Below, one piece after another: positions 1 through 64,000 of a stretch of DNA of 64,000 nt. The stretch comes from Vicinamibacterales bacterium (lineage in GTDB: Bacteria; Acidobacteriota; Vicinamibacteria; Vicinamibacterales; UBA8438): NCBI GenBank assembly GCA_965199675.1, contig CBDATI010000028.1:19205-83204 (forward strand). The letters run 5' to 3'. Position 1 is the stretch's first letter; every line of letters begins with the position of its first letter. Position numbers and translations under genes: made by a program. A model generated the notes under the pieces. It ran no database searches and was not told where the DNA came from. It worked only from the letters and a program-made list of their open reading frames with translations.

Positions 1-685
1 CGAACGGCTCGTTGATGCGGACGCCGTTCTGGTAGACGGCGACGCCCTGGGGCAGGCCGAGCAGCGGCGAGGCGGTGAAGCCGCGGAACCGCAGCGTCGG
101 CTGGAAGAGGTTCGTCGTCGTGCCCTCCAGGGTCACCGAGCCGAGGCGCTCGTTGAGGGCGTCGGCCATCGAGGCCGCCCCCCGCGCCGCGAGGTCTCCG
201 CCGTCGATCACGGAGACGGCCGCAGGCAGGCGCTCGCGAGGGATCCGGGATCCGGGGAGCGGGGTCACGCCCACCACGTCGACCTCCTCCGCGATCGTCG
301 CCAGGGTCAACGTCACGTCGAGCACCAGCGGGCTCTCCGCCGTCGGCCGTACCGCCTCTTGCCGCGGGGCGAACCCGGCGAGCGTGAAGGTCACCGTGTG
401 GACGCCCGGCGGGAGCGTCAGCGAGTATCGACCGGCGTCGTCGGTGGCGGCGCTGACCGGCGTGGCCGGCTCTCCCGCCGAGACGGCGACGACGGTCACT
501 CCGGGAAGAACCGCGCCCTGCGCGTCGGTGACCCGCCCGGTGAGCGCCGTCGTCTGGGCCGAGACGGCGGGCGGGCTCGCGAGACCGAGAAAGAGGACGC
601 CGGCCAGACAGCGGACGAGAGTTGTGTAGCCGCCAGGCGATGGGGTGGCGGCGGGGTCGGGCTGAAGAACGGCAGCTTGCTGCAT
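1..685 (-). CDS. TonB-dependent receptor, N-terminal portion (gene continues past the window start)
   Basis: Absent from the ORF track because it runs off the left edge. Minus-strand frame from ATG (cat 683-685) reads MQQAAVLQPDPAATPSPGGYTTLVRCLAGVLFLGLASPPAVSAQTTALTGRVTDAQGAVLPGVTVVAVSAGEPATPVSAATDDAGRYSLTLPPGVHTVTFTLAGFAPRQ...VSVIDGGDLAARGAASMADALNERLGSVTLEGTTTNLFQPTLRFRGFTASPLLGLPQGVAVYQNGVRINEPF. That is a signal peptide, a carboxypeptidase-regulatory-like module and a TonB plug. It parallels the N-terminus of the complete receptor at 34667-37948. Confidence 0.85.
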   Translation of the reverse strand, partial: MQQAAVLQPDPAATPSPGGYTTLVRCLAGVLFLGLASPPAVSAQTTALTGRVTDAQGAVLPGVTVVAVSAGEPATPVSAATDDAGRYSLTLPPGVHTVTFTLAGFAPRQEAVRPTAESPLVLDVTLTLATIAEEVDVVGVTPLPGSRIPRERLPAAVSVIDGGDLAARGAASMADALNERLGSVTLEGTTTNLFQPTLRFRGFTASPLLGLPQGVAVYQNGVRINEPF

Positions 686-930
686 ACTGGTACATTCCCC
701 GCGGTCGCGATCCGTTCAGGGAACGGCGCGGCTCTCCGGTGGGCGGCTCGCAGCGCCTCGCCGCGGCTCGAAGACCGGGGGAGAAGACCGGGGGAATCGC
801 GCTCGCGCGCGGCGCGCCGCCGGCCGACAGTTTCCTCGACTCGTGAACCCGACGCGGAGGGGATGAGTGCCCGACTCTCGGTTGAACCCGAGGAGCATGG
901 CGCGGAGCGTATAGACTGTCCCGAGACGGA

Positions 931-1512
931 ATGGCGCCTTCCATCCACGATCCGGCCCTCGAGGTGGCGATCGGACTCGACGAGGCCGCCGTCCCGGTTG
1001 CCGCGACCGAGGCCAACGAGGCGGTGCTGCAGCTCTTCGACGTGCACCGCGACGGCGTGCACCGCTACGTGCGGGCCCTCGGCATCGCCGACCGGGACGC
1101 GGAGGACCTGGTGCAGGACGTGTTCCTGGCCCTGTTGCATCACGTGGCCCGCGGCCGTCCCCGCACCAATCTCCGGGGCTGGATCTTCCGCGTGGGCCAC
1201 AACCTGGCCCTCAGGCACCTGAAGCGGGAGGCGCGTCGGCGCCGCGTCGGCGCCGATCTCGTGTCCGGTTGGACCGTGGCCGCGGCGCCCGGCCCCGAGG
1301 AGCGCTACGCGAGTCGCCAGCGGCGGGTGAGGCTGGCCGCGGCGCTGAACGCGCTGCCCGCCCGCGAGCGGCGTTGTCTCCAGCTTCGCGCGGAGGGGCT
1401 GCGGTACCGCGAGATCGGCCGCGTGCTCGGGCTGTCGCTCGGCACGGTGGCGAACACCATGGCCCAGGCGCTCGCGCGGCTGCGCCGGGTCGACCAGGAG
1501 TCTGCGCCGTAG
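931..1512 (+). CDS. ECF-type RNA polymerase sigma-70 family factor
   Basis: 193 aa. Region 2 motif DAEDLVQDVFLALLHH...RGWIFRVGHNLALRHLKRE. Region 4 HTH LPARERRCLQLRAEGLRYREIGRVLGLSLGTVANTMAQALARLRR. Divergent from the TonB receptor at 1-685 and followed by an anti-sigma gene. Confidence 0.9.
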   Translation: MAPSIHDPALEVAIGLDEAAVPVAATEANEAVLQLFDVHRDGVHRYVRALGIADRDAEDLVQDVFLALLHHVARGRPRTNLRGWIFRVGHNLALRHLKREARRRRVGADLVSGWTVAAAPGPEERYASRQRRVRLAAALNALPARERRCLQLRAEGLRYREIGRVLGLSLGTVANTMAQALARLRRVDQESAP

Positions 1513-1593
1513 CACAGGGCGGACTCCGGCAGGGTTCGGTTGGGCGCGGAGCGGAGCCGCAGGCGGCGATTGGGGCTCGCTGGAGGTGGCACC

Positions 1594-2646
1594 ATGGGGG
1601 GCACGACGAGACACGTCTCCGACGGCGATCTGCTGCTCCTGGACGAGGACGGGGCGCTGCCCGCCCGCCGGCGCTCGGCGGTGGGCCGGCACGTCGCCGC
1701 CTGCCCGCAGTGCGCGGCGCGCCGGGCCGCACTCGGCGCGGCGCTCGCCGAGGCCGTCGCGGGTTGCCGCGAGACGCCGGTCGGGGCGTCGCCGCCGCAC
1801 GTCGCTCGCGCCCGGCTCCGCGAGGCGATCGAGGCGCCGCCGGCGCGCTGGTCGTTCGCGGGACGGCCGTCGGCGGGCTGGCCGCTCGGTGGCTGGTCGC
1901 TTGCGGGGTGGTCGCTCCCCGCCTGGCCCTTGCGGCTGGCCGTCGCGGCCGTCGCCGTCGTGGCCGTCGTGGCCGTCGCGGCGCTGTCGTGGCCGACCGT
2001 CGAGGGGCCGGTCGCGCCCGGTGGGCCGGCCGCGGGGGCGGCGAGGCCGGCCGGCGAGGCGGCCCCGGCGTCGGCCGGCCACGAGCGTCCGAGGCAGGAC
2101 CTCACCCCCGGCAGCGTCCTCCCGGTCGGCGTCGACGAGATTTGCAGCGGCGGCGTCAACGGCGTTCCCGCCGTCGCGGCTCCGGTGCCGCGCCAGGTGT
2201 TCGAGGCGTACGGCGTCGACTACCGGCGGGCGGCCGAATACGAGCTCGACTTCCTCATCACCCCCGAGCTGGGGGGCGCGCCGGATCCCCGGAACCTGTG
2301 GCCCCAGCCGTATCGGGCCGAGGTCTGGAACGCCTACGTGAAGGACGAGCTCGAGCGCGAGCTCCAGAATCTCGTGTGCCGGGGCACCCTGGATCTCGCC
2401 ACCGCCCAGCAGGAACTCGCCAACGACTGGATCGCCGCCTACAAGCGCCGGTTCAACACGGACCGCCCCCTGCGCGACTACGGGCGCTTCCCGCTCACGC
2501 CGGCCGACGCCGAGGCGACCCGATCCGAGCTCGCCGAGCGGCGTCTCCTGCCTGCGGGCGAGCCGATGGTGTTCGCGGCGACGCGCCCGGCGGCGCCGGA
2601 TTCCCACGTCGACGCTCGCCGCGGGTCGCTGGTGGGCGGCGGCTGA
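1594..2646 (+). CDS. Single-pass anti-sigma factor (zf-HC2) with HNH-like, probably inactive, extracytoplasmic domain
   Basis: The track ORF starts at 1540. I prefer ATG 1594 (GGAGGTG 5 nt upstream). HVAACPQC matches the HxxxCxxC anti-sigma zinc motif. One TM helix (WPLRLAVAAVAVVAVVAVAAL). The C-terminal ~120 aa reads RQVFEAYGVDYRRAAEYELDFLITPELGGAPDPRNLWPQPY...KDELERELQNLVCRGTLDLATAQQELANDWIAAY. Confidence 0.7.
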   Translation: MGGTTRHVSDGDLLLLDEDGALPARRRSAVGRHVAACPQCAARRAALGAALAEAVAGCRETPVGASPPHVARARLREAIEAPPARWSFAGRPSAGWPLGGWSLAGWSLPAWPLRLAVAAVAVVAVVAVAALSWPTVEGPVAPGGPAAGAARPAGEAAPASAGHERPRQDLTPGSVLPVGVDEICSGGVNGVPAVAAPVPRQVFEAYGVDYRRAAEYELDFLITPELGGAPDPRNLWPQPYRAEVWNAYVKDELERELQNLVCRGTLDLATAQQELANDWIAAYKRRFNTDRPLRDYGRFPLTPADAEATRSELAERRLLPAGEPMVFAATRPAAPDSHVDARRGSLVGGG

Positions 2647-2770
2647 CCGGCGCGTCGGAGTGCGGTCCGGCCTTCGCGGTGACAAAGACCGTCTGAGACC
2701 GTCTCGACATGTCGTGGTCCGCCGCCAGGGTACGTGTGGGCATGCCTTGCCCCGACATCCGCCGCATGAT

Positions 2771-4141
2771 TCACCCGCGATTCTCGAGAAGCCGCCGCGC
2801 GGCGTCCAGCGCCTCCTCCGGCGAGGTGACCTCTCCGTCGAGCTGCCGCTCGTAGACGGCTTTCAGCATCCGGCCGATCTCCGGGCCCGGCGACAGGCCG
2901 AGTTGCAGCAGGTGGCGCCCGAGGAGGAGGGGGGCGGGCGCCTCGTGCTCGACCCCGAGCGCGCGGGCGCGGTCGAGGAACCAGTCCAGCGTCGCGGCGC
3001 AGTCGAAGTCGCCGGTGCGACCCCGGCAGTCGGCCGCCGACAGGCGGGCCAACATCTCCAGGTCGACCTTTCTGGCGAGACGGCGGAAGGCGCCGTCGCC
3101 CACGGGGTGGGCGCCGCGATGCCACATGCCCGGTTTCAGGTGGTGGGCGACGAGGCCGAACACCTGTTGGCGGACGTCGTAGCCGGCGAGGGTGTGGACG
3201 TCGAGGCGGTCGAGGAGGGCGCGGGTGGGCGGCAAACCGGCCTCTTCGTGGCCGCGCGAGCGGATGCGCCCGTCGACGAACTCGGTGGTGGCGGGCTTGC
3301 CGAGGTCGTGGCAGACGGCGGCGAGCATGAGGGTGACCTGCTGGGGGTGATCGAGGTCGTCGATGCAGGCGCGGGCCTCGTCGACGACCATCAGGGTGTG
3401 CACCCAGACGTCTCCCTCGGGGTGCCACTCGGGCTCCTGCTCGCAGCCGACCAGGGCCTGAAGCTCGGGGAAGAGACGCTCGATGACTCCCAGGTCGCGG
3501 GCCAGCTCGAAGCCGAGGGATGGGCGCCGGGCCTGCAGCAGCAGTTTCTCCAGCTCGCCCCGAACGCGTTCGGCGGGGAGGTCGTCGAGGGCGGTGCCGC
3601 GGCAGATGCGCGCAGTGGCGTCGTCGGGGGTGAGCTCGAAGCGGGCCGCGAGCTGCATGCCGCGCAGGACCCGCAGGCTGTCGTCGCCGAAGGTGACGGG
3701 GTCCACGACGCGCAGCCGGTGGCGCTCGAGGTCGTCGCGGCCCCCGAAGGGGTCGATGTACTCGTCGCGCCGGGGGTCCCAGGCGATGGCGTTGACGGTG
3801 AAGTCGCGGCGCCGCGCCGCCTCGTCCACCGGCATCCACGGGTCGCCGGTGACGACGAAGCCGCGGTGGCCGCGGCCCTGCTTCGACTCGGTGCGGGGCA
3901 GGGAGACGTCGACCCCCCCCACCTTGTAGACGGTGAAGCTCTGTCCGACGGTGTTGACGGGGCCGATCTCGCCGAGCAGCGCGTGGAGCCGGTCGGCCTC
4001 GATGCCGTAGACCTCGATATCGATGTCCTTCGACGCCCGGCCGAGCAGGCGGTCGCGCACCCAGCCGCCGACGTAGAGGGCGCGGCCGCCGGCCCGCTGC
4101 ACCCGCTCGGCGACGGCCTCCGCGAGTTGCGCGTCGTTCAT
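2771..4141 (-). CDS. cca: CCA-adding tRNA nucleotidyltransferase (PolyA_pol head + HD domain)
   Basis: The 1110-aa track ORF is an artefactual N-terminal extension. The real product starts MNDAQLAEAVAERVQRAGGRALYVGGWVRDRLLGRASKDIDIEVYG (GGxVRD, DxD), contains RRDFTVNAIA and an HD region (LAAVCHDLGKP). ATG at 4139-4141 overlaps the stop of the upstream peptidase gene (ATGA). Confidence 0.85.
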   Translation of the reverse strand: MNDAQLAEAVAERVQRAGGRALYVGGWVRDRLLGRASKDIDIEVYGIEADRLHALLGEIGPVNTVGQSFTVYKVGGVDVSLPRTESKQGRGHRGFVVTGDPWMPVDEAARRRDFTVNAIAWDPRRDEYIDPFGGRDDLERHRLRVVDPVTFGDDSLRVLRGMQLAARFELTPDDATARICRGTALDDLPAERVRGELEKLLLQARRPSLGFELARDLGVIERLFPELQALVGCEQEPEWHPEGDVWVHTLMVVDEARACIDDLDHPQQVTLMLAAVCHDLGKPATTEFVDGRIRSRGHEEAGLPPTRALLDRLDVHTLAGYDVRQQVFGLVAHHLKPGMWHRGAHPVGDGAFRRLARKVDLEMLARLSAADCRGRTGDFDCAATLDWFLDRARALGVEHEAPAPLLLGRHLLQLGLSPGPEIGRMLKAVYERQLDGEVTSPEEALDAARRLLENRG

Positions 4142-6138
4142 GGCGCGAGGTTCTCGATCTCGACCGGCTCGATCGGGCCGGCCGGGCTGAAGCCGAAGAT
4201 GCGGCCGTAGAAGTACAGCTCCGCCTCGGCGGCGCGCCTGATGTTCGCGGCCTGCCGAAACCCGTGCTGCTCGCCCTCGAACATCAGGCAGGCGACGGGC
4301 AGCCCCTTCCTGCGCAGGGCGTCGGCCATGCGCTCGGTCTGGTCGGGAGGCACGACGGCGTCCTCGAGGCCCTGCAGGAAGATCACCGGGCAGGCGAGGC
4401 GGTCGACGGCGTGGATGGGCGAGCGTTCCTCGTACAGATCGGCGCGTTCGGGCCAGGGGCCGATCAGGGCGTCGAGATAGCGCGACTCGAACTTGTGCGT
4501 GTCGCGGGCGAGGGCGGCTGCATCGGAGACGCCGTAGTACGAGGCGCCCGCCGTGAACACGTTGCCGAACGCGAGCGCGCACAGCGTGGTGTAGCCGCCG
4601 GCCGAGCCGCCGCGGATCGCGAGCCGGGCGGGGTCGACGTCGCCCCGCGTGACGAGGTGCCGCGCCGCCGCCTCGCAGTCCTCGCGGTCGACGATGCCCC
4701 AGCCGCCGCGCAGGAGGCGGCGATAGGCGGCGCCGTAGCCGGTCGAGCCGCCGTAGTCCACGTCGACGACCGCGAACCCGCGCGTCGTCCAGTACTGGAC
4801 GGCCAGCTTGAAACCGGGGTCGGTGCTGCCGGTGGGTCCTCCGTGGATGAACGTGAGCAGCGGCGGCCGTTCGCCCTCGGGGGCGCGGAACGCGGGATTG
4901 CGCGGCGGATAGTAGTAGGCGTGAGCGGTTCGGTTCTCCGCGCTCGGGTACGCGATGGGCTCGGCGCGCGACACGTACGACGGATCGAGCTGCTGCTCCG
5001 AGCCCCGGCGCAGCGTCTCGACCTCGCCGGTGTCGGGGTCGATGGCGACGAGGGCCGAACCGGCCTCGGCGCTCGCGGCCGCGCAGACCAGCCGGCCCCG
5101 CGACGCGGCGGCGAAGAAGCCGAACGTCGTGAAGGGCGTGGCGATCTCGCGCAGCCGCCGCGCCGCCACGTCGATGACCCCGAGCCGGGTCCCGTCTGCG
5201 TTTCCGTAGTGCGCGACGATGCGGTCCGCGTCGAGCACCGCGTAGCGGCGCATGCCGAACAGCCACGGGGGCAGGCCGAACTCGGCCTCCATCGGCAGTA
5301 CCGACGCGAGCCGCTCCCCCTCCCAGCGGTAGAGGTTCCACCAGCCCGAGACGTCCGATACGCAGTACAGGGCGCCGTCGGGACCCCACGCCGGTTGGAG
5401 CACCGAAATCCCGCCGGCGGCGGCCCCGGCGCCGCTGGCGCTCCCGCTCCCGCTCGTCGGGGAAGGCACGCCCCCCGCGATCCGGCGCGGCGATGTCAGG
5501 GCGCCGTCTGCCCCCACGTCCGCGACCCACAGCTCCGTCGCGTCCCACGGCATGTCCGGATGGTTCCAGCACACCCACGCGAGTCGTTTTCCGTCGGGGC
5601 TGAGGCGCGGCGAGGCGTAGAAGTCGAAGCCCCGATGCACCGTCGCCGACTCGCGCCCGCGGGTGGAGACCGACACGAGGAGGTTCTCGGCCTCCCGACC
5701 CGCGCGGCGATGGTCCTCGGCGACGCAGATCAATCGGCCCCGGGCGTGGTCCACCGTCGCGTCGGCGTAGCGGACGCCGGTCTCCGGCGTGATCGCGGCC
5801 GGCGCCTCGGAGCCGTCGACCGGCCGGCGGTACAGCCGCTGGTCGGAGAAGTTCGAGTAGTACGCGATGCCGCTCGAGACCGCCAGCGCCCCGCCCCCAT
5901 ACTCGTGAACCCGGGTCCGGGCGTTGTCGGTGGGCGTGGTCACCTCCGATGTCTCGCCGTTCGCGGTCAGCCGCATCACCGCGCAGCGCCCCGCTTCGTC
6001 CGGACGCGACTCGATCCAGTACACGTCGCCCCCGTCGACGGCGATTGCCTCGAACCGCAACGCCCCCTTGGTCAGCATCTCGGTGGTGACAGGAGACTCC
6101 CACGCGCCGTACGGCGCGACGGTTGGTTCAGTGTTCAC
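4138..6138 (-). CDS. S9 family serine peptidase (prolyl oligopeptidase / acylaminoacyl-peptidase-like)
   Basis: 666 aa. N-terminal beta-propeller-like region, then a C-terminal alpha/beta hydrolase with nucleophile elbow IRGGSAGGYTT (GxSxGG) and downstream ...QGLEDAVVP...EGEQHGF (Asp/His). Confidence 0.9.
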   Translation of the reverse strand: MNTEPTVAPYGAWESPVTTEMLTKGALRFEAIAVDGGDVYWIESRPDEAGRCAVMRLTANGETSEVTTPTDNARTRVHEYGGGALAVSSGIAYYSNFSDQRLYRRPVDGSEAPAAITPETGVRYADATVDHARGRLICVAEDHRRAGREAENLLVSVSTRGRESATVHRGFDFYASPRLSPDGKRLAWVCWNHPDMPWDATELWVADVGADGALTSPRRIAGGVPSPTSGSGSASGAGAAAGGISVLQPAWGPDGALYCVSDVSGWWNLYRWEGERLASVLPMEAEFGLPPWLFGMRRYAVLDADRIVAHYGNADGTRLGVIDVAARRLREIATPFTTFGFFAAASRGRLVCAAASAEAGSALVAIDPDTGEVETLRRGSEQQLDPSYVSRAEPIAYPSAENRTAHAYYYPPRNPAFRAPEGERPPLLTFIHGGPTGSTDPGFKLAVQYWTTRGFAVVDVDYGGSTGYGAAYRRLLRGGWGIVDREDCEAAARHLVTRGDVDPARLAIRGGSAGGYTTLCALAFGNVFTAGASYYGVSDAAALARDTHKFESRYLDALIGPWPERADLYEERSPIHAVDRLACPVIFLQGLEDAVVPPDQTERMADALRRKGLPVACLMFEGEQHGFRQAANIRRAAEAELYFYGRIFGFSPAGPIEPVEIENLAP

Positions 6139-6216
6139 GGGTCTCTCCCGACGTCGCGGATCGCGGCGTGCCCGGCCGGCTCGTTCCCCAGCCGAACCCG
6201 CCGGGGTAGCGCGTTT

Positions 6217-6897
6217 TCAGAGCGACTGTGCGAGCCGGAACCCATAATCGGTGTAGCGCAGCGACGGGTCGAGGCTGCTGCGGGCGGCGGTCCGGTTCAG
6301 GGTCAGCGCGTGACGCCATGCGCCGCCCCGGGACGCTCGTCGCCGGCCCTCCCCGGGGCCCACCGGGTTGACGGCGGGCGCACGCGCGTAGAAGTCGCGA
6401 TCGTGCCAGTTCGAGCACCACTCGTGGATGTTGGCGGCGATGCCGTAGAGCCCGAATCCATTGGGCGTGCCCAGGGTGACCGGCCAAGGGCCGTCGAGGG
6501 GGCCGCGGCCGCGGTTGGGCACCCAGTCGGGAATCTCGTCGCCCCAGGGATACCGCTGGCCTTCGGGGCCGCCGCGGGCCGCCCGTTCCCATTCAGCTTC
6601 GGTCGGCAGCCGCACCCCGGCGCCGCCACGCGAGCGCCAGGCGCAGTACGCTCGCGCGTCGTGCCAGTTCACGCCGACCACGGGCAGATCGTCGGCTCGA
6701 AAGGCGGGATTGTCCCACTCTCGCGGCGGCTCGTGGCCGGCCGCGTCGAGGAACCCCGAGTACGCGGCTCGCGTCACGGGATGGACGGCCATCCTGAACC
6801 CGTCCACCCACACGCGGTGGACGGGGCGCTCCGAGGGCTGGCCCTCGTCGCTCCCCATCAGGAACCAGCCCGGCGGGATGGTGACGAACTCGGACAT
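6217..6897 (-). CDS. Formylglycine-generating enzyme family protein (FGE-sulfatase / SUMF1-like domain)
   Basis: 226 aa. FVTIPPGWFLMGSD...ERPVHRVWVDGFRMAVHPVT...VVGVNWHDARAYCAW...RLPTEAEWERAARGG...NIHEWCSNW...RGGAW is the typical FGE-sulfatase signature. Confidence 0.85.
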   Translation of the reverse strand: MSEFVTIPPGWFLMGSDEGQPSERPVHRVWVDGFRMAVHPVTRAAYSGFLDAAGHEPPREWDNPAFRADDLPVVGVNWHDARAYCAWRSRGGAGVRLPTEAEWERAARGGPEGQRYPWGDEIPDWVPNRGRGPLDGPWPVTLGTPNGFGLYGIAANIHEWCSNWHDRDFYARAPAVNPVGPGEGRRRASRGGAWRHALTLNRTAARSSLDPSLRYTDYGFRLAQSL

Positions 6898-6931
6898 GGA
6901 GGCGGCCGGCGGCCGGCGGGTGCGTCGCGCC

Positions 6932-8092
6932 CTACATCAGCGGGACGACGACGTCGAGCATCTCGCCGTCGCGGGAGACGGTCACCACGACCTCGTCACC
7001 CGGTCGGTACCGGTCGAGCACGAGGCGCAGCTCGCGGGCCGACGGCACCGGCTCGCCGTCGATGCGGACGATGATGTCGCCGAGCTGGTTGGCGTTCGGC
7101 TCGGTGCCGCGCAGCCCGGCCCGGGCTGCGCCCGAGCCCGGGTTGACCTCGGCGACGACGATGCCGTTCACCCCCAGCCGCGCCGTGACGAACCGATTCA
7201 ACTGCGGGTCCCACGAGATGCCGAGTCGGGCCGGGGTGTACTCGCCGCGGGCGATCAACTGCGGTACGACCCGCATGACGGTGTTGACGGGGATGGCGAA
7301 ACCGATGCCGGCCGAGGTGCCGGACGGGCTCGCGATCTGACTGTTGATGCCGATCACCCGTCCGCGACTGTCGAGCAGGGGACCGCCGGAGTTGCCCCGG
7401 TTGATGGCCGCGTCGACCTGGATGACGTTCTCGATGATGTCGCCGGTCAGACCCTCGATCTGACGGCTCAGGGCCGAGATGATCCCGGTGGTCAGGGTCG
7501 CGCTGTAGCCGAACGGGTTTCCGATGGCGTACGCGCTCTGCCCGACGCGGACCCGGTCGCTGTCGCCCGGCTGGACCGGACGCAGCGCGTCGGCCGGGGC
7601 GTCGATGCGCAGCACCGCCAGGTCGTGCCGGGCCGAGCCTCCGACGACCTGGGCCACGTAGCTGGTCTGGTCGTGCATGACCACCCGGATCACCGACGGC
7701 CTGCCCTGCCGCCTGTCCTGCACGACGTGGAAGTTGGTGACGATGTGCCCGTCGCGGTCCCAGACGAAGCCGGTTCCCGTGCCCAGGGGCATCTCGGCGA
7801 CGCGGCCGAAGAAGTCCTGACGGCGCGTGATGGCGGTGATGTACACGACCGACGGGCTGGTGTTCTCGAAGAGATCGACGATGGCCCGCTCGTCCGGCCG
7901 GAGGTCGGTGTAGGGCTCGGGGGCCGGACCGCGCTGCGCCACGAGCACCGGCCGGGCTTCGCCGGGCTCGGTGGCCGCGTTGGCGGGGACCAGCTCGAAC
8001 GTGCAGCCGCCCGCCGCGGCTGCGAGCAGGGCGGTCGCCGCGAGGCTTCGGGTCGCCAGGTGGAGACGGCGCCGATTGAACCTGTGTGACAT
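6932..8092 (-). CDS. HtrA/DegP-like S1C serine protease with C-terminal PDZ domain
   Basis: Start moved to ATG 8092 (MSHRFNRRRLHLATRSLAATALLAAAAGGC; signal peptide, possible lipobox). Catalytic triad context: HIVTNFHVV (His), HDLAVLRI (Asp), GNSGGPLL (Ser). PDZ-like tail GIVVAEVNPGSGAARAGLR...GDIIVRIDGEPV. Confidence 0.85.
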   Translation of the reverse strand: MSHRFNRRRLHLATRSLAATALLAAAAGGCTFELVPANAATEPGEARPVLVAQRGPAPEPYTDLRPDERAIVDLFENTSPSVVYITAITRRQDFFGRVAEMPLGTGTGFVWDRDGHIVTNFHVVQDRRQGRPSVIRVVMHDQTSYVAQVVGGSARHDLAVLRIDAPADALRPVQPGDSDRVRVGQSAYAIGNPFGYSATLTTGIISALSRQIEGLTGDIIENVIQVDAAINRGNSGGPLLDSRGRVIGINSQIASPSGTSAGIGFAIPVNTVMRVVPQLIARGEYTPARLGISWDPQLNRFVTARLGVNGIVVAEVNPGSGAARAGLRGTEPNANQLGDIIVRIDGEPVPSARELRLVLDRYRPGDEVVVTVSRDGEMLDVVVPLM

Positions 8093-8332
8093 GACGACGT
8101 CCTGCGAATCCGGAATCCGTTGCCGGACCCGGCCCTCGCTCTCGTCGTACCCTGGGAGGTGGTCGGGCCGAGCCGAGCGCCGGAGGTGGCCGGGCCAAGT
8201 CCTGGCCCACCAATCGTCGCCTTCGGTTCGCCTGGCGCCCAACCAGCGTGGGCCCGGAGTCGGCGCCGTTCTGCGGCGCAGACCGTCGCCGCCGGCTTCG
8301 ATCCGCGCGGCCCGCCGGGAGTCGGCGCCTCC

Positions 8333-8689
8333 CTACGCGGACTTCTGGGCGATCGTCGGCTCGACGTGCCGGTCGAGCAGTTCGGCCAACCGGTCCTTGC
8401 TGGTCACCCCGACTGTCTCTTCCACCACCTCGCCGCCCTTGAACAGCAGCAGGGCGGGAATCGAGCGGACGTTGTAGTTCATGGGGGTCTTCTGGTTGTG
8501 GTCGATGTTCAGCTTGCCCACGACGACGCGGCCGTTGTACTCGTCGGCGAGCGCGTCGACGGTAGGGGCGATCATGCGGCACGGGCCGCACCACTCCGCC
8601 CAGAAGTCCACCAGCACCGGTTTGTCCGACTGCAGCACCGCCTGCTGGAAATCACCGTCGGTGAGGGTCTTCGTGTGTTCCGAGGCCAT
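8333..8689 (-). CDS. trxA: Thioredoxin
   Basis: 118 aa from ATG 8689: MASEHTKTLTDGDFQQAVLQSDKPVLVDFWAEWCGPCRMIAP... with the canonical WCGPC active site. The longer track ORF (to 9010) is an upstream extension with no support. Confidence 0.92.
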   Translation of the reverse strand: MASEHTKTLTDGDFQQAVLQSDKPVLVDFWAEWCGPCRMIAPTVDALADEYNGRVVVGKLNIDHNQKTPMNYNVRSIPALLLFKGGEVVEETVGVTSKDRLAELLDRHVEPTIAQKSA

Positions 8690-8937
8690 CGTTGATGTCT
8701 TCCTTCGTTTTTCTCCGGCTGGTGGACGGTCCATCTTGGCCGGCCGGATCGGGTCCGGGATACGACCTCCCAGTATACTCCGTTGGATGTTGTCGCGTGC
8801 CCCCGCGTCCCGCGCTCTCTGCGGGAGCCGGGAGCGCCTGGGTTGCGCCTCGGGGTGCAGCCCACAGCGCCCGCGCGGTCGGAGCCGGCGACTCCTCCGA
8901 GACGTGGGAAACCGCCCCGGGCGACTCGCTCGCGGAC

Positions 8938-9198
8938 TCAGCCGTTCTGCCCCGACTCTTCCGCGGATTCGTCGGCTTCCTCGAAGCTGGCGAGCCCTTC
9001 CACCTGCCACTCGGCCAGGGGCTGGGGGCCTGCGACGATGCCCTCGAGATCCGGATCGCCGTCGGTGCTGGGTTGCGTCGCCGCCTGCGCGCGGCGTTCC
9101 TTCGCTTCCTGCCGACGCGCGTCCTTCAGCTTGCGCTGTTCCTGTCGTGCGCGTTCACGTTGCCGCTTCTGCTGTGTCGGTCGTCCACGAGTTGCCAA
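8938..9198 (-). CDS. Small highly charged hypothetical protein (86 aa, basic N-half, acidic C-half)
   Basis: TTG start at 9198 preceded by a near-perfect SD (AAGGAGGTGA, 3-nt spacer). Sequence (M)ATRGRPTQQKRQRERARQEQRKLKDARRQEAKERRAQAA...EWQVEGLASFEEADESAEESGQNG. I recognise no family. Confidence 0.45.
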   Translation of the reverse strand: MATRGRPTQQKRQRERARQEQRKLKDARRQEAKERRAQAATQPSTDGDPDLEGIVAGPQPLAEWQVEGLASFEEADESAEESGQNG

Positions 9199-9487
9199 TC
9201 GTCACCTCCTTGGAAGGGGTGCGGATCGGCCTGAGCAGACGACAGGTCTGTCGAGAGTGACGCGCTGAGGGTAGAGCGGTTGGAGACCTGCCGGCCCAAC
9301 GGATGGGGGTGCCCACCACGAGCCGATCTTTGTATCGAGTCTGTTCCCAGAGTTTATCAGCGCCGGGGCCGAAAGGCAAAGCCCGCTCGGTTCCGCTCTG
9401 TCCCCCCGACGGCCCGGGGCGGGCTATAATCCCGCCCGGCGTCTCGACTCAGTGTCCCGGCGGACATCGGACAGCCACCCGCCAGTC

Positions 9488-10072
9488 ATGGACGGACTCC
9501 GCGACAGTCTCCTGGCCCTGGGAATCCCCGGCCTCTTTCTCATCGCCTTCCTCGACTCGGCCGGCGTTCCCCTCCCCGGCGGCGTCGACGTGGTGGTGCT
9601 GCTGCTCGCCTGGCGGCAGCCCTCGCTGTTCGTCTGGATCGCGCTGGCCGCGTCGGTGGGATCGACGCTGGGGTGCCTGGTGCTCTATCGCATCGGACGC
9701 ACCGGCGGCGAGCGCGCGGTCCGCCGCCTCGACCCCGGAAAGCGTCGGTGGGTCACAGCCAAGGTGCGCGAGAACGACATCGTCGCCATGCTCGTGGCGG
9801 TCCTCGCGCCGCCGCCGTTCCCGGCGAAGGTGTTCATGCTCGTTGCCGGCATCGTCGGCGTGTCGTGGACGCGCTTCGCCGGCGCCGTCTTCGTCGGCCG
9901 CATGATCAGGTTCACCGGCGAGGCGTACCTCGCCGTTCGCCTCGGCGACCGCGCGGTCGAGGCCCTGCAGCAGCACTATCCCACCATCGGTGCGGTGCTG
10001 GCCGCGGCCGTGTTCGTGTTCCTCGCAGTGAAGTGGATGCGGAAGCGCCGGCGGCTGCAGGTCGCAGGCTGA
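9488..10072 (+). CDS. DedA/VTT (SNARE-associated, YqaA-like) family membrane protein
   Basis: MDGLRDSLLALGIPGLFLIAFLDSAGVPLPGGVDVVVLLLA... with multiple TM segments typical of small DedA/YqaA-type proteins. Start is uncertain (GTG 9452 in the track, ATG 9488 preferred). Confidence 0.7.
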   Translation: MDGLRDSLLALGIPGLFLIAFLDSAGVPLPGGVDVVVLLLAWRQPSLFVWIALAASVGSTLGCLVLYRIGRTGGERAVRRLDPGKRRWVTAKVRENDIVAMLVAVLAPPPFPAKVFMLVAGIVGVSWTRFAGAVFVGRMIRFTGEAYLAVRLGDRAVEALQQHYPTIGAVLAAAVFVFLAVKWMRKRRRLQVAG

Positions 10073-10262
10073 ACCGGCGCTTGCGCGGGTGGGCGGACGC
10101 GTCTATGGTTGGCGGTGCGGCGGGTCGCGTGCAAGCCCGGTGCGTCGTTCACCGCTGTCGGGCGCGCCGCCGTCGGGCGCCGTTCGTGCCCGGCCTTGCG
10201 GCAAGGCAAGGCCGGGGCGAGAGGGTGCGGGACCCCGCATCGGCAGGCGCGGGACAAATGAC

Positions 10263-11384
10263 ATGAGCCAATCGAACTACGCCGGACTCCTCGGGCTCGC
10301 TCTCGCGGCGGCCGTCGGCGCAGCCTGCGGCGGCGGGGCGCCCACCGTCGAGGTGCTGCGCGCCCCCGAGGGAGCCAGCCTGCCCCAGGCGGCGGTCGAT
10401 CCCGAAGGGCGTCTGCACCTCATCTACTACACCGGATCGATGAGCAGCGGCGACCTGTGGCACGTCACCCGGGCCGCGGGGGCGGCGGACTGGTCGGCGC
10501 GGCGGCGGGTGAACAGCCGGCCGCACTCGGTCACGGGGCTCGGGCCCGTCGACGGCGGGCAGCTCGCGGTCGGGCCCGACGGCCGCCTCCACGTGACGTG
10601 GTTCCACCGCGACCCCACGTGGTTCCATTACAGCCGCACCGATGAGCAGGGAGCGTTCGAACCCCAGCGGACGCTGTCAGCCCACGAGGAGGGCGGTGTG
10701 GAGGCCGGCTCGACGGTCGCGGTGGACGGCGGCAACGTCTACGTCTTCTGGCATGCCGGTCCGGTCCACGACGCCGACCGCCGCGTCTACCTCGCGGCGT
10801 CTCGCGACAACGGGAAGCACTTCGACCGGCCGCGTCCCGTGGGTCCCGCCGCCGAGGGGGCGTGCGGATGCTGCGGGCTGCGGGCGGCGGCCGACGGGGC
10901 GGGCGCGGTCCACGTGTCGTACCGCGGCGCCGGCGACAACGTGCGCCGCGGCATGCGGCTGCTCACGAGCACCGACGGCGGCCGCACCTTCGACGACCGG
11001 TTGGTCCAGCCCTGGGACATCGGCGCGTGTCCGGTCGCCACCACCACCCTGGCCAGCGGACCGGACGGCGCCCTGGTGGCGTGGGAGACCGAGGGGCAGG
11101 TCTATGCCGCGAACACCGGGCAGCTCGACGAGCCGTGGTCCCCGCCGGGCGAGGCGCAGTTCCGGCGCAAGAACGCGACGGTGGCCGTCAACCATCGCGG
11201 TGATGTCCTGCTCGCGTGGGGGGACGGCCCCGGCTGGCAGTCGGGGGGGAACCTGCACTGGCAGGCGTTCGATGCGCGCGGCCGGCCCCTCGGTGAGACC
11301 GGCCGCGCCCAGGCGCCGATTCCGGCCCGCAGCGTGCCCACGGTGGTCGCGCGGGCCGACGGCTCGTTCGTGATCGTCTACTGA
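10263..11384 (+). CDS. Secreted/lipoprotein BNR (sialidase-like) beta-propeller repeat protein
   Basis: Start moved to ATG 10263 (MSQSNYAGLLGLALAAAVGAACGGG; signal peptide with Cys). Asp-box/BNR motifs SRDNGKHF and STDGGRTF, plus repeated strand-like units (LHLIYY, LHVTWF, VYVFWH, VHVSYR, ALVAWE, VLLAWG). Confidence 0.7.
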   Translation: MSQSNYAGLLGLALAAAVGAACGGGAPTVEVLRAPEGASLPQAAVDPEGRLHLIYYTGSMSSGDLWHVTRAAGAADWSARRRVNSRPHSVTGLGPVDGGQLAVGPDGRLHVTWFHRDPTWFHYSRTDEQGAFEPQRTLSAHEEGGVEAGSTVAVDGGNVYVFWHAGPVHDADRRVYLAASRDNGKHFDRPRPVGPAAEGACGCCGLRAAADGAGAVHVSYRGAGDNVRRGMRLLTSTDGGRTFDDRLVQPWDIGACPVATTTLASGPDGALVAWETEGQVYAANTGQLDEPWSPPGEAQFRRKNATVAVNHRGDVLLAWGDGPGWQSGGNLHWQAFDARGRPLGETGRAQAPIPARSVPTVVARADGSFVIVY

Positions 11385-11622
11385 CGTCCGCATCGGCGGT
11401 CCGCCGTCGAACCGGCGTGCCGCCGGCGCCGTTCCCGATGCGCGAGAAGGACGTCCGCCCCGCACGGATCCGGCCGGCGCCGTCCAGGTGAGTGAGGCGT
11501 ACCGTCCGTCGTGCGGGCCGGGTTCCAGGACACATGGACGACACGGCCATCGGCGATCGGAACGAGCGGGCGCGCCGTCCATTACGTTGCGGGCCGGGTT
11601 CCGGCATGGGAGGAGCAGCACG

Positions 11623-12942
11623 GTGAATCACAGGTTGAATCGGTGGCGGTCGTTCCTGTTCGGACTCGCCGCGGCGGTGGCCCTCGTCGTCGGCTATCAG
11701 TCCCTTCATGTCGCGCCGGCGGCCGCGGTCAGGGCCGAGCGCGATCTCGCGGTCGCCGACCCTGCGTCGGTCGGGGTCTCCGCCGAGCGCCTCGAACGGC
11801 TCGACGCGGGCATGCAGGCGATGGTCGACGACGGAAAGCTCGCGGGCATCGTCACCATGCTGGCGCGGCACGGCAAGGTCGTGTTCACCGACACGGTGGG
11901 GAGGCTCGACGTCGGCAGCGACGACCCGGTCGAGCTCGACTCCATCTTCCGCATCTTCTCGATGACCAAGCCGGTCGTCGGCGCCGCCCTCATGATGCTG
12001 CACGAAGAGGGCCGGTGGCAGCTCGACGACCCGGTGTCGCGGTTCATCCCCGCGTTCGCCGATCTGCAGGTCTATACGGGCGTCGACGGCGACGGCGTCA
12101 TGCAGGTCGAGCCCATCGAGCGCGGGCGGCGCATCACCATGCGCGATCTCATGCGGCACACGGCGGGGCTGGGCTATGTCCTCAACCCGCGCCACCCCGT
12201 GAACCGGGCCATCATCGACGGCCGCGTCCTCGATACCGGGGCCCCGCTCGAGACGATGATCGACAAGCTGGTGCGCATTCCCCTGCTGTCGCAGCCGGGT
12301 GCCGAGTGGGCGTACAGCATCTCGGTCGACGTGCAGGGGTACCTGGTCGAGGTGATCTCCGGCCAGCCGTTGGACGAGTTCCTCCAGGAGCGCATCTTCG
12401 GGCCGCTGGGCATGGTCGACACCGCGTTTCACGTGCCCCCCGGCAAGATGCACCGGCTGGCTGCGCGCCACACGCCGGGTCCCGACGGCAAGCTGATGGC
12501 TCCGCCGGGCGGGGCGCAGGCGCCGAATGCACCGCTCGCGGGGCCGTCCGGGGGCGGCGGACTGTACGGGACGGCGCCCGACTACCTGCGCTTCGCCCAG
12601 ATGCTGCTGAACGGCGGCGAGCTCGGCGGCGTGCGGCTGCTCGCCCCCCGCTCGGTAGAGCTGATGGCCGCCAACCACCTCACCGACGCTCAGCAGGCGA
12701 CCTATCGGCGGCCGGGGCAGGGATGGGGGCTCAACTTCTCGGTGGTGACCGACGGCCCCATGTCGGGCGAGTCGTGGTCCACCGGCTCGTACTACTGGAT
12801 CGGCATCGCGGGGACGTGGTTCTGGGTCGATCCGGCCGAGGACCTGACGTTCGTGGGGATGATCCAGAACAACGGCGGGGCCATCAACGAAGTGCAGCGG
12901 CTGTCGCGCAGCCTCGTGTACCAGGCGGTGGTCGGCGACTGA
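11623..12942 (+). CDS. Serine hydrolase, beta-lactamase (class C / EstB-like) family
   Basis: GTG 11623 with GGGAGGAG upstream. N-terminal TM/signal (WRSFLFGLAAAVALVVG). SxxK active site in IFRIFSMTKPVVGAALMML. Rest is typical beta-lactamase-fold sequence. Confidence 0.85.
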   Translation: MNHRLNRWRSFLFGLAAAVALVVGYQSLHVAPAAAVRAERDLAVADPASVGVSAERLERLDAGMQAMVDDGKLAGIVTMLARHGKVVFTDTVGRLDVGSDDPVELDSIFRIFSMTKPVVGAALMMLHEEGRWQLDDPVSRFIPAFADLQVYTGVDGDGVMQVEPIERGRRITMRDLMRHTAGLGYVLNPRHPVNRAIIDGRVLDTGAPLETMIDKLVRIPLLSQPGAEWAYSISVDVQGYLVEVISGQPLDEFLQERIFGPLGMVDTAFHVPPGKMHRLAARHTPGPDGKLMAPPGGAQAPNAPLAGPSGGGGLYGTAPDYLRFAQMLLNGGELGGVRLLAPRSVELMAANHLTDAQQATYRRPGQGWGLNFSVVTDGPMSGESWSTGSYYWIGIAGTWFWVDPAEDLTFVGMIQNNGGAINEVQRLSRSLVYQAVVGD

Positions 12943-13275
12943 CTCCGCGCTGTACGCCCGGCCCCGGCGGGGACCGCGCGTCGATGCGTCCCGCGGGCCG
13001 GCGGTCGTCGTTCGGCTGAGTGCCGCGCGGGCCCCGCGGCCGGCAGTGCATCAGTTGGAGCCATCGCAGAGTTGCGGCCGGCTCGGCCGGCTGATGATCG
13101 ACGGTATCGACGGCTGAGACCAGCCTCACGCGGGCGGCTCTGGCGCGGTTCGGGTTCTTGCGAAAGACCCCGACCCCGCCCTCGTCCGGCCCATCGCACG
13201 GAGGCGGAAGCAGCACACCCCAGGCCGCAAAGACGAGCACCGAAAGGACTCGATGGTTGTCCGAGCAGTCTGGGT

Positions 13276-13306
13276 CATCGATGTGAGCGAGGTTGTCACA
13301 TCGATG
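13276..13306. promoter_or_regulatory. Inverted repeat (11-bp arms, 9-bp spacer) upstream of the cytochrome/monooxygenase-like gene; candidate operator
   Basis: CATCGATGTGA-gcgaggttg-TCACATCGATG. Each arm contains the self-palindrome CATCGATG. AGGTTGTCA is also repeated directly (13290-13298 and 13312-13320). It lies about 140 bp upstream of ATG 13445 in a 500-bp intergenic region. Confidence 0.3.
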
Positions 13307-13444
13307 GGAACAGGTTGTCAACGGTAAGGGAGGGCGACTCGCGGGGGGCCGGCGCTGGACCCCCGGGGCCGGCCGTGATACAACCGTCAGGCAACGTCAC
13401 ATGAACCCCGCGCCGGCCCGGCGCCAGGGGGCAAGGAGCAAGCC

Positions 13445-14779
13445 ATGCATGCGAAGTCGTACCGGCGGTGGCTCGGCATCGGGGTGCTCGTCGCCCTCGC
13501 AGCCGCGCCCGGACTGGCCGCGGCCAACGAGGCCGACTACCAGCCCACGTTCGCCAAGGACGTCGCGCCGATTCTCCAGCAGAAGTGCCAGGAGTGCCAT
13601 CAGCCGAACTCCATCGCGCCGATGTCGCTGCTGACCTACGGCGAGGTGCGGCCGTGGGCGCGGGCGATCCGCGACCGCGTGGTCTCGCTCGAGATGCCGC
13701 CGTGGCACATCGACCGGACCGTCGGCATCCAGTCGTTCAAGAACGACCGGTCGCTGAACCAGGCGCAGATCGACACCATCGTGCAGTGGGTGGACGGCGG
13801 CGCTCCCCTGGGCGACCGCGCCGACCTTCCGCCCCCCGTCGAGTGGCCCGACCCCGCCGCGTGGCGCCTGTCGGACCGCTTCGGCGAGCCCGACCTCGTC
13901 GTCCCCTCGGCCCCCTACACCGTGCCCGCCGACGGCCAGGACAAGTGGTGGCGGCCGCTGGCCGAGACCGGCCTGACCGAAGAGCGCTGGGTGCAGGCCA
14001 TCGAGATCAAGCCGTCGTTCCCCGGCGGCCGCAAGGTCGTGCACCATGCCATCGCGCGGCTCCTCCAGGAAGAGGAGGGGGTGACGGGCCTGGCCAACAG
14101 CGTGAACTTCGACGACGACATCGGCCCCGGCACGTTCATGGAGTGGGCCGTCGGCAAGGAAGGCGAGATCTTCCCCGACGATGCCGGCAAGCTGATGCTG
14201 CCGGGAGCCCAGATCCAGTGGGACATCCACTACCACGCCATCGGCGAAGAGATCGCCGACGATGTCGTCGAGCTGGGCGTCTACTTCTACGACAAGGGCT
14301 ACACGCCGAAGTACCGGACCATCCTGCACGGCATGCGCGGGCACCAGGGCGGCATCGACATTGCCCCCGGCCAGATCGGCATGAGCCAGGGCTTCACGAT
14401 GCTCAAGGGTCCCGCCCGCCTCGAGAACTACCAGCCGCACATGCACATGCGGGGCAAGGCGATGTCGATGGAGGCGGTGCTGCCCGACGGCTCGCGCCGG
14501 ATGCTCAGCAACGTCGACAACTTCCGGTGGAACTGGCACATCAACTACGTCTACGACGAGGACGTGGCGCCGCTGCTGCCCGGGGGCACGATGATCGTGG
14601 TCACCGCGTGGCATGACAACTCCACCGGCAACCGCGAGAACCCGGACCCGCGCCAGTGGGTCGGCAACGGCTCGCGCACCGTCGACGAGATGGCCCACGC
14701 CTGGGTCGACGTCACCTACCTCGAGCAGGACGAGTACGAGCAGATGCTCGCCGAGCGCGAGGAGCTGGCGAACGACTGA
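13445..14779 (+). CDS. Secreted cytochrome c (PSCyt1-like CxxCH) fused to a copper type II monooxygenase-like (PHM/DBH-like) domain
   Basis: Signal peptide MHAKSYRRWLGIGVLVALAAAPGLAAA. FAKDVAPILQQKCQECHQPNSIAPMSL carries a CxxCH haem motif in the Planctomycete-cytochrome-like context. His clusters VVHHAI, WDIHYHAIG and QPHMHMRGK resemble CuH/CuM ligand sets of copper monooxygenase folds. Confidence 0.75.
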   Translation: MHAKSYRRWLGIGVLVALAAAPGLAAANEADYQPTFAKDVAPILQQKCQECHQPNSIAPMSLLTYGEVRPWARAIRDRVVSLEMPPWHIDRTVGIQSFKNDRSLNQAQIDTIVQWVDGGAPLGDRADLPPPVEWPDPAAWRLSDRFGEPDLVVPSAPYTVPADGQDKWWRPLAETGLTEERWVQAIEIKPSFPGGRKVVHHAIARLLQEEEGVTGLANSVNFDDDIGPGTFMEWAVGKEGEIFPDDAGKLMLPGAQIQWDIHYHAIGEEIADDVVELGVYFYDKGYTPKYRTILHGMRGHQGGIDIAPGQIGMSQGFTMLKGPARLENYQPHMHMRGKAMSMEAVLPDGSRRMLSNVDNFRWNWHINYVYDEDVAPLLPGGTMIVVTAWHDNSTGNRENPDPRQWVGNGSRTVDEMAHAWVDVTYLEQDEYEQMLAEREELAND

Positions 14780-14821
14780 CCAGGCGGGATCTCCGCCGCA
14801 GAAGCGGCGCCGTGTCTCGCT

Positions 14822-14851
14822 CGCGGAGTCCACCGATCGGTGGACCCCGCG
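14822..14851. terminator. 30-bp near-perfect palindrome / stem-loop downstream of the monooxygenase-like gene
   Basis: CGCGGAGTCCACC-GATC-GGTGGACCCCGCG (13-bp stem with one mismatch, GATC loop), 43 nt after the stop at 14779. No U-tract, which is common in high-GC genomes. Confidence 0.4.
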
Positions 14852-15280
14852 AGCGGCGGTCGTCTCCGTCGAGCGGCGGCCGACCCCCGAGCGGCGCCAC
14901 CGGCGACCTGTTCGACGCCGCCTTCGAGCGGCGCTTCGTCGAGGATGACGAGGATGGTGTCGACCTTGCCGACCACATAGGCGAGAAAGGCGAGGTCGTC
15001 GTCGGTCCCGCTGCTCAAGGCGCTCGGCATGCCCTCGACCCCGAGATTCGCCTGCCCTGAAGTGCGGCGCAGATGGCGCCAGCGGGACGGGCGGCCGCCG
15101 GCGTCACACGCCGGGGCGCGACGCCGCCGGACGACGTGAGCCCTCTCGTTGGCCGGCGAACCGGGCGCCCGCCGGCGTTACCCGCCGGGCGGGGCACGAC
15201 GGGCGCCAAGCGTCACCCGCCGGCCGGCGCGTTCCCCGGATGGCGAGGCGGCGCGTCGTCCAGGCCTAGTTGGCGGCGGC

Positions 15281-15448
15281 TCACACCCGCGTCGTGTGGG
15301 TCTGGTGCAATCCCGCCGCGTTGACATGAGCGCGCACATCGGCCTGCAACGCCTGGAGCCCGCCGGCCAGCCGTTCGAGACGAAGCGCGATCCACAGCAC
15401 GCCGACGGCTGAGACCAGCGACGTGACATCGGTGACGGATACGTCCAC
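15281..15448 (-). CDS. Possible small membrane protein (55 aa)
   Basis: GTG 15448 preceded by AAAGGA (5-nt spacer). VDVSVTDVTSLVSAVGVLWIALRLERLAGGLQALQADVRAHVNAAGLHQTHTTRV has one hydrophobic helix and then an amphipathic helix. No recognisable family. Weak call. Confidence 0.25.
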   Translation of the reverse strand: MDVSVTDVTSLVSAVGVLWIALRLERLAGGLQALQADVRAHVNAAGLHQTHTTRV

Positions 15449-15643
15449 GGGAGTCCTTTCTTCGGCCTCTGAGGGCGACCGGGGGGCAGCCGCAAATCCG
15501 GTCACGACGGCGACGCCGGCCAGCCCCAATGAAGGTCGGTTCGAGGCGGCCCGTCCACGCGCCCGCACCCGCACCCCACCCTTCCGAATTATCACGGCTC
15601 CGCCCGCAGAATCGCAACGGCTGGCCGACGGGGAGGACGTTCC

Positions 15644-15889
15644 ATGACCTGGCGCGATCACATCGCCGTCGATCCGCACATCTGGCACGGCAAGGCGTGC
15701 GTTCGCGGGACACGGGTCCTCGTCACCGTCATCCTCGACAACCTCGCCGCGGGTGAGTCGGCGGCCGCAGTCGCGGAGGCGTATCACGCGCACGCTCGAC
15801 GAGTTGACCCGAGCGCACCGTGGACGGCCAGCTCTGGATTGTGGACGAGCGGCGGGTTCGCGTGCGTGGGCCGGAAGCGTCATCTGTAG
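15644..15889 (+). CDS. DUF433 domain protein (antitoxin-like), C-terminus atypical
   Basis: GGGGAGGA SD 6 nt upstream of the ATG. MTWRDHIAVDPHIWHGKACVRGTRVLVTVILDNLAAGESAAAVAEAY matches the DUF433 core (dP.i..GkP.i.GTRi.V..il..la.G). After AEAY the sequence no longer follows the family consensus. Confidence 0.65.
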   Translation: MTWRDHIAVDPHIWHGKACVRGTRVLVTVILDNLAAGESAAAVAEAYHAHARRVDPSAPWTASSGLWTSGGFACVGRKRHL

Positions 15890-15944
15890 CCTTCCCGCGG
15901 GCGAGGAGGCGATCGATGACCGTACCAGGGCAGCGGCCGATGAT

Positions 15945-16457
15945 TCAGGTCGATGGGGCGCTGCGGTCGAGCGCGGCGAGGAAGAGGCCGATCACGCGGT
16001 CGTTGATGTGCAACGGGTTCGACACCTGCATCCGGCGCGCGATAGCGGCGGCGCGCTGACGGGTCAGCACGCCGCCCGCGACCAGATCGACCATCAGTCC
16101 GAGACCATATCGTGTCTCCACGCCGTGCCGTTCGCAGAGGCGCCGAAGCGCGCGATCGTTCGTGACGCAGGTCCACCCCTCTGCGCCGCAGACGACCAGA
16201 CAGAGGCGGTCGTTGAATGAGACGCTTGACTCTATCGCGGCTGCCTGCAGCATGCGCTCGGTCTCGACGTCGACGACCGCGATACCGAGTTCGGCACACG
16301 CCGCAGCAGTGACACCGCGCACCTCATCGAGCACCGACGGAATGATGACCACCTTCCCAACGTGCCGGCCCACGAGTTCCAACACCGACAACTCCGACTC
16401 CCGATAGTCGATGAGCACGTCGGCGTCAGCCAACAGAACGGTGCGGACGGCCGGCAT
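15945..16457 (-). CDS. PIN-like domain protein (putative nuclease/toxin partner of the upstream HTH-peptidase gene)
   Basis: 170 aa. VLLADADVLIDY (first acidic motif), IIPSVLDEV, SFNDRLCLVV, CVTNDRALRRLCERHGV are spaced as in PIN-like folds (COG2405/DUF3368-type by eye). It starts 6 bp after the stop of the 16464-17600 gene. Confidence 0.7.
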   Translation of the reverse strand: MPAVRTVLLADADVLIDYRESELSVLELVGRHVGKVVIIPSVLDEVRGVTAAACAELGIAVVDVETERMLQAAAIESSVSFNDRLCLVVCGAEGWTCVTNDRALRRLCERHGVETRYGLGLMVDLVAGGVLTRQRAAAIARRMQVSNPLHINDRVIGLFLAALDRSAPST

Positions 16458-16463
16458 CCCGCG

Positions 16464-17600
16464 TCAGCCCGTCCAGGTTCGCGCCAGGGTCCGCATCTCG
16501 TCGCGCGTGACGCGCAGGATCTCCGCAGCGCGGCCTAGCGAGATCCGTTCCGCCTCGACCGCCTGTCGAACGAGCCGTGACAGGCGATCCTCCACGAAGT
16601 CGTGACGCGAAAGCCCTGCCGGTTCCCCGGCGCGATTCCAGTTCCACGCGAACTCGCTCGTCTGCAGCGGCTCGGGTTCGTCCGCCTTCTGCAGGGTCCG
16701 GCCGAAGCGGGTGCGGTGCTGGCTCTGGAACAGCGGCCACACGTCGGCCGTCTCACGCCGCGTCGCGACGAGGCGGTAAAGCACGGTCTGGTAGCTGACC
16801 CGGAAGATGCGCTTGATCTTGAGAACACGCACCAGCAGCGGGTGTCCACTCGTTCCGTTCCAGGCCGCCAGGAACGCCGCCTCCGGCATCAGGAACTCGC
16901 TGGCGAAGATGTCTGCTTCGCGTTCGGTCTGCTTCGGAAGCTCGGTGGCTTCGCGCCGGTATTCCGCCGGGTGCAGCAGCAGGTGCCCGAGCTCATGGGC
17001 TGCGGTGAAGATCCAGCGCTCCACCGAGATCCGCTCCCATGTGTTCACCACGACCGCCGGACCGCCGTCCACCTCCCCGACGCTCAGTCCGAAGAACGAG
17101 TCGCGCCGCGTGTCGAGCAGCAGCACCTTGACCCCGTTCTCCTCCAGCAGCCCGCAGATGTCTCGAACCGGCTGATCGCCACGCATATCGACGGACCGGC
17201 GCGCCGCTCGCGCCGTCGCCGCTGGATCCCGCGGCCGATGCGCCGCCACCTCCCGGAACCGGAAGGGCGCACGCGCGTCGAGCGCCTCCTCCAGCCCGGC
17301 GTAGGCCTCCAGCCACCTGGACACCTCGGCCAGAATCTGCTCGCGCGCATGCACCCGTGCCCGCGCCCGGAACCGCACGCTCTCCAGCGGTCGGACTGGC
17401 GTGACGAGTTCCCCGACCGGCACTGCCAGTGCGGTCGCCAAACCGGCAAGCGTACGCGCCCGCGGCACAACCACCGCACGTTCGATCTTCCCTACCGCCA
17501 CCCGGGACAGCCCCGCTCTGGCCCCGAGAGCCGCCTGCGTCAGCCCGCGGTCCGCCCGCAACCGCGCAACGTTCGCCGCGATGATCGCGCCCTCCGCCAT
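16464..17600 (-). CDS. XRE-family HTH fused to ImmA/IrrE (COG2856, DUF955) zinc metallopeptidase
   Basis: Start moved to ATG 17600 (GGAAGGAGA SD). MAEGAIIAANVARLRADRGLTQAALGARAGLSRVAVGKIER is an XRE HTH. FTAAHELGHLLLH (HEXXH) plus EREADIFASEFLMPE is the ImmA/IrrE peptidase core. Confidence 0.85.
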   Translation of the reverse strand: MAEGAIIAANVARLRADRGLTQAALGARAGLSRVAVGKIERAVVVPRARTLAGLATALAVPVGELVTPVRPLESVRFRARARVHAREQILAEVSRWLEAYAGLEEALDARAPFRFREVAAHRPRDPAATARAARRSVDMRGDQPVRDICGLLEENGVKVLLLDTRRDSFFGLSVGEVDGGPAVVVNTWERISVERWIFTAAHELGHLLLHPAEYRREATELPKQTEREADIFASEFLMPEAAFLAAWNGTSGHPLLVRVLKIKRIFRVSYQTVLYRLVATRRETADVWPLFQSQHRTRFGRTLQKADEPEPLQTSEFAWNWNRAGEPAGLSRHDFVEDRLSRLVRQAVEAERISLGRAAEILRVTRDEMRTLARTWTG

Positions 17601-17886
17601 GCGTTCTCCTTCCCCCTTGACGCGGGTCGTCTGAGTAGCATTTATACGGACATTGCAACAAGGATACCTCGAAGAACAACTCAAGCACGATCCTCCCTGC
17701 CCGGTGGCGGAACGCCCGACAAGTGTCGATTCCTGACCGGCGGCGACACCGAGGTCGCCATCTGGGAGCGGCTCTGGAAGCGCCACCAGCGTCGCACGGA
17801 CGCGCCGCGCTCTCGCAGGCTCTGAGACGACCGATCGGCGCGTTACCGACAAGCTCGAGGGTCAGGCACCGGGAGTTGATATATCG

Positions 17887-17913
17887 CCTTACCTGCGGCA
17901 AACTTCCGTAAGG
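17887..17913. promoter_or_regulatory. Inverted repeat CCTTAC-N15-GTAAGG just upstream of vapB; candidate autoregulatory operator
   Basis: The repeat lies in the lower-GC divergent intergenic region, 19 nt upstream of ATG 17932. A TTGATA hexamer lies immediately upstream (17874-17879). Confidence 0.25.
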
Positions 17914-17931
17914 CACTCGGAGTCCTGACCC

Positions 17932-18174
17932 ATGCTCATCAAGATCACGTCGAAGCGTCAGGTGACCTTCCCCAAGCGCGTGCTGGATGCGATGGGCGTG
18001 CGACCCGGCGACCGGCTCTCGCTCGAAGAGGGCGCTGACGGTTTCCTGCTCCGTCCCCAGCGCATCGATCTCGCCAAGTTGGCGCCGGTGCGGGACAAGA
18101 TCCAGCGGGGCCGCGGCACGTTCGACCTCCAGTCCTTCCGGAACGAGCCCCATGACCCAGCACTTCGGGATTGA
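17932..18174 (+). CDS. vapB: AbrB/SpoVT-type antitoxin (VapB/MazE-like)
   Basis: MLIKITSKRQVTFPKRVLDAMGVRPGDRLSLEEGADGFLLRP is a SpoVT-AbrB looped-hinge-helix motif (kgQvTiPk.vr..lg..pGd.l). It overlaps the following PIN gene by 23 nt. Confidence 0.8.
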   Translation: MLIKITSKRQVTFPKRVLDAMGVRPGDRLSLEEGADGFLLRPQRIDLAKLAPVRDKIQRGRGTFDLQSFRNEPHDPALRD

Positions 18175-18547
18175 CACGTCCATCCTGATGCGGCTGGTCA
18201 CCGGTGACCCGGAAGCCGACTTCGAGCGGTGTGTCGGCGCGTTGTGCGCCCTGGTCGAAGACGGGGTCGAGATCGCCGCTTCGAACCAGGTCATCGGCGA
18301 AGCGTACGTCGCCATGCAGCACCACTACGGGATCTCCAAGGCGGACGCCAGGGCCGGGCTGCGCGATGTGCTGCGGAGCGGGCTGGTCGAGGCCCTGAAC
18401 GGCCGCGCCGTGCTCGCCATCCTCGACGCGGCGGGAGGCGCGGGTCTGCTCGACCGCCTGATCGCCGACGACTACGCCCGCGCCGATCTGGCGGTGCTGA
18501 CCCTGGACCGGAAGATGGCCTCCCTGCCCAATGTTCGGCGCCTGTGA
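18152..18547 (+). CDS. vapC: PIN-domain toxin (VapC-like ribonuclease)
   Basis: Start moved to ATG 18152. MTQHFGIDTSILMRLVTGDP...SNQVIGEAYVAM...LLDRLIADDYA...VLTLDRKM has four acidic positions spaced as in VapC PIN domains. Confidence 0.8.
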   Translation: MTQHFGIDTSILMRLVTGDPEADFERCVGALCALVEDGVEIAASNQVIGEAYVAMQHHYGISKADARAGLRDVLRSGLVEALNGRAVLAILDAAGGAGLLDRLIADDYARADLAVLTLDRKMASLPNVRRL

Positions 18548-19357
18548 TGAACCCCATCGCGTACACCGAGCAGGTCGTCGGCGGCTTCCTGCGCTGCCAG
18601 CTCACCGCGTATCCATTCGCCGACCCCGGCCTCTACGCCCAGATGCGGCGGCTGCTGTCGTTCGACGAGACGCGGCAGACGCCGCTGCTGAAGGGGCCGT
18701 ACCTGACGCTGTCGCGACTGTTCCGCGAGGCGCGCCGGTGGCCGCGCTGGTGCGCGAGGGCGTGCTGCATCCGCACCTGGCGCGACTGGCGCAGCCTGCA
18801 GCGGGACGGCGGGCGCGGAGACGGCCTGTCTCATCAGCCGGCTGCGGAGCTTCTGCGGGCGCTCGCCCTCCGAGACGGTGTGCGTCGCCACGTCGGTCAA
18901 CGCGGCCGAGGCGCGTCTGCGGACGCTGCTCGCGCGGGCCGGGTTCCCGGAACCGGCGTGGCAGCGGGGCATCGATCTGGGCCGACCGCTGGGTACGACA
19001 CGCCCCGATTGCTACTTCGCGACCGATGACCCGCACGACCTCGGCGTGTGCATCTACCTCGACGGTCTCAGCCGGCACATCCACGGCAACGCGGCCACGT
19101 TCGCGCGCGATCGCCAGATCCGCGAGCAGCTCCGCGCCGCGGGTTACGCCGTCTTCGAGATCGCCGCGACCCAGTTGTCCGACCGCGGCGCGGTCACCGC
19201 GCACTTCTACCGCTGGGCGCAGGTCATCCTGGGGCGGGACCGCGCCCGGGCCCTGAGGGACGACGCGGGCTGGTTCGAGGAACGAACCGCGAACCCGCTG
19301 AAGGCAACTGTCCGTCGGGTGACCGGCACAGCACCAGTTTCGGACGAGGATGGCTGA
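18547..19357 (+). pseudogene. Remnant of a large SF2 (DEAD/DEAH-type, defence-island style) helicase: N-terminal ~115 codons with frameshifts fused by deletion to a C-terminal PD-(D/E)xK/DUF559-like endonuclease domain
   Basis: Frame a: MNPIAYTEQVVGGFLRCQLTAYPFADPGLYAQMRRLLSFDETRQTPLLKGPYLTLSRLFRE. A 1-nt loss in a G run near 18727 shifts to frame b: GAPVAALVREGVLHPHLARLAQP. Frame a resumes: GLSHQPAAELLRALALRDGV. Frame c follows: CVATSVNAAEARLRTLLARAGFPEPAWQRGIDLGRPLGTTRPDCYFATDDPHDLGVCIYLDGLSRHIHGNAATFARDRQIREQLRAAGYAVFEIAATQL. The entire helicase core is missing. ATG 18547 overlaps the vapC stop (TGATG). Confidence 0.55.
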
Positions 19358-19566
19358 GCCAGATTCATGGCAGACCCGGAAGCGCGGTGGGATCCAATGG
19401 TACGGTCCGCATCTCCATCGATTCGGCGGGCGGGTGATGCTTCCGCGGCGTGTGGCTTGGCATCGGACGAACAGCACCGTCAGGTGGAGCGGCGCCAACG
19501 TCGGCGGGCGGGGCGGCGCCGCTGGCACGGTCGATGCATGGGATGGATGGGACGGAGGAACGATCG

Positions 19567-19836
19567 ATGAGCACAGGCCATCCCAGGCCGGCGTCGGCTC
19601 GCCGGCACGCTCGGCTCGTACGCACCACCCTGCGGATTGACGACGACGTGTTGGAAGCAGCGCAGTGCATCGCTCACGAGGAGCAGGCGGGGGTGGGCGA
19701 GGTTCTGTCCATGCTCGCCCGCCGCGGCCTCGAACCTCGCCCGGACGAACCGGCGTGGGTCCGCTTGCCGCGGCCGCGGATGCTTCGGGCGACAGCGGGG
19801 TTACGGGGAGGACGACGCCGCTTCGGCGTGGCGTAG
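19567..19836 (+). CDS. Orphan RHH-type antitoxin (VapB / Rv0623-like)
   Basis: GGAGGA SD 7 nt upstream of ATG 19567. ...VRTTLRIDDDVLEAAQCIAHEEQAGVGEVLSMLARRGL matches the MRTTL.IDDdLl..A......s.gevv..laRrgL antitoxin signature. No PIN or other toxin ORF follows. Confidence 0.6.
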   Translation: MSTGHPRPASARRHARLVRTTLRIDDDVLEAAQCIAHEEQAGVGEVLSMLARRGLEPRPDEPAWVRLPRPRMLRATAGLRGGRRRFGVA

Positions 19837-20544
19837 CCGTCCCGTGCGCCGCGTCCCGCGAGTCCGGCGGCGCGTCAGTCGGCGCCCACAGCGCCCCCGG
19901 GTCATCCACGATGGCGATTCCGCGTCACGCCGACCGGCGCGGCCGGGTGTCTGGGCGGACCCCGCGTTCGAATCGAGCGGGGGACGTTCACCGCCGGCGG
20001 CCGGGGCGCCGCGGAACTCCCGTGCACCGGGCAACTCGGGTTGCACTTGCGGGCGGTGGGCGCTTCGTGAGGCGCGTTCACCGTCCGTCCTCGGCGCGCT
20101 GCTCCGTCGGGTCCATCCCGCGGCCTCATTGAAGGAAGGTGCGGGGCAACTGGGGTTTGCATCGGGGCGAGACCGGGGGGAGGGCGTCCGCGGGTCGTAG
20201 TCGTACCCCGGCGCAAGACATGTGCGGCGCTGCTCTCTCGGGCGCCCCGGCGTCCGGCCGCCCGCGGTGGGTGTGGCAATCCGGCGGAACCCGGGTTGCG
20301 CCGAGGCGGGAAGCGTCGGTCCACGGTGTCGCGCCCCGGTGTCCGGGCCGACTTCGGGGTCCCCACGCGGCGCGGCGTAGCTGCTGCCGTGGGCGGGACG
20401 GGAGCTCGCGGGCGTCTGCGAGAGAGAGTCGGAGGTCGTCCATGCGGCGCGGGCGTAGCCGCACGGGTGGTGGGGCGCAAGCCGGGCCGGCTTGCGGCGG
20501 TGTGCCGCGGCTGTTCTCGGCCACGTGGCTGCTATGCTCTCCCC

Positions 20545-21606
20545 ATGCGCGTGATTGCGTGGGTCGTGTTCGTCGTCCTCCAGGTGGTCTTCCTGCCGCT
20601 GGCGGTGGTGGGGACGCTCATGGTCACCTACCGGCAGCTCGTCGTCAGTCGTCGGCTGGGCAGCTCGGCGACGGCCATCGAGGTCATCAACGGCCGCTGG
20701 ACGATGGACTGGTTCGGCATGCGGCCGGACCCGGCGACGGTTCGGCTTCTCGGTGTCCTGCCCAACTCGTCGATCGTGGGGCTGCAACTGTTCCTGTTCC
20801 CCCTGTGGGTCAAGTACAAGCTGAGCGGCGACTATTTTGGGTACCCCCGCCTGCCGCCGCCGGACGGGGCCGAGGCCATCGCCGACCTCGTCGTCGCCCG
20901 GACGCTCTACTTCGACCGGATCCTCGGACGGGTCCTGCCCGAGGTCGACCAGTTCGTGCTGCTGGGGGCCGGACACGACACCCGGGCCTACGGCCCGATG
21001 ATGCCCGACGGCGTGGCCCGCTTCGAGGTGGACCATCCGAGGGTCCAGGCGCTGAAGCGGTCCAAGCTCCGTGAAGCGGGAATCGAGACGGCGGGCGTTG
21101 CCTTCGTCCCCGTGGACTTCAGCCGTGACGACGCGTTCGACGAGCTGGCCGCGGGCGGCTACCGCCCGGGGCGCAAGACGGTGTTCCTCTGGGAGGGGGT
21201 GACCCTCTACCTGAGCGAGGACGACGTGCGGCGGACGTTGCGGGGCGTTCGCGAGCGGTCGGCGCCGGGCAGCGTGCTGGTGGCCGACATCTACGCGGAG
21301 CGCTTCGTGCGGCTGGCCCGCGGGAAGGCGGTGAGGAAGACTCTCGACTACACGGACGAGGCGTTGGCCTTCGCACTCGACTTTGAGGCGGACTGGGAGC
21401 GGACCCTGCGGGACTTTCTCGACAACGAGGGCCTGACGCTGGGCGAGGTCCGCTTCATGGGCAGATCCCACGCCAGGGGACCGTTCGCGGTCGTGGCCGA
21501 GTGCATCGTGCCGGCGAACCGGGAGACCGGGGAAGAGGAAACCGGGCCCGACGCGACGTCGCCGCCGACGAAGGCGGCGGGAGCGGGAGGGGGACCGGCG
21601 CAGTAA
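20545..21606 (+). CDS. Class I SAM-dependent methyltransferase (LCMT / TIGR00027-like) with N-terminal membrane anchor
   Basis: Start moved to ATG 20545. Hydrophobic N-terminus (MRVIAWVVFVVLQVVFLPLAVVGTLMV...). ARTLYFDRIL...QFVLLGAGHDTRAY...FEVDHP...FLWEGVTLYL is the leucine carboxyl methyltransferase-family signature. Confidence 0.8.
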   Translation: MRVIAWVVFVVLQVVFLPLAVVGTLMVTYRQLVVSRRLGSSATAIEVINGRWTMDWFGMRPDPATVRLLGVLPNSSIVGLQLFLFPLWVKYKLSGDYFGYPRLPPPDGAEAIADLVVARTLYFDRILGRVLPEVDQFVLLGAGHDTRAYGPMMPDGVARFEVDHPRVQALKRSKLREAGIETAGVAFVPVDFSRDDAFDELAAGGYRPGRKTVFLWEGVTLYLSEDDVRRTLRGVRERSAPGSVLVADIYAERFVRLARGKAVRKTLDYTDEALAFALDFEADWERTLRDFLDNEGLTLGEVRFMGRSHARGPFAVVAECIVPANRETGEEETGPDATSPPTKAAGAGGGPAQ

Positions 21607-21775
21607 CGCGGGGCGTGCCGGAACAGGCCCCCGGCCGGCTCCGACCCTCGACCTGGGGGGCTGCGCTCGAGACCGGCGCGGACGCCTGGTGGGGACCGCG
21701 CCGAAGCCGACGATGGGCGAGGCAGGCAGCCGGGGGCCGCGCCGCCGCTCGTGGCGCCGACCCCCGGCCGGTTCC

Positions 21776-22219
21776 CTACTCGACGGTGACCGTGATGGTC
21801 GAGCACAGACCCTCGATGGTGCGGTGCTCGTCGTCGCCGAGCTGGACGGCGAAGGTGTGCTCGCCCGGGGGCATCAGGCTCTCGAACACGGATGAGCCGT
21901 CGCCGAAGTGCACCCAGGGGCTCGACTGGGGGATGATCTCGCCGGCCGGCAGGCACTCGGTGGCGATGCCGATGTGGAAGTGACCGACCCCCCAGCGGGG
22001 CGTCTCGACCTCTTCGGGGACCGGCAACAGCGAGAAGCCCTCGCTGCCGAACTCGAACTGGACCGGGCTCGACACGGTGGCGCCGTCGGCTGGCGACACG
22101 AAGAACACGCGCGGGCCCTCCTGCGCCTGGCCGGTCATCGACCACGCCGCCAGCACCGCCGCGCCGGCCAGCACCGCCGCCCCGAACACTCTCGTCTTCC
22201 GTTCCTGCATGTTAAACAC
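21776..22219 (-). CDS. Secreted DUF4399 domain protein
   Basis: GTG 22219 with AAGGAG 5 nt upstream. Signal peptide (VFGAAVLAGAAVLAAWSMTGQAQ). VFFVSPADGATVSSPVQFEF...GHFHIGI...HTFAVQLGDDEH are the typical DUF4399 motifs. Confidence 0.75.
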   Translation of the reverse strand: MFNMQERKTRVFGAAVLAGAAVLAAWSMTGQAQEGPRVFFVSPADGATVSSPVQFEFGSEGFSLLPVPEEVETPRWGVGHFHIGIATECLPAGEIIPQSSPWVHFGDGSSVFESLMPPGEHTFAVQLGDDEHRTIEGLCSTITVTVE

Positions 22220-22607
22220 ACCTGCTCCTTGGACTGGTGGAAGATGCCGCGCCGCCGGTCGGGGGGCCGCGCCTGCCGTCTCGCCGGCGGGAGAGCGGGG
22301 CCGACCCGCGGATTACCGGGTGCATCCTAGTGTTTACCGGGCGGGTTTCGCAACCCAATTCCATGGGTGCGTGACGCGCGCTCCGGTCTGCGCGCTCTGG
22401 CGCGAGGTCTCGCCGGCGGTCTCACGGCGAAGCCGGGCGCTCTCCGGGAACGGGCGGACTCCGACCCCGCGCGCTCAGGGCGGGAGACAGCGCCGCGCCG
22501 AGTGTGCGACACTCAGGAGAGGCCGCTGGCCGGGTGGCGTCTCGACGCCCCCGGCAGCCGCCGCCGTCTCGACGGACGGCCTCGACCTCGAAAGGAGCTT
22601 TCGTCGC

Positions 22608-23888
22608 ATGCCGCCGTCCCTCACGCGATTCTCTTCCACCGTGAAGCCCGAGGGGGCGTTCACGGTGCTCGCCGCCGCCCGGCGCGTCGCCGCGGCGGGG
22701 AAGGACGTCATCGAGCTCGAGATCGGTGACAGCCCGTTCCCGTCCCCGGAGGCCGCCGTCGACGCCGGGGTAGACGCGATCCGGGCCGGTCGCACGACCT
22801 ACGGTCCGTCCGCCGGGCTGCCCGAGCTTCGAACCGCCGCCGCCGCCTACGTCAACCGGGAGCACGGCCTGTCGGTGACCGCCGACCACGTCATCGCGGG
22901 CCCCGGCGCCAAGACGTTCGAGCAGTTGTTCTGCGACGCGTTCGTCGAGCGGGACGACGGCGTGCTCGTGTTCAGCCCGTACTTCCCGACCTATGAGGCG
23001 AACATCCGCCGGCGCGAGGCGCGGATGGTGCTCTCCGACCTGCGGGCGTCGCGGGCGTTCCGGCCCAACCTCGACGACGTGCGCCGGTTCCTCGAGGACG
23101 ACCCGCGCCCCAAGGCCATCTTCCTGAACAGCCCCCACAACCCCACCGGGGGGGTGGCGACCGAGGACGACCTCCGCGATCTGGCCGATCTGATCCGGGG
23201 CCGCAACGTGGCGGTGTTCGCCGACGAGCCCTACGACTGCATGGTGTGGGAGGGCCGGCACCGGTCGCTGCTGGCCCAGCCCGGCATGCTCGACCAGACC
23301 GTCGCCGCCTACACGTTCAGCAAGTCGTTCAGCATGAGCGGGTGGCGTCTCGGCTACGCGGTGTCGAGCCCGGACACGATCAAGGTCCTCGAACTGCTGA
23401 CGAACGTCGCCCTTTCGTGCGTGTCTCCGTTCACGCAGCTCGCCGGGGCGGCCGCCCTCGAGCGGGGCCGCGAGTACCGCGACGAGCGGATGCGCGACTT
23501 CCACCGCAAGGTCGAACTGCTGGTCGCGGGTCTGAACACGGTCGAGGGCGTGAGCTGTCTCATGCCCGGGGGCACCTTCTACGTCTTCCCGTCGGTGGCG
23601 GAGGTCTGCAACCGCGCCGGTATCACGTCGCACGGTCTGGCGATGTACCTGCTCGAAGGGGCCGACGACGCGGTCGGCGTCGCGTGTCTCGGCGGCGAGT
23701 GCTTCGGGGAGGCCGGTGGCGGCTTCCTGCGGCTGAGCTGTGCGCAGCCCGACGAGCGGCTCGTCGAGGCGGTGTCGTTCATCGCCGCGGCGGTGACCCG
23801 CCGCGACCGCATCGCCGCGTATCTCGACGCCCATCCCCGTCACGCGCTCGCCGCGCCCTACGCCATCGACGCGCCGGTGACGGGGTGA
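22608..23888 (+). CDS. Pyridoxal-phosphate-dependent aminotransferase, class I/II (aspartate aminotransferase-like)
   Basis: Start moved to ATG 22608 (AAAGGAG upstream). NSPHNPTGG, ADEPYD, and the PLP-lysine motif YTFSKSFSMSGWRLGY. Confidence 0.9.
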   Translation: MPPSLTRFSSTVKPEGAFTVLAAARRVAAAGKDVIELEIGDSPFPSPEAAVDAGVDAIRAGRTTYGPSAGLPELRTAAAAYVNREHGLSVTADHVIAGPGAKTFEQLFCDAFVERDDGVLVFSPYFPTYEANIRRREARMVLSDLRASRAFRPNLDDVRRFLEDDPRPKAIFLNSPHNPTGGVATEDDLRDLADLIRGRNVAVFADEPYDCMVWEGRHRSLLAQPGMLDQTVAAYTFSKSFSMSGWRLGYAVSSPDTIKVLELLTNVALSCVSPFTQLAGAAALERGREYRDERMRDFHRKVELLVAGLNTVEGVSCLMPGGTFYVFPSVAEVCNRAGITSHGLAMYLLEGADDAVGVACLGGECFGEAGGGFLRLSCAQPDERLVEAVSFIAAAVTRRDRIAAYLDAHPRHALAAPYAIDAPVTG

Positions 23889-23901
23889 GCGAACCTCGCT
23901 C

Positions 23902-24476
23902 GTGCATCCACATGAGGACGCCATGCGGGCCGTGCAGCGTCACGTCGGCTACACCGACCTCCTGAGCATGCCGGACGACGGGCGCCGGTACGAGATCCAT
24001 GCAGGGGAGCTCGTCGTGGTCCCGTCACCGTTGCCCGGTCATCAGATTGCGGTCGTGCAGATCGTCGCACGGTTGAACGATTACGGCCGCCGGTCGGGAG
24101 GGATTGCGCTCGTTGCGCCGCTCGACATCGTGTTCGACGAGCACGACGTCGTGCAGCCCGACGTCGTGTTCTTCCGGGCCGAACGGCGCCATCTCGTCCA
24201 GCCGCGCGCCGTGACGCGGGCGGCGCCGGACATCGCCGTCGAGGTCGTCTCCCCTCCACCGCGGCCGTCGACCGCGGCCGCAAGATGCGCCTGTTCGCGC
24301 GCCACGGCGTGCCCGAGTGCTGGATCGCGGATCCGATCCGCCTGCAGCTCGAAGTCCATGTCCTCGCGGACGGCGCCTACGAGCAGGTCCAGGCGGCGTT
24401 GCCCGGAGACACCGCGCGCTCGGTCCTGCTCCCTGACCTGACCATCCCGGTTGCAGATATCTTCACGTTGCCGTAG
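23902..24476 (+). pseudogene. Uma2 (DUF820) family endonuclease, disrupted by a 1-nt frameshift
   Basis: Frame 1: ...YEIHAGELVVVPSPLPGHQIAVVQIVARL...VVQPDVVFFRAER...APDIAVEVVSP. The family sequence continues only in another frame: STAAVDRGRKMRLFARHGVPECWIADPIRLQLEVHVLADGAYEQV...LLPDLTIPVADIF (track ORF 24285-24476). The break is in the run TCCCCTCCACC at 24250-24258. Confidence 0.7.
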
Positions 24477-24523
24477 CCGTTGTGGTCCGGCGACAAGCAC
24501 AACGATGTCTGGGGCCGGAGGGC

Positions 24524-24946
24524 TTACCGGGCGTGGTCCGCCACGCGCGCCAGGAACCGCACGAGGTCGGCCGGGCCGTCGGTGGCCGCCTGGCGGACGC
24601 GCTCCATGTCCGGCGATTCGTAAGCGTGGGCCACGACGTTGCGGAATCCGGCCGCGCGCACCAGGCGGTCGGCGAGCGCGGTGTCGACTATCCCCGCCTT
24701 CTCGAGACGTCGGAAGGCGTCCGCGTAGCTGGCGGGCGTGCCCAACCGCAAGGCGATACAGGCCCCCATCGCGACGTCGATCACGATCTGGGTGGCCTGC
24801 CAAAGATGGAGCACGACGGCGTCCGAGGCGTCCGTAGCGGGTTGAAGGGCGGCGGGGGAAGGCGGCAGGCGCTCCGCCACTCGCGCCAGATGGCGCTGGA
24901 CCGCCATCGTGCGCTCGGCGAGCACGGCCGCATCGAGGACGCTCAT
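24524..24946 (-). CDS. hepT: HepT-like (DUF86, HEPN) toxin of an MNT/HEPN pair
   Basis: Start at ATG 24946 overlapping the MNT stop (ATGA). MSVLDAAVLAERTMAVQRHLARV...LVRAAGFRNVVAHAYESPD contains the Rx4H HEPN motif (RNVVAH). Confidence 0.8.
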   Translation of the reverse strand: MSVLDAAVLAERTMAVQRHLARVAERLPPSPAALQPATDASDAVVLHLWQATQIVIDVAMGACIALRLGTPASYADAFRRLEKAGIVDTALADRLVRAAGFRNVVAHAYESPDMERVRQAATDGPADLVRFLARVADHAR

Positions 24947-25359
24947 CGCGGCAGGGACGCCAGGACCTCGTCGTATCCGCGCTCGAAGACGGGCGCGTTC
25001 TCGCACCAGAACCGCGCCGCCTCCAGCCGGTAGCGATCGAACAGGCCGACGGACGCCTCGTGCACCAGACACCCGTCGCACGCGGCCCGATACCGTAGCA
25101 GCCCGCCCGACCTGCGCAGATCCACGAGATCGATGCGATCGTCCCCGAGCGTTTCCACCAGTGCCGCCAGCAATGCCGGCACGTCGACGGTGTCGTCAGC
25201 GAGGTAGCCGAAGTCCCAGTCTGCGCCCGGCCGCGCGTCGCCGCGCGCCCGCGAGCCGAACAGGATCAGCAGCCCGAGGCCCCGGCATGCCCGCGCGACG
25301 GGGACGAGCGCGTCGGAGACCCTGTCGGGCGGCGTCGGCGGCATGCCTGGATGGTACAC
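24943..25359 (-). CDS. mntA: MntA-like minimal nucleotidyltransferase antitoxin
   Basis: LGLLILFGSRARGDARPGADWDFGYL carries the GSxxxG...DxD nucleotidyltransferase motif. It lies immediately upstream of and overlaps the HEPN gene. Confidence 0.8.
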   Translation of the reverse strand: MYHPGMPPTPPDRVSDALVPVARACRGLGLLILFGSRARGDARPGADWDFGYLADDTVDVPALLAALVETLGDDRIDLVDLRRSGGLLRYRAACDGCLVHEASVGLFDRYRLEAARFWCENAPVFERGYDEVLASLPR

Positions 25360-25392
25360 TGGCTCTGCGACGACTGCCCCGGCAGGCCCCCG

Positions 25393-26250
25393 CTACTGCC
25401 GCACCAGCTCCAGTTGCGCGGCCCGCATCCACCCCACCGCGCCGTCCTCGAGCACGATCTCCACCCAGTCGTCGGCGCGGCGGTCCACGACGACCTTCGT
25501 GCCGGCGTGGACGGCGAAGACATGCAGGGCGGGATCGTCCGAGGGCGCGCTCTGTACCTGCGCCTCGGCGGCCATGACGACGGCCTCGTCGGGAGCGCCG
25601 AGTTCGAGCTCGCGGACGACGAGGTTGACGCCGAAGACGAGGGTCAGGGCCGCGGCGGCGAGCGCGATGCGACGCGTCCCGGCCGCGAAGCGCGGGGCGG
25701 GTCGGAGCACGACGATGGCGGCGCCGGCGACCGTCGTCAGCCAGGCCAGTGCGACCAGCCAGATCAGCCCCGCCCGTGGCAGCAGCCCGACCCACCAGTC
25801 GACGATGCGGAAGAGCCAGAACTGCGGTCGAGGAGTGATGTCGTCGGCGGTCATCGACCGGGCGAGGGCGAGGTTGGCGAGGAGGTCGTCGTCGCCGGGC
25901 ATGAGGCGTCGCGCGCGTTCGTAGTTGAGGATGGCGGGGGCGAGTTCGCCGAGCCGGAAGTGAGCGTTGCCGATGTTGTAGTAGAGCTCGCCGCTCTCGA
26001 GCCCCTCGTCGAGAATGCGCCGGTAGCGATCGAGGGCGCCCTCGAAGTCGCCGGCCTGGTAGAGCCGGTTGCCCTCGTCGAAGAACGCGCTCTGGGTCTG
26101 TGCCGGCGCCGCTGCGAGCACGAGCAGCCACAGGGCGCCGAGGATCGCCGCCGTGGAAGACACCGGGCGTCTCTCGCGGCCGGGCCGGCGGGCCGGGCGC
26201 GCGAGCGCGCAGGCCGCCGTCGTGAAGGAGGTCGCGTGCTTCTCGGTCAT
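25393..26250 (-). CDS. batE: BatE-like protein (TPR repeats + TM segments + C-terminal SH3-like domain)
   Basis: MTEKHATS...signal/TM, TPR (FFDEGNRLYQAGDFEGALDRYRRIL...LYYNIGNAHFRLGELAPAILNYERARRL), TM helices, then a C-terminal SH3-like tail (VVDRRADDWVEIVLEDGAVGWMRAAQLELV). ATG 26250 overlaps the batD stop (ATGA). Confidence 0.8.
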   Translation of the reverse strand: MTEKHATSFTTAACALARPARRPGRERRPVSSTAAILGALWLLVLAAAPAQTQSAFFDEGNRLYQAGDFEGALDRYRRILDEGLESGELYYNIGNAHFRLGELAPAILNYERARRLMPGDDDLLANLALARSMTADDITPRPQFWLFRIVDWWVGLLPRAGLIWLVALAWLTTVAGAAIVVLRPAPRFAAGTRRIALAAAALTLVFGVNLVVRELELGAPDEAVVMAAEAQVQSAPSDDPALHVFAVHAGTKVVVDRRADDWVEIVLEDGAVGWMRAAQLELVRQ

Positions 26251-28148
26251 GAGGCGGTCAGCGCCGCGTCGAGCTCGGTCATCGCCCGCCCTGCCTCCGC
26301 GAGCATCGCCTGCATGGCGGCGGCGTCCGGCTCGGTGGGGGCGAAGCGCTCTCGGTCGCAGCGTTCCAGACAGTCGAGATAGGCGTCGACGACGGATGTC
26401 TCCACCCCGCGGGCGTCGAGGGCGGCGCGTATCTCGTCGTGGATCAGGCCGGCCTCGGCGACGTTCAGCTTGTCGCCGAGGAACCCCTGCATGGCGCGGC
26501 CCACCTCGGCGTGGAACTCGCGCCGCCGGTCGGGGGCGCACAGCGGCTCGGCCCGAGCGAGCCGGCGCCGGGCCACCCTCGAGGCGCGCCGGTTGCGAGC
26601 CCAGGCGACGTCGCCGGCGAGCCGGTCCCGGTGGCGGCGCACCGCCACGGCTCCGGCGAGGCCGACGAGGGGCAGCACCGCCACCGTCCAGAACCCGGCC
26701 GAGCGCACCAGCGAGCGTCCCCGCGCCCGGAAGGCGGGAGCGGCGATGCGGATGAAGCGGATGTCCTCGCGCTGGAGGTCCACCGAGGCGCGGGTGCGTC
26801 CCCCGGGCAGGATCGGGGCGGGGGTCGGTTCGCCGGTGACAGTCAGGTCTATCGGGTCTGAAGTCGCGACCGCGTAGGCGTCGCGGTCGGGGTCGAAGTA
26901 GACGAGCTCGACGGGAGGAATCGTCATCCGGCCGGGTTCGCGAGGCACGATGACGTACTCGTAGACCCGGCTGCCGCGGACCCCGTCCGCGGCCGGTTCC
27001 ACCTCTTCGCGCATCTCCGGGGGGTAGACCTCGAACGCGGGGGGGAGGTCCAGGCTCGGTTCGGGCAGGGTCCGGATGTTGCCGGCGCCGCCGACGTCGA
27101 TCCGCAGGGTCAGGGCGTCGTTGGTTTCCACGGTGGTGCGGTCCACGCCGGCCGAGATCGCGAGCGAGCCGACGAAGCCCGAGTACGAGCCGGGGGCGCC
27201 GGGCGGCGCCGGACGCACGTCGAGGTCGAGGGCGTTCGACGCGACCGAGACCGGCACGCGTCGCCCGAACAGGCTGTCGCCGAAGAAGCCGCCGAAGGGG
27301 TCTCCGAACGGGTCGCGTCCCACGCGTCGCCTCTGCATGCGCACCTGCGCTTCGAGCACCAGCGGATCGATGCGCTTCGGGCCGGCGCTGGTCGGGAACA
27401 GGGCGGCGCGTCGGATGACGCTGCTGGCGTACTGGACGCCGCTGCGGACGACCTGCTCCGTCCGGCGCTGCGGGATGGACAGCTCCTCGACCCAGAAGCC
27501 GGCGGTGCCGGGCTGCCGGACGACGCTGACGCCGTCGACGTCGACCCGAGTGAAGATGCGGTACTCCACCACGACGGGCTGGTTGACGTAGACCTGCTCG
27601 TCGCTCAGGGTGGCGGTGACGAACAGGTCGTCGGAGCCGATGCCGTCGCCGCCGCGGCCGCCCGCCCCGCCGCGCGCTCTCGCGCCCGCCGCCGACGGGC
27701 TGGAGACCTCGAGGGTCAGGGGATCGGTGCGCAGGTCCTGCCCGCCGACCGTCACCGCCACCGGCCCGATCTCGAACGTGCCCTCCTGGGTCGCCTGGAA
27801 CCGGTACCGGAGCGTGACCGTGGTCGATGTCCGACCGTTGACGATCTGCACCGACGTCGAGGTGCTGGAGCCCAGGTAGACGGCGAACCCCGACAGGTCC
27901 GGCAGGTCGGGGTCCGCATCGACGTTCTGGCTGCCGGAGACCTCCACGTTCAGGGCGAACTGGCCGTTGAGGGGCACCGGGTTCTGGCTCAGGAAGCTCC
28001 GCGCCGACTGGGCGAGGCCGGCCGCCGGGAAGGCCACGACCAGCATCGCCGCCGCGAGAAAGCGCGCCAGGGCCACCGCGGCCTCCGTGGCGGCCGGGTC
28101 GGGAGGCTGGCGCGTGGACCACGGGGCCCCCCGGTGTCGAGGGGTCAC
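26247..28148 (-). CDS. batD: BatD-like oxygen-tolerance protein
   Basis: GTG 28148 overlaps the batC stop (GTGA). Signal peptide (AAVALARFLAAAMLVVAFPAAGLAQSA). Long beta-rich ectodomain, TM (FWTVAVLPLVGLAGAVAV), and a cytoplasmic helical tail. The architecture and operon position match BatD. Confidence 0.75.
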   Translation of the reverse strand: MTPRHRGAPWSTRQPPDPAATEAAVALARFLAAAMLVVAFPAAGLAQSARSFLSQNPVPLNGQFALNVEVSGSQNVDADPDLPDLSGFAVYLGSSTSTSVQIVNGRTSTTVTLRYRFQATQEGTFEIGPVAVTVGGQDLRTDPLTLEVSSPSAAGARARGGAGGRGGDGIGSDDLFVTATLSDEQVYVNQPVVVEYRIFTRVDVDGVSVVRQPGTAGFWVEELSIPQRRTEQVVRSGVQYASSVIRRAALFPTSAGPKRIDPLVLEAQVRMQRRRVGRDPFGDPFGGFFGDSLFGRRVPVSVASNALDLDVRPAPPGAPGSYSGFVGSLAISAGVDRTTVETNDALTLRIDVGGAGNIRTLPEPSLDLPPAFEVYPPEMREEVEPAADGVRGSRVYEYVIVPREPGRMTIPPVELVYFDPDRDAYAVATSDPIDLTVTGEPTPAPILPGGRTRASVDLQREDIRFIRIAAPAFRARGRSLVRSAGFWTVAVLPLVGLAGAVAVRRHRDRLAGDVAWARNRRASRVARRRLARAEPLCAPDRRREFHAEVGRAMQGFLGDKLNVAEAGLIHDEIRAALDARGVETSVVDAYLDCLERCDRERFAPTEPDAAAMQAMLAEAGRAMTELDAALTAS

Positions 28149-29068
28149 CAGGGCCTCCGTGGCGGCCGCGTCGGCGCGGTGGTCCGGCGGCGGCGCTGAA
28201 TCTGGTCGGGATCCTCGTCGATGGCTTCGAGCAGGCGCTCCGCGTCCTCCCGGCTCAGTTCGCCGGGCTGCGGTTGCGGTTCGGTCTGGGGCTCTTCGCC
28301 GGACGGATTCGGCGGCTGCTCTTCGTTCTGCTGATTCTGCTGATTCTGTTCCTGCTGCTCTTCGTTCTGCTGCTCTTCGTTCTGCTGCTCTTCGTTCTGC
28401 TGATTCTGTTCCTGCTGCTCTTCGTTCTGCTGCTCTTGTTGCTGCTCTTGCTGCTCGGACTGGTTCTCCTGATTCTCGTCGTCGTTCTGCTGCTCCTGCC
28501 GGTCCGACGGCTGCTGTTGCTGCTGTTGCTGCTGGATCTGCTCGAGGGTCATCTCGAGGTTGTGCTTGGCGTCGACGTCCGTCGGGTTCCGGCGCAGCGC
28601 CTGCTTGTAGGCTTCGAGGGCCGGCTGGAGCTGCTGCTGGCGGTACAGGGCGTTGCCGAGGTTGTACCAGGCCTGCGCCTCGACGGCGGGGTCGCCGCTC
28701 TCGGCCGCCTGCCGGTAGGCCTCCATCGCGCGCTGGAACTCCTCGGTCCGGTACAGTGCGTTCCCGTTGTTGAACGGGACGATCGGCGAGTCGGGGGCCG
28801 CCCGCAGAGCCTCCAGGTACTGCTCGTGGGCCTCTTCGAACCGGCCCTCCACGTAGAGCCGGTTGCCCGCCTCCACCGCGCTCCGCCCGGGCTGCGCGGC
28901 GGCGAGGGCCGGCGGCAGGAGACCGGCCGCACAGGCGAGTCCGGCCGCAACGTGCACCGCCCTGGTCAGGCGCGGGCGCTCTCGGGCCCGCTGGCGCACT
29001 CGACGGTCCGCCGGCGCCTGCCGGGCGCCGGGCAACGCGTTCCACCACCGGGTGTGACCGTGTCTCAC
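28145..29068 (-). CDS. batC: BatC-like TPR protein with long Gln/Glu/Asn-rich repeat tail
   Basis: GTG 29068 (GGGGAGGT 4 nt upstream) overlaps the batB stop (GTGA). TPR units (AVEAGNRLYVEGRFEEAHEQYLEAL; NNGNALYRTEEFQRAMEAYRQAA; WYNLGNALYRQQQLQPALEAYKQAL), then QQQQQQQQPSDRQEQQNDDENQENQSEQQEQQQEQQNEEQQEQNQQNEEQQNEEQQNEEQQEQNQQNQQNEEQ. Confidence 0.8.
   Translation of the reverse strand: MRHGHTRWWNALPGARQAPADRRVRQRARERPRLTRAVHVAAGLACAAGLLPPALAAAQPGRSAVEAGNRLYVEGRFEEAHEQYLEALRAAPDSPIVPFNNGNALYRTEEFQRAMEAYRQAAESGDPAVEAQAWYNLGNALYRQQQLQPALEAYKQALRRNPTDVDAKHNLEMTLEQIQQQQQQQQPSDRQEQQNDDENQENQSEQQEQQQEQQNEEQQEQNQQNEEQQNEEQQNEEQQEQNQQNQQNEEQPPNPSGEEPQTEPQPQPGELSREDAERLLEAIDEDPDQIQRRRRTTAPTRPPRRPW
28313..28535 (-). 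repeat. In-frame tandem repeat (15-bp units within a 60-bp duplication) encoding the BatC Q/E/N-rich tail
   Basis: CTGCTCTTCGTTCTG recurs repeatedly. The block TGATTCTGTTCCTGCTGCTCTTCGTTCTGCTGCTCTT occurs at 28341 and again at 28401 (60-bp period). GC content is visibly lower (about 50-55%) than in the flanking sequence. Confidence 0.9.
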
Positions 29069-30096
29069 TTGAACCTCCCCGACCATTCGGCCCGCACCCG
29101 CCGACGGTCCGGTATCAGGACCTCGGCGACCAGCAGGGCCAGCGCGAGACCGAGAAAGACCTGATACTGCTCGTCGAACAGGGTCACCTGCTCGGCCTCG
29201 AACTCCCGGCCCTCGCCGCCCGTCACCTCGGCGGCCACTGCCGCGAGCTCGGCTCCTCCCGGCGACGCGCGGTAGTAGAGGCCGCCGGTGCGCTCGGCCA
29301 TCGTCTGCAGGACGGCCTCGTCGAGCTGCGTCGTCACCACCGTCCCGTCCTCGTCCCGCCGGAACCCCCGGGGGCGGCCGGCTTCGTCGAACTCGGGAAT
29401 CGGCACCCCCTCGGTCGATCCGATGCCCACGGTGTAGATGCGGACCCCCGCCTCGACCGCCCGGTCGACGGCTTCCTCGACCTCGCCCTCGTGGTCCTCG
29501 CCGTCGGTGATCAGGACCAGTACCCGGTGGCGGCGCTCGGTCTCCGCGAATGCGTCGAGGGCGACCCCGACGGCCTGACCGAGATTGGTGCCCTGCACCG
29601 AGATCATGTCCGGATCCATCGCGTTCAGGAAGAGGGTCGCCGCCCCGTAGTCGCCGGTCAGGGGGCTCTGCACGAACGCCTCGCCCGCGAAGGCGACCAG
29701 CCCCACCCGGTCTCCCTCCAGCCGACCGATGAGGTCCGCCACGGCGAGCTTGGCGCGGTCGAGCCGATTCGGTGCGATGTCCTCGGCCGTCATCGAGGCG
29801 GACAGGTCGAGGGCGACCACGATGTCCTGCCCCTCGCGCCGCACCGTCTCGATCCGGCTCCCGAACTGCGGCCGGGCCAGCGCGGTGACGAGCAGGACCA
29901 CCGCGGCCAGGAGGGCCGCCTGCTTCGCGGCCCGACCTCGCCGGTCGACGGTGGCGGTCAGCCGGTCGAGGAGGTGGCGGTCGCCGACGAGGGCCAGCGC
30001 CCGGCGTGTGCGCGCACGGGCCCACCACGCCAGCCCCGCGAGGGTCGGGACCAGCAGCCAGGCGAGCAGCACGTCGGCGGCGGCGAACCTGAACAC
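29065..30096 (-). CDS. batB: BatB-like von Willebrand factor A (VWA) membrane protein
   Basis: GTG 30096 overlaps the batA stop by 1 nt (TAGTG). N-terminal TM, VWA MIDAS (IVVALDLSASM...LVLITDGEDH), C-terminal TM. Confidence 0.85.
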   Translation of the reverse strand: MFRFAAADVLLAWLLVPTLAGLAWWARARTRRALALVGDRHLLDRLTATVDRRGRAAKQAALLAAVVLLVTALARPQFGSRIETVRREGQDIVVALDLSASMTAEDIAPNRLDRAKLAVADLIGRLEGDRVGLVAFAGEAFVQSPLTGDYGAATLFLNAMDPDMISVQGTNLGQAVGVALDAFAETERRHRVLVLITDGEDHEGEVEEAVDRAVEAGVRIYTVGIGSTEGVPIPEFDEAGRPRGFRRDEDGTVVTTQLDEAVLQTMAERTGGLYYRASPGGAELAAVAAEVTGGEGREFEAEQVTLFDEQYQVFLGLALALLVAEVLIPDRRRVRAEWSGRFK

Positions 30097-31088
30097 TACG
30101 GCAGCTTCCTCAGCACGGTGCGGGCCAGCGTCATCTCCAGCACGAGAAGCACGAGGCCCGCGGCGAGCGGGAAGTGGAACAGCTCGCCGTAGCGGGTGAA
30201 CTGCTCCACCTCGAGCTCGGTCGTCTCCAGCGCGTCGATTTCCGCGTATATCGCCTCCAGGCTCTCCCGGTCCGTCGCCCGGAAGTAGCGGCCGTCGGTG
30301 AGGTCCGCCGTCTCCTGCAAGGTCGGCTCGTCGATGTCGACCCGCATCTGCGCGTAGCGGCGGCCGAACCGGGGGTCGTCGACGGGCACCCGCGCTACCC
30401 CGCGGGTGCCGGCCCCGACGGCGTAGATGCGGATGTCGAGCGCCGCCGCCAGTTGGGCGGCGGTGACCGGGTCGATCTCGCCCCGGTTGTTCTGGCCGTC
30501 GGTCAGCAGCACGATCACCTTCGACTCGGCCGACGAGCCCTGCAGCCGCTTGACGGCAGTGGCCAGCCCCATGCCGATGGCGGTGCCGTCCTCGATGATG
30601 CCCGTCTCGAGCTCGCCGAGCACGGTGGTCACGATGCCGTAGTCGAGGGTCAGGGGGACCTGGGTGAACGCGTCGCCGGCGAACACCACGAGGCCGATGC
30701 GGTCGTTGCGGCGGCCCGCGACGAAGTCGGCGGCCACCGCCTTGGCCGCCCCGATGCGGTTCGGCTCGAGGTCTTCGGCGAGCATCGAGGTCGACAGGTC
30801 GAGAGCGAGCACGATGTCGATTCCCTCGGTGGTGACGTTCTCGGCCGTGACGCCGGTCTGGGGTCGGGCGAAGGCGACGATGAGGGCGGCGAGGCCGAGG
30901 CTGCGGAGGACGAAGAGGGCGTGGCGGTAGCGCCCGGTGCGCCGCCGGTCGGCCCGGGCGATGGCGGCGATAGACGAGTAGCGCAGCGTCCCCGTCCGGC
31001 TGCGGCCACGCACGACGTACCACCAGGCGAGGAGCGGCACGCCGATCAGGAGGAGGAGGTACGCCGGATCCGCGAACCGGAGGATCAT
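30096..31088 (-). CDS. batA: BatA-like VWA membrane protein
   Basis: MILRFADPAYLLLLIGVPLLAWWYV..., MIDAS DIVLALDLSTSM...VIVLLTDGQNN, C-terminal TM. ATG 31088 overlaps the upstream stop (ATGA). Confidence 0.85.
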   Translation of the reverse strand: MILRFADPAYLLLLIGVPLLAWWYVVRGRSRTGTLRYSSIAAIARADRRRTGRYRHALFVLRSLGLAALIVAFARPQTGVTAENVTTEGIDIVLALDLSTSMLAEDLEPNRIGAAKAVAADFVAGRRNDRIGLVVFAGDAFTQVPLTLDYGIVTTVLGELETGIIEDGTAIGMGLATAVKRLQGSSAESKVIVLLTDGQNNRGEIDPVTAAQLAAALDIRIYAVGAGTRGVARVPVDDPRFGRRYAQMRVDIDEPTLQETADLTDGRYFRATDRESLEAIYAEIDALETTELEVEQFTRYGELFHFPLAAGLVLLVLEMTLARTVLRKLP

Positions 31089-32068
31089 GTCGTCTGCTCC
31101 GCGGGGACCGGGGCCGGCGCGACGGGGGCCGCCGCGACAGGGGTCGAGACCTCCACCACCCGCCGCGCGAGCGGGGCCTGCTCGCGGCACTGCGGCACGG
31201 CGGGTCGGAGCTTCGCGAACTTCACGAGGTCGCAGTGGTCGAGCAGTTGACGGACGTCGGCGACGACCCCGGCGCTCGCGTCGGCCCGGCGCAGGCCGTC
31301 GAGCACCTCGCCGGTCGTCATCTCCATCGCGTCGACGCCGAAGCGTCCCTCGATGTAGGCCCGCAGGATGTCCGACAACCGGATATGGTAGGTCTTGATT
31401 TCGCCGCGCTCCAGCAGCCCCGCCGCCTCGAGGGCGGCCAGGGCCTCGAGGGCGACCTCGTGGGCGGGCCGTGGGGGAATGGCCGGGACCACGGCCTCCG
31501 GCCGGGTGCGCCGCCGGTAGCGCCGGTGGAACCAGGCGGCCGCCGCCGCGACGGCGAGCAGGGCCGCGAGCCACGGCAGCAGGGTGACGAGTGCGAAGGG
31601 GATGGCCAGCGGACCCTTGATGTCGCGGATGTCGCCGCCCTCGTCCCGCCCCACGCTCTCGATGGTGATCGCCGCCGCCGCCGTCGCCAGGACCGTCGCG
31701 CCGCCCCCGGCGTCCACCACCTCGAGTTCGAGGGACGGAAACGACAGCTCGCCGAGCTCGAACGCCGCCACCCGCAGCTCGAGGCGCGACTCGACGCTCC
31801 CGTCCGCCCCCGCCGCCGACTGCGCGACCGGCGCATCGAGGAGCTCGAACGGCGCCGCCTCGACGGGGTCGGGCCACCGCACCTCGGCGTCCGCGGCATG
31901 GCGCACCGTCACCACCACGCTGACGGGGTCGCCTACCGCCGCCGTCGCGGCCGAGACGGTGGTCTCGACCGCGGGCTCGACCGCCCCGCCCGCCGGCGCA
32001 CCCTCCTGGGCGGCCGCCGGGGCGGCCAGGGCAGCCGCGAGCGCCGCCGCCAACCCCCAGCTCGTCAT
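31085..32068 (-). CDS. Bat-operon membrane protein (BatD-like N-terminal ectodomain + DUF4381-like TM/helical part)
   Basis: 327 aa. Signal peptide (MTSWGLAAALAAALAAPAAAQ), Ig-like ectodomain (GDPVSVVVTVRH...), TM (FALVTLLPWLAALLAVAAAAAWF), then ...CDLVKFAKLRP. ATG 32068 overlaps the DUF58 stop (ATGA). Confidence 0.65.
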   Translation of the reverse strand: MTSWGLAAALAAALAAPAAAQEGAPAGGAVEPAVETTVSAATAAVGDPVSVVVTVRHAADAEVRWPDPVEAAPFELLDAPVAQSAAGADGSVESRLELRVAAFELGELSFPSLELEVVDAGGGATVLATAAAAITIESVGRDEGGDIRDIKGPLAIPFALVTLLPWLAALLAVAAAAAWFHRRYRRRTRPEAVVPAIPPRPAHEVALEALAALEAAGLLERGEIKTYHIRLSDILRAYIEGRFGVDAMEMTTGEVLDGLRRADASAGVVADVRQLLDHCDLVKFAKLRPAVPQCREQAPLARRVVEVSTPVAAAPVAPAPVPAEQTT

Positions 32069-32939
32069 CTGAACCGTTTCGCGCGCTGCCGGAAGAACCG
32101 CATGAGCCGGTCGGCGTAGGGTCGGTCCGTCGTGATCTCCACCACGTCGACCCCCGTCTGCCGGAACTCCCGCTCCCGGGCTTCCCGCGCCTCCGCCACC
32201 TCGCGGTCGAACGCCCGGCGGAACGCCGGGTCCGACACGTTCACCGTCAATCGGTCGCCGGTCTCGGCGTCCTCCAGGTCGAGGTAGCCGACCGGCGGCA
32301 GCTCGCGCTCGCGGGGGTCGCTGATTCGTATGACGACCGTGTCGTGGCGGCGGCCGGCCACCGCCAGGGCCCGCCGGTAGCCGCCGGCGAGAAAGTCGGA
32401 GACCACGAACGTCACCGCACGGCGCCGCACCACCCGGGCCAGGTACTCCAGCGCCCCGGCGATGTCGGTGCCGCGCCCCGCCGGCTCGAAGTAGAGCAGC
32501 TCGCGCAGCACCCGCAGCACGTGGCGGCGTCCCTTGCGGGGCGGCACGAACTTCTCGATGCGGTCGCTGAAGATGATCAGCCCCACCTTGTCGTTGTTGG
32601 TGATGGCCGAGAAGGCGAGCACCGCGCAGATCTCGACTGCGACCTCGCCCTTCATGCGCCCCGACGAGCCGAAGTCGCCCGAGGCGCTGACGTCGACCAC
32701 GAGCATCACCGTCAGTTCGCGCTCCTCGTCGAAGACCTTGACGAACGGCGCGCCGGTCCGCGCCGTGACGTTCCAGTCGATGTTGCGGATGTCGTCGCCG
32801 TAGTGGTACTCGCGCACCTCGGCGAAGTTCATGCCGCGGCCCTTGAACACCGAGTGGTACTCGCCGGAGAAGACCTCGTTCACGAGGCCCCGGGTGGCGA
32901 TCTCGACCCGGCGGACCTGCCTGAGTATCTCCCGCGGTA

Positions 32940-32943
<4 letters not shown>
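32065..32943 (-). CDS. DUF58 (VWA-like) protein, MoxR partner
   Basis: GTG 32943 overlaps the moxR stop (GTGA). GEYHSVFKGRGMNFAEVREYHYGDDIRNIDWNVTARTG...VMLVVDVSASGDFGS is the DUF58 signature. Confidence 0.88.
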
Positions 32944-33929
<986 letters not shown>

Positions 33930-34068
33930 GGTGTCTGCGCGCGTGCTCGACCCTCTATTGTAGGCAACTGTGGCCGCCCATCTGTCAGACGTTTCGCGGG
34001 CGGAGATGGCCGGCGGTGGGGGCGGCTGGCCGCACGCACCGCCGCCCCGGCCGGTTCCCGCCGCCGGG

Positions 34069-34530
34069 TCAGCGAACGGGGAAGAAGATATCGGTGCGCC
34101 ACTTCGCCGAGTCGGGCTCGGCGCCGGGGTCGGTGACGTAGACCTCCCAGGGGGCGCCGGCAGGCTCGAGGCTCTCCGACTTCATCCACGCCGTCAGCGC
34201 CTGCCACGTGTGCCCGAGCTGGTCGTAGGGGCCGGTGTGGGTGACGGTGGCTGCCTTACCGCAGGGCAGCTCGCCGGCGCGGATGCGGTCGGTGCCGTCC
34301 AGGGGCGACGCGACGGGCATCCCGCACTCCAGATCGACGGCTCCGCCGTCCATCGCGTGGTAGATGGCGAAGGGCATCCCGGCCGGGGTCCCCCCGCTCT
34401 GCTGCACGTACCCGTGCAGCTCGCCGAAGAGCGGACCCATGACGCCCGCAATCTTGTCCATGGTGGTCTTCGTCCGGATGCCCACCATTGGTTGGGCCTT
34501 CAACTCGGTGGTGCCGAACTCCGATGTCAT
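34069..34530 (-). CDS. GyrI-like small-molecule-binding domain protein
   Basis: Start moved to ATG 34530 (GAGGAGGGA upstream). ...QPMVGIRTKTTMDKIAGVMGPLFGELHGYV...GMPFAIYH...PCGKAATVTHTGPYDQLGHTWQALTAWM...PWEVYVTDP shows the duplicated beta-alpha-beta-beta GyrI-like pattern. Confidence 0.75.
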   Translation of the reverse strand: MTSEFGTTELKAQPMVGIRTKTTMDKIAGVMGPLFGELHGYVQQSGGTPAGMPFAIYHAMDGGAVDLECGMPVASPLDGTDRIRAGELPCGKAATVTHTGPYDQLGHTWQALTAWMKSESLEPAGAPWEVYVTDPGAEPDSAKWRTDIFFPVR

Positions 34531-34631
34531 CCGCTGTCCCTCCTCGATTCCGCCGTCCTGCCGCCCGGGGACCATGTCCCGTCGGGTCGCGGGACCGCCA
34601 TGGAGTCGCCCCGGAAGTTATCGGGAACCGG

Positions 34632-34660
34632 TTGACGACTCAAGTTGGTGATGTTAACAT
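34632..34660 (+). promoter_or_regulatory. Sigma-70-like promoter candidate for the TonB receptor gene
   Basis: TTGACG-17 nt-TAACAT inside a short AT-rich island (34630-34680) immediately upstream of the receptor ORF. Confidence 0.4.
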
Positions 34661-34666
34661 AAGTCA

Positions 34667-37600
34667 ATGAAGTGTAACATACCCGCTCCCCCCCCCCGAC
34701 CGTGTTTTCGGGCGCTCACCCTCCCTCGTCTCTCGCTCGTCAGCGTGAGCCGCGTCCTCAGGAGAAGGGCGCTGATCTTGGCATGCGTGCTGGCCGCGCC
34801 GTGGACCGCCGCCGCTCAGGACGGCGGCATCACGGGAACCGTCACCGACGACACGGGGGGGGTGCTGCCGGGCGTGACGGTGGAGGCTTCCGGGGCCGCG
34901 CCGGCCGCCGCCCTCGTCACGGTGAGCGACGGCGACGGCCGCTACGCGCTCACGGGTCTCCCCCCCGGCGCCTACGTCGTCACCTTCACCCTGGCCGGCT
35001 TCGAGCGCCAGGAGCGGGCGGTCGAGCTGGCCGCCGGGGTCACGGCCACGGTCAACGCCGACCTGCAGTTGGGCGGCCTCTTCGAGGAGGTGACGGTGGC
35101 GGTGACCGGGACCGCCATCGACGCCCCGGCCATCAACATGCCCCACGCCGTCACCGTGGTCAGCCGCGAGACGCTCGAGCAGCAGGGCACGACCCAGCTC
35201 GTCGACCTCTTTCGCAACCTGAACGTCAGTCACGGCGTCGTCGGCGAGCGCAACAGTTGGTACAACTCCAATCAGCCGTCGACCCTCACCGAGAACGTCG
35301 CCAACGTGAACCTGCGCGGCCTCGGCGCGTCGCGCACCCTGGTGCTGATCAACGGCCGCCGCCACGTGCCGGTGCCCGCCCGCCTCATCGGCGGGCGCTT
35401 CGTCGACGTCAACACCATCCCTGCTATCGCCGTCGGCCGGCTCGAGGTGCTGAAGGAGGGCGCGTCCGCCACCTACGGGTCGGATGCGGTCGGCGGCGTC
35501 GCCAACTTCGTCACCCGCAACGACTTCCGCGGCTTCGAGATGAACGTCGCCCACGACTACTTCGACGGCGGCGGCGACACCACCGTCGCGGGCATCTGGG
35601 GCGGCCGCATCGGCGCCTCGAGCGCGGTGCTCTCCATGGAGCGGGTCGGCCGCCAGGAGCTGCAGATGGCGGAACGCCCGTGGGCCCTCGACCGCCTGAG
35701 CACGCACGTCTCGGGGAACCGCGCCGGGTGGTCGAGCCTCGGCAACCCCGGCACGTTCGCGGTGGGGGCGCCGGCGCCGTGGACGGCTGATGTGTTCGAC
35801 CCCCGCTGCGAGGAGTTCGGGGGTCAGGACGAGGGCTGGACGTGCCGGTTCCGCTACGCGCCCTACGACAACCTCATCGACGCGCAGCAGCAGACCCGCG
35901 CCTTCCTCGAGCTCAACGGCCCCCTGAACGAGCGGACCCGCTACCACGTCGAGGGACTGTGGTCCGACGCCGTGATCCCGAACTGGTACACGACGCCGTC
36001 GTATCCGCCGTTCCCGCTGACGAGCACCACCGTCATGGAGGTGGCGGCGAACCATCCCGGCCGCCAGCAGTTCTGCGGCAGCTACGCCGGGGACCCCAAG
36101 GGCGATCCCATGAGCGCGTGCGCCGGCGGCGACCCGTGGTACTTCAACGGCCGCCCGTTCGGCAACTCCGGTCCCGGCCGCCGGCTGCGGCGCGAGTCGC
36201 GCACCCAGCGGGTCGCCGCTTCCGTCGACGGCGACATCCTCCTCGGCGGGCGGGACGCCCACTGGGACGTCGGCGTCAGCTACTCGCGGGCGCGGGGCAA
36301 CCTGAACCTGCCCGCCGTCTACACCGACCGCGCCTTCCGCGCCTTCCGCGGCTTCGGCGGCGCCGACTGCGGCGTCGGCGTCGTCGCCGACCCCAACTCC
36401 CCCGCTGGCATGCGGCTCGGTCCCCTCGGCGGCGCGGTGGCGGGCCAGGGGCCGTGCATGTACTACAACCCGTTCAGCAACGCCATCCAGCGCTCCAGCC
36501 AGCCCAACTCGACGTTTGCGAGCGTCGACAATCCGGACTACGTCGCCGGGCTCGCCAACCCCGAGGACCTGCGGCTCTGGCTCAACGAAGAGGTGGACCT
36601 CTTGAGCACCACCGACATGGTGGTGGCCGACGCCACCCTGAGCGGCAACCTCGTGCCGAACGTGGCCGACTTCGCGGTCGGCTACCAGTTCCGCGGGGTG
36701 AACGCCGACGGCAACCCCAACGACCCCGGCGACGTCACCGTGAACCCGTGCCCCGTGGCCGGCGACATGGGCTGCTCACCCGGCGACCGGTTCGGGCCGT
36801 ATCTCTTCACCAACGTCCATCGGCCCTACGCGGCCGACCAGCAGGTGCAGCGGCTGTTTGGCGAGCTGGCCGTGGGCATCGGCCCCCGCGTTGACACCCA
36901 GCTCGCCGCCAACTACGAGTTCTACAACGTGGCCGGCCGCCGCGTGAACAGCTTCGACCCGAAGATCGGCTGGCGGCTCCAGGCGGCCGAGAATGAGCAC
37001 TATTCGCTGTCGTTCCGCGGCTCGGTGCAGACGACGTTCCGGACGCCGTCGCTCGACGACCTGAACACCAGCCCCCTGACGACGCTGGAGTGGATCAACG
37101 AGACCGGCGCCTACCAGGCCGTCGACCGCTTCGGCCGCATCGATCTGCTGCCCGAGCGGGCCTTCACCTACAACGGGGGCGTGGTGCTGTTCCTCGAAGG
37201 GGGGGTGGAGGCGACCGTCGACTACTGGCGCTACGACTTCGAGAACGTCATCGGGTCGATGCCCTACGACGCCGTCACGAGCCTCTACGCGAGTGGCGAC
37301 GCGGCGACCCGCGACGCGGTGTCGCCGTTCATCATCTGTCCCGGCGGCCGCGCCTCGGAGCTGGCCCCGGCCGACCGTTGCGAGGCCCAGAACCTCGAGC
37401 GCATCCAGATCGACCTCGTGAACTGGCCGGGGCTCACCACCTCGGGCATCGACACCCACCTCGCGGCGCGGTCCGACGCGGGGCCGGGGCGGCTCTCGCT
37501 GAGCTGGGACTCGACCTGGACCGTGGGCTACGACACGAAGCGGCTGCTCCTGGAGGGCTCGGACCTGACCCTCTACCAGCCGCGCGAAGCCGCGGGCTAT

Positions 37601-37948
37601 CTGAACTTCGCCCACCCCATCGCGGTGCCCCTGCCGCGCTGGAAGAGCCGCTGGTCGGCCTCCTACGACTGGAGCCGCTACAGCCTCGCCAACTACGTCA
37701 GCTACATCTCCGCCTATGAAGACCGGGGCGAAAACACCACCGCGCCCCGCATCGACCCGTTCCTCGCCTGGGACATGAGCTTCCTGATCCGCTTCCCCGG
37801 CACGGGGATGAACCTCACCATCTACGGGATGAACCTGACCGGGCAGATCCCGCCCTGGGCCAACGTCGAGCAGTCCTACGACGGCTTCACCCACGACCCG
37901 AAGGGGCGGCGCATCAAGGCGGCGGTGAGCTGGCGCTTCGGCGGGTGA
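34667..37948 (+). CDS. TonB-dependent receptor with N-terminal carboxypeptidase-regulatory-like domain
   Basis: 1093 aa. Signal peptide (ALILACVLAAPWTAAAQ), CarbopepD_reg module (ITGTVTDDTGGVLPGVTVEA...DGRYALTGLPPGAYVVTFTLAGFE), plug (VTVVSRETLEQQGTTQLVDLFRNL; NLRGLGASRTLVLINGRR; EVLKEGASATYGSDAVGGVANFVT), then a long barrel. GTG 34745 is an alternative start. Confidence 0.9.
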   Translation: MKCNIPAPPPRPCFRALTLPRLSLVSVSRVLRRRALILACVLAAPWTAAAQDGGITGTVTDDTGGVLPGVTVEASGAAPAAALVTVSDGDGRYALTGLPPGAYVVTFTLAGFERQERAVELAAGVTATVNADLQLGGLFEEVTVAVTGTAIDAPAINMPHAVTVVSRETLEQQGTTQLVDLFRNLNVSHGVVGERNSWYNSNQPSTLTENVANVNLRGLGASRTLVLINGRRHVPVPARLIGGRFVDVNTIPAIAVGRLEVLKEGASATYGSDAVGGVANFVTRNDFRGFEMNVAHDYFDGGGDTTVAGIWGGRIGASSAVLSMERVGRQELQMAERPWALDRLSTHVSGNRAGWSSLGNPGTFAVGAPAPWTADVFDPRCEEFGGQDEGWTCRFRYAPYDNLIDAQQQTRAFLELNGPLNERTRYHVEGLWSDAVIPNWYTTPSYPPFPLTSTTVMEVAANHPGRQQFCGSYAGDPKGDPMSACAGGDPWYFNGRPFGNSGPGRRLRRESRTQRVAASVDGDILLGGRDAHWDVGVSYSRARGNLNLPAVYTDRAFRAFRGFGGADCGVGVVADPNSPAGMRLGPLGGAVAGQGPCMYYNPFSNAIQRSSQPNSTFASVDNPDYVAGLANPEDLRLWLNEEVDLLSTTDMVVADATLSGNLVPNVADFAVGYQFRGVNADGNPNDPGDVTVNPCPVAGDMGCSPGDRFGPYLFTNVHRPYAADQQVQRLFGELAVGIGPRVDTQLAANYEFYNVAGRRVNSFDPKIGWRLQAAENEHYSLSFRGSVQTTFRTPSLDDLNTSPLTTLEWINETGAYQAVDRFGRIDLLPERAFTYNGGVVLFLEGGVEATVDYWRYDFENVIGSMPYDAVTSLYASGDAATRDAVSPFIICPGGRASELAPADRCEAQNLERIQIDLVNWPGLTTSGIDTHLAARSDAGPGRLSLSWDSTWTVGYDTKRLLLEGSDLTLYQPREAAGYLNFAHPIAVPLPRWKSRWSASYDWSRYSLANYVSYISAYEDRGENTTAPRIDPFLAWDMSFLIRFPGTGMNLTIYGMNLTGQIPPWANVEQSYDGFTHDPKGRRIKAAVSWRFGG

Positions 37949-37956
37949 GTAGTACC

Positions 37957-38191
37957 GGGCTCGCCGCCTCGTTCGGCTCGATCGGTGTCCTCATCGTCAA
38001 CAGCAAGGTCGACGAGCTCACCGACCTGGTCCGGTCTCAGGAGCTGCTCGTCACGCACGTGACCGCGCCCGGCCTGCACGTCGACTGACGCCGACGGCGA
38101 CCCCGACGACCTCGGCGACGTCACCCTGAACCCGTGCACGGGGCTCGTCCGGCGACCGTCTCGGGCTCGCCGCCTCGTTCGGCTGGATCGG
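37957..38191. repeat. 29-bp direct repeat pair flanking ~180 bp of decayed sequence downstream of the TonB receptor
   Basis: GGGCTCGCCGCCTCGTTCGGCT(C/G)GATCGG at 37957-37985 and 38163-38191 (28/29 identical). Confidence 0.8.
38089..38166 (+). pseudogene. Fragment of a paralogous TonB-dependent receptor gene
   Basis: GCCGACGGCGACCCCGACGACCTCGGCGACGTCACCCTGAACCCGTGCAC (38089-38138) is 45/50 identical to 36704-36753 inside the intact receptor (ADGNPNDPGDVTVNPC). After a ~24-nt gap the match resumes (CCGGCGACCG.T.TCGGGC, compare 36779-36797). Confidence 0.6.
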
Positions 38192-38349
38192 GCATATACT
38201 GAACGCCGGCGTGCCCGGGTGGCTGGGGGCCGGACGTCGGCGTGACGACAGAACAGGTGATCATCGGCGGGCTCAGCGAGCTGACGGCGGACACGCACGC
38301 GGCGCTCTGAGACATCGCGACCCCCGAGGAGCCGGAGTCGGTCGGGGGG

Positions 38350-39461
<1,112 letters not shown>

Positions 39462-39466
39462 CCGGC

Positions 39467-39760
39467 ATGGAGTGCTGTCCGACGTGCGGAGCCCGGCATG
39501 CCGGGGGGCCGTCCTGCCATCGCTGCCGGACCGACCTCCGACATGTGCTGGCGGTCGAACGGACCGCGGCTCGCCACCAGCGGTTGGTGGGCGACATCGA
39601 CGAGATCGTCCGGCCCGTACGCTTCGAGGGCTGGCAGACCACCCACGCCGGCGAGCGGGAAGTGAAGCAGGCGCTGCGGAGGACGCTGTTCAAGTACCGC
39701 CTGCACCAGGAGCGGGAGCTGTTCGACCGGGCCTATGGCTACATCCGGCAGTACTACTGA
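39467..39760 (+). CDS. Small zinc-ribbon protein (97 aa) coupled to the Hsp70-like gene
   Basis: Starts 5 nt after the Hsp70-like stop. MECCPTCGARHAGGPSCHRCRTDL (CxxC...CxxC), then a helical tail ...FEGWQTTHAGEREVKQALRRTLFKYRLHQERELFDRAYGYIRQYY. Followed by a clean hairpin. Confidence 0.6.
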   Translation: MECCPTCGARHAGGPSCHRCRTDLRHVLAVERTAARHQRLVGDIDEIVRPVRFEGWQTTHAGEREVKQALRRTLFKYRLHQERELFDRAYGYIRQYY

Positions 39761-39771
39761 TGTCGAGGCGG

Positions 39772-39792
39772 GCTGAGCATGGCGTGCTCAGC
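39772..39792 (+). terminator. Stem-loop after the zinc-ribbon ORF
   Basis: GCTGAGCA-tggcg-TGCTCAGC, a perfect 8-bp stem, 12 nt after the stop at 39760. Confidence 0.45.
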
Positions 39793-40017
39793 GCGGTACG
39801 GCGGTCTCGTAGCTCTCCGTGAGCTCTGCGAGATTGGGGGTTCAGGCGCCATCGTCGGGCTTGGGTGCCTCGCGCTCTCTCGATCTGCTCGCCTTGCGGC
39901 CCGTCGCGACCATCGTGCGGTGTCGAGTCGCCGATCTCCCTGCTCTCCAGAAATGATGGCCGCAACTGGGCTGCGCGCCCACAAGCGCCCGGCATGGAAC
40001 AGTTCGCGGAAATGGAG

Positions 40018-40107
40018 TGGCGGAGAGAGTGGGATTCGAACCCACGGTAGAGTTTCCCCTACACACGCTTTCCAAGCGTGCTCCTTCAACCGCTCGGACA
40101 TCTCTCC
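40018..40107 (-). tRNA. tRNA-Ser (anticodon GGA), CCA encoded
   Basis: GGAGAGATGTCCGAGCGGTTGAAGGAGCACGCTTGGAAAGCGTGTGTAGGGGAAACTCTACCGTGGGTTCGAATCCCACTCTCTCCGCCA: 7-bp acceptor stem, anticodon loop TTGGAAA, long variable arm, TTCGAAT T-loop. Confidence 0.93.
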
Positions 40108-40275
40108 GGAGACGAGGCTCGCGCGGTCCCGGGAACCAGTCTATCACGGGCGTTCGGCGTCCTGCGGCCGGCCGCGGGGCGGGCCGGGCCACGCCATCGG
40201 CCGGGGGCCGACGGCGGCGGCGCAGGCCGGACGCTCGATTCGGCGCGAGGGCGGCGGCAAGGCGAGGCCGGCAGC

Positions 40276-40304
40276 TTGATCGGCCTCGGGGCTGACGGTA
40301 CACT
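40276..40304 (+). promoter_or_regulatory. Sigma-70-like promoter candidate upstream of the SRP RNA
   Basis: TTGATC-17 nt-TACACT. The predicted start near 40311 lies upstream of the conserved SRP core. Confidence 0.4.
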
Positions 40305-40357
40305 GAACCTGTCGCCGGCCGAATCGGGGCCGGCGGGCGCCGGCCGGGCGGGTCGCA

Positions 40358-40468
40358 GCGCGGCTCGGACCCTGTGCAATCTCAGCCTACGAACCGCGTC
40401 AGGGCCGGAAGGCAGCAGCGCTAAGTAGTCACTGACATGTGCCGCAGGCTCTTCCGGGTCGCGGCTGG
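40358..40468 (+). ncRNA. ffs: Signal recognition particle RNA (small/4.5S type), ends approximate
   Basis: GTCAGGGCCGGAAGGCAGCAGCGCTAAGTAGTCACTGACATGTGCCGCAGG matches the universally conserved SRP helix-8 core (GUCAGGUCCGGAAGGAAGCAGC...GUGCCG in E. coli 4.5S), including the GGAA tetraloop. Flanking segments (GGACCC...AGCCT / AGGCT...GGGTC) can pair. The classic position is directly upstream of dnaX. Confidence 0.75.
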
Positions 40469-40489
40469 GGCCCGCCGCCCTCGCACTGC

Positions 40490-42541
40490 ATGGCCTATCA
40501 GGTTATCGCCCGCAAGTGGCGGCCCCAACGGTTCGATGACGTCGTCGGCCAGCGCGGGGTCACCCAGACGCTGCGCAACGCCATCGCTCTCGGACGGGTG
40601 GCCCAGGCGTTCGTGTTTGCGGGGCCGCGCGGCGTCGGCAAGACGACGACGGCGCGCATTCTGGCCCGCGCCCTGAACTGCGTCGAGGGGCCGACGGCCG
40701 ATCCGTGCGGGGAATGCGACGCCTGCCGCGAGGTGGCCGAAGGGCGCGACATCGATGTGCTGGAGATCGACGCCGCCACCCACACCCAGGTCGACAATGT
40801 CCGCGAGGTGATCATCTCGGGGCTGTCCATCGCCCCGGTGCGCGATCGCCACAAGGTGTTCATCATCGACGAGGTGCACCAGCTCTCGTCCAGCTCGTTC
40901 AACGCCCTGCTGAAGTCGGTCGAGGAGCCGCCGCCGCACGTGGTCTTCATCATGGCGACGACGCTGCTCGACAAGATACCCGACACGATTCTCTCGCGTT
41001 CGCAGGTCTTCGAGTTCCGCACCATCGGCGTCGCCGCCATCGTCGAGCAGCTTCGGCGGATTGTCGAGGCGGAGGGGGTCGCCATCGACGACGCGGGGCT
41101 CGCCCTCGTCGCCCGCACCGCCAACGGCAGCATGCGCGACGCCCAGAGCGCGCTCGACCAGGTAATCGCCTTCGCGGGCGAGTCGATCGGCGCCGACGAC
41201 GTGTCGGCGGTGCTCGGGCTGGTGGGCCGCGACGCCGTGCTCGACATGGCCGAGACGGTCGCGGCGGAGGCGGCCGACGGGGTCTTCGATCTGGCTGGTC
41301 GCTTCGTCGAGGCGGGGTACGACCTGCGCTCGGTGTGCCGCGAGCTCGCCCGGCTGGTGCGCGATCTGATGGTGCTGAAGGTGGACGCGCGCCGCATCGC
41401 CGACCCCGAGATCGCGGCCGACGCCGAGCGTGAGCGGCTGCAGGCGCTGTTGGACGGGTTCTCGCGCGAGGACCTGCTGCGCGGGTTCGACGTGCTGTCG
41501 CGGGCCGAGCTCGACATCCGCAACGCGACGCAGCCCCGCTACCATTTCGAGATGGCGATGCTGCGCTGGATCCACCTGCGGCGGCTCGTGCCGCTGGCCG
41601 AGCTGCTCGGCGGGGCGGGTCGGCTCGATCCGGCGCGGTCGACACCCGCGGCGGCGCGGCAGACCCCGGCGCGGCGGAACTCGGCGCCGGTGGAGTCGCC
41701 GCCCACGCACGTCCGACCGGCGGAGGAAGCGCGCCGGCCCGCGGGTCCGACCTCCGGTTCGCCGGAAACGGCCACGGCGGCGGCCAGCGTCCCGCCCGCC
41801 GCGGCTTCCGACCCCGCTCCCGGTTCGCCGGCCGGTCTGAAGGAGCGGTTTCTTGCCGAGCTCCAGCGGAGGCGGAAGTTCTTTCACGGGACGGTGGCCG
41901 CCCAGGCCCGGGACGTCGAGGTGGAGGACGGGCGAATCACGTTCGTGTTCGACTCGGCCCGGCGCACCCTCTCGCAGCATGTGGAGAAGGCCCGCGGGTG
42001 GCTCGAGCCGCTGGCCGGCGAAGTGGCCGGGCGGAAGATGGCGGTGGGCGTCCGGCAGATCGCCGCGGCGGATGCCGCCGGCGCGGGAGCCGCAGCCGGT
42101 GATGCGGAGACGAGAGCGGACCCGCATCAGCCGCCGCTGACGGTCCCGCCGCCGACGGAGCCGCCGGCTGCACGGGAGCCGTCCCCGGCTCTCGCGCGTC
42201 CTGCCGACCCCGAGCCCCCGGCGCTCGGGTCTCCCATGGAGTCCGAGCCTTCGTCGGACTCCGTCGACTCGCCGCTCGGTTCGCCGGTGCAGTCGGGCGA
42301 TTCCCCGGCCGCCTCGGCCTTGGCGCCGTCGGGGTCCTCCGCGCGGTCCGAGCCGCCGCGGCGGTCCGAGTCTTCGGCAAGCGGCGGCCGCGTCCCCCGG
42401 GGTTCGAAAGGGAAGCGCCGGACCCCGGCGCCGGGGTCCGGCGAGACCGACGATCTGCTCGCGAAGGCCTTGGAGGATCCCGCGGTGCAGACCATGCTCG
42501 ACGTGTTCCCGGCCGAGATCAAGGAAGTCGAAGAGATGTGA
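40490..42541 (+). CDS. dnaX: DNA polymerase III subunits gamma/tau
   Basis: Start moved to ATG 40490, clear of the [30 protein letters not shown]...[24 protein letters not shown]...[10 protein letters not shown]...[12 protein letters not shown]...SRSQVFEF. Pro/Ala/Ser-rich tau linker in the C-terminal half. Confidence 0.93.
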
Positions 42542-42546
42542 CCGCC

Positions 42547-42846
42547 ATGAACATTCAGAAGATGATGCAGCAGGCGCAGCAGATGCAGGAGAACCTGCAA
42601 AAGCAGCTCAGGGAGGCCAACGTCGAGGCGACGGCGGGGGGCGGCATGGTGACCGTGGTCATGAATGGGGTCAAGGAGATCCAGCGCTTGCGCATCGACC
42701 CCGAGGTGGTGTCGCCCGACGACGTGGAGATGCTGCAGGACCTCATCGTCGCCGCGGTGAGCGACGCTCAGCGCCGCGTCGACGAGCTCGCCTCGCAGCG
42801 CATGGGCGGCATGATGGGCGGGCTCAAGATTCCCGGTCTCTCCTGA
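42547..42846 (+). CDS. ybaB: YbaB/EbfC family nucleoid-associated protein
   Basis: [55 protein letters not shown]...[24 protein letters not shown] 42538 (in the track) is an alternative start that overlaps the dnaX stop. Confidence 0.9.
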
Positions 42847-42863
42847 ACCCCGCCCGAGACGCC

Positions 42864-43460
42864 ATGACCCGCATCGAGCCCCTCGTGCGGCTGACCGGCG
42901 AGCTCCAGAAGCTGCCGGGCATCGGGGCCAAGAGCGCCCAGCGGCTGGCCTTCCATCTCCTGAAGCGGTCGCGCGAGGAGGCCGACCAGCTCTGCGACGC
43001 CATCCGCGACGTCAAGGAGCGGGTCGTCCACTGCTCGGTGTGCTCGAACATCACCGACTGCGACCCCTGCTTCTATTGCACCGACGCGGGGCGCGACCGG
43101 CGCGTGCTGTGCGTGGTCGAGGATCCCCACAACGTTGACGCGATCGAGAAGACAGGCGACTTCAGGGGTGCCTACCACGTGCTGATGGGGGCGCTGTCGC
43201 CCCTGAAGGGCGTCGGACCCGACGACCTGCAGATCGCCGGCCTCCTCGAGCGGGTCGGCGGAGGTGAGGTGGCCGAGGTGATTCTCGCCACCAACCCCAA
43301 CGTCGAGGGCGAGGCGACGGCCATCTACCTGGCGAGGCTGCTCAAGCCGCTCGGGGTCCGCGTCAGCCGCATCGCGATGGGGGTGCCGGTGGGCAGCGAC
43401 CTCGAGTACGCCGACGAGATCACCATGCTCAAGGCGATGGAGGGCCGCCGCGAGATGTGA
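42864..43460 (+). CDS. recR: Recombination protein RecR
   Basis: [20 protein letters not shown] (HhH), [16 protein letters not shown] (zinc finger), Toprim region [27 protein letters not shown]...[15 protein letters not shown]. Confidence 0.93.
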
Positions 43461-43499
43461 GCGTGGGGGTCGGGTTGGCCCCCCGCGTCGCCCCGGGCT

Positions 43500-45503
43500 T
43501 CACGATGCGCCCCCCGCGGCCAGCTCGTCGAGCACGGCGGCGGTGGCGGGAGCGCGGTGTGCGCCGCCGCCGGCCAGCGCCGTGCGCAGCGCCGCGAGGT
43601 CGGCCGCGTCGTCGACGTCGCGCCACGAATCGAGCAGCTCGACCCGCAGTCCGCGCGTCTCGGCCGCGGCCACGGTGTCGGCGCGGGTCCACGGGCTGCT
43701 CCAGCGGATGCCGGTGAACAGGTCCGGTGTCGGGTCCCCGGCGCGGGGGCGGGCGAGGCCGATGAGGTAGTAGCCGCCGTCGGCGCTCGGGCCCAGCACC
43801 ACTGCGTCTGGTCCCGCTGCGAGGCGGGCTAGCGCTTCGCGGATGCGCGCCGGCGGTAACCCCGGCAGGTCCGAGCCCATCACCACCACCGGCGAGAACC
43901 CGTCCCCGAACAGATCCTCGAAGATGGCGCGCTCGCGCTCGCCGAGGTCGGCGCCCCGCTGCGGCATGAGTTCGTCGGGGGCGACCCCGGCCGGGGCGAA
44001 CCCGTGCGGCCCGCCGTCCGGGGTGTAGGCCACGCGGAGCGTGGCTGCCTCCACGGTGCGGCACGCCGAGACGACGTCGGCGAGGAAGGCGGCGTACAGC
44101 CGCCGCCGGTCCCGTTCGTCCGGGACGACGCCGGCCAGCCGCGTCTTCGGCGCCCGCCCGCGGCTCGGCGAGCGCGCCATCACCGCCACCACCGGGCCGC
44201 GGGGTGCGGGCGTCTCCGGGCCGGCGGCCGGCTCGGAGCCATCGTGGTCTTCGGGGCCGGCGGCCGGTTCGGGGCCATCGTGGTCTTCGGGGCCGCCCGC
44301 CGGCTCGGACCGATCGCGCGTTCGTGCCGCCAAGTCGCCCGCCGTGGATTTCCCCGCACTGTCCGCCGGCGGCTCCTCCGCCGCTGATTTCCCCGCGCGG
44401 CCCGCCGCCGGCTCCTCCGCCATGCCGCCCGCTGCCGTCGCGGCCACCGCGGCGGCGCCGTCGCGGCGGGCGGCAAGACCGCGACGCGCCAGCAGCAGGA
44501 CCCCCGCGGTCATCCACACCAGCATCCGCCCCTTGCGTACGAGGGCGAGGGTGACCCCGGCGACGCCGCCGAACCCCAACAGCTCGGCCACCGCGGCCGT
44601 GCCCGCCTCGTCCACCCCGATGCGCAGGGGCACGAACTTGAACGCGCCGGCGAGGAAACGGTTCGCCGCCTCGAGGACCAACGCGTCGAGCAGGGTCGGC
44701 GGCACGTCGCTGACGAACGCGAGCACGAGGTGGATCTCCAGGACGGCGAGGGCGTGGAACCCCAGCTCCCACCCGGCCACGGCGGCGAGGCGCCGCGGCG
44801 CGCGGGGGTACAGGTCGTGGACGCGATCTTCGGCCCGGCGCACGCCGTTGGCCCAGGCCGCGAGCCTGCCCGCCGGAGCGCGGTGCGCGACCGCGTCCAG
44901 CAGGGCGCTGGCGGGGTGCAGGCGCCGCCAGATGACCCCGTGCGCGGCGGCGGTCAGCAGAACCAGCGCAGCCACCAGGGCCGCGCCGGCCGTCCACCAG
45001 CTCTCGGCTGGGCCGAGACGGAACGCCAGCGCCATTGCCCCGCCCGCGACGACGAGGGCGGCCGACAGCGTGTAGAAGAGGTTCTCGACGGCGAGAGCGG
45101 GCAGGGTGCGCGACGCCGGTTCGCGGTCGCCCGCGAACAGCGTCTTCGCGGGCTCGCTGACGAGGAGTCCCAGCGGGGTCAGGTTGCCGAGCGTATCGCC
45201 GGCGACCATTGCGTGGAATGCATGCCGTCGGGTCAGCCGGTGCGGTCGGTCGAGGCAGCCGCGCCAGGCGAGGGCCCGCGCCGCGAGCCGGAGGCCGCCC
45301 ATGGCGGCGACGGCGGGGAAGGCCCAGCCGAGGCGGCCGATGCCCGCCGCGATCTCCGCGGTCCCGGTGCGCTGGACGAACCAGACGAACAGGACGACGC
45401 CCGCCGCCGCCGCGATCAGGCCCGGCACGGAGCGCCCGCGGCGGCCGGCCGGGACCGACGGGCCGCGCATCGTGTGTTGCGGCTTTTCGTCACGCCCCGT
45501 CAT
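43500..45503 (-). CDS. Fusion protein: flippase-like/LPG-synthase TM domain (UPF0104) + repeat linker + DUF2064 (TIGR04282-like nucleotidyl/glycosyltransferase-fold) domain
   Basis: The N-terminal ~330 aa are polytopic (…AMVAGDTLGNLTPLGLLVSEPAKT…FKFVPLRIGVDEAG…). The C-terminal ~230 aa read VVAVMARSPSRGRAPKTRL...LYAAFLADVV...VVVMGSDLPGLPP...LGPSADGGYYLIGL...WSSPW, which is DUF2064-like. Start is uncertain (ATG 45503 or ATG 45470). Confidence 0.7.
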   Translation of the reverse strand: MTGRDEKPQHTMRGPSVPAGRRGRSVPGLIAAAAGVVLFVWFVQRTGTAEIAAGIGRLGWAFPAVAAMGGLRLAARALAWRGCLDRPHRLTRRHAFHAMVAGDTLGNLTPLGLLVSEPAKTLFAGDREPASRTLPALAVENLFYTLSAALVVAGGAMALAFRLGPAESWWTAGAALVAALVLLTAAAHGVIWRRLHPASALLDAVAHRAPAGRLAAWANGVRRAEDRVHDLYPRAPRRLAAVAGWELGFHALAVLEIHLVLAFVSDVPPTLLDALVLEAANRFLAGAFKFVPLRIGVDEAGTAAVAELLGFGGVAGVTLALVRKGRMLVWMTAGVLLLARRGLAARRDGAAAVAATAAGGMAEEPAAGRAGKSAAEEPPADSAGKSTAGDLAARTRDRSEPAGGPEDHDGPEPAAGPEDHDGSEPAAGPETPAPRGPVVAVMARSPSRGRAPKTRLAGVVPDERDRRRLYAAFLADVVSACRTVEAATLRVAYTPDGGPHGFAPAGVAPDELMPQRGADLGERERAIFEDLFGDGFSPVVVMGSDLPGLPPARIREALARLAAGPDAVVLGPSADGGYYLIGLARPRAGDPTPDLFTGIRWSSPWTRADTVAAAETRGLRVELLDSWRDVDDAADLAALRTALAGGGAHRAPATAAVLDELAAGGAS
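44218..44423 (-). repeat. Two sets of in-frame tandem duplications forming the interdomain linker
   Basis: A 36-bp unit GGGCCGGCGGCCGG(C/T)TCGG(A/G)GCCATCGTGGTCTTCG occurs twice plus a partial copy (44218-44308; peptide EDHDG(P/S)EPAAGP). A 39-bp unit GATTTCCCCGC...GGCTCCTCCGCC occurs twice (44347-44423; peptide AEEP..(A/G)..AGKS). Confidence 0.85.
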
Positions 45504-45512
45504 AATGCGCCA

Positions 45513-46130
45513 ATGGCCTTCCTGTCGCCGCAGGTCGTGGCGGCGGTCATTCTACTCGCTGGCGGACTGACGGCTTGCTTCCTCGGCTACCGGTTGTTTC
45601 GTTGGCTGCTCGTGCTGTACGGGTTCGCCGGCGGGGCCTACGTCACGTCGCTGTTCGTCGGCGCGTTGTCGCCGTGGGTCGCGGCCGGGGTGGTCGTCCT
45701 GGGCGGGCTGGCCGGGGCGGCGGTGGCGCTGGTGCTCTATCTGGCCGTGGTGGCGGTGGCGGGCGCCGCGGTCGGGGTGCTCGTCCTCAATCTCTCGTGG
45801 TCGCCGGCCTCCGGCGATCCGCAGGCCTGGATGGTGATTCTCGCGTGTCTGATCGGCGCGAGCCTCGCCGTCGTGCTGCAACGCTACGTCATCATCGTGG
45901 GGACCGCTTTCGGGGGCGCGTGGACCGCCCTCGTGGGTGCCCTCGCCCTCGTGGGGCACCCCGGCGCGCAGGCGGTGACGGACGGCGACGTGTGGCAGAT
46001 GTATCCCCTGGCGCCGGCCCGGGGGCAGGTGCCGTTCGCGGTGGGGTGGCTGAGCCTGGGACTGCTCGCGGCGCTGTGGCAGTTGCTGGGCGCGCGGTCG
46101 GGGAAGCCGCCGCCGGACGCCGACATTTGA
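45513..46130 (+). CDS. DUF4203 (TM7S3/TMEM198-like) integral membrane protein
   Basis: Start moved to ATG 45513. MAFLSPQVVAAVILLAGGLTACFLGYRLFRWLLVLYGFAGGAYVTSLFV... with about 6-7 Gly/Ala-rich TM helices. Confidence 0.7.
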   Translation: MAFLSPQVVAAVILLAGGLTACFLGYRLFRWLLVLYGFAGGAYVTSLFVGALSPWVAAGVVVLGGLAGAAVALVLYLAVVAVAGAAVGVLVLNLSWSPASGDPQAWMVILACLIGASLAVVLQRYVIIVGTAFGGAWTALVGALALVGHPGAQAVTDGDVWQMYPLAPARGQVPFAVGWLSLGLLAALWQLLGARSGKPPPDADI

Positions 46131-46219
46131 CGCTGCCGGCCGTGGTGCTCTAAAATCGAGGTTTCGTCTGGTGCTCGACGCTCGCACCATGACGTTGGTC
46201 TGCACGCGCGCTGCCATGT

Positions 46220-46295
46220 TCCTCAGTAGCTCAATTGGCAGAGCATCCGGCTGTTAACCGGAGGGTTGTTGGTTCGAGTCCAACCTGAGGAGCCA
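46220..46295 (+). tRNA. tRNA-Asn (anticodon GTT), CCA encoded
   Basis: TCCTCAGTAGCTCAATTGGCAGAGCATCCGGCTGTTAACCGGAGGGTTGTTGGTTCGAGTCCAACCTGAGGAGCCA: standard cloverleaf, anticodon loop CTGTTAA. Confidence 0.93.
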
Positions 46296-46382
46296 AACCT
46301 CTCACCCCCTGCTGTCGTGCCCCACCCGCGTCGGCGCCCCGCGCGGCTGTCATTCCCCTCGCTGCACCGCGTTCGCAACCCG

Positions 46383-47150
46383 GTGCAGCGCTGGGCGGCG
46401 GCCGTCGTGCTGCTGCTCGCCGCGCCGGGCGGAGCGGCGGCCCAGACCGAGTTCCATTTCCAGTACGGGAAGTTCGTCAACCCGTTCTCGGGAGAGCGGC
46501 GCTACGCGCGGGTCCTCACCTTTCAGCAGGCGTCGCGCTGGTCGCTCGGCGACAGCTTCATCTTCCTCGACTGGACCGACGACGGGGGTGCGGACGGGTT
46601 CAACGAGAAGGGCATGTACGGCGAGTGGTACCCGTCCCTGAGCCTGGGCCGGGTGTCGAACCGCACGGTGGGGGCGGGGCCGATCCGGGACGTGGCCCTC
46701 ATCGGCGGACTCAACTTCGGCAGCGAGGCGAACATCTTCAAGGTCGTGCCCGGAGGGCGGCTCTCCTGGGACGCGCCCGGCTTCTTCTTCCTCAACACCG
46801 ACTTCGGGGTCACCATCGACAGGAGCAGCGGGGTGGCGGGGGGCGGGGCGCCGCGGACCGGCGCGAGTTTCGTCGCGGACGTCAACTGGGGCGCCGCCTT
46901 CGACCTCGGCGCGCAGTCGTTTCTGTTCACGGGCCACACCAAGTACATGGGGGCGGCGACCGACGAGCTGGGCCGGCGCGTGAAGGCGTCGCTGCTCGCC
47001 CAGCCACAGCTCGGCTGGGACCTCGGCAAGGCCGCAACAGGCCACGGCGGCCAGCTCTTCCTGGGCGTGGAATACCAGTACTGGTGGAACAAGCTCGGCG
47101 TGGACGACGGCGACAACGTGGCGCAGTTGTGGCTGATGTGGCGGCTGTGA
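46383..47150 (+). CDS. Tsx-like / DUF5020-type outer-membrane beta-barrel channel
   Basis: The track start (46266) lies inside tRNA-Asn, so I use GTG 46383 (VQRWAAAVVLLLAAPGGAAAQ signal peptide). TEFHFQYGKFVNPF...GDSFIFLDW...YGEWYPSLSLGR...AQPQLGWDLG...LFLGVEYQYWWNKLG...AQLWLMWRL is the nucleoside-channel-like barrel signature with a terminal aromatic-rich strand. Confidence 0.7.
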   Translation: MQRWAAAVVLLLAAPGGAAAQTEFHFQYGKFVNPFSGERRYARVLTFQQASRWSLGDSFIFLDWTDDGGADGFNEKGMYGEWYPSLSLGRVSNRTVGAGPIRDVALIGGLNFGSEANIFKVVPGGRLSWDAPGFFFLNTDFGVTIDRSSGVAGGGAPRTGASFVADVNWGAAFDLGAQSFLFTGHTKYMGAATDELGRRVKASLLAQPQLGWDLGKAATGHGGQLFLGVEYQYWWNKLGVDDGDNVAQLWLMWRL

Positions 47151-47279
47151 GCGGCCCCTGGAGGACCGCGGGGGGCGTGGGCAGCCGGCTGTTCGTCCTG
47201 GCGTTGATGCTGTCGAGCCTGGTTCCGTGGGTCCCGACGGCTTCCGCGCAGGCTCGGCCCGGCCCGCCGCTCGGTCGGG

Positions 47280-48899
47280 TCAGGCGGTGGCGCCGGCGTC
47301 GATGCCCGCCTGCCAGAGGGTCCAGTTGGCGTTGATGGTCGACGCGCGTCCGGCGCCCTCGAACACGAGCAGGCGAGTGCCCACCTTGTCGATGAAGAAG
47401 CGGTCGTGGCTCACCGCGATGACCGCGCCCGGGAAGTTCACGAGGGCCCGCTCCATCACCTGCGTGGCGGTGACGTCGAGATGGTTGGTCGGCTCGTCGA
47501 GAATCACCACCGGCGCCCCCGACAGCAGCGCCAGAGCGAGGGCGATGCGGGCCCGCTGGCCCCCCGACAGGGTCCCGATCTCCTGCTGCAGGTCCATCTC
47601 GGAGAACTGCAGGAGCTCGAGGAACCGGTGGACCTGCTTGCGCGGGGCCCGGTGCGCGAGCCCCTCGACGTTGACCGTCCGGGTCACCGTCCCCCTGGGA
47701 TCGAGGCGGTCGAGGACGGCGTTGTAGTCGACCCAGGGGGCGCCGAGCTTCCAGTCCACGCGACCCGCGTCGGGCGCCTCCTCGTTGCGCAGCACGCGCA
47801 GCAGCGTCGTCTTGCCGCAGCCGTTGGGGCCGACGACCACCAGGCGGTCTCCCCGGTGCAGCGTGAAGTCGAGGCCGTCGAAGAGGACCTCCTCGCCGTA
47901 GCGCTTCGAGAGCTGCGTCACCTCGCAGAGCTCGTCGGCGGTGCGTATGCCCCGGTAGATGCCAGTCACGATGGTGTCGACCTCGCGCGGCGTCTGCTGC
48001 TTGCGGATGTTCGCGAGCCGGCGGGCGAGGGCCCGGCTCGGGTTCCGGGCCGCCTCTCGCCGATCCTGAATTGCCTCGGCCTCGAAGGCGAGCAGCTCCT
48101 CCTCGTGCCGGAACTCCCGCTCGATCTGACGCGTCTTCCCCCGCTTGCGTCGTACGAACTCGACGAACCCGCAGTCGTACTCGTGAAACCGGTGGTTCTC
48201 GATCTCGACGACGCGGTTGACGGCGCGGTCGAGGAAGTGCCGGTCGTGCGAGACCACGAGGGCGGCGCCCCGGAACCGAGCGAGCCAGCTCTCGAGCCAC
48301 GCCAGCCCGTCGAAGTCGAGGTAGTTCGTGGGCTCGTCGAGCAGCAGGACGTCCGGCGCCTCGAGCAGAATCTTCGCCAGCGCCGCCCGGTTCCGCCAGC
48401 CTCCGGACAGATGATCGATGGGCATCGTCCGATGCCGAGGGCTGAAGCCCAGTCGGCTGAGCGCGGTGTCGATGCGGTGCTCGCAGGTCCACCCGTCCCC
48501 GTGCTCCATCTCGGCCGTCAGGGCCTCGTACCGCTTCAGCAGCCCGGCCTGACCGTCGCCCGGGGCGCCTTCCGCGAGGGCGTGGGCGATGTCCGCCAGC
48601 TCCGCCTCGATCCGCCGGATCGGCTCGAACACCTCCCGCAGCACCGACTCGATCGACGCCTCGCCACTCAACGCCGAGAACTGCGAGAAGTAGCCGATGC
48701 GCAGGTCGGCGGCCACCTCGATCTCGCCCCCCGACGGTTCCTCCCGCCCCAGAATCAGCCTCAGCACCGTCGTCTTGCCCGACCCGTTGCGCCCGAGCAG
48801 CCCCGTCCGGTCGCCGGGGGCGAGGCGGTAGAAGACGTCGCGGAGCACCTGCTTCCGCCCGTAGCGTTTGGAGACCCGCCGCAGGCGGATGAGGCTCAT
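47280..48899 (-). CDS. ABC-F family ATPase (two ABC domains, no TM domain)
   Basis: Start moved to ATG 48899 (MSLIRLRRVSKRYG). Walker A GRNGSGKTT and GPNGCGKTT. Signatures LSGGWRNR and LSGGQRAR. Walker B LLLDEPTNYLD and VILDEPTNHLD. Charged inter-domain linker. Confidence 0.9.
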   Translation of the reverse strand: MSLIRLRRVSKRYGRKQVLRDVFYRLAPGDRTGLLGRNGSGKTTVLRLILGREEPSGGEIEVAADLRIGYFSQFSALSGEASIESVLREVFEPIRRIEAELADIAHALAEGAPGDGQAGLLKRYEALTAEMEHGDGWTCEHRIDTALSRLGFSPRHRTMPIDHLSGGWRNRAALAKILLEAPDVLLLDEPTNYLDFDGLAWLESWLARFRGAALVVSHDRHFLDRAVNRVVEIENHRFHEYDCGFVEFVRRKRGKTRQIEREFRHEEELLAFEAEAIQDRREAARNPSRALARRLANIRKQQTPREVDTIVTGIYRGIRTADELCEVTQLSKRYGEEVLFDGLDFTLHRGDRLVVVGPNGCGKTTLLRVLRNEEAPDAGRVDWKLGAPWVDYNAVLDRLDPRGTVTRTVNVEGLAHRAPRKQVHRFLELLQFSEMDLQQEIGTLSGGQRARIALALALLSGAPVVILDEPTNHLDVTATQVMERALVNFPGAVIAVSHDRFFIDKVGTRLLVFEGAGRASTINANWTLWQAGIDAGATA

Positions 48900-49063
48900 G
48901 GGACCGTCGGGGGAAGCGAGGCGCGGCTGAGTGCGGGAGGCCGCGCCCCGATGAGGCTCGACCGTCGGCCCGGTGGGAAGGTGATCGATGCCCCGTCCGC
49001 GGCAGGTCGACAGCGCCGCGGACGGACCGCTACGGGCGGCTTCGAGCATCGTGCGGTTGTTGG

Positions 49064-49093
49064 AGACGCCCCGGGGTTCGCCCCGGGGCGTCT
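49064..49093. terminator. Perfect 13-bp stem-loop downstream of the serine hydrolase gene
   Basis: AGACGCCCCGGGG-TTCG-CCCCGGGGCGTCT, about 50 nt past the stop at 49142 (minus strand). A second palindrome GGCGCCCC-G-GGGGCGCC sits at 49107-49123. Confidence 0.5.
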
Positions 49094-49141
49094 GGCCGAT
49101 TGCAGGCGCCCCGGGGGCGCCGTCGCCGTCGCCGCCCGCCG

Positions 49142-50440
49142 TCAGTCGATGATCGCCTGGTAGACGAGCGACCGCACCTTCTGCTGATCGTCGAGGCCGA
49201 TGGCGGGGATGATCTGCGTCAGGTAGACCACCACCATCTCCTCCTCGGGGTCGGCCCAGTAGGTGGAGTGGTAGGCGCCGCCCCAGCCGAATTCCCCGAC
49301 CGAGCCGGGCAGGCCGGCGGCGGCGGGGTCGTGGGTAATCGAGAAGCCGAGCCCGAAGCCCTGGCCGGGACGGAACGGGATGCCCCCGAGGTGGTCGCTC
49401 AGTATCGACTCGACGGTCTTGCGCGACAGGATGCGCTTGCCCTCGAACTCGCCGCCGTTCAGCATCATCTGCAGGAACGTGGCGTAGTCGGTGGCCGTCG
49501 ACAGCAGCCCCGCGCCGGCCGAGAACGCCTTGCGGGGGCCGTTCACGTAGTGTCCCTGGCCCACCATGTGGCCGGGCTCGGGGGCCCGTTCGAAGCGGCT
49601 GCCGCCGTCGACCGACGAGTAGACGGTGGCGAGCCGGCCCAGCTTGCCGTCGGGCAGGAAGAAGTGGGTGTCGTTCATCCCCAGCGGCTCGAACAGGCGC
49701 TCGGTCAGGAACTCGCCCAGCGTCTGGCCGCTGATCTTCTCGATCATCGCGCCGAGGATGTCGGTGTTGTAGCCGTAGATCCACTGCTCGCCGGGGTGCG
49801 CGTCCATCGGCAGCTCGGCGAGCCGCGCCATCGTCTCGCCCACCGTCTCCTCGCGGTCGGCGAAGTACCAGCCGGTGATGCCCGCCTCTTCCCACGCGTC
49901 GGCCGCGGCCCCGCGGCTGGCGAGCAGGCCCATGCCGTAGCTGATGCCGGCGGTGTGGGTCAGCAGGTCGCGGATGGTGACAGGTCGGCGAGCCGGCACG
50001 ACGTCGTAGCCGCCCTCGTCGTTCGGCTCCGCCACCGTCGTCTCGGCGAAGGCGGGGAGGTACTTGCCGACGGGGTCGGTGATGAGCAGCCTCCCCTCCT
50101 CCTGCAGCAGCATGACCCCGACGCTCGCCAGCGCCTTCGTCTGCGAGGCGATGCGGAAGATGCCGTCCGACGGCATCGGCGCCTCGGCCTCCACGTCGCG
50201 GTAGCCGATGCCCTCGCGGTAGGCGATCTTGCCGCGGCGGACGACGATGGTGACGGCGCCGGCGAGCCGCCCCTCGTCGACGAGGCCCTCGAGGGCGAGG
50301 CTCAGGCGGTCGAGCCGCTCCGACGACATCCCCACCTCTTCCGGCTCGACCCGGACCAGCCCCTGGCCGGCCGATGCCTGGGGAACGAGCAGCAGCGCGA
50401 ACACGACGGCGAGCGCCGTCAGGCGAATGCGTGAATTCAT
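49142..50440 (-). CDS. Secreted serine hydrolase, beta-lactamase family
   Basis: 432 aa. Signal peptide MNSRIRLTALAVVFALLLVPQASA. SxxK in FRIASQTKALASVGVMLL. Paralogous in layout to the 11623-12942 gene. Confidence 0.88.
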   Translation of the reverse strand: MNSRIRLTALAVVFALLLVPQASAGQGLVRVEPEEVGMSSERLDRLSLALEGLVDEGRLAGAVTIVVRRGKIAYREGIGYRDVEAEAPMPSDGIFRIASQTKALASVGVMLLQEEGRLLITDPVGKYLPAFAETTVAEPNDEGGYDVVPARRPVTIRDLLTHTAGISYGMGLLASRGAAADAWEEAGITGWYFADREETVGETMARLAELPMDAHPGEQWIYGYNTDILGAMIEKISGQTLGEFLTERLFEPLGMNDTHFFLPDGKLGRLATVYSSVDGGSRFERAPEPGHMVGQGHYVNGPRKAFSAGAGLLSTATDYATFLQMMLNGGEFEGKRILSRKTVESILSDHLGGIPFRPGQGFGLGFSITHDPAAAGLPGSVGEFGWGGAYHSTYWADPEEEMVVVYLTQIIPAIGLDDQQKVRSLVYQAIID

Positions 50441-50480
50441 GGCGTTACCTCGCGACCTTCTCCGATCTGAGCGGGCAGGG

Positions 50481-50944
50481 TTACGGGAAGCGAATTGCTC
50501 CTCCCAATGATAGCCGCGACGGCGGTTCTGGAGATAGGCCGGGCAGGTCGGGGCTTCGGCGCCGTGGCCGTTCCGGCTCGCGAGGAATGCGCTTCACCCG
50601 CACGCCGAGAAACGGGCGAAGTCCTGCCGATCCGCCATCAGCCACGCCTCCACGGCCCGAACCGCGACTCGCAACTCCATCCGTTCGGCCTGCGTGGTTC
50701 TGAAGAGGCGGTGGCGCAGCTTCGGGGCGCAGTCGTGACGGTCGAGGTCGCAGAGCACGAACCAGGGGGAATGGTGTGCGCCGGCGTTGAATCCGTCGAG
50801 GCGCTGGCGCAGGTTGCCGATCTCGCCCAGGCCGCCGCGTGACCGTCGAGGCGCCGCAGGTTCGTTCAGGCCATACCACCGCGGCGCTCGGCCGCTCTCG
50901 GCGGGCGCATTCCGGGTCCAAGGAGCGTCTGGGCATCTCTCCAC
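50481..50944 (-). pseudogene. Decayed DUF4276-like (Toprim-like) gene fragment
   Basis: Best frame: ...GGLGEIGNLRQRLDGFNAGAHHSPWFVLCDLDRHDCAPKLRHRLF...MELRVAVRAVEAWLMADRQDFARF. The expected continuation appears only in another frame (FLGVRVKRIPREPE). The N-terminal ~60 codons are unrecognisable, and no partner ATPase gene is adjacent. Confidence 0.35.
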
Positions 50945-51083
50945 CGCATCGGCGTCAGTGCCGCGACAGCACCCGCAGCCCGGTGAAGGGGGGCAGGATT
51001 GTCCGCCCGGCAGGAGGTCGGCGGGCAGAAGCGGGGATCGTCGGGGGCCGGGTCTGGTGCAGGCACGGCCTCCGGGCGGCGGG

Positions 51084-51112
51084 TTGATCTGCTATGACGT
51101 GATTTGTATACT
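51084..51112 (+). promoter_or_regulatory. Sigma-70-like promoter candidate for the padR operon, overlapping a short palindrome
   Basis: TTGATC-17 nt-TATACT, ending 17 nt before ATG 51130, in an AT-rich island. TTGTATACTGACAT contains the palindrome GTATAC and TGT-N6-ACA, a possible PadR operator. Confidence 0.45.
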
Positions 51113-51129
51113 GACATTTATATAGCAAC

Positions 51130-51747
51130 ATGAGCCTCGACCACATCCTCCTCGGTCTGCTTCGCGAGCCGGGCGCCGGCTACGACCTCGGGAAGGCGTT
51201 CAGCGAGAACGTGCGGCACTTCTGGTCGGCCGAGCTGAGCCAGATCTACCCGGCCCTGAAGCGCCTCGAGCAGCGCGGGATGCTCGGCAGCCGGCTCGAG
51301 CCCTCGCCGAAGGGGCCGAACCGTCGGGTCTACGCGCTGACGGAGGCGGGTCGGGCCGAGCTGCTGCGCTGGCTGCGCGGCGGTCCGGCGGTGGGGACGG
51401 AGCGGTTCGCCTACTTGGCCCAGCTCTACTTCATGGACGCGCTCGGCGACCTGCGCGAGACCCGCGCGTTCATGACCGCCCTCCGGGAACATCTGGTCCG
51501 CTGGCTCGCGCAACTGCGGGCGGTCGAACAGGAGGTCGTCGCCACCCACGGCGACGACACCGTCCGCTACAGCGATGCGGGCTTCCACCACTTCGCGGCG
51601 CTTCGGATGGGGATTCACTCCATCGGGTCGAAGGTGGCCTGGTGCGACGAGACGCTGGCCGCGCTCGACCGGCGCCTGGCGTCCTCGCGCGCCGCGGGGA
51701 CGGTGCCTCGGGACGAATCGTGGAAGGAGAAGGAGCACCTGTTATGA
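51130..51747 (+). CDS. PadR family transcriptional regulator
   Basis: MSLDHILLGLLREPGAGYDLGKAFSENVRHFWSAELSQIYPALKRLEQRGML...NRRVYALTEAGRAEL is a PadR winged HTH, followed by a C-terminal dimerisation domain. Confidence 0.9.
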   Translation: MSLDHILLGLLREPGAGYDLGKAFSENVRHFWSAELSQIYPALKRLEQRGMLGSRLEPSPKGPNRRVYALTEAGRAELLRWLRGGPAVGTERFAYLAQLYFMDALGDLRETRAFMTALREHLVRWLAQLRAVEQEVVATHGDDTVRYSDAGFHHFAALRMGIHSIGSKVAWCDETLAALDRRLASSRAAGTVPRDESWKEKEHLL

Positions 51748-52481
51748 CGAGCATCCTGGACCTGGCGATAGGCACTCTGATCCCGGCTCACGTCGCCGCC
51801 GGTTTCGTCGGTCTCGCGGCGTTCTGGATCCCGCTGTTCGTGAGGAAGGGCGGTCGACTGCACGTGCAGGCGGGCCGTGTGTACACCTGGTGCGCCTACG
51901 TCGTGACGCTGACCGCGGTCACCGTGTCGGCGGGGCGCATCGCCGCCCTCCAGGTGCAGGGCATCGGGCTCTCGGACCGGCCCGACGCGTACGGCTTCGC
52001 CCTCTTTCTCGGCTATCTCGGGGTCGTGACGTTCGCCACGGTGCGGCACGCGATGCGTGTGGTCGCGACGAGGAAGGCGCCGGAGATGCTGCGGACGCCG
52101 TTCCACGAAGCCCTCGCCTGGGCCTCGATCGCGGGCAGCGTCACCGTCATCGTGTTCGCGCTGACGGTGTGGTCCGATGTCTCGCCGATCCTGCTGGGGC
52201 TGAGCCCCATCGGCCTCTTCACGGGGCCGGGCATGCTGCGGCTGATGCGTCGTCCCGGCGCGCGGCGCATGGGCTGGTTCTACAGCCATCTGGGCTCGAT
52301 GCTGGGAGGCGGCATCGCATTCCACACCGCGTTCGCGGTCTTCGGGGCGCAGCAGTTGTGGGCCTACGAGCTCGCGGGGCTGCTCGCCGTCGTGCCGTGG
52401 ATCCTGCCGACGGCCCTCGGCGTTCCCGCCATCATCATCTGGACCCGGCACTACCGGCGGAAGTTCGAAGCCGCGTCGTGA
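51744..52481 (+). CDS. Polytopic membrane protein co-transcribed with padR
   Basis: ATG 51744 overlaps the padR stop (ATGA), with GGAAGGAGAAGGAG upstream. About 6 TM helices (AHVAAGFVGLAAFWIPLFV; YVVTLTAVTVSAG; FALFLGYLGVVTF; ...). Family not recognised. Confidence 0.7.
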   Translation: MTSILDLAIGTLIPAHVAAGFVGLAAFWIPLFVRKGGRLHVQAGRVYTWCAYVVTLTAVTVSAGRIAALQVQGIGLSDRPDAYGFALFLGYLGVVTFATVRHAMRVVATRKAPEMLRTPFHEALAWASIAGSVTVIVFALTVWSDVSPILLGLSPIGLFTGPGMLRLMRRPGARRMGWFYSHLGSMLGGGIAFHTAFAVFGAQQLWAYELAGLLAVVPWILPTALGVPAIIIWTRHYRRKFEAAS

Positions 52482-52598
52482 CCGACGTCGGCTCAGAGCG
52501 CTCCCGGCGCAACCCCGTGGTGCTACGACGCCCGCTGCGTCGAGCGGGGGCGGCATGGGATGACCGGACCGGCTCAAGCGCCACTGGCGCGACACGGG

Positions 52599-53639
52599 CT
52601 ACGACCCGGACTTCCGGCGGGCGGTAGCGTCTCGGCGGTAGCGGCTCTCCCTGTACCGGTCCACCCAGCGGCGAGAGCTCCGCCATCGACCGTCGGGCCC
52701 CCGGGTGGCCCGGAGACGTCCCCGTTCGGCCGCTGCCCGCAGCGCGGAGGCCTTCATGCCGGGCGTCTCCAGCGCCGCCAGCGGCACGAGCCTCGCCGGC
52801 CCGGCGACGGCCGGCATCACGAACCGGTGCAGGCTGTCGAGCATTGCCCGCGCGAGCATCTCGCCGAGGGGGCCCGACGCACCCGCATCCGCCTTGCGTA
52901 GCGCCTGAAGGTAGCGGGTGCGGTCGCGCTTGTAGATGATGACCGGCGGATAACCGAGCCGGACCAGAATGAGGTTGAGCACCAGCCGTCCCGCTCGCCC
53001 GTTGCCGTCGAGAAAGGGGTGAATCTGCTCGAACCGGCAGTGGGCTGTCGCGAGGGCGTCGGGAAGCCTCGCATCGGTGGCGTCGAGGGCGTTGACGCGA
53101 TCGAGCCAGGTCGACATCTCGGCCGGTACGAGCGGCCACGACACCGGGACCATGCCGCCGGGGAAGGGGTGGATCTCGTGTTCGCGGAAACGGCCGGGTG
53201 CTTCGCGCGGGGTTCCGTCCGGATGTGGCGCCACCTGCCAGACGGGCGTCATCGCGGTATGGTGAACGCGCCGCACCTCCTGCAGCGTCAGGACCGTTCC
53301 GGGATGTGCGAATCCGTTCGGGGTGATGGCCTGACGGTAGACCCAGTCCGCGGCGTCGGCGTAGCCGCGCACCTCCATGTACTCGCGGAGTTCCTTGTGG
53401 CCGACCGCCCTGCCTTCGTCGAGGAGCCGCTCGACCTGTTTCAGCACCAGCGTGTTGCCCTCGATGGCGGTGGAGTGGTGAGCTTCCTCGTACCAGATGT
53501 TGCGCCAGGTGCCCGCCGCCTCGACCGGAGTCGGCAGGCCGCCCAGCCGTTCTCGCAGCTCGGTGATCTGAATGGCGAGCTGGCGGTACACGTCCGCTCG
53601 TCGCGGGCGGCCCCGACCCCGAGCATTTTGTTGCGTCAT
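52599..53639 (-). CDS. fic: Fic/DOC family protein (AMPylase-type) with C-terminal winged-helix-like extension
   Basis: Start moved to ATG 53639. EEAHHSTAIEGNTL (N-terminal Fic motif) and the catalytic loop HCRFEQIHPFLDGNGRAGRLVLNLIL (HPFxDGNGRxxR). Confidence 0.88.
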   Translation of the reverse strand: MTQQNARGRGRPRRADVYRQLAIQITELRERLGGLPTPVEAAGTWRNIWYEEAHHSTAIEGNTLVLKQVERLLDEGRAVGHKELREYMEVRGYADAADWVYRQAITPNGFAHPGTVLTLQEVRRVHHTAMTPVWQVAPHPDGTPREAPGRFREHEIHPFPGGMVPVSWPLVPAEMSTWLDRVNALDATDARLPDALATAHCRFEQIHPFLDGNGRAGRLVLNLILVRLGYPPVIIYKRDRTRYLQALRKADAGASGPLGEMLARAMLDSLHRFVMPAVAGPARLVPLAALETPGMKASALRAAAERGRLRATRGPDGRWRSSRRWVDRYRESRYRRDATARRKSGS

Positions 53640-53895
53640 GAGCAATTGAAAGTTACCGAACACATTTCGGGTAGTTTGTCGAGTTCGCCCGAAGATAATT
53701 TTACCGAATACTTTTGCCGCTCCGGGGCCGTCCGAGAGCCGGGCGGCTAGGCGGTGGTCGCGGTCGCCTGACGCCACGCCCCCGGACGGACGCGCAGGCG
53801 CTCGGCGTCGCCCGGTGGGCCGACCTCTCGCCGGTCTGCGCAGCGAGCGCCCGCCGCACGGCGCCTCGACCGGCGTGGCGGGGGCGGCGAATCGG

Positions 53896-54927
53896 TCAGA
53901 TGAGGTGGCCCGTCCAGCGCCCGGCGAGCACGATGCCGGCCCACAGCAGCAGCGATGCGCCGCCGGCGATGCGGGCGGCCGGGGGCAGCTCTTCCGCCGT
54001 GTCCCACGCCGCGATGCCGCGGAACGTCCGGAAGTGGAAGATGGCCATGTTGACGAACGCCAGCGGCAGCAGCAGGAACTTGATCTGGAAGGCGGTGTTC
54101 TCCACGTATCCCGGTGCGCGGGTCACGAACATGCCGAAGCCGGTGACCGCCGTGACCACGAAGGCCGCCCACGTCCACGGGAGCAGCTTGCCGGTGAGCT
54201 GGCTGACGGGGTAGCGGAGGGCGGCGACGCCGAGCAGGCGCAGGTCGACGGTCATGATGGTCCCGACGACGAGGCCGATCCCGATCACGTGGATGGACTC
54301 CAGCATGGGGAACCACCAGGTGAAGCCGATGTGCTGCGACAGGGGGTGGTCCTGAATCCACTGCCAGATGGACGGGTACGCCTCCAGGCTCTCCCAGGGG
54401 AAGGGGACCGGGAAAGGATCGGTGATGTACTCGGAGTACGCGATCCACCGCCCCGCCAGCATGATGCCGATCCAGAGCAGGAGCGACACGCCGGCGATGA
54501 GCCGCGCCACCAGCAGGCGGTCCTCCGACTCCTCCCAGTAGCCGTGCTCCTTCCGGTTCTTCCAGTAGACGAGGAACGCCAGCGCGACGGCCAGCAGCAG
54601 CAGCGAGAACTTGGAGACGGCGATGGGGTTGTAGATGTAGCGGGCGGGTCGCGCGAGGACGAAGAGCATGCCGGTGGCGAAGTTGACGGCGAGGGCGCAC
54701 CACGTCCACGGCAGCAGCCGCCGGATCATCTCGCTGGTGTTGTGGCCGCGCAGCGCGAGGCCCAGGAACCGCAGGTCGACCATGACGATGGAGCCGACCA
54801 CCGCCGCGATGCCCATGATGTGGAACGACTGGGCGATCGGGGGCAGGCCCGGCACGTTGCCGAGCAGGTACACCATCCACTCGCGGGTCGGGCTTTCCGC
54901 AAGGGTCTGGGCGAGGAAGTCGCGCAT
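53896..54927 (-). CDS. Integral membrane protein made of two tandem DUF6644-like halves
   Basis: Half 1 (PPIAQSFHIMGIAAVVGSIVMVDLRFLGL...LLPWTWCALAVNFATGMLFV...) and half 2 (WFPMLESIHVIGIGLVVGTIMTVDLRLLGV...LLPWTWAAFVVTAVTGFGMFV...) align position by position. Confidence 0.75.
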   Translation of the reverse strand: MRDFLAQTLAESPTREWMVYLLGNVPGLPPIAQSFHIMGIAAVVGSIVMVDLRFLGLALRGHNTSEMIRRLLPWTWCALAVNFATGMLFVLARPARYIYNPIAVSKFSLLLLAVALAFLVYWKNRKEHGYWEESEDRLLVARLIAGVSLLLWIGIMLAGRWIAYSEYITDPFPVPFPWESLEAYPSIWQWIQDHPLSQHIGFTWWFPMLESIHVIGIGLVVGTIMTVDLRLLGVAALRYPVSQLTGKLLPWTWAAFVVTAVTGFGMFVTRAPGYVENTAFQIKFLLLPLAFVNMAIFHFRTFRGIAAWDTAEELPPAARIAGGASLLLWAGIVLAGRWTGHLI

Positions 54928-55159
54928 GGGTCGGGTCTCTCGTCGAGGGCCGGCATCGAGCGGCCAGGCAACGGCGGTTTCCGCGCCGCCATTCTAGCAG
55001 CCCCGGGCGGTCAGGTCCGTTGCCGTGCCGAGCGGCGCGGTGTGTCACTGGGGTGGCCGATGCGAGCGAGTAGCCGCACCAGCTCGCCCACCGTTGCTGG
55101 CGCCGGTCGGCGTCGTGCCCTGCGGGTGGCGACCCGGTCCCGCGTGAGCCGGAGCCATC

Positions 55160-55263
55160 CGCCGGACCGGCGGCGCCGGTCGGCAGGTCTGGGGACCGTG
55201 AAGCGGCGCATCAAGGGCCGGTTGATGGTCTCGCCGGACCGGCGGCGCCGGTCGGCAGATCTG
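55160..55263. repeat. Two copies of a 32-bp element, each containing the 17-bp palindrome GACCGGCG-G-CGCCGGTC; candidate operator pair
   Basis: CGCCGGACCGGCGGCGCCGGTCGGCAG(G/A)TCTG at 55160-55191 and 55232-55263 (31/32 identical, 72 bp centre to centre). They lie in the 470-bp divergent region between the DUF6644-like gene and the PQQ dehydrogenase gene. Confidence 0.8.
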
Positions 55264-55401
55264 CGGGACGGCGGTTTGGCGGGTTGGGTGCGCTTGCAGC
55301 CCGGTCGGCTATGCTATTCGAGGGCGCGAGGTTCCCGCCGCCGTCAGGCGTCAGCCGCGTTCACTCGACCGCCTTCCGACATCCGACGAACAGGAGTCCC
55401 G

Positions 55402-56988
55402 ATGCGCAAGTCTCTCGCGGCCGTCCTGGCGTTGGCCGGGGCATGGATCCTCCTGGCCACGGCTCCCGCCGTCGGCCAGCTCGCGGCGACGCCGCCCGGC
55501 GCCTGCGCCGCTTCGCCGGCTGACTGGCCCGGTCTCGACGGCGGCCCCGCGTGGAACGGCTGGGGGGCGGGGGTGACGAACACCCGCTTCCAGCCGGCGG
55601 ACCAGGCCGGGCTGACGGCGGCTGACGTGCCGCGCCTGCGGCTCAAGTGGGCGTTCGGCTATCCGCGCACGGCCACCGCGCAGTCGCAGCCCACGGTCGT
55701 GGGGGGACGCCTGTTCGTGGCCAGCGAGCGCGGCGAGGTCTTCGCGCTCGACGCCGCCACCGGCTGCACCCACTGGACGTTCGAGGCGGCGGGCGGCGTC
55801 CGCAGCGCCATGACCGTGACCCGCCTCGCCGACGGCCGGCACGCGCTCTTCTTCGGCGACTTCTCGGCCAACGTCTACGCGCTCGACGCCGCGACCGGGG
55901 CCGAGATCTGGCGCCGCGACGTCGACAGCCACCCCGGGGCCCGCATCACCGGGGCGCCGGTCGAGCACGAGGGCCGGCTCTACGTGCCGGTGTCGTCGCT
56001 GGAGGAGCTGCTGGCCGCCAACCCCCGCTACCCGTGCTGCACCTTCCGCGGCAGCATCGCCGCCCTCGACGCGGCGACCGGCGAGTTGGTCTGGCAGAGC
56101 TACACCATCGAGGAGCCGCCGGGGCCGCGCGGACGCAACCCCGCCGGCACCGACCTCATGGGGCCGTCGGGTGCGGCGGTGTGGTCGGCCCCGACCGTCG
56201 ACGCGAGACGCGGGCTCCTCTACGTCGCCACCGGCAACGCCTACACGGAGCCCGCCGCCGCCACCAGCGACGCCATCATCGCATTGGACCTCGAGACCGG
56301 CGCGGTCCGGTGGGCCAACCAGTTCACGCCGGGCGACGCCTTCATCCTCAACTGCGGCGGCGACAACCCCAACTGTCCCGAGGAGGAGGGCCCCGACTTC
56401 GACTTCGGCGCGTCGCCGGTGCTGGTGACGACGGCGGACGGCCGCGACCTCGTGGTCATCGGCCAGAAGTCGGGGGTCGGCTACGCCCTCGACCCCGACC
56501 GCGACGGCGCCGTCGTCTGGCGCTACCAGGTCGGGGCGGGCAGCCTGCTCGGCGGCATCGAGTGGGGCTTTGCGGTCGACGCCGAGAAGGCGTACTTCGC
56601 CAACTCGGACTACCTGACCCCGGAGCCGGGGGGCCTCGCCGCGGTGCGCCTGACCACCGGCGAACTGGTGTGGTTCGCCGAGCCCCACGAGCCGGTCTGC
56701 GAGGGGTGCAGCCCGGCGCTGCTGGCCGCCGTCACCGCCATGCCGGGGGCCGTCTTCTCCGGCGCCCACGACGGCCTCTTCCGCGCCTACGACACCGACG
56801 ACGGGTCGGTCCTCTGGGCGTTCGACACCAACGGCGAGCACGCGACGGTGAACGGCGTCGAGGCCCGGGGCGGGTCGATCAACGGCCCCGGCCCGGTCGT
56901 CGTCGGGGGCATGGTCTACGTCAACTCGGGCTACGCCGCGTTCGGCGGCCGGCCCGGCAACGTCCTGCTGGCCTTCGGCCTCGATTGA
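55402..56988 (+). CDS. Secreted PQQ-dependent dehydrogenase-like beta-propeller protein (PVA-dehydrogenase-like)
   Basis: Start moved to ATG 55402 (CAGGAG upstream). Signal peptide MRKSLAAVLALAGAWILLATAPAVG. Repeated PQQ-propeller units (GEVFALDAATGCTHW, NVYALDAATGAEIWR, GSIAALDAATGELVWQ, IIALDLETGAVRW, GLAAVRLTTGELVW, GLFRAYDTDDGSVLW). Confidence 0.85.
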   Translation: MRKSLAAVLALAGAWILLATAPAVGQLAATPPGACAASPADWPGLDGGPAWNGWGAGVTNTRFQPADQAGLTAADVPRLRLKWAFGYPRTATAQSQPTVVGGRLFVASERGEVFALDAATGCTHWTFEAAGGVRSAMTVTRLADGRHALFFGDFSANVYALDAATGAEIWRRDVDSHPGARITGAPVEHEGRLYVPVSSLEELLAANPRYPCCTFRGSIAALDAATGELVWQSYTIEEPPGPRGRNPAGTDLMGPSGAAVWSAPTVDARRGLLYVATGNAYTEPAAATSDAIIALDLETGAVRWANQFTPGDAFILNCGGDNPNCPEEEGPDFDFGASPVLVTTADGRDLVVIGQKSGVGYALDPDRDGAVVWRYQVGAGSLLGGIEWGFAVDAEKAYFANSDYLTPEPGGLAAVRLTTGELVWFAEPHEPVCEGCSPALLAAVTAMPGAVFSGAHDGLFRAYDTDDGSVLWAFDTNGEHATVNGVEARGGSINGPGPVVVGGMVYVNSGYAAFGGRPGNVLLAFGLD

Positions 56989-57128
56989 CGCGTCCTTCCC
57001 GCCCGCGGCCCGGCCGACGAACCGCGCGGCCGGTGCGCGGCCAGGGCCGGTCGAATCCACCGATGCGACCGGGGACCGGCGAGCCCGGTCGGGGGAGTGT
57101 CCGAGGGCCGTCAGTCGGGGGCAGATCG

Positions 57129-57890
57129 ATGCGTCTTTACAGCGAGCTCGCGGCGTGGTGGCCGCTCGTGGACGACCCGGCGGACTATGCCGAGGAGGCC
57201 GACGTCTACGCCGACAGGTTGCAGGAGGCGTGCGACGGACCGATAGAGTCTCTCCTGGAGCTGGGCTGCGGCGGCGGGAACACCGCCTCGCACCTGAAAC
57301 GGCGGTTCTCCCGCCTGCTGCTCACCGACGTGTCTCCCGAGATGCTCGCGGTCAGCCGCGCCCTCAACCCGGAGTGCGAGCACCAGGTCGGGGACATGCG
57401 CGCCCTGCGCGTGGGCCGGACGTTCGACGCCGTCTTCGTCCACGACGCCGTCTGCTACATGACGACCGAGGCCGACCTGCGGCGCGCCATGGAGACGGCG
57501 TGGGACCACTGCCGCCCCGGCGGCGCCGCGCTGTTCCAGCCCGACTACGTCCGGGAGAACTTCCGGGCGGCGGCGTCCGCGGGCGGCTGCGACGAGCCCC
57601 CGCCCCCCGGATCCGACGGGGGCTGCGCGAGGGGGTTGCGCTATCTGGAGTGGGTCTGGGATCCCGATCCGGGCGATACGGAGTATCTCGCCGACTTCGC
57701 TTTCTTGTTGCGCGAGCGCGACGGATCGGTCCGCTCCGTGCACGAGCGGCATGTCGAGGGCCTGTTCGCGCGCGACCGCTGGCTGAACCTCCTCGCCGAG
57801 GTCGGGTTCGAGGCCCGCTGCGCCCCGCTCGTGCTCTCTGACGTGGAGCCGGGCCGGCACGAGACGTTCGTGGGGCGCCGACCGCGCTGA
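57129..57890 (+). CDS. Class I SAM-dependent methyltransferase
   Basis: Start moved to ATG 57129. SLLELGCGGGNTASHL (GxGxG motif I), LLLTDVSPEML, FDAVFVHDAVCYM. Confidence 0.85.
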   Translation: MRLYSELAAWWPLVDDPADYAEEADVYADRLQEACDGPIESLLELGCGGGNTASHLKRRFSRLLLTDVSPEMLAVSRALNPECEHQVGDMRALRVGRTFDAVFVHDAVCYMTTEADLRRAMETAWDHCRPGGAALFQPDYVRENFRAAASAGGCDEPPPPGSDGGCARGLRYLEWVWDPDPGDTEYLADFAFLLRERDGSVRSVHERHVEGLFARDRWLNLLAEVGFEARCAPLVLSDVEPGRHETFVGRRPR

Positions 57891-58010
57891 CGGCGAGCCA
57901 CGAACTGTTCCCCCGGGACCGTCGCGCGACTCCCGCCCGGGCCTTCGGGACGGGGTTCGCTCGACGACCTTGCGCACGCCACCATCGACCCGGGCGGCGT
58001 GGGCTGCCGC

Positions 58011-58571
58011 CTACGGGATCAGGTCGCGGACGGCGATCGCCGCTGCCGGCCGGGCGAGCGGTGCGATTGTCTCGCCGGCGCCGCGCACGAGAACGGTGCG
58101 GTACCCCGTTTCGACGGGGTCGCGGTGCACTTCGAGACGGGCGTCGGGGAGGGCGATGACCCAGTACTCGGGAATGCCGTGGCGCGCATAGAGGCGCTGC
58201 TTGACGGTCCGGTCGCGGAGCAGCGAAACGTCGGACACCTCGACGACGAGCAGCGCGGTCGTCGGGTGGGCGGCGAGATAGTCGACCTCCCGCCCCGTGA
58301 CCACCGCGAGGTCCGGCTCGGGCTCCGAGTCGTCGCCGACGGCCAGGGGACACTGCAGGCGCACCGTGCAGCCGGCGCCGAACGCCTCACGCAGGATCGC
58401 GCCGGCGAGGCCGACGACCGCGGCGTGCCGGCTGCCCTGGGGGGTCATCGCGAGAAGCTGTCCGTCGATCAGCTCGAGGCGGTCGTCGGGTCCGAAGACG
58501 CCGGCGTCGACCGCGCGGTCGTAGGCGTCGCGGCTCCAGGCATACGCGTTCCCGGTGATGGTATCGGCCAC
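58011..58571 (-). CDS. Uma2 (DUF820) family endonuclease, intact
   Basis: 186 aa. RLELIDGQLLAMTPQGSRHAAVV...PEPDLAVV...ALLVVEVSDVSLLRDRTVKQRLYARHGIPEYWVIALPDARLEVHRDP is a PD-(D/E)xK-type Uma2 signature. Confidence 0.85.
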   Translation of the reverse strand: MADTITGNAYAWSRDAYDRAVDAGVFGPDDRLELIDGQLLAMTPQGSRHAAVVGLAGAILREAFGAGCTVRLQCPLAVGDDSEPEPDLAVVTGREVDYLAAHPTTALLVVEVSDVSLLRDRTVKQRLYARHGIPEYWVIALPDARLEVHRDPVETGYRTVLVRGAGETIAPLARPAAAIAVRDLIP

Positions 58572-58719
58572 GATGTCCTCGGGGGGGCGATTGTACTACC
58601 GGGCAACCCTCCGTGCGTAGCGGTCCGCCGGGCGCGCGTCGAGCGTGTGACGGGAGGTCTGTCGCAGCCGCTTCGCGGGGCGCCGGGAGCACCGAGCCGA
58701 GAAGGCGGCCCGACCGTCT

Positions 58720-58800
58720 CACCCGTCCGACGCGTCGTCGAGGCCGGCTGCAAGCACGTCGCCGGCAACCGGTTCAAGCGCACCGGCATGCGCCGGACCG
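58720..58800 (+). mobile_element. Relic of a transposase C-terminus (ISKra4/UPF0236-like tail motif)
   Basis: One frame reads ...SPVRRVVEAGCKHVAGNRFKRTGMRRT. It resembles the (GSG)vVEa.CK.vvg.RlKrsGMRW tail I recall from that transposase family. No further transposase sequence or terminal repeats are visible. Confidence 0.35.
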
Positions 58801-58866
58801 CTGCATGTACCCCGCGCCGCCCATGCCGGTTGCCGGCGCCCGCGGTCGAGGCCCGATGCTCGGCAA

Positions 58867-59598
58867 TCACGGGCGGGTCCGCGGGTCGTCGGCAGAGGCG
58901 ATGGCGAAGGCGACGGTCGTCATTCCCCGCCGGCCGGTCTCCCGCTCCAGCCGCTCGGTCAGCGGATCTTCCACGCGCCCCACGTCGATGGTCTCGCGCG
59001 CTGCTTCGATCTCTTCGGCGGCCGCCCCCTTGAAGCAGAGCGGGCAGGGGGGGAGGTCGTCACCGCCGAGCCGAACCGGGGGGCCGTAGGTGCGGCAGGC
59101 GACCGGGCGCCACGCGTAGACGGTGCAGGCGCCGCTGTCGGGATCGAGGGCGGGGCACGGCTCCGACGCGAACGCCTCGTAGAACCGCTCTTCCTCGGCC
59201 TCGGTCGCGAAGAGGCCCGCGTCACCGCCGCCGAACGCCGGCGCCTGCCGCGCCACCGCCGCCGCCGCCCGGCCGCGGACGGCGGCGGCCCGGTCGGGCT
59301 CGGTCTCCGCCAGCGCGCGCAGCCCCTCCCGGAGGCGCCAGGCATCGAGCTGGGTGATGGCGAACGGGCCGAAGCAGCAGGGCGTGCAGCCCGATTCACA
59401 GGCCAGATGCGTTCCGGCCGCCGCGCGCGCCCGGCCCGTCGCGGCCTCGACGAGGGTCAGCAGCCGCCGGTCTTCCGCCTTCAGCGCCTCGCGGCCGGCT
59501 GCGCGATCCGAGGCGTGGTCGGTCGGCGCGGTTCCGGTTCCGGGATGTGCGTCACCAGTTTCCCGCATCGCATTGTCCTCTCCCGGCTCGTCGGGCAT
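58867..59598 (-). CDS. YkgJ-family cysteine-cluster (CxxCxxCC, UPF0153) protein
   Basis: THLACESGCTPCCFGPFAITQLD (CxxxCxxCC), a second cluster EPCPALDPDSGACTVYAWRPVACRTYG, and PPCPLCF. ATG 59568 is an alternative start. Confidence 0.8.
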   Translation of the reverse strand: MPDEPGEDNAMRETGDAHPGTGTAPTDHASDRAAGREALKAEDRRLLTLVEAATGRARAAAGTHLACESGCTPCCFGPFAITQLDAWRLREGLRALAETEPDRAAAVRGRAAAAVARQAPAFGGGDAGLFATEAEEERFYEAFASEPCPALDPDSGACTVYAWRPVACRTYGPPVRLGGDDLPPCPLCFKGAAAEEIEAARETIDVGRVEDPLTERLERETGRRGMTTVAFAIASADDPRTRP

Positions 59599-59706
59599 GA
59601 GCGAGTGGGCTCGACAGCCGTGGTGGAGTCGCGCGTTGCACCGAGAGTGGCGAAGGCGCCGGTCCGACCAGGCTGAGGCTGCACATGCCAGAGCTTCACC
59701 GGGCTG

Positions 59707-61011
59707 TCACCGGCTGGCCGCGGCGACTCGCTCGACCTCGCGCAGCACCCGCAGCAGATTCCCGCCCCAGAGCTGGGCGATCTCGGCCTCGGTGTAGCCG
59801 CGCCGCACCAGCTCGAGGGTGACGTTGAAGGTCTCGCCGGCGTGGTTCCAGCCCTCGACGCCGCCGCCGCCGTCGAAGTCCGAGCTGATGCCGACATGGT
59901 CGAGGCCGATCAGCTCGACCGCGTAGTCGACGTGGTCGACGAAGTCGGCGACATCGGCGGCCGGCCACTGCCGGTCGATCTCCGCCATCCGGCGGTCGTA
60001 CTCCGCGCGGGCCGCCTCGTCGAGGCCGGCGGGAGCCGCCGGGCCGAACCGCGGCAGCCCGAGGTCCGTCCGCAGGGCCCGGATGGCGTCGTCACGGGAC
60101 GCCGCGGCACTGCTGACGAAGGCGCCGAGGGCGACCGTCTGCATGACCCCGCCGTTGTCGCGCAGGGCGAGGAGCTGCTCGTCGTCGAGGTTGCGCGGGG
60201 TGTCGGCGATGGCCCGGACGCTGGAGTGCGAGGCGATGACGGGCGCCCGCGACAGCCGCACCGTGTCGAGCATCGCCGCCTTCGAGGCGTGCGAAACGTC
60301 GAGCATCATGCCCAGCCGGTTCGCCTCGGCGACGACCTCGGCCCCGAAGGTGCTGAGGCCGCCGTGCTCGGCCGGGGCGTCGCCGAGGTTCGGCCGCGGG
60401 TTCGCCGAGTCGGCGATGTCGTTGTGCCCGTTGTGGACGAGGCCGAAGTAGCGGGCGCCCAGATCGTGGTAGGTTTCCATGAGCGACAGGTCGCGGCCGA
60501 TGACGTAGCCGTTCTCGATGCCGATGGCCGCGATGGACCGGCCGCTCGCGGCGATGCGCTCGAAGTCGTCGGCGGTGTAGGCGATCGCGATCCGGTCTGG
60601 ATACATCTCCTCGGCCATGCGGCGGATGGCCTCGAACTTCGTCATCGCGTCGGCCTTGGCCTGGGCCTCGTTCTCCGGCGTCCGCGCGGTCTGTCCGACG
60701 TAGACGACGAAGAACCCGGCGTCGAGTCCCCCCTCCTCCATCTTCGGCAGGTCGAGCTGACGCCGGCCGCGCACCCCGGGATCGACATCCGCGGTGGCGA
60801 AGTCGAGGGGAATGTCGTCGTGGGTGTCGATGGTCAGCACCCGCTCGTGGATTGCGCGCGCCCGCGCGACGAGCGCCTCCTCGGTCTCCTGCACCGGGGC
60901 GGCGGACCGGGCCGCCGTCCCGGCACCGAGCAGCATCAGCGCCGCCAGCACCGCACGACCGCACCGCGCGCCGCCTCCCCGGCCAATGAACCTGGCTGCG
61001 AGCGTGGTCAT
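59707..61011 (-). CDS. Membrane/secreted dipeptidase, M19 (renal dipeptidase) family
   Basis: Start moved to ATG 61011 (AAGGAGGA upstream). Signal peptide. VLTIDTHDDIPL (HxD zinc motif), IGIENGY, GLVHNGHNDIADS, MMLDVSHAS, VIASHSSVRA, GISSDFDGGGG. Confidence 0.88.
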   Translation of the reverse strand: MTTLAARFIGRGGGARCGRAVLAALMLLGAGTAARSAAPVQETEEALVARARAIHERVLTIDTHDDIPLDFATADVDPGVRGRRQLDLPKMEEGGLDAGFFVVYVGQTARTPENEAQAKADAMTKFEAIRRMAEEMYPDRIAIAYTADDFERIAASGRSIAAIGIENGYVIGRDLSLMETYHDLGARYFGLVHNGHNDIADSANPRPNLGDAPAEHGGLSTFGAEVVAEANRLGMMLDVSHASKAAMLDTVRLSRAPVIASHSSVRAIADTPRNLDDEQLLALRDNGGVMQTVALGAFVSSAAASRDDAIRALRTDLGLPRFGPAAPAGLDEAARAEYDRRMAEIDRQWPAADVADFVDHVDYAVELIGLDHVGISSDFDGGGGVEGWNHAGETFNVTLELVRRGYTEAEIAQLWGGNLLRVLREVERVAAASR

Positions 61012-61237
61012 CGACGTCCTCCTTCTCGGACCGGTCCCGCCCTTGTGGGGGCTGCCGGCCCTGTCTATACTCGGATCAGGGCTCCGACTCTGACGACGAT
61101 ACCCCGCCGTGTCCACAGGCCGGGGAACGACGGCCCGTCTCGGCGAGTCGCCAGCCGTCCTCGCCGCCGCCGACCGGCCCCGCGTCCGCGCCGCGGAACG
61201 GCAGGGTGCGCCCGCGACGCTTTCCCGGCTACGCCAC

Positions 61238-62383
61238 ATGCTCTCCTGCCAACGCTCCGCCTTCACGTTGCCCGACGGCGTCCACTATCTCAACTGCGCG
61301 TACATGGCGCCGCTCGCCGCCGCCGTCCGGGCCGCCGGCGTTCGGGGCATCGACCGGCGGACGGCTCCTCACTTGATCCGCCCCGAGGACTTCTTCGACG
61401 AGAGCCACCACCTGCGCTGCCTCTTCTCCCGGGTCGTCAACGTCCCCGATGCGAACCGCGTGGCCATCGTCCCGTCGGTGTCCTACGGGCTGGCCGCCGT
61501 CGCCCGCAACGTCGCCGCCGCGCGTGGCGACAACATCGTCATCCTCGAAGAGCAGTTCCCCAGCAACGTCTACGTCTGGCGCCGGCTGTGCGCCGAACGC
61601 GGCCTCGAGCTGCGCACCGTGGCGCCGCCGCCGGATGCCCGCGGCCGAGCCCTCGAATGGAACATCCGGCTGCTCTCGAGCATCGACCGGCGCACCGCCC
61701 TCGTCTCCGTGCCCCACGTCCACTGGGCCGACGGCACGCTGTTCGACCTCGAGCGGGTCGGCGAGCGCGCCCGCGACTGCGACGCCCTCCTCGTCGTCGA
61801 CGGGACCCAATCGGTGGGGGCCATGCCGTTCGACGTCCAGCGCATCCAACCCGACGCCCTCGTCTGCGCCGGCTACAAGTGGCTCCTCGGCCCCTACTCG
61901 ACGGGGCTCGCCTATTACGGGCCGGCCTTCGACCATGGTACGCCGATCGAGGAGAACTGGATAACCCGCCGCGGCAGCGAGGCGTTCGCCGAGCTCGTCC
62001 GCTATCGGGACGAGTACCAGCCGGCGGCCCTCCGTTACGACGTCGGCGAGCGCTCGAACTTCGTGCTCCTGCCCATGCTCGTCGCCGCCCTCGATCTCGT
62101 CCTCGAGTGGACGGTCCCCGCCATCCAGGCCTACTGCCGCGTACTGACGGAGCCCCTGGCCCGCACCCTCCGCGACCGCGGGCACTGGGTCGAGGAGCCG
62201 CGTTGGCGCGGCGGTCATCTGTTCGGGGTGCGGGTGCGCGAGTCCGTCGACCGCGCGCGACTCGCCGAGCGCCTGCGAGAGCGGCAGGTCGCGGTGTCGT
62301 TCCGCGGCGACGCCATCCGCGTCGCGCCCCACCTCTACAACGACGCCGACGACGCCGCCGCTCTCCTCGACGCGGTCGGGTGA
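61238..62383 (+). CDS. Aminotransferase class V-fold PLP-dependent enzyme
   Basis: Start moved to ATG 61238. LPDGVHYLNCAYMAP..., LLVVDGTQSVGAMPFDV, the PLP-lysine context ALVCAGYKWLLGPYSTGLAY, and IRVAPHLYN. Confidence 0.8.
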   Translation: MLSCQRSAFTLPDGVHYLNCAYMAPLAAAVRAAGVRGIDRRTAPHLIRPEDFFDESHHLRCLFSRVVNVPDANRVAIVPSVSYGLAAVARNVAAARGDNIVILEEQFPSNVYVWRRLCAERGLELRTVAPPPDARGRALEWNIRLLSSIDRRTALVSVPHVHWADGTLFDLERVGERARDCDALLVVDGTQSVGAMPFDVQRIQPDALVCAGYKWLLGPYSTGLAYYGPAFDHGTPIEENWITRRGSEAFAELVRYRDEYQPAALRYDVGERSNFVLLPMLVAALDLVLEWTVPAIQAYCRVLTEPLARTLRDRGHWVEEPRWRGGHLFGVRVRESVDRARLAERLRERQVAVSFRGDAIRVAPHLYNDADDAAALLDAVG

Positions 62384-62390
62384 CGGGGGG

Positions 62391-62560
62391 CGATGCGTTC
62401 CCGGGGCGCGGTCCCCTTCACGAGACGCCCGCGGCGGGGCGGTCGGCAGACCGGCGACTCGGGCTCGCCGCCGTGGGGATGAAGGGCGTCGATGCGTTCC
62501 TGGGGGCGCGGTTCCCTTCTTCGCGACGACGCCCGCGGGACGCCGGTCGGCAGACCGACG
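62391..62560. repeat. Imperfect ~65-70-bp direct repeat pair in an intergenic region
   Basis: CGATGCGTTCCCGGGGCGCGGTCCCCTTC...ACGCCCGCGGCGGGGCGGTCGGCAGACCGGCG (62391-62456) versus CGATGCGTTCCTGGGGGCGCGGTTCCCTTC...ACGCCCGCGGGACGCCGGTCGGCAGACCGACG (62490-62560). Both share the core CGGTCGGCAG, which also occurs in the 55.2-kb repeats. Confidence 0.7.
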
Positions 62561-62663
62561 GTGACAGGATGTCGCGTCCCGGCAGCGGCTACGGGGCGCC
62601 GGCGGCGTCGGGGCTCCCGTCGTCATTCGGGGTCGGGACGCGATGGAGACGCGCCGCCCGGGG

Positions 62664-64000
62664 CTACGGGACGACGTCGGCGTGGCTGTCCCCGTTCCCG
62701 TCGTCGATCGGGGGTCGGAACGCGATGGGGACGCGCCGCGCGAAGTCGCGGAAATGCCGGTCGGCCTCGGCGTCGCGTCCGAGTCGTGCGGCGACGGCGC
62801 CCTGGTAGTAGCTCAGGCCCGCCGTCACGAAGTCTCGTTCGGCGGCGGTCAGCAGGGCCAGGTGCGGGTCGCGCGCGGGCGGCGCCGACGCCGCCAGCTC
62901 GCGGAGGAAGGTCGCGAGCTCGGGGCCGTTGAACCATCCCCTCGTCCCCGCGCGCTCCTCGCGCTGGGTCACCGGAGCCAGGTACTCGACGAGCGGCCGG
63001 TCGTCGGTGTTGATGGGACCGGGCGGAATCAGCCCGTCGGCCGCCGACAGGTTCCCCGCATAGAACGGCAGCGTGACCGCGAGGGCGGCGGCGTCGGGCA
63101 GCGGCGCCCCGCCGCTCAGGTACCGCCCGTTGCGCTCGATCACGTCGGGATCGAGCCGGGTCGGTTCGGTCGCGCCGACCAACGCCGCGAACGGCGTCTC
63201 CGCGCTGAAGGCGCCGCGCCACAGCGTCACCTGCTCGAAGACGCCGAGCATCGTGCGAGCCACGAGGTCGAACTCGCGGCGCGACACCTGGAACAGCGGC
63301 AGCCACTGGACGAAGAGCCCCCCGGCCGTGAGCCGGTCGCGCGCCGCCTCGAAGTGCTCGCGGCTGTAGAGGTTGCCGACGCCGGCCCGCCAGGGGACGA
63401 ACAGGTCGGCGATGATCATGTCGTAGCGCTCCGCCGTGCCCAGCAGGTGATTGCGGGCGTCGCAGGCGCGGACCGTCGCCCGGGGGTCGGTGAAGAGCCC
63501 GCCGCTCGGCCCGTCGAAGTACGTCTCGGCGGCCGCGATCACGTCCGGCGCGATCTCGCAGACGAGGAGCCGTTCGACCGGGTGCCGCAGCGCCGCCCCC
63601 GCGGTGATGCCCGTTCCGAGGCCGAGGAGGAAGACCGCGCGTGGCTCCGGGTGGGTCATCAGGGGAATCAGGGCCTGGTTCTGCTCCTGCTCGAGGGAGC
63701 CCGTCCCGCCCAGCGTGTAGAAGTTGTTCATCTCGATGCGGCGGTTCCCGGCACGCTCGATGACGGCGACGACGCCGTCGGGGCCCTCCCAGGTGGCGAG
63801 GAGCCTTTCGCCGCGCCTCGCGTTGACCTCGACGACGCTCAGGCGCGAGGCGTCGAGCACCGTGCCGAGCAGGGCGAGGGCGCCGAGGGCGGCCGCGGTC
63901 GGTGCGAGCCGCGCGCGAGGCGCCGGCCAGCCGCGCCAGGCGGTCGCCAGGGCGAGGACGAGGTAGCCGGCGGCGACGAGCCGGATGCTGTTCCAGAGCC
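62664..64000 (-). CDS. Spermidine-synthase-like (polyamine aminopropyltransferase fold) protein with membrane N-terminus; 5' end beyond window
   Basis: The frame stays open to the window end (upstream residues ...WNSIRLVAAGYLVLALATAW... look like TM helices). VFLLGLGTGITAGAAL (SAM-binding GxGxG), YDMIIADLFVPW, LYSREHFEAARDRLTAGGLFVQW, and a helical C-terminal extension. Confidence 0.8.
   Translation of the reverse strand, partial: LWNSIRLVAAGYLVLALATAWRGWPAPRARLAPTAAALGALALLGTVLDASRLSVVEVNARRGERLLATWEGPDGVVAVIERAGNRRIEMNNFYTLGGTGSLEQEQNQALIPLMTHPEPRAVFLLGLGTGITAGAALRHPVERLLVCEIAPDVIAAAETYFDGPSGGLFTDPRATVRACDARNHLLGTAERYDMIIADLFVPWRAGVGNLYSREHFEAARDRLTAGGLFVQWLPLFQVSRREFDLVARTMLGVFEQVTLWRGAFSAETPFAALVGATEPTRLDPDVIERNGRYLSGGAPLPDAAALAVTLPFYAGNLSAADGLIPPGPINTDDRPLVEYLAPVTQREERAGTRGWFNGPELATFLRELAASAPPARDPHLALLTAAERDFVTAGLSYYQGAVAARLGRDAEADRHFRDFARRVPIAFRPPIDDGNGDSHADVVP

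Follow-up and report, generated by a model that had tools for sequence, protein, structure and literature searches.

A widely transferred, tightly coupled gene pair encoding a fused Xre-HTH/M78 peptidase and a predicted PIN nuclease in a Vicinamibacterales genome

Two adjacent minus-strand genes in the 64,000-nucleotide stretch of Vicinamibacterales DNA analysed here (the window), gene A (378 aa, 16464..17600) and gene B (170 aa, 15945..16457), form a real, widely transferred and tightly coupled two-gene cassette. On balance, we favour a horizontally mobile, self-regulated cassette of Xre-COG2856/RmrA/CapH-CapP-fusion type whose effector is a PIN nuclease. The product of A is most likely a self-repressing, signal-activated repressor-protease that would keep the PIN nuclease in check. 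The cassette in the window is an orphaned copy located within a small cluster of toxin-antitoxin genes.

Results

Gene A extends from an ATG at 17600 to a TGA at 16466-16464, as given by the open reading frame list and the sequence, and two observations back its start codon: the N-terminus is conserved in 46 homologues, and an AAGGAG box stands before it at 17606-17611. Its product, for which more than 2800 homologues were found, carries LTQAALGARAGLSRVAVGKIER, FTAAHELGHLLLH and EREADIFASEFLMPE and consists of an Xre-HTH repressor fused to an M78 (ImmA/IrrE/CapP-like) zinc peptidase and a conserved C-terminal helical domain. The Xre-type HTH (aa 8-67, 17400..17579, minus strand) is assigned to HTH_31/HTH_3 in Pfam, and its profile matches solved Xre, DdrO and C-protein HTH structures. 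The peptidase core (aa 191-277, 16770..17030, minus strand) matches Peptidase_M78 (PF06114) well above its cutoff (E-value 4.5e-17; 62 bits, cutoff 22). An earlier note on this DNA had described a 378-aa protein with an XRE HTH and an HEXXH peptidase, and both domains are confirmed by these Pfam matches at 16464..17600. The HEXXH motif at 16983-16997 supplies H202, E203 and H206, with the third zinc ligand E226 lying within EREAD, and all four residues are invariant in 72/72 homologues. In addition, the M78 peptidase is the most conserved domain of A (mean distance 0.275). The invariant HEXXH and E226, together with this domain conservation, indicate that the peptidase is under selection.

In the linker behind the HTH, R76-F77-R78 (17367..17375, minus strand) is conserved as RFR in 72/72 homologues. 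CapP cleaves CapH upon ssDNA binding, and the CapH site is F82|R83 (PMC13228613). Since CapH is cut at an F-R bond and A has an invariant F-R dipeptide after its HTH, R76-F77-R78 is a candidate self-cleavage site. AlphaFold modelled A poorly over its full length (pLDDT 53).

The stop codon of A and the start of gene B at 16457, on the same strand, are exactly 6 nt apart. The product of B contains LLADADVLIDY, SVLDEV, FNDRLCLVV and CVTNDRAL, the four motifs by which it had earlier been called PIN-like, and it passes the Pfam PIN cutoff (26.9 bits, cutoff 23.6), scoring as PF01850, PIN_4 and PIN_9 and as neither DUF3368 nor DUF4411. DUF3368 (PF11848) was found at E <= 1 in 0/55 and 0/90 B-family members with current Pfam; it appears only in precomputed, possibly faint listings. 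The AlphaFold model of B (pLDDT 90.5) shows a VapC-like core (aa 1-130) followed by a C-terminal helical extension, and its best Foldseek matches are VapC/PIN structures with a probability of 1.0, although the structural similarity to VapCs is distant (E ~1e-3, TM 0.45-0.66) and 2mdt is one match among many PINs. When B and B profiles were searched against PDB chains, the sequence matches were either not significant or marginal (TTHA0540, E 0.001), so the fold assignment rests on the model and Foldseek. The family of B comprises 949 clusters at 50% identity. In 90 representatives with 30-52% identity, the acidic quartet is conserved at D11 (88/90), E45 (77/90), D83 (87/90) and D101 (87/90). 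A PIN-like fold with conserved acidic residues, as anticipated before the analysis, was thus recovered, and B is a predicted PIN nuclease that probably acts as a toxin.

The arrangement of the two genes was then compared across independent loci. Of 79 loci drawn from many phyla, about 75 have a homologue of A immediately before B and on its strand; the two genes are separated by 0-8 bp or overlap slightly, and their order and orientation are kept. This order is not a chance arrangement. An A-type C-terminus comes before B even at a locus where B is only distantly related (E 1e-29). Across loci, the identities of A and B rise and fall together (r ~0.9). A and B alone are common to the loci; no other gene of the window travels with them, and the flanks are not conserved. 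Homologues with 60-77% identity occur in Acidobacteriota, Binatia, Latescibacterota, Myxococcota, Spirochaetia, Gammaproteobacteria and Nitrospirales, and a plasmid copy of the cassette has a type I R-M system on one side and parA on the other. B alone is disrupted at 8 loci but A alone at just 2, even though A is the longer gene by a factor of 2.2 (binomial estimate, p ~0.002); as many of the loci come from metagenome assemblies, some of the frameshifts may be sequencing errors. The PIN fold, the conserved acidic quartet and this preferential decay of B make B a plausible effector of the pair, in line with the earlier suggestion.

One possibility is that B has no toxin activity and is a harmless PIN protein of RNA processing or regulation, with A as a common Xre regulator whose peptidase-like domain is degenerate. 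The RefSeq labels of the plasmid pair ('XRE family transcriptional regulator' and 'hypothetical protein') would fit, and some PIN families are indeed non-toxins (PMC5499597). However, the catalytic residues of both proteins are invariant or nearly so. Furthermore, the patchy spread across phyla, the plasmid copy and the repeated inactivation of B alone fit a selfish or defence module rather than a housekeeping one. We consider a benign PIN protein very improbable.

The control region of the A-B operon, at 17601..17667 (minus strand), can be aligned with a 5' region that is conserved across phyla. The cross-phylum pattern, TTGACA-N13-TGnTA ... GTCAAG ... GGAGG, is enriched over shuffles. In the window it corresponds to a -35-like GTTGCA (17654-17659), an extended -10-like TGCTAC (17635-17640), a GTCAAG box (17616-17621) and the AAGGAG ribosome-binding site described above, all on the minus strand. 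The interval 17601-17700 has a GC content of 53% against 71.7% for the whole window, so the AT-rich upstream region noted earlier is real. The promoter match in the window itself is weak. A scan for simple sigma-70 consensus sequences and terminators gave no promoter and nothing else convincing in the upstream region of the window, and the promoter call rests on conservation between loci. Nor did an inverted-repeat search of the same region give anything convincing; a TATCAT/ATGATA inverted repeat was considered as an operator and dropped because its covariation was inconsistent.

The relation of the pair to known toxin-antitoxin systems was explored with PADLOC and related models. Fourteen RmrA models match A, with E-values from 6e-37 (best 6.3e-37) to 2e-17, and the RmrA-like character suggested in the earlier note is thereby upheld. 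A also matches the NCBIfam spr1629-family model (E 5e-20), far below the cutoff of that model. It may be, in line with the earlier note, that the cassette is a bona fide RosmerTA system. A would then be RmrA and B a new RmrT class of PIN type, and the two genes by themselves would give abortive-infection defence. RosmerTA (RmrT/RmrA), which includes pneumococcal Spr1629/Spr1630 (RipAB), resembles A-B in being a two-gene operon of an HTH + M78 protein and a variable partner. RmrA neutralises variable toxins in assays, and in NetFlax the ImmA/Rosmer node has a connection to PIN-like domains (Ernits 2023, PMC10440598). Related loci are, moreover, found in defence-island contexts. On the other side, B has no match to RmrT or any other PADLOC model at E <= 0.1, and its homologue in the plasmid copy has none at E <= 1e-5. 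Of the PADLOC check proposed for both proteins, the part concerning A succeeded and the part concerning B did not; for want of an RmrT or other PADLOC match in B, the locus would not be labelled Rosmer by current tools. The Rosmer toxins characterised so far are membrane-depolarising or DnaN-targeting, whereas B is a PIN protein. The RmrA models cover aa 15-283 of A only, and since the matches end there the last 95 aa differ from RmrA. No homologue of B was found in 50,697 phage genomes, and the pairing with a PIN protein has already been described. Taken together, a bona fide RosmerTA system is possible, though we doubt it.

The C-terminal domain of A (aa 283-378, 16467..16754, minus strand) is outside the coverage of both the RmrA and the CapP models. 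Three helices at 339-377 have a pLDDT of 75-85. A sub-threshold UPF0175-like HTH motif lies at aa 340-372; UPF0175 (PF03683) scores 19 bits on the C-terminus of A against a gathering cutoff of 27.9. Matches to it at E <= 1 occur in 21/27 homologue C-termini, the best of which (E 1.9e-5) is under the Pfam cutoff, and a single homologue (P0235) has a precomputed PF03683 match. That the C-terminus might be a UPF0175 antitoxin domain matched to a PIN of the COG2405/DUF3368 type was kept as a hint and not as a result, because UPF0175 stays below its cutoff and B has no DUF3368 match in current Pfam. A search with an HMM among all open reading frames of the 79 loci and the window gave no standalone small homologues of the C-terminus. 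In a domain-wise mirror-tree analysis, the distance correlation with B was ~0.9 for each domain of A, with the C-terminus only marginally on top, so the C-terminus was not singled out as the interface with B. Locus L014 contains an intact B beside just the last 76 aa of A; it was not retained as proof that the C-terminus suffices because the fragment of A has no start codon and the promoter is deleted. We propose that this region is a toxin-binding or dimerisation domain.

The genes on the divergent side of the cassette were examined at about 67 loci. In at least 20 of them the cassette lies divergently upstream of known defence genes, which include 6a E2-E1-JAB, PARIS, Zorya ZacB, PDC-S01 and Bil-like systems. 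By locus, 6a E2-E1-JAB was found 10 times, PDC-S01 4 times and ZacB twice, while AriAB, BilD, E1-E2 and ApeA occurred at one locus each. The remaining loci, which are the majority, have unrelated, non-recurrent upstream neighbours, and a defence operon there is absent or unrecognised. In the window, the plus strand at 17676..17786 retains 37 aa of what was the metallohydrolase-like opening gene of a ubiquitin-like defence operon of the 6a E2-E1-JAB type. This remnant has 70% identity to the L014 protein by tblastn and, by BLASTP, 28/37 identical residues with aa 204-240 of the L031 protein (E 6e-18). The 6a operon is intact in 10 related loci, and in the window only this remnant of it is left, upstream of and divergent from A. 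The remnant marks a 6a operon that formerly stood divergently upstream of A and was deleted in the window. The regulator context, both the divergent defence operons and the remnant in the window, had been missed by the earlier note.

These findings raise the possibility that A is primarily a stress-responsive repressor of the CapH-CapP-fusion type for a divergent immune operon, with B as an accessory that is co-induced or stabilises the island, and with no neutralisation of a toxin at the protein level. As the target operon is gone in the window, the pair there would be a functionless or decaying leftover. The divergent defence genes at these loci have the geometry of CapH/CapP in Lau 2022 (bioRxiv 10.1101/2022.04.27.489752), where CapH/CapP is described as divergent from 6a systems, and that study also drew a 'vapC-like gene + CapH-CapP fusion-like protein' beside DISARM and did not term it a TA pair. 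A matches PADLOC capP (E 1.5e-16, aa 169-283 only) and capH (E 6.6e-5), its profile matches the CapP structure 7t5t (E 5.7e-4), and the plasmid homologue of A matches capH with an E-value of 3e-11. However, A and B are the sole constant companions, with upstream neighbours at most loci that are unrelated and do not recur. The 0-8 bp coupling, the earlier decay of B and the plasmid copy by parA are typical of toxin-antitoxin pairs, and RmrA-type proteins do neutralise their toxins in assays (PMC10440598). In the window itself, neither gene is broken and every catalytic residue is in place, despite the loss of the operon. A pure regulator with an accessory B seems rather unlikely to us.

Discussion

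The favoured reading, a self-regulated cassette with a PIN effector, may be cast as the following mechanism. The N-terminal HTH of A would repress the A-B promoter and, where present, the promoter of the divergent defence operon. A would hold B in check, most likely by binding through its family-specific C-terminal domain, a route to which we lean tentatively; proteolysis of B and transcriptional control alone would be less likely routes, neither preferred to the other. A stress or infection cue would activate the M78 peptidase; for CapP and IrrE the activating cue is single-stranded DNA. The activated peptidase would then cut A, possibly at the invariant F77-R78 bond right behind the HTH, so that both repression and neutralisation are lost. 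The freed PIN RNase would stop growth, and any neighbouring immune operon would be induced. In its strongest form, A would be a three-in-one antitoxin-regulator, in which operator-binding HTH, signal-activated protease and toxin-binding domain share one protein, self-cutting at F77-R78 on infection or DNA damage frees the PIN RNase and de-represses the divergent immune operon (6a ubiquitin-like, PARIS, Zorya or PDC-S01), and the cassette serves as a portable trigger for many unrelated defence systems. We regard this form as rather unlikely.

The closest described arrangement is the predicted 'three-component' toxin-antitoxin system of Xre-COG2856 and PIN proteins. Fused Xre-COG2856 proteins were reported in operons with PIN toxins, with 60 COG2856-PIN pairs counted (Makarova, Wolf & Koonin 2009, PMC2701414), and several PIN-like families are co-transcribed with HTH + DUF955 (Matelska 2017, PMC5499597). 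A-B shares with them the fused HTH-peptidase upstream of a same-operon PIN gene and the patchy, mobile distribution. Both papers are computational predictions. The PIN clusters named there are COG2405, DUF4411 and PIN_14/20/26, against PF01850, PIN_4 and PIN_9 for B. A differs from the three-component scheme in that HTH, protease and putative neutralising domain appear within one polypeptide.

CapH/CapP, IrrE/DdrO and ImmR/ImmA, which are DNA-damage-activated regulators of immune operons, also combine an HTH repressor with an M78 peptidase. CapH/CapP precedes defence operons and is transcribed away from them, as are related cassettes here, among them those before the same 6a E2-E1-JAB system that is listed in Lau 2022. 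In A, however, HTH and peptidase are fused. CapP has a peptidase, a central HTH and a C-terminal GAF domain; A has no recognisable CapP central HTH and, by Pfam, no GAF domain, the ssDNA sensor of CapP and IrrE, with ~95 aa remaining after its peptidase. Furthermore, a PIN gene is always co-transcribed with A, and the regulated operon is absent in the window. With VapBC, in turn, A-B shares the PIN fold, the four conserved acidic residues, the antitoxin-first order and translational coupling. VapBC antitoxins are small AbrB, RHH or Phd proteins, whereas A has 378 aa and contains an enzyme, and B has an extra C-terminal helical extension of ~40 aa relative to VapC.

A-B is not a new toxin type, since the pairing of HTH-peptidase and PIN proteins has been in the literature since 2009. 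The suggestion of an unusual effector or an undescribed toxin variant is accordingly not supported, because the pairing appears in PMC2701414, PMC5499597, bioRxiv 10.1101/2022.04.27.489752 and PMC10440598. In a literature search, no published experiments on any HTH-M78 + PIN pair were found. What is new in this analysis is the context, namely the cassettes before defence operons in at least 20 loci and the remnant in the window.

For this window alone, the finding is an ordinary one. Predictions of HTH-M78 + PIN pairs go back to 2009, and B belongs to a large family, with its 949 clusters. If the mechanism is true, the cassette would join toxin-antitoxin defence of the RosmerTA type with immune-operon control of the CapH/CapP type, which are usually separate literatures, and it would offer a compact setting for following, within a single protein, how the protease is activated, the repressor lost and the toxin released. 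Such cassettes recur before 6a E2-E1-JAB, PARIS, Zorya and PDC-S01 genes, which suggests how those systems may be switched on.

Organization of the gene pair

Gene A (378 aa, minus strand) runs from an ATG at 17600 to a TGA at 16466-16464; gene B, on the same strand, starts at 16457, six nt past the stop of A, ends at 15945 and encodes 170 aa (ORF list and sequence). Both are as an earlier note on this DNA had described them, and all the motifs it quoted are present in the products. The start of A is supported by an AAGGAG box at 17606-17611 and by conservation of the N-terminus with 46 homologues. In Pfam, HTH_3/HTH_31 covers aa 8-67 and Peptidase_M78 aa 191-277 (E 4.5e-17). The peptidase part is the most conserved part of A, and H202, E203, H206 and E226 do not vary among 72 diverse homologues. 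Fourteen PADLOC models of RmrA, the RosmerTA antitoxin, match A (best E 6.3e-37), as do capP (1.5e-16) and capH (6.6e-5), all stopping near aa 283; the spr1629-family antitoxin model of NCBIfam gives E 5e-20, far below its cutoff.

The PIN-like character proposed for B was borne out. The protein scores over the Pfam PIN cutoff (26.9 vs 23.6 bits), and its AlphaFold model, built on a 55-sequence alignment, has a pLDDT of 90.5. The best PDB matches of the model are VapC/PIN toxins (Foldseek probability 1.0), including Rv0301, VapC15, VapC4, Shigella VapC and the COG2405 representative 2mdt, the likeness being remote (E about 1e-3, TM 0.45-0.66). No PADLOC model matches B. By exhaustive profile search the family comprises 949 clusters (50% identity), almost all of them about 165-170 aa long; in 90 of these clusters (30-52% identity) the four acidic residues are conserved (D11 in 88, E45 in 77, D83 and D101 in 87 each).

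Pairing, distribution and decay

Scanning one genome per species yielded 79 loci with B relatives (30-77% identity), in Vicinamibacterales, Binatia, Latescibacterota, Myxococcota, Gemmatimonadota, Spirochaetia, Gammaproteobacteria, Nitrospirales and others. In about 75 of the 79 an A homologue directly precedes B on the same strand, the two being 0-8 bp apart or slightly overlapping; the pair is a tightly coupled unit. The unpaired loci are mostly contig edges or decayed copies; in one (L002) A is intact and about 1.3 kb separates it from B. Identities of A and B correlate (r about 0.9) for every domain of A, and even a remote B relative (E 1e-29) has an A-type C-terminus six bp upstream. No other window gene is conserved beside the pair in related loci. 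A cultured example lies on pRS11DPr4, a plasmid of Methylomagnum ishizawai, flanked by a type I R-M system and parA; the annotation calls the two genes no more than 'XRE family transcriptional regulator' and 'hypothetical protein'. No B homologue was found in 50,697 phage genomes. A Stappiaceae MAG (L071, 3527-9262) carries a tandem array of three A and two B paralogues in 6 kb, and in the metagenome fragment P0381 (247 aa) one reading frame joins the C-terminal portion of an A homologue to a B homologue, which reflects either a genuine fusion or a lost stop codon.

B alone is frameshifted or truncated beside an intact A at eight loci (L042, L048, L060, L061, L064, L066, L075, L078), and A alone is disrupted at two (L014, L027), although A is 2.2 times longer. 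By our calculation the binomial p under a per-base null is about 0.002, and some of the frameshifts may be errors of metagenome assemblies. Such B-first decay is the pattern that would be expected if B were costly when unopposed. A benign B, against which stand its conserved acidic quartet and the repeated inactivation of B alone, is very improbable.

Control region upstream of gene A

The AT-rich region reported upstream of A is real: the 100 nt before the gene have 53% GC, vs 71.7% in the whole window. Comparison of the stretches of about 110 nt that precede the A homologues of loci L001-L073 showed a layout common to different phyla: TTGACA and, some 13 nt on, TGnTA (an extended -10), followed by GTCAAG about 22 nt before the start codon and then GGAGG. 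Each element is far commoner than in shuffles (GTCAAG, for example, in 25 of 67 loci vs 1.2 expected), an enrichment that is not an independent test because the sequences are related. Aligned to this layout, the control region in the window spans 17601-17667 (minus strand), with GTCAAG at 17616-17621 and weaker matches at the -35 position (GTTGCA, 17654-17659) and to TGnTA (TGCTAC, 17635-17640), all on the minus strand; a scan for the simple consensus gave no promoter in the window. The -35 core CTTGAC and GTCAAG are reverse complements of each other and so may constitute an inverted repeat over a long range.

Candidate cleavage site and C-terminal region of A

R76-F77-R78 of A lies ten residues past the HTH, and 72 of 72 homologues have it unchanged. 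CapH is cut by CapP between F82 and R83, just past its HTH (PMC13228613), and by analogy F77-R78 is a candidate self-cleavage site.

The C-terminal 95 aa, over which the RmrA and CapP models do not extend, are kept in the family and contain an invariant D-R-L...G-R-A-x-E-I-L...M-R...W pattern. The likeliest of three options, as an idea rather than a result, is that this domain contacts B. UPF0175 (Pfam) is matched by 21 of 27 homologue C-termini scanned singly (best E 1.9e-5), all under cutoff and confined to the HTH-like core. Reading the region as a cognate antitoxin domain was attractive because UPF0175 is found exclusively with COG2405 PINs (Matelska 2017, PMC5499597). We do not put it forward as a result, given these sub-cutoff scores and the B family, which has no DUF3368 match in current Pfam and scores as PF01850, PIN_4 and PIN_9. 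No standalone relative of the C-terminus was found in the loci.

Neighbouring defence operons and other window genes

Ten of the 79 loci have an intact three-gene operon in divergent orientation, with the cassette upstream of it; the operon encodes a metallohydrolase-like protein (about 378 aa), a 760-785-aa protein with Prok-E2_A, ThiF (E1) and JAB domains, and a 252-aa protein with no family match. This is the '6a' ubiquitin-like system, and exactly this operon has been listed with CapH/CapP-like regulators upstream on the opposite strand (Lau 2022, bioRxiv 10.1101/2022.04.27.489752). In the window, a 37-aa in-frame metallohydrolase remnant at 17676-17786 (plus strand) is identical at 28 of 37 positions (76%) to aa 204-240 of its L031 counterpart (E 6e-18), and the remainder of the operon is absent; the cassette therefore once adjoined a 6a operon that has since been deleted. 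At L014 (4789-6507) the first 300 codons of A are replaced by the 6a metallohydrolase gene, and the last 76, without a start codon, adjoin an intact B.

Other divergent neighbours, each at 2-4.7 kb in its locus and on the minus strand, are AriAB/PARIS (L041, E 5.5e-199), Zorya ZacB (L032, E 3.5e-158; related upstream ORF in L039), PDC-S01 (L009, E 5.6e-164; related upstream ORFs in L017, L018 and L066), a BilD-like E1 (L036, PADLOC BilD E 3.2e-17), an E1-E2 fusion (L063, PADLOC E1-E2 E 2.5e-32) and ApeA-HEPN (L013, Pfam ApeA_NTD1 E 8.5e-21, HEPN_Apea E 3.8e-11). The cassette therefore seems to stand in front of many unrelated defence systems. These neighbours speak for A being chiefly a regulator of the adjoining operon with B as an accessory; against this are the strict A-B pairing and the many other loci whose upstream neighbours are unrelated and non-recurrent, and we consider it unlikely.

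The window holds a second toxin-antitoxin-like pair, a MazE/AbrB-type gene (17932-18174, plus strand, 80 aa, Pfam E 1.3e-8) overlapping a PIN-like one (18146-18547, plus strand, 133 aa, Pfam PIN E 8e-4, under cutoff), which is not conserved beside the cassette in other loci. Converging on the 3' end of B is an 81-aa ORF (15644-15889, plus strand) with a DUF433 antitoxin-type domain (E 8e-13, model positions 1-41 of 56 only); it may be truncated, because no partner toxin gene was seen. The 159-aa ORF at 18878-19357 (plus strand) has no family match, its sole and weak hit being PADLOC PDC-M05A (E 0.009). The tRNA-Ser(GGA) (40018-40107, minus strand) and tRNA-Asn(GTT) (46220-46295, plus strand) genes lie >20 kb from the cassette and show no sign of marking an island boundary.

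Relation to known systems and proposed mechanism

The earlier note saw a RosmerTA-like module with B as effector, possibly an undescribed toxin variant. Of this, the architecture and B as effector are plausible, and the claim of an undescribed variant is not supported. Sixty COG2856-PIN pairs have been counted, in a study that also described Xre-COG2856 fusions encoded in operons with PIN or RelE toxins and proposed a three-component system (Makarova 2009, PMC2701414); COG2405, DUF4411, PIN_14, PIN_20 and PIN_26 are co-transcribed with HTH + DUF955 (Matelska 2017); a vapC-like gene and a CapH-CapP fusion are drawn beside DISARM (Lau 2022); and PIN-like domains pair with the ImmA/Rosmer node (Ernits 2023, PMC10440598). 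The pair therefore is of a known, computationally predicted kind; no experimental study of an HTH-M78 + PIN pair was found in the literature.

RosmerTA membership is supported for A, but with existing models not for B. That the pair by itself is a Rosmer system acting against phages, with a toxin of a new class, overlaps our best explanation and is a tentative possibility. With CapH/CapP, A shares the catalytic core; CapP and IrrE sense ssDNA through a GAF domain, whereas A has none, and of an operon that it could regulate the window keeps the 37-aa remnant. In our preferred reading, the cassette is probably a mobile, self-repressed unit in which A acts both as transcriptional repressor and as a restraint on the PIN nuclease B. 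The M78 peptidase of A would be activated by a signal of stress or infection; the activated peptidase would inactivate A, and this would free or induce B and de-repress the divergent immune operon, if present.

Of most use among these results are the figures on how strictly A and B pair, the preferential decay of B, the conservation of the control region, the invariance of the RFR motif, and the association with divergent defence operons, of which the window keeps a remnant.
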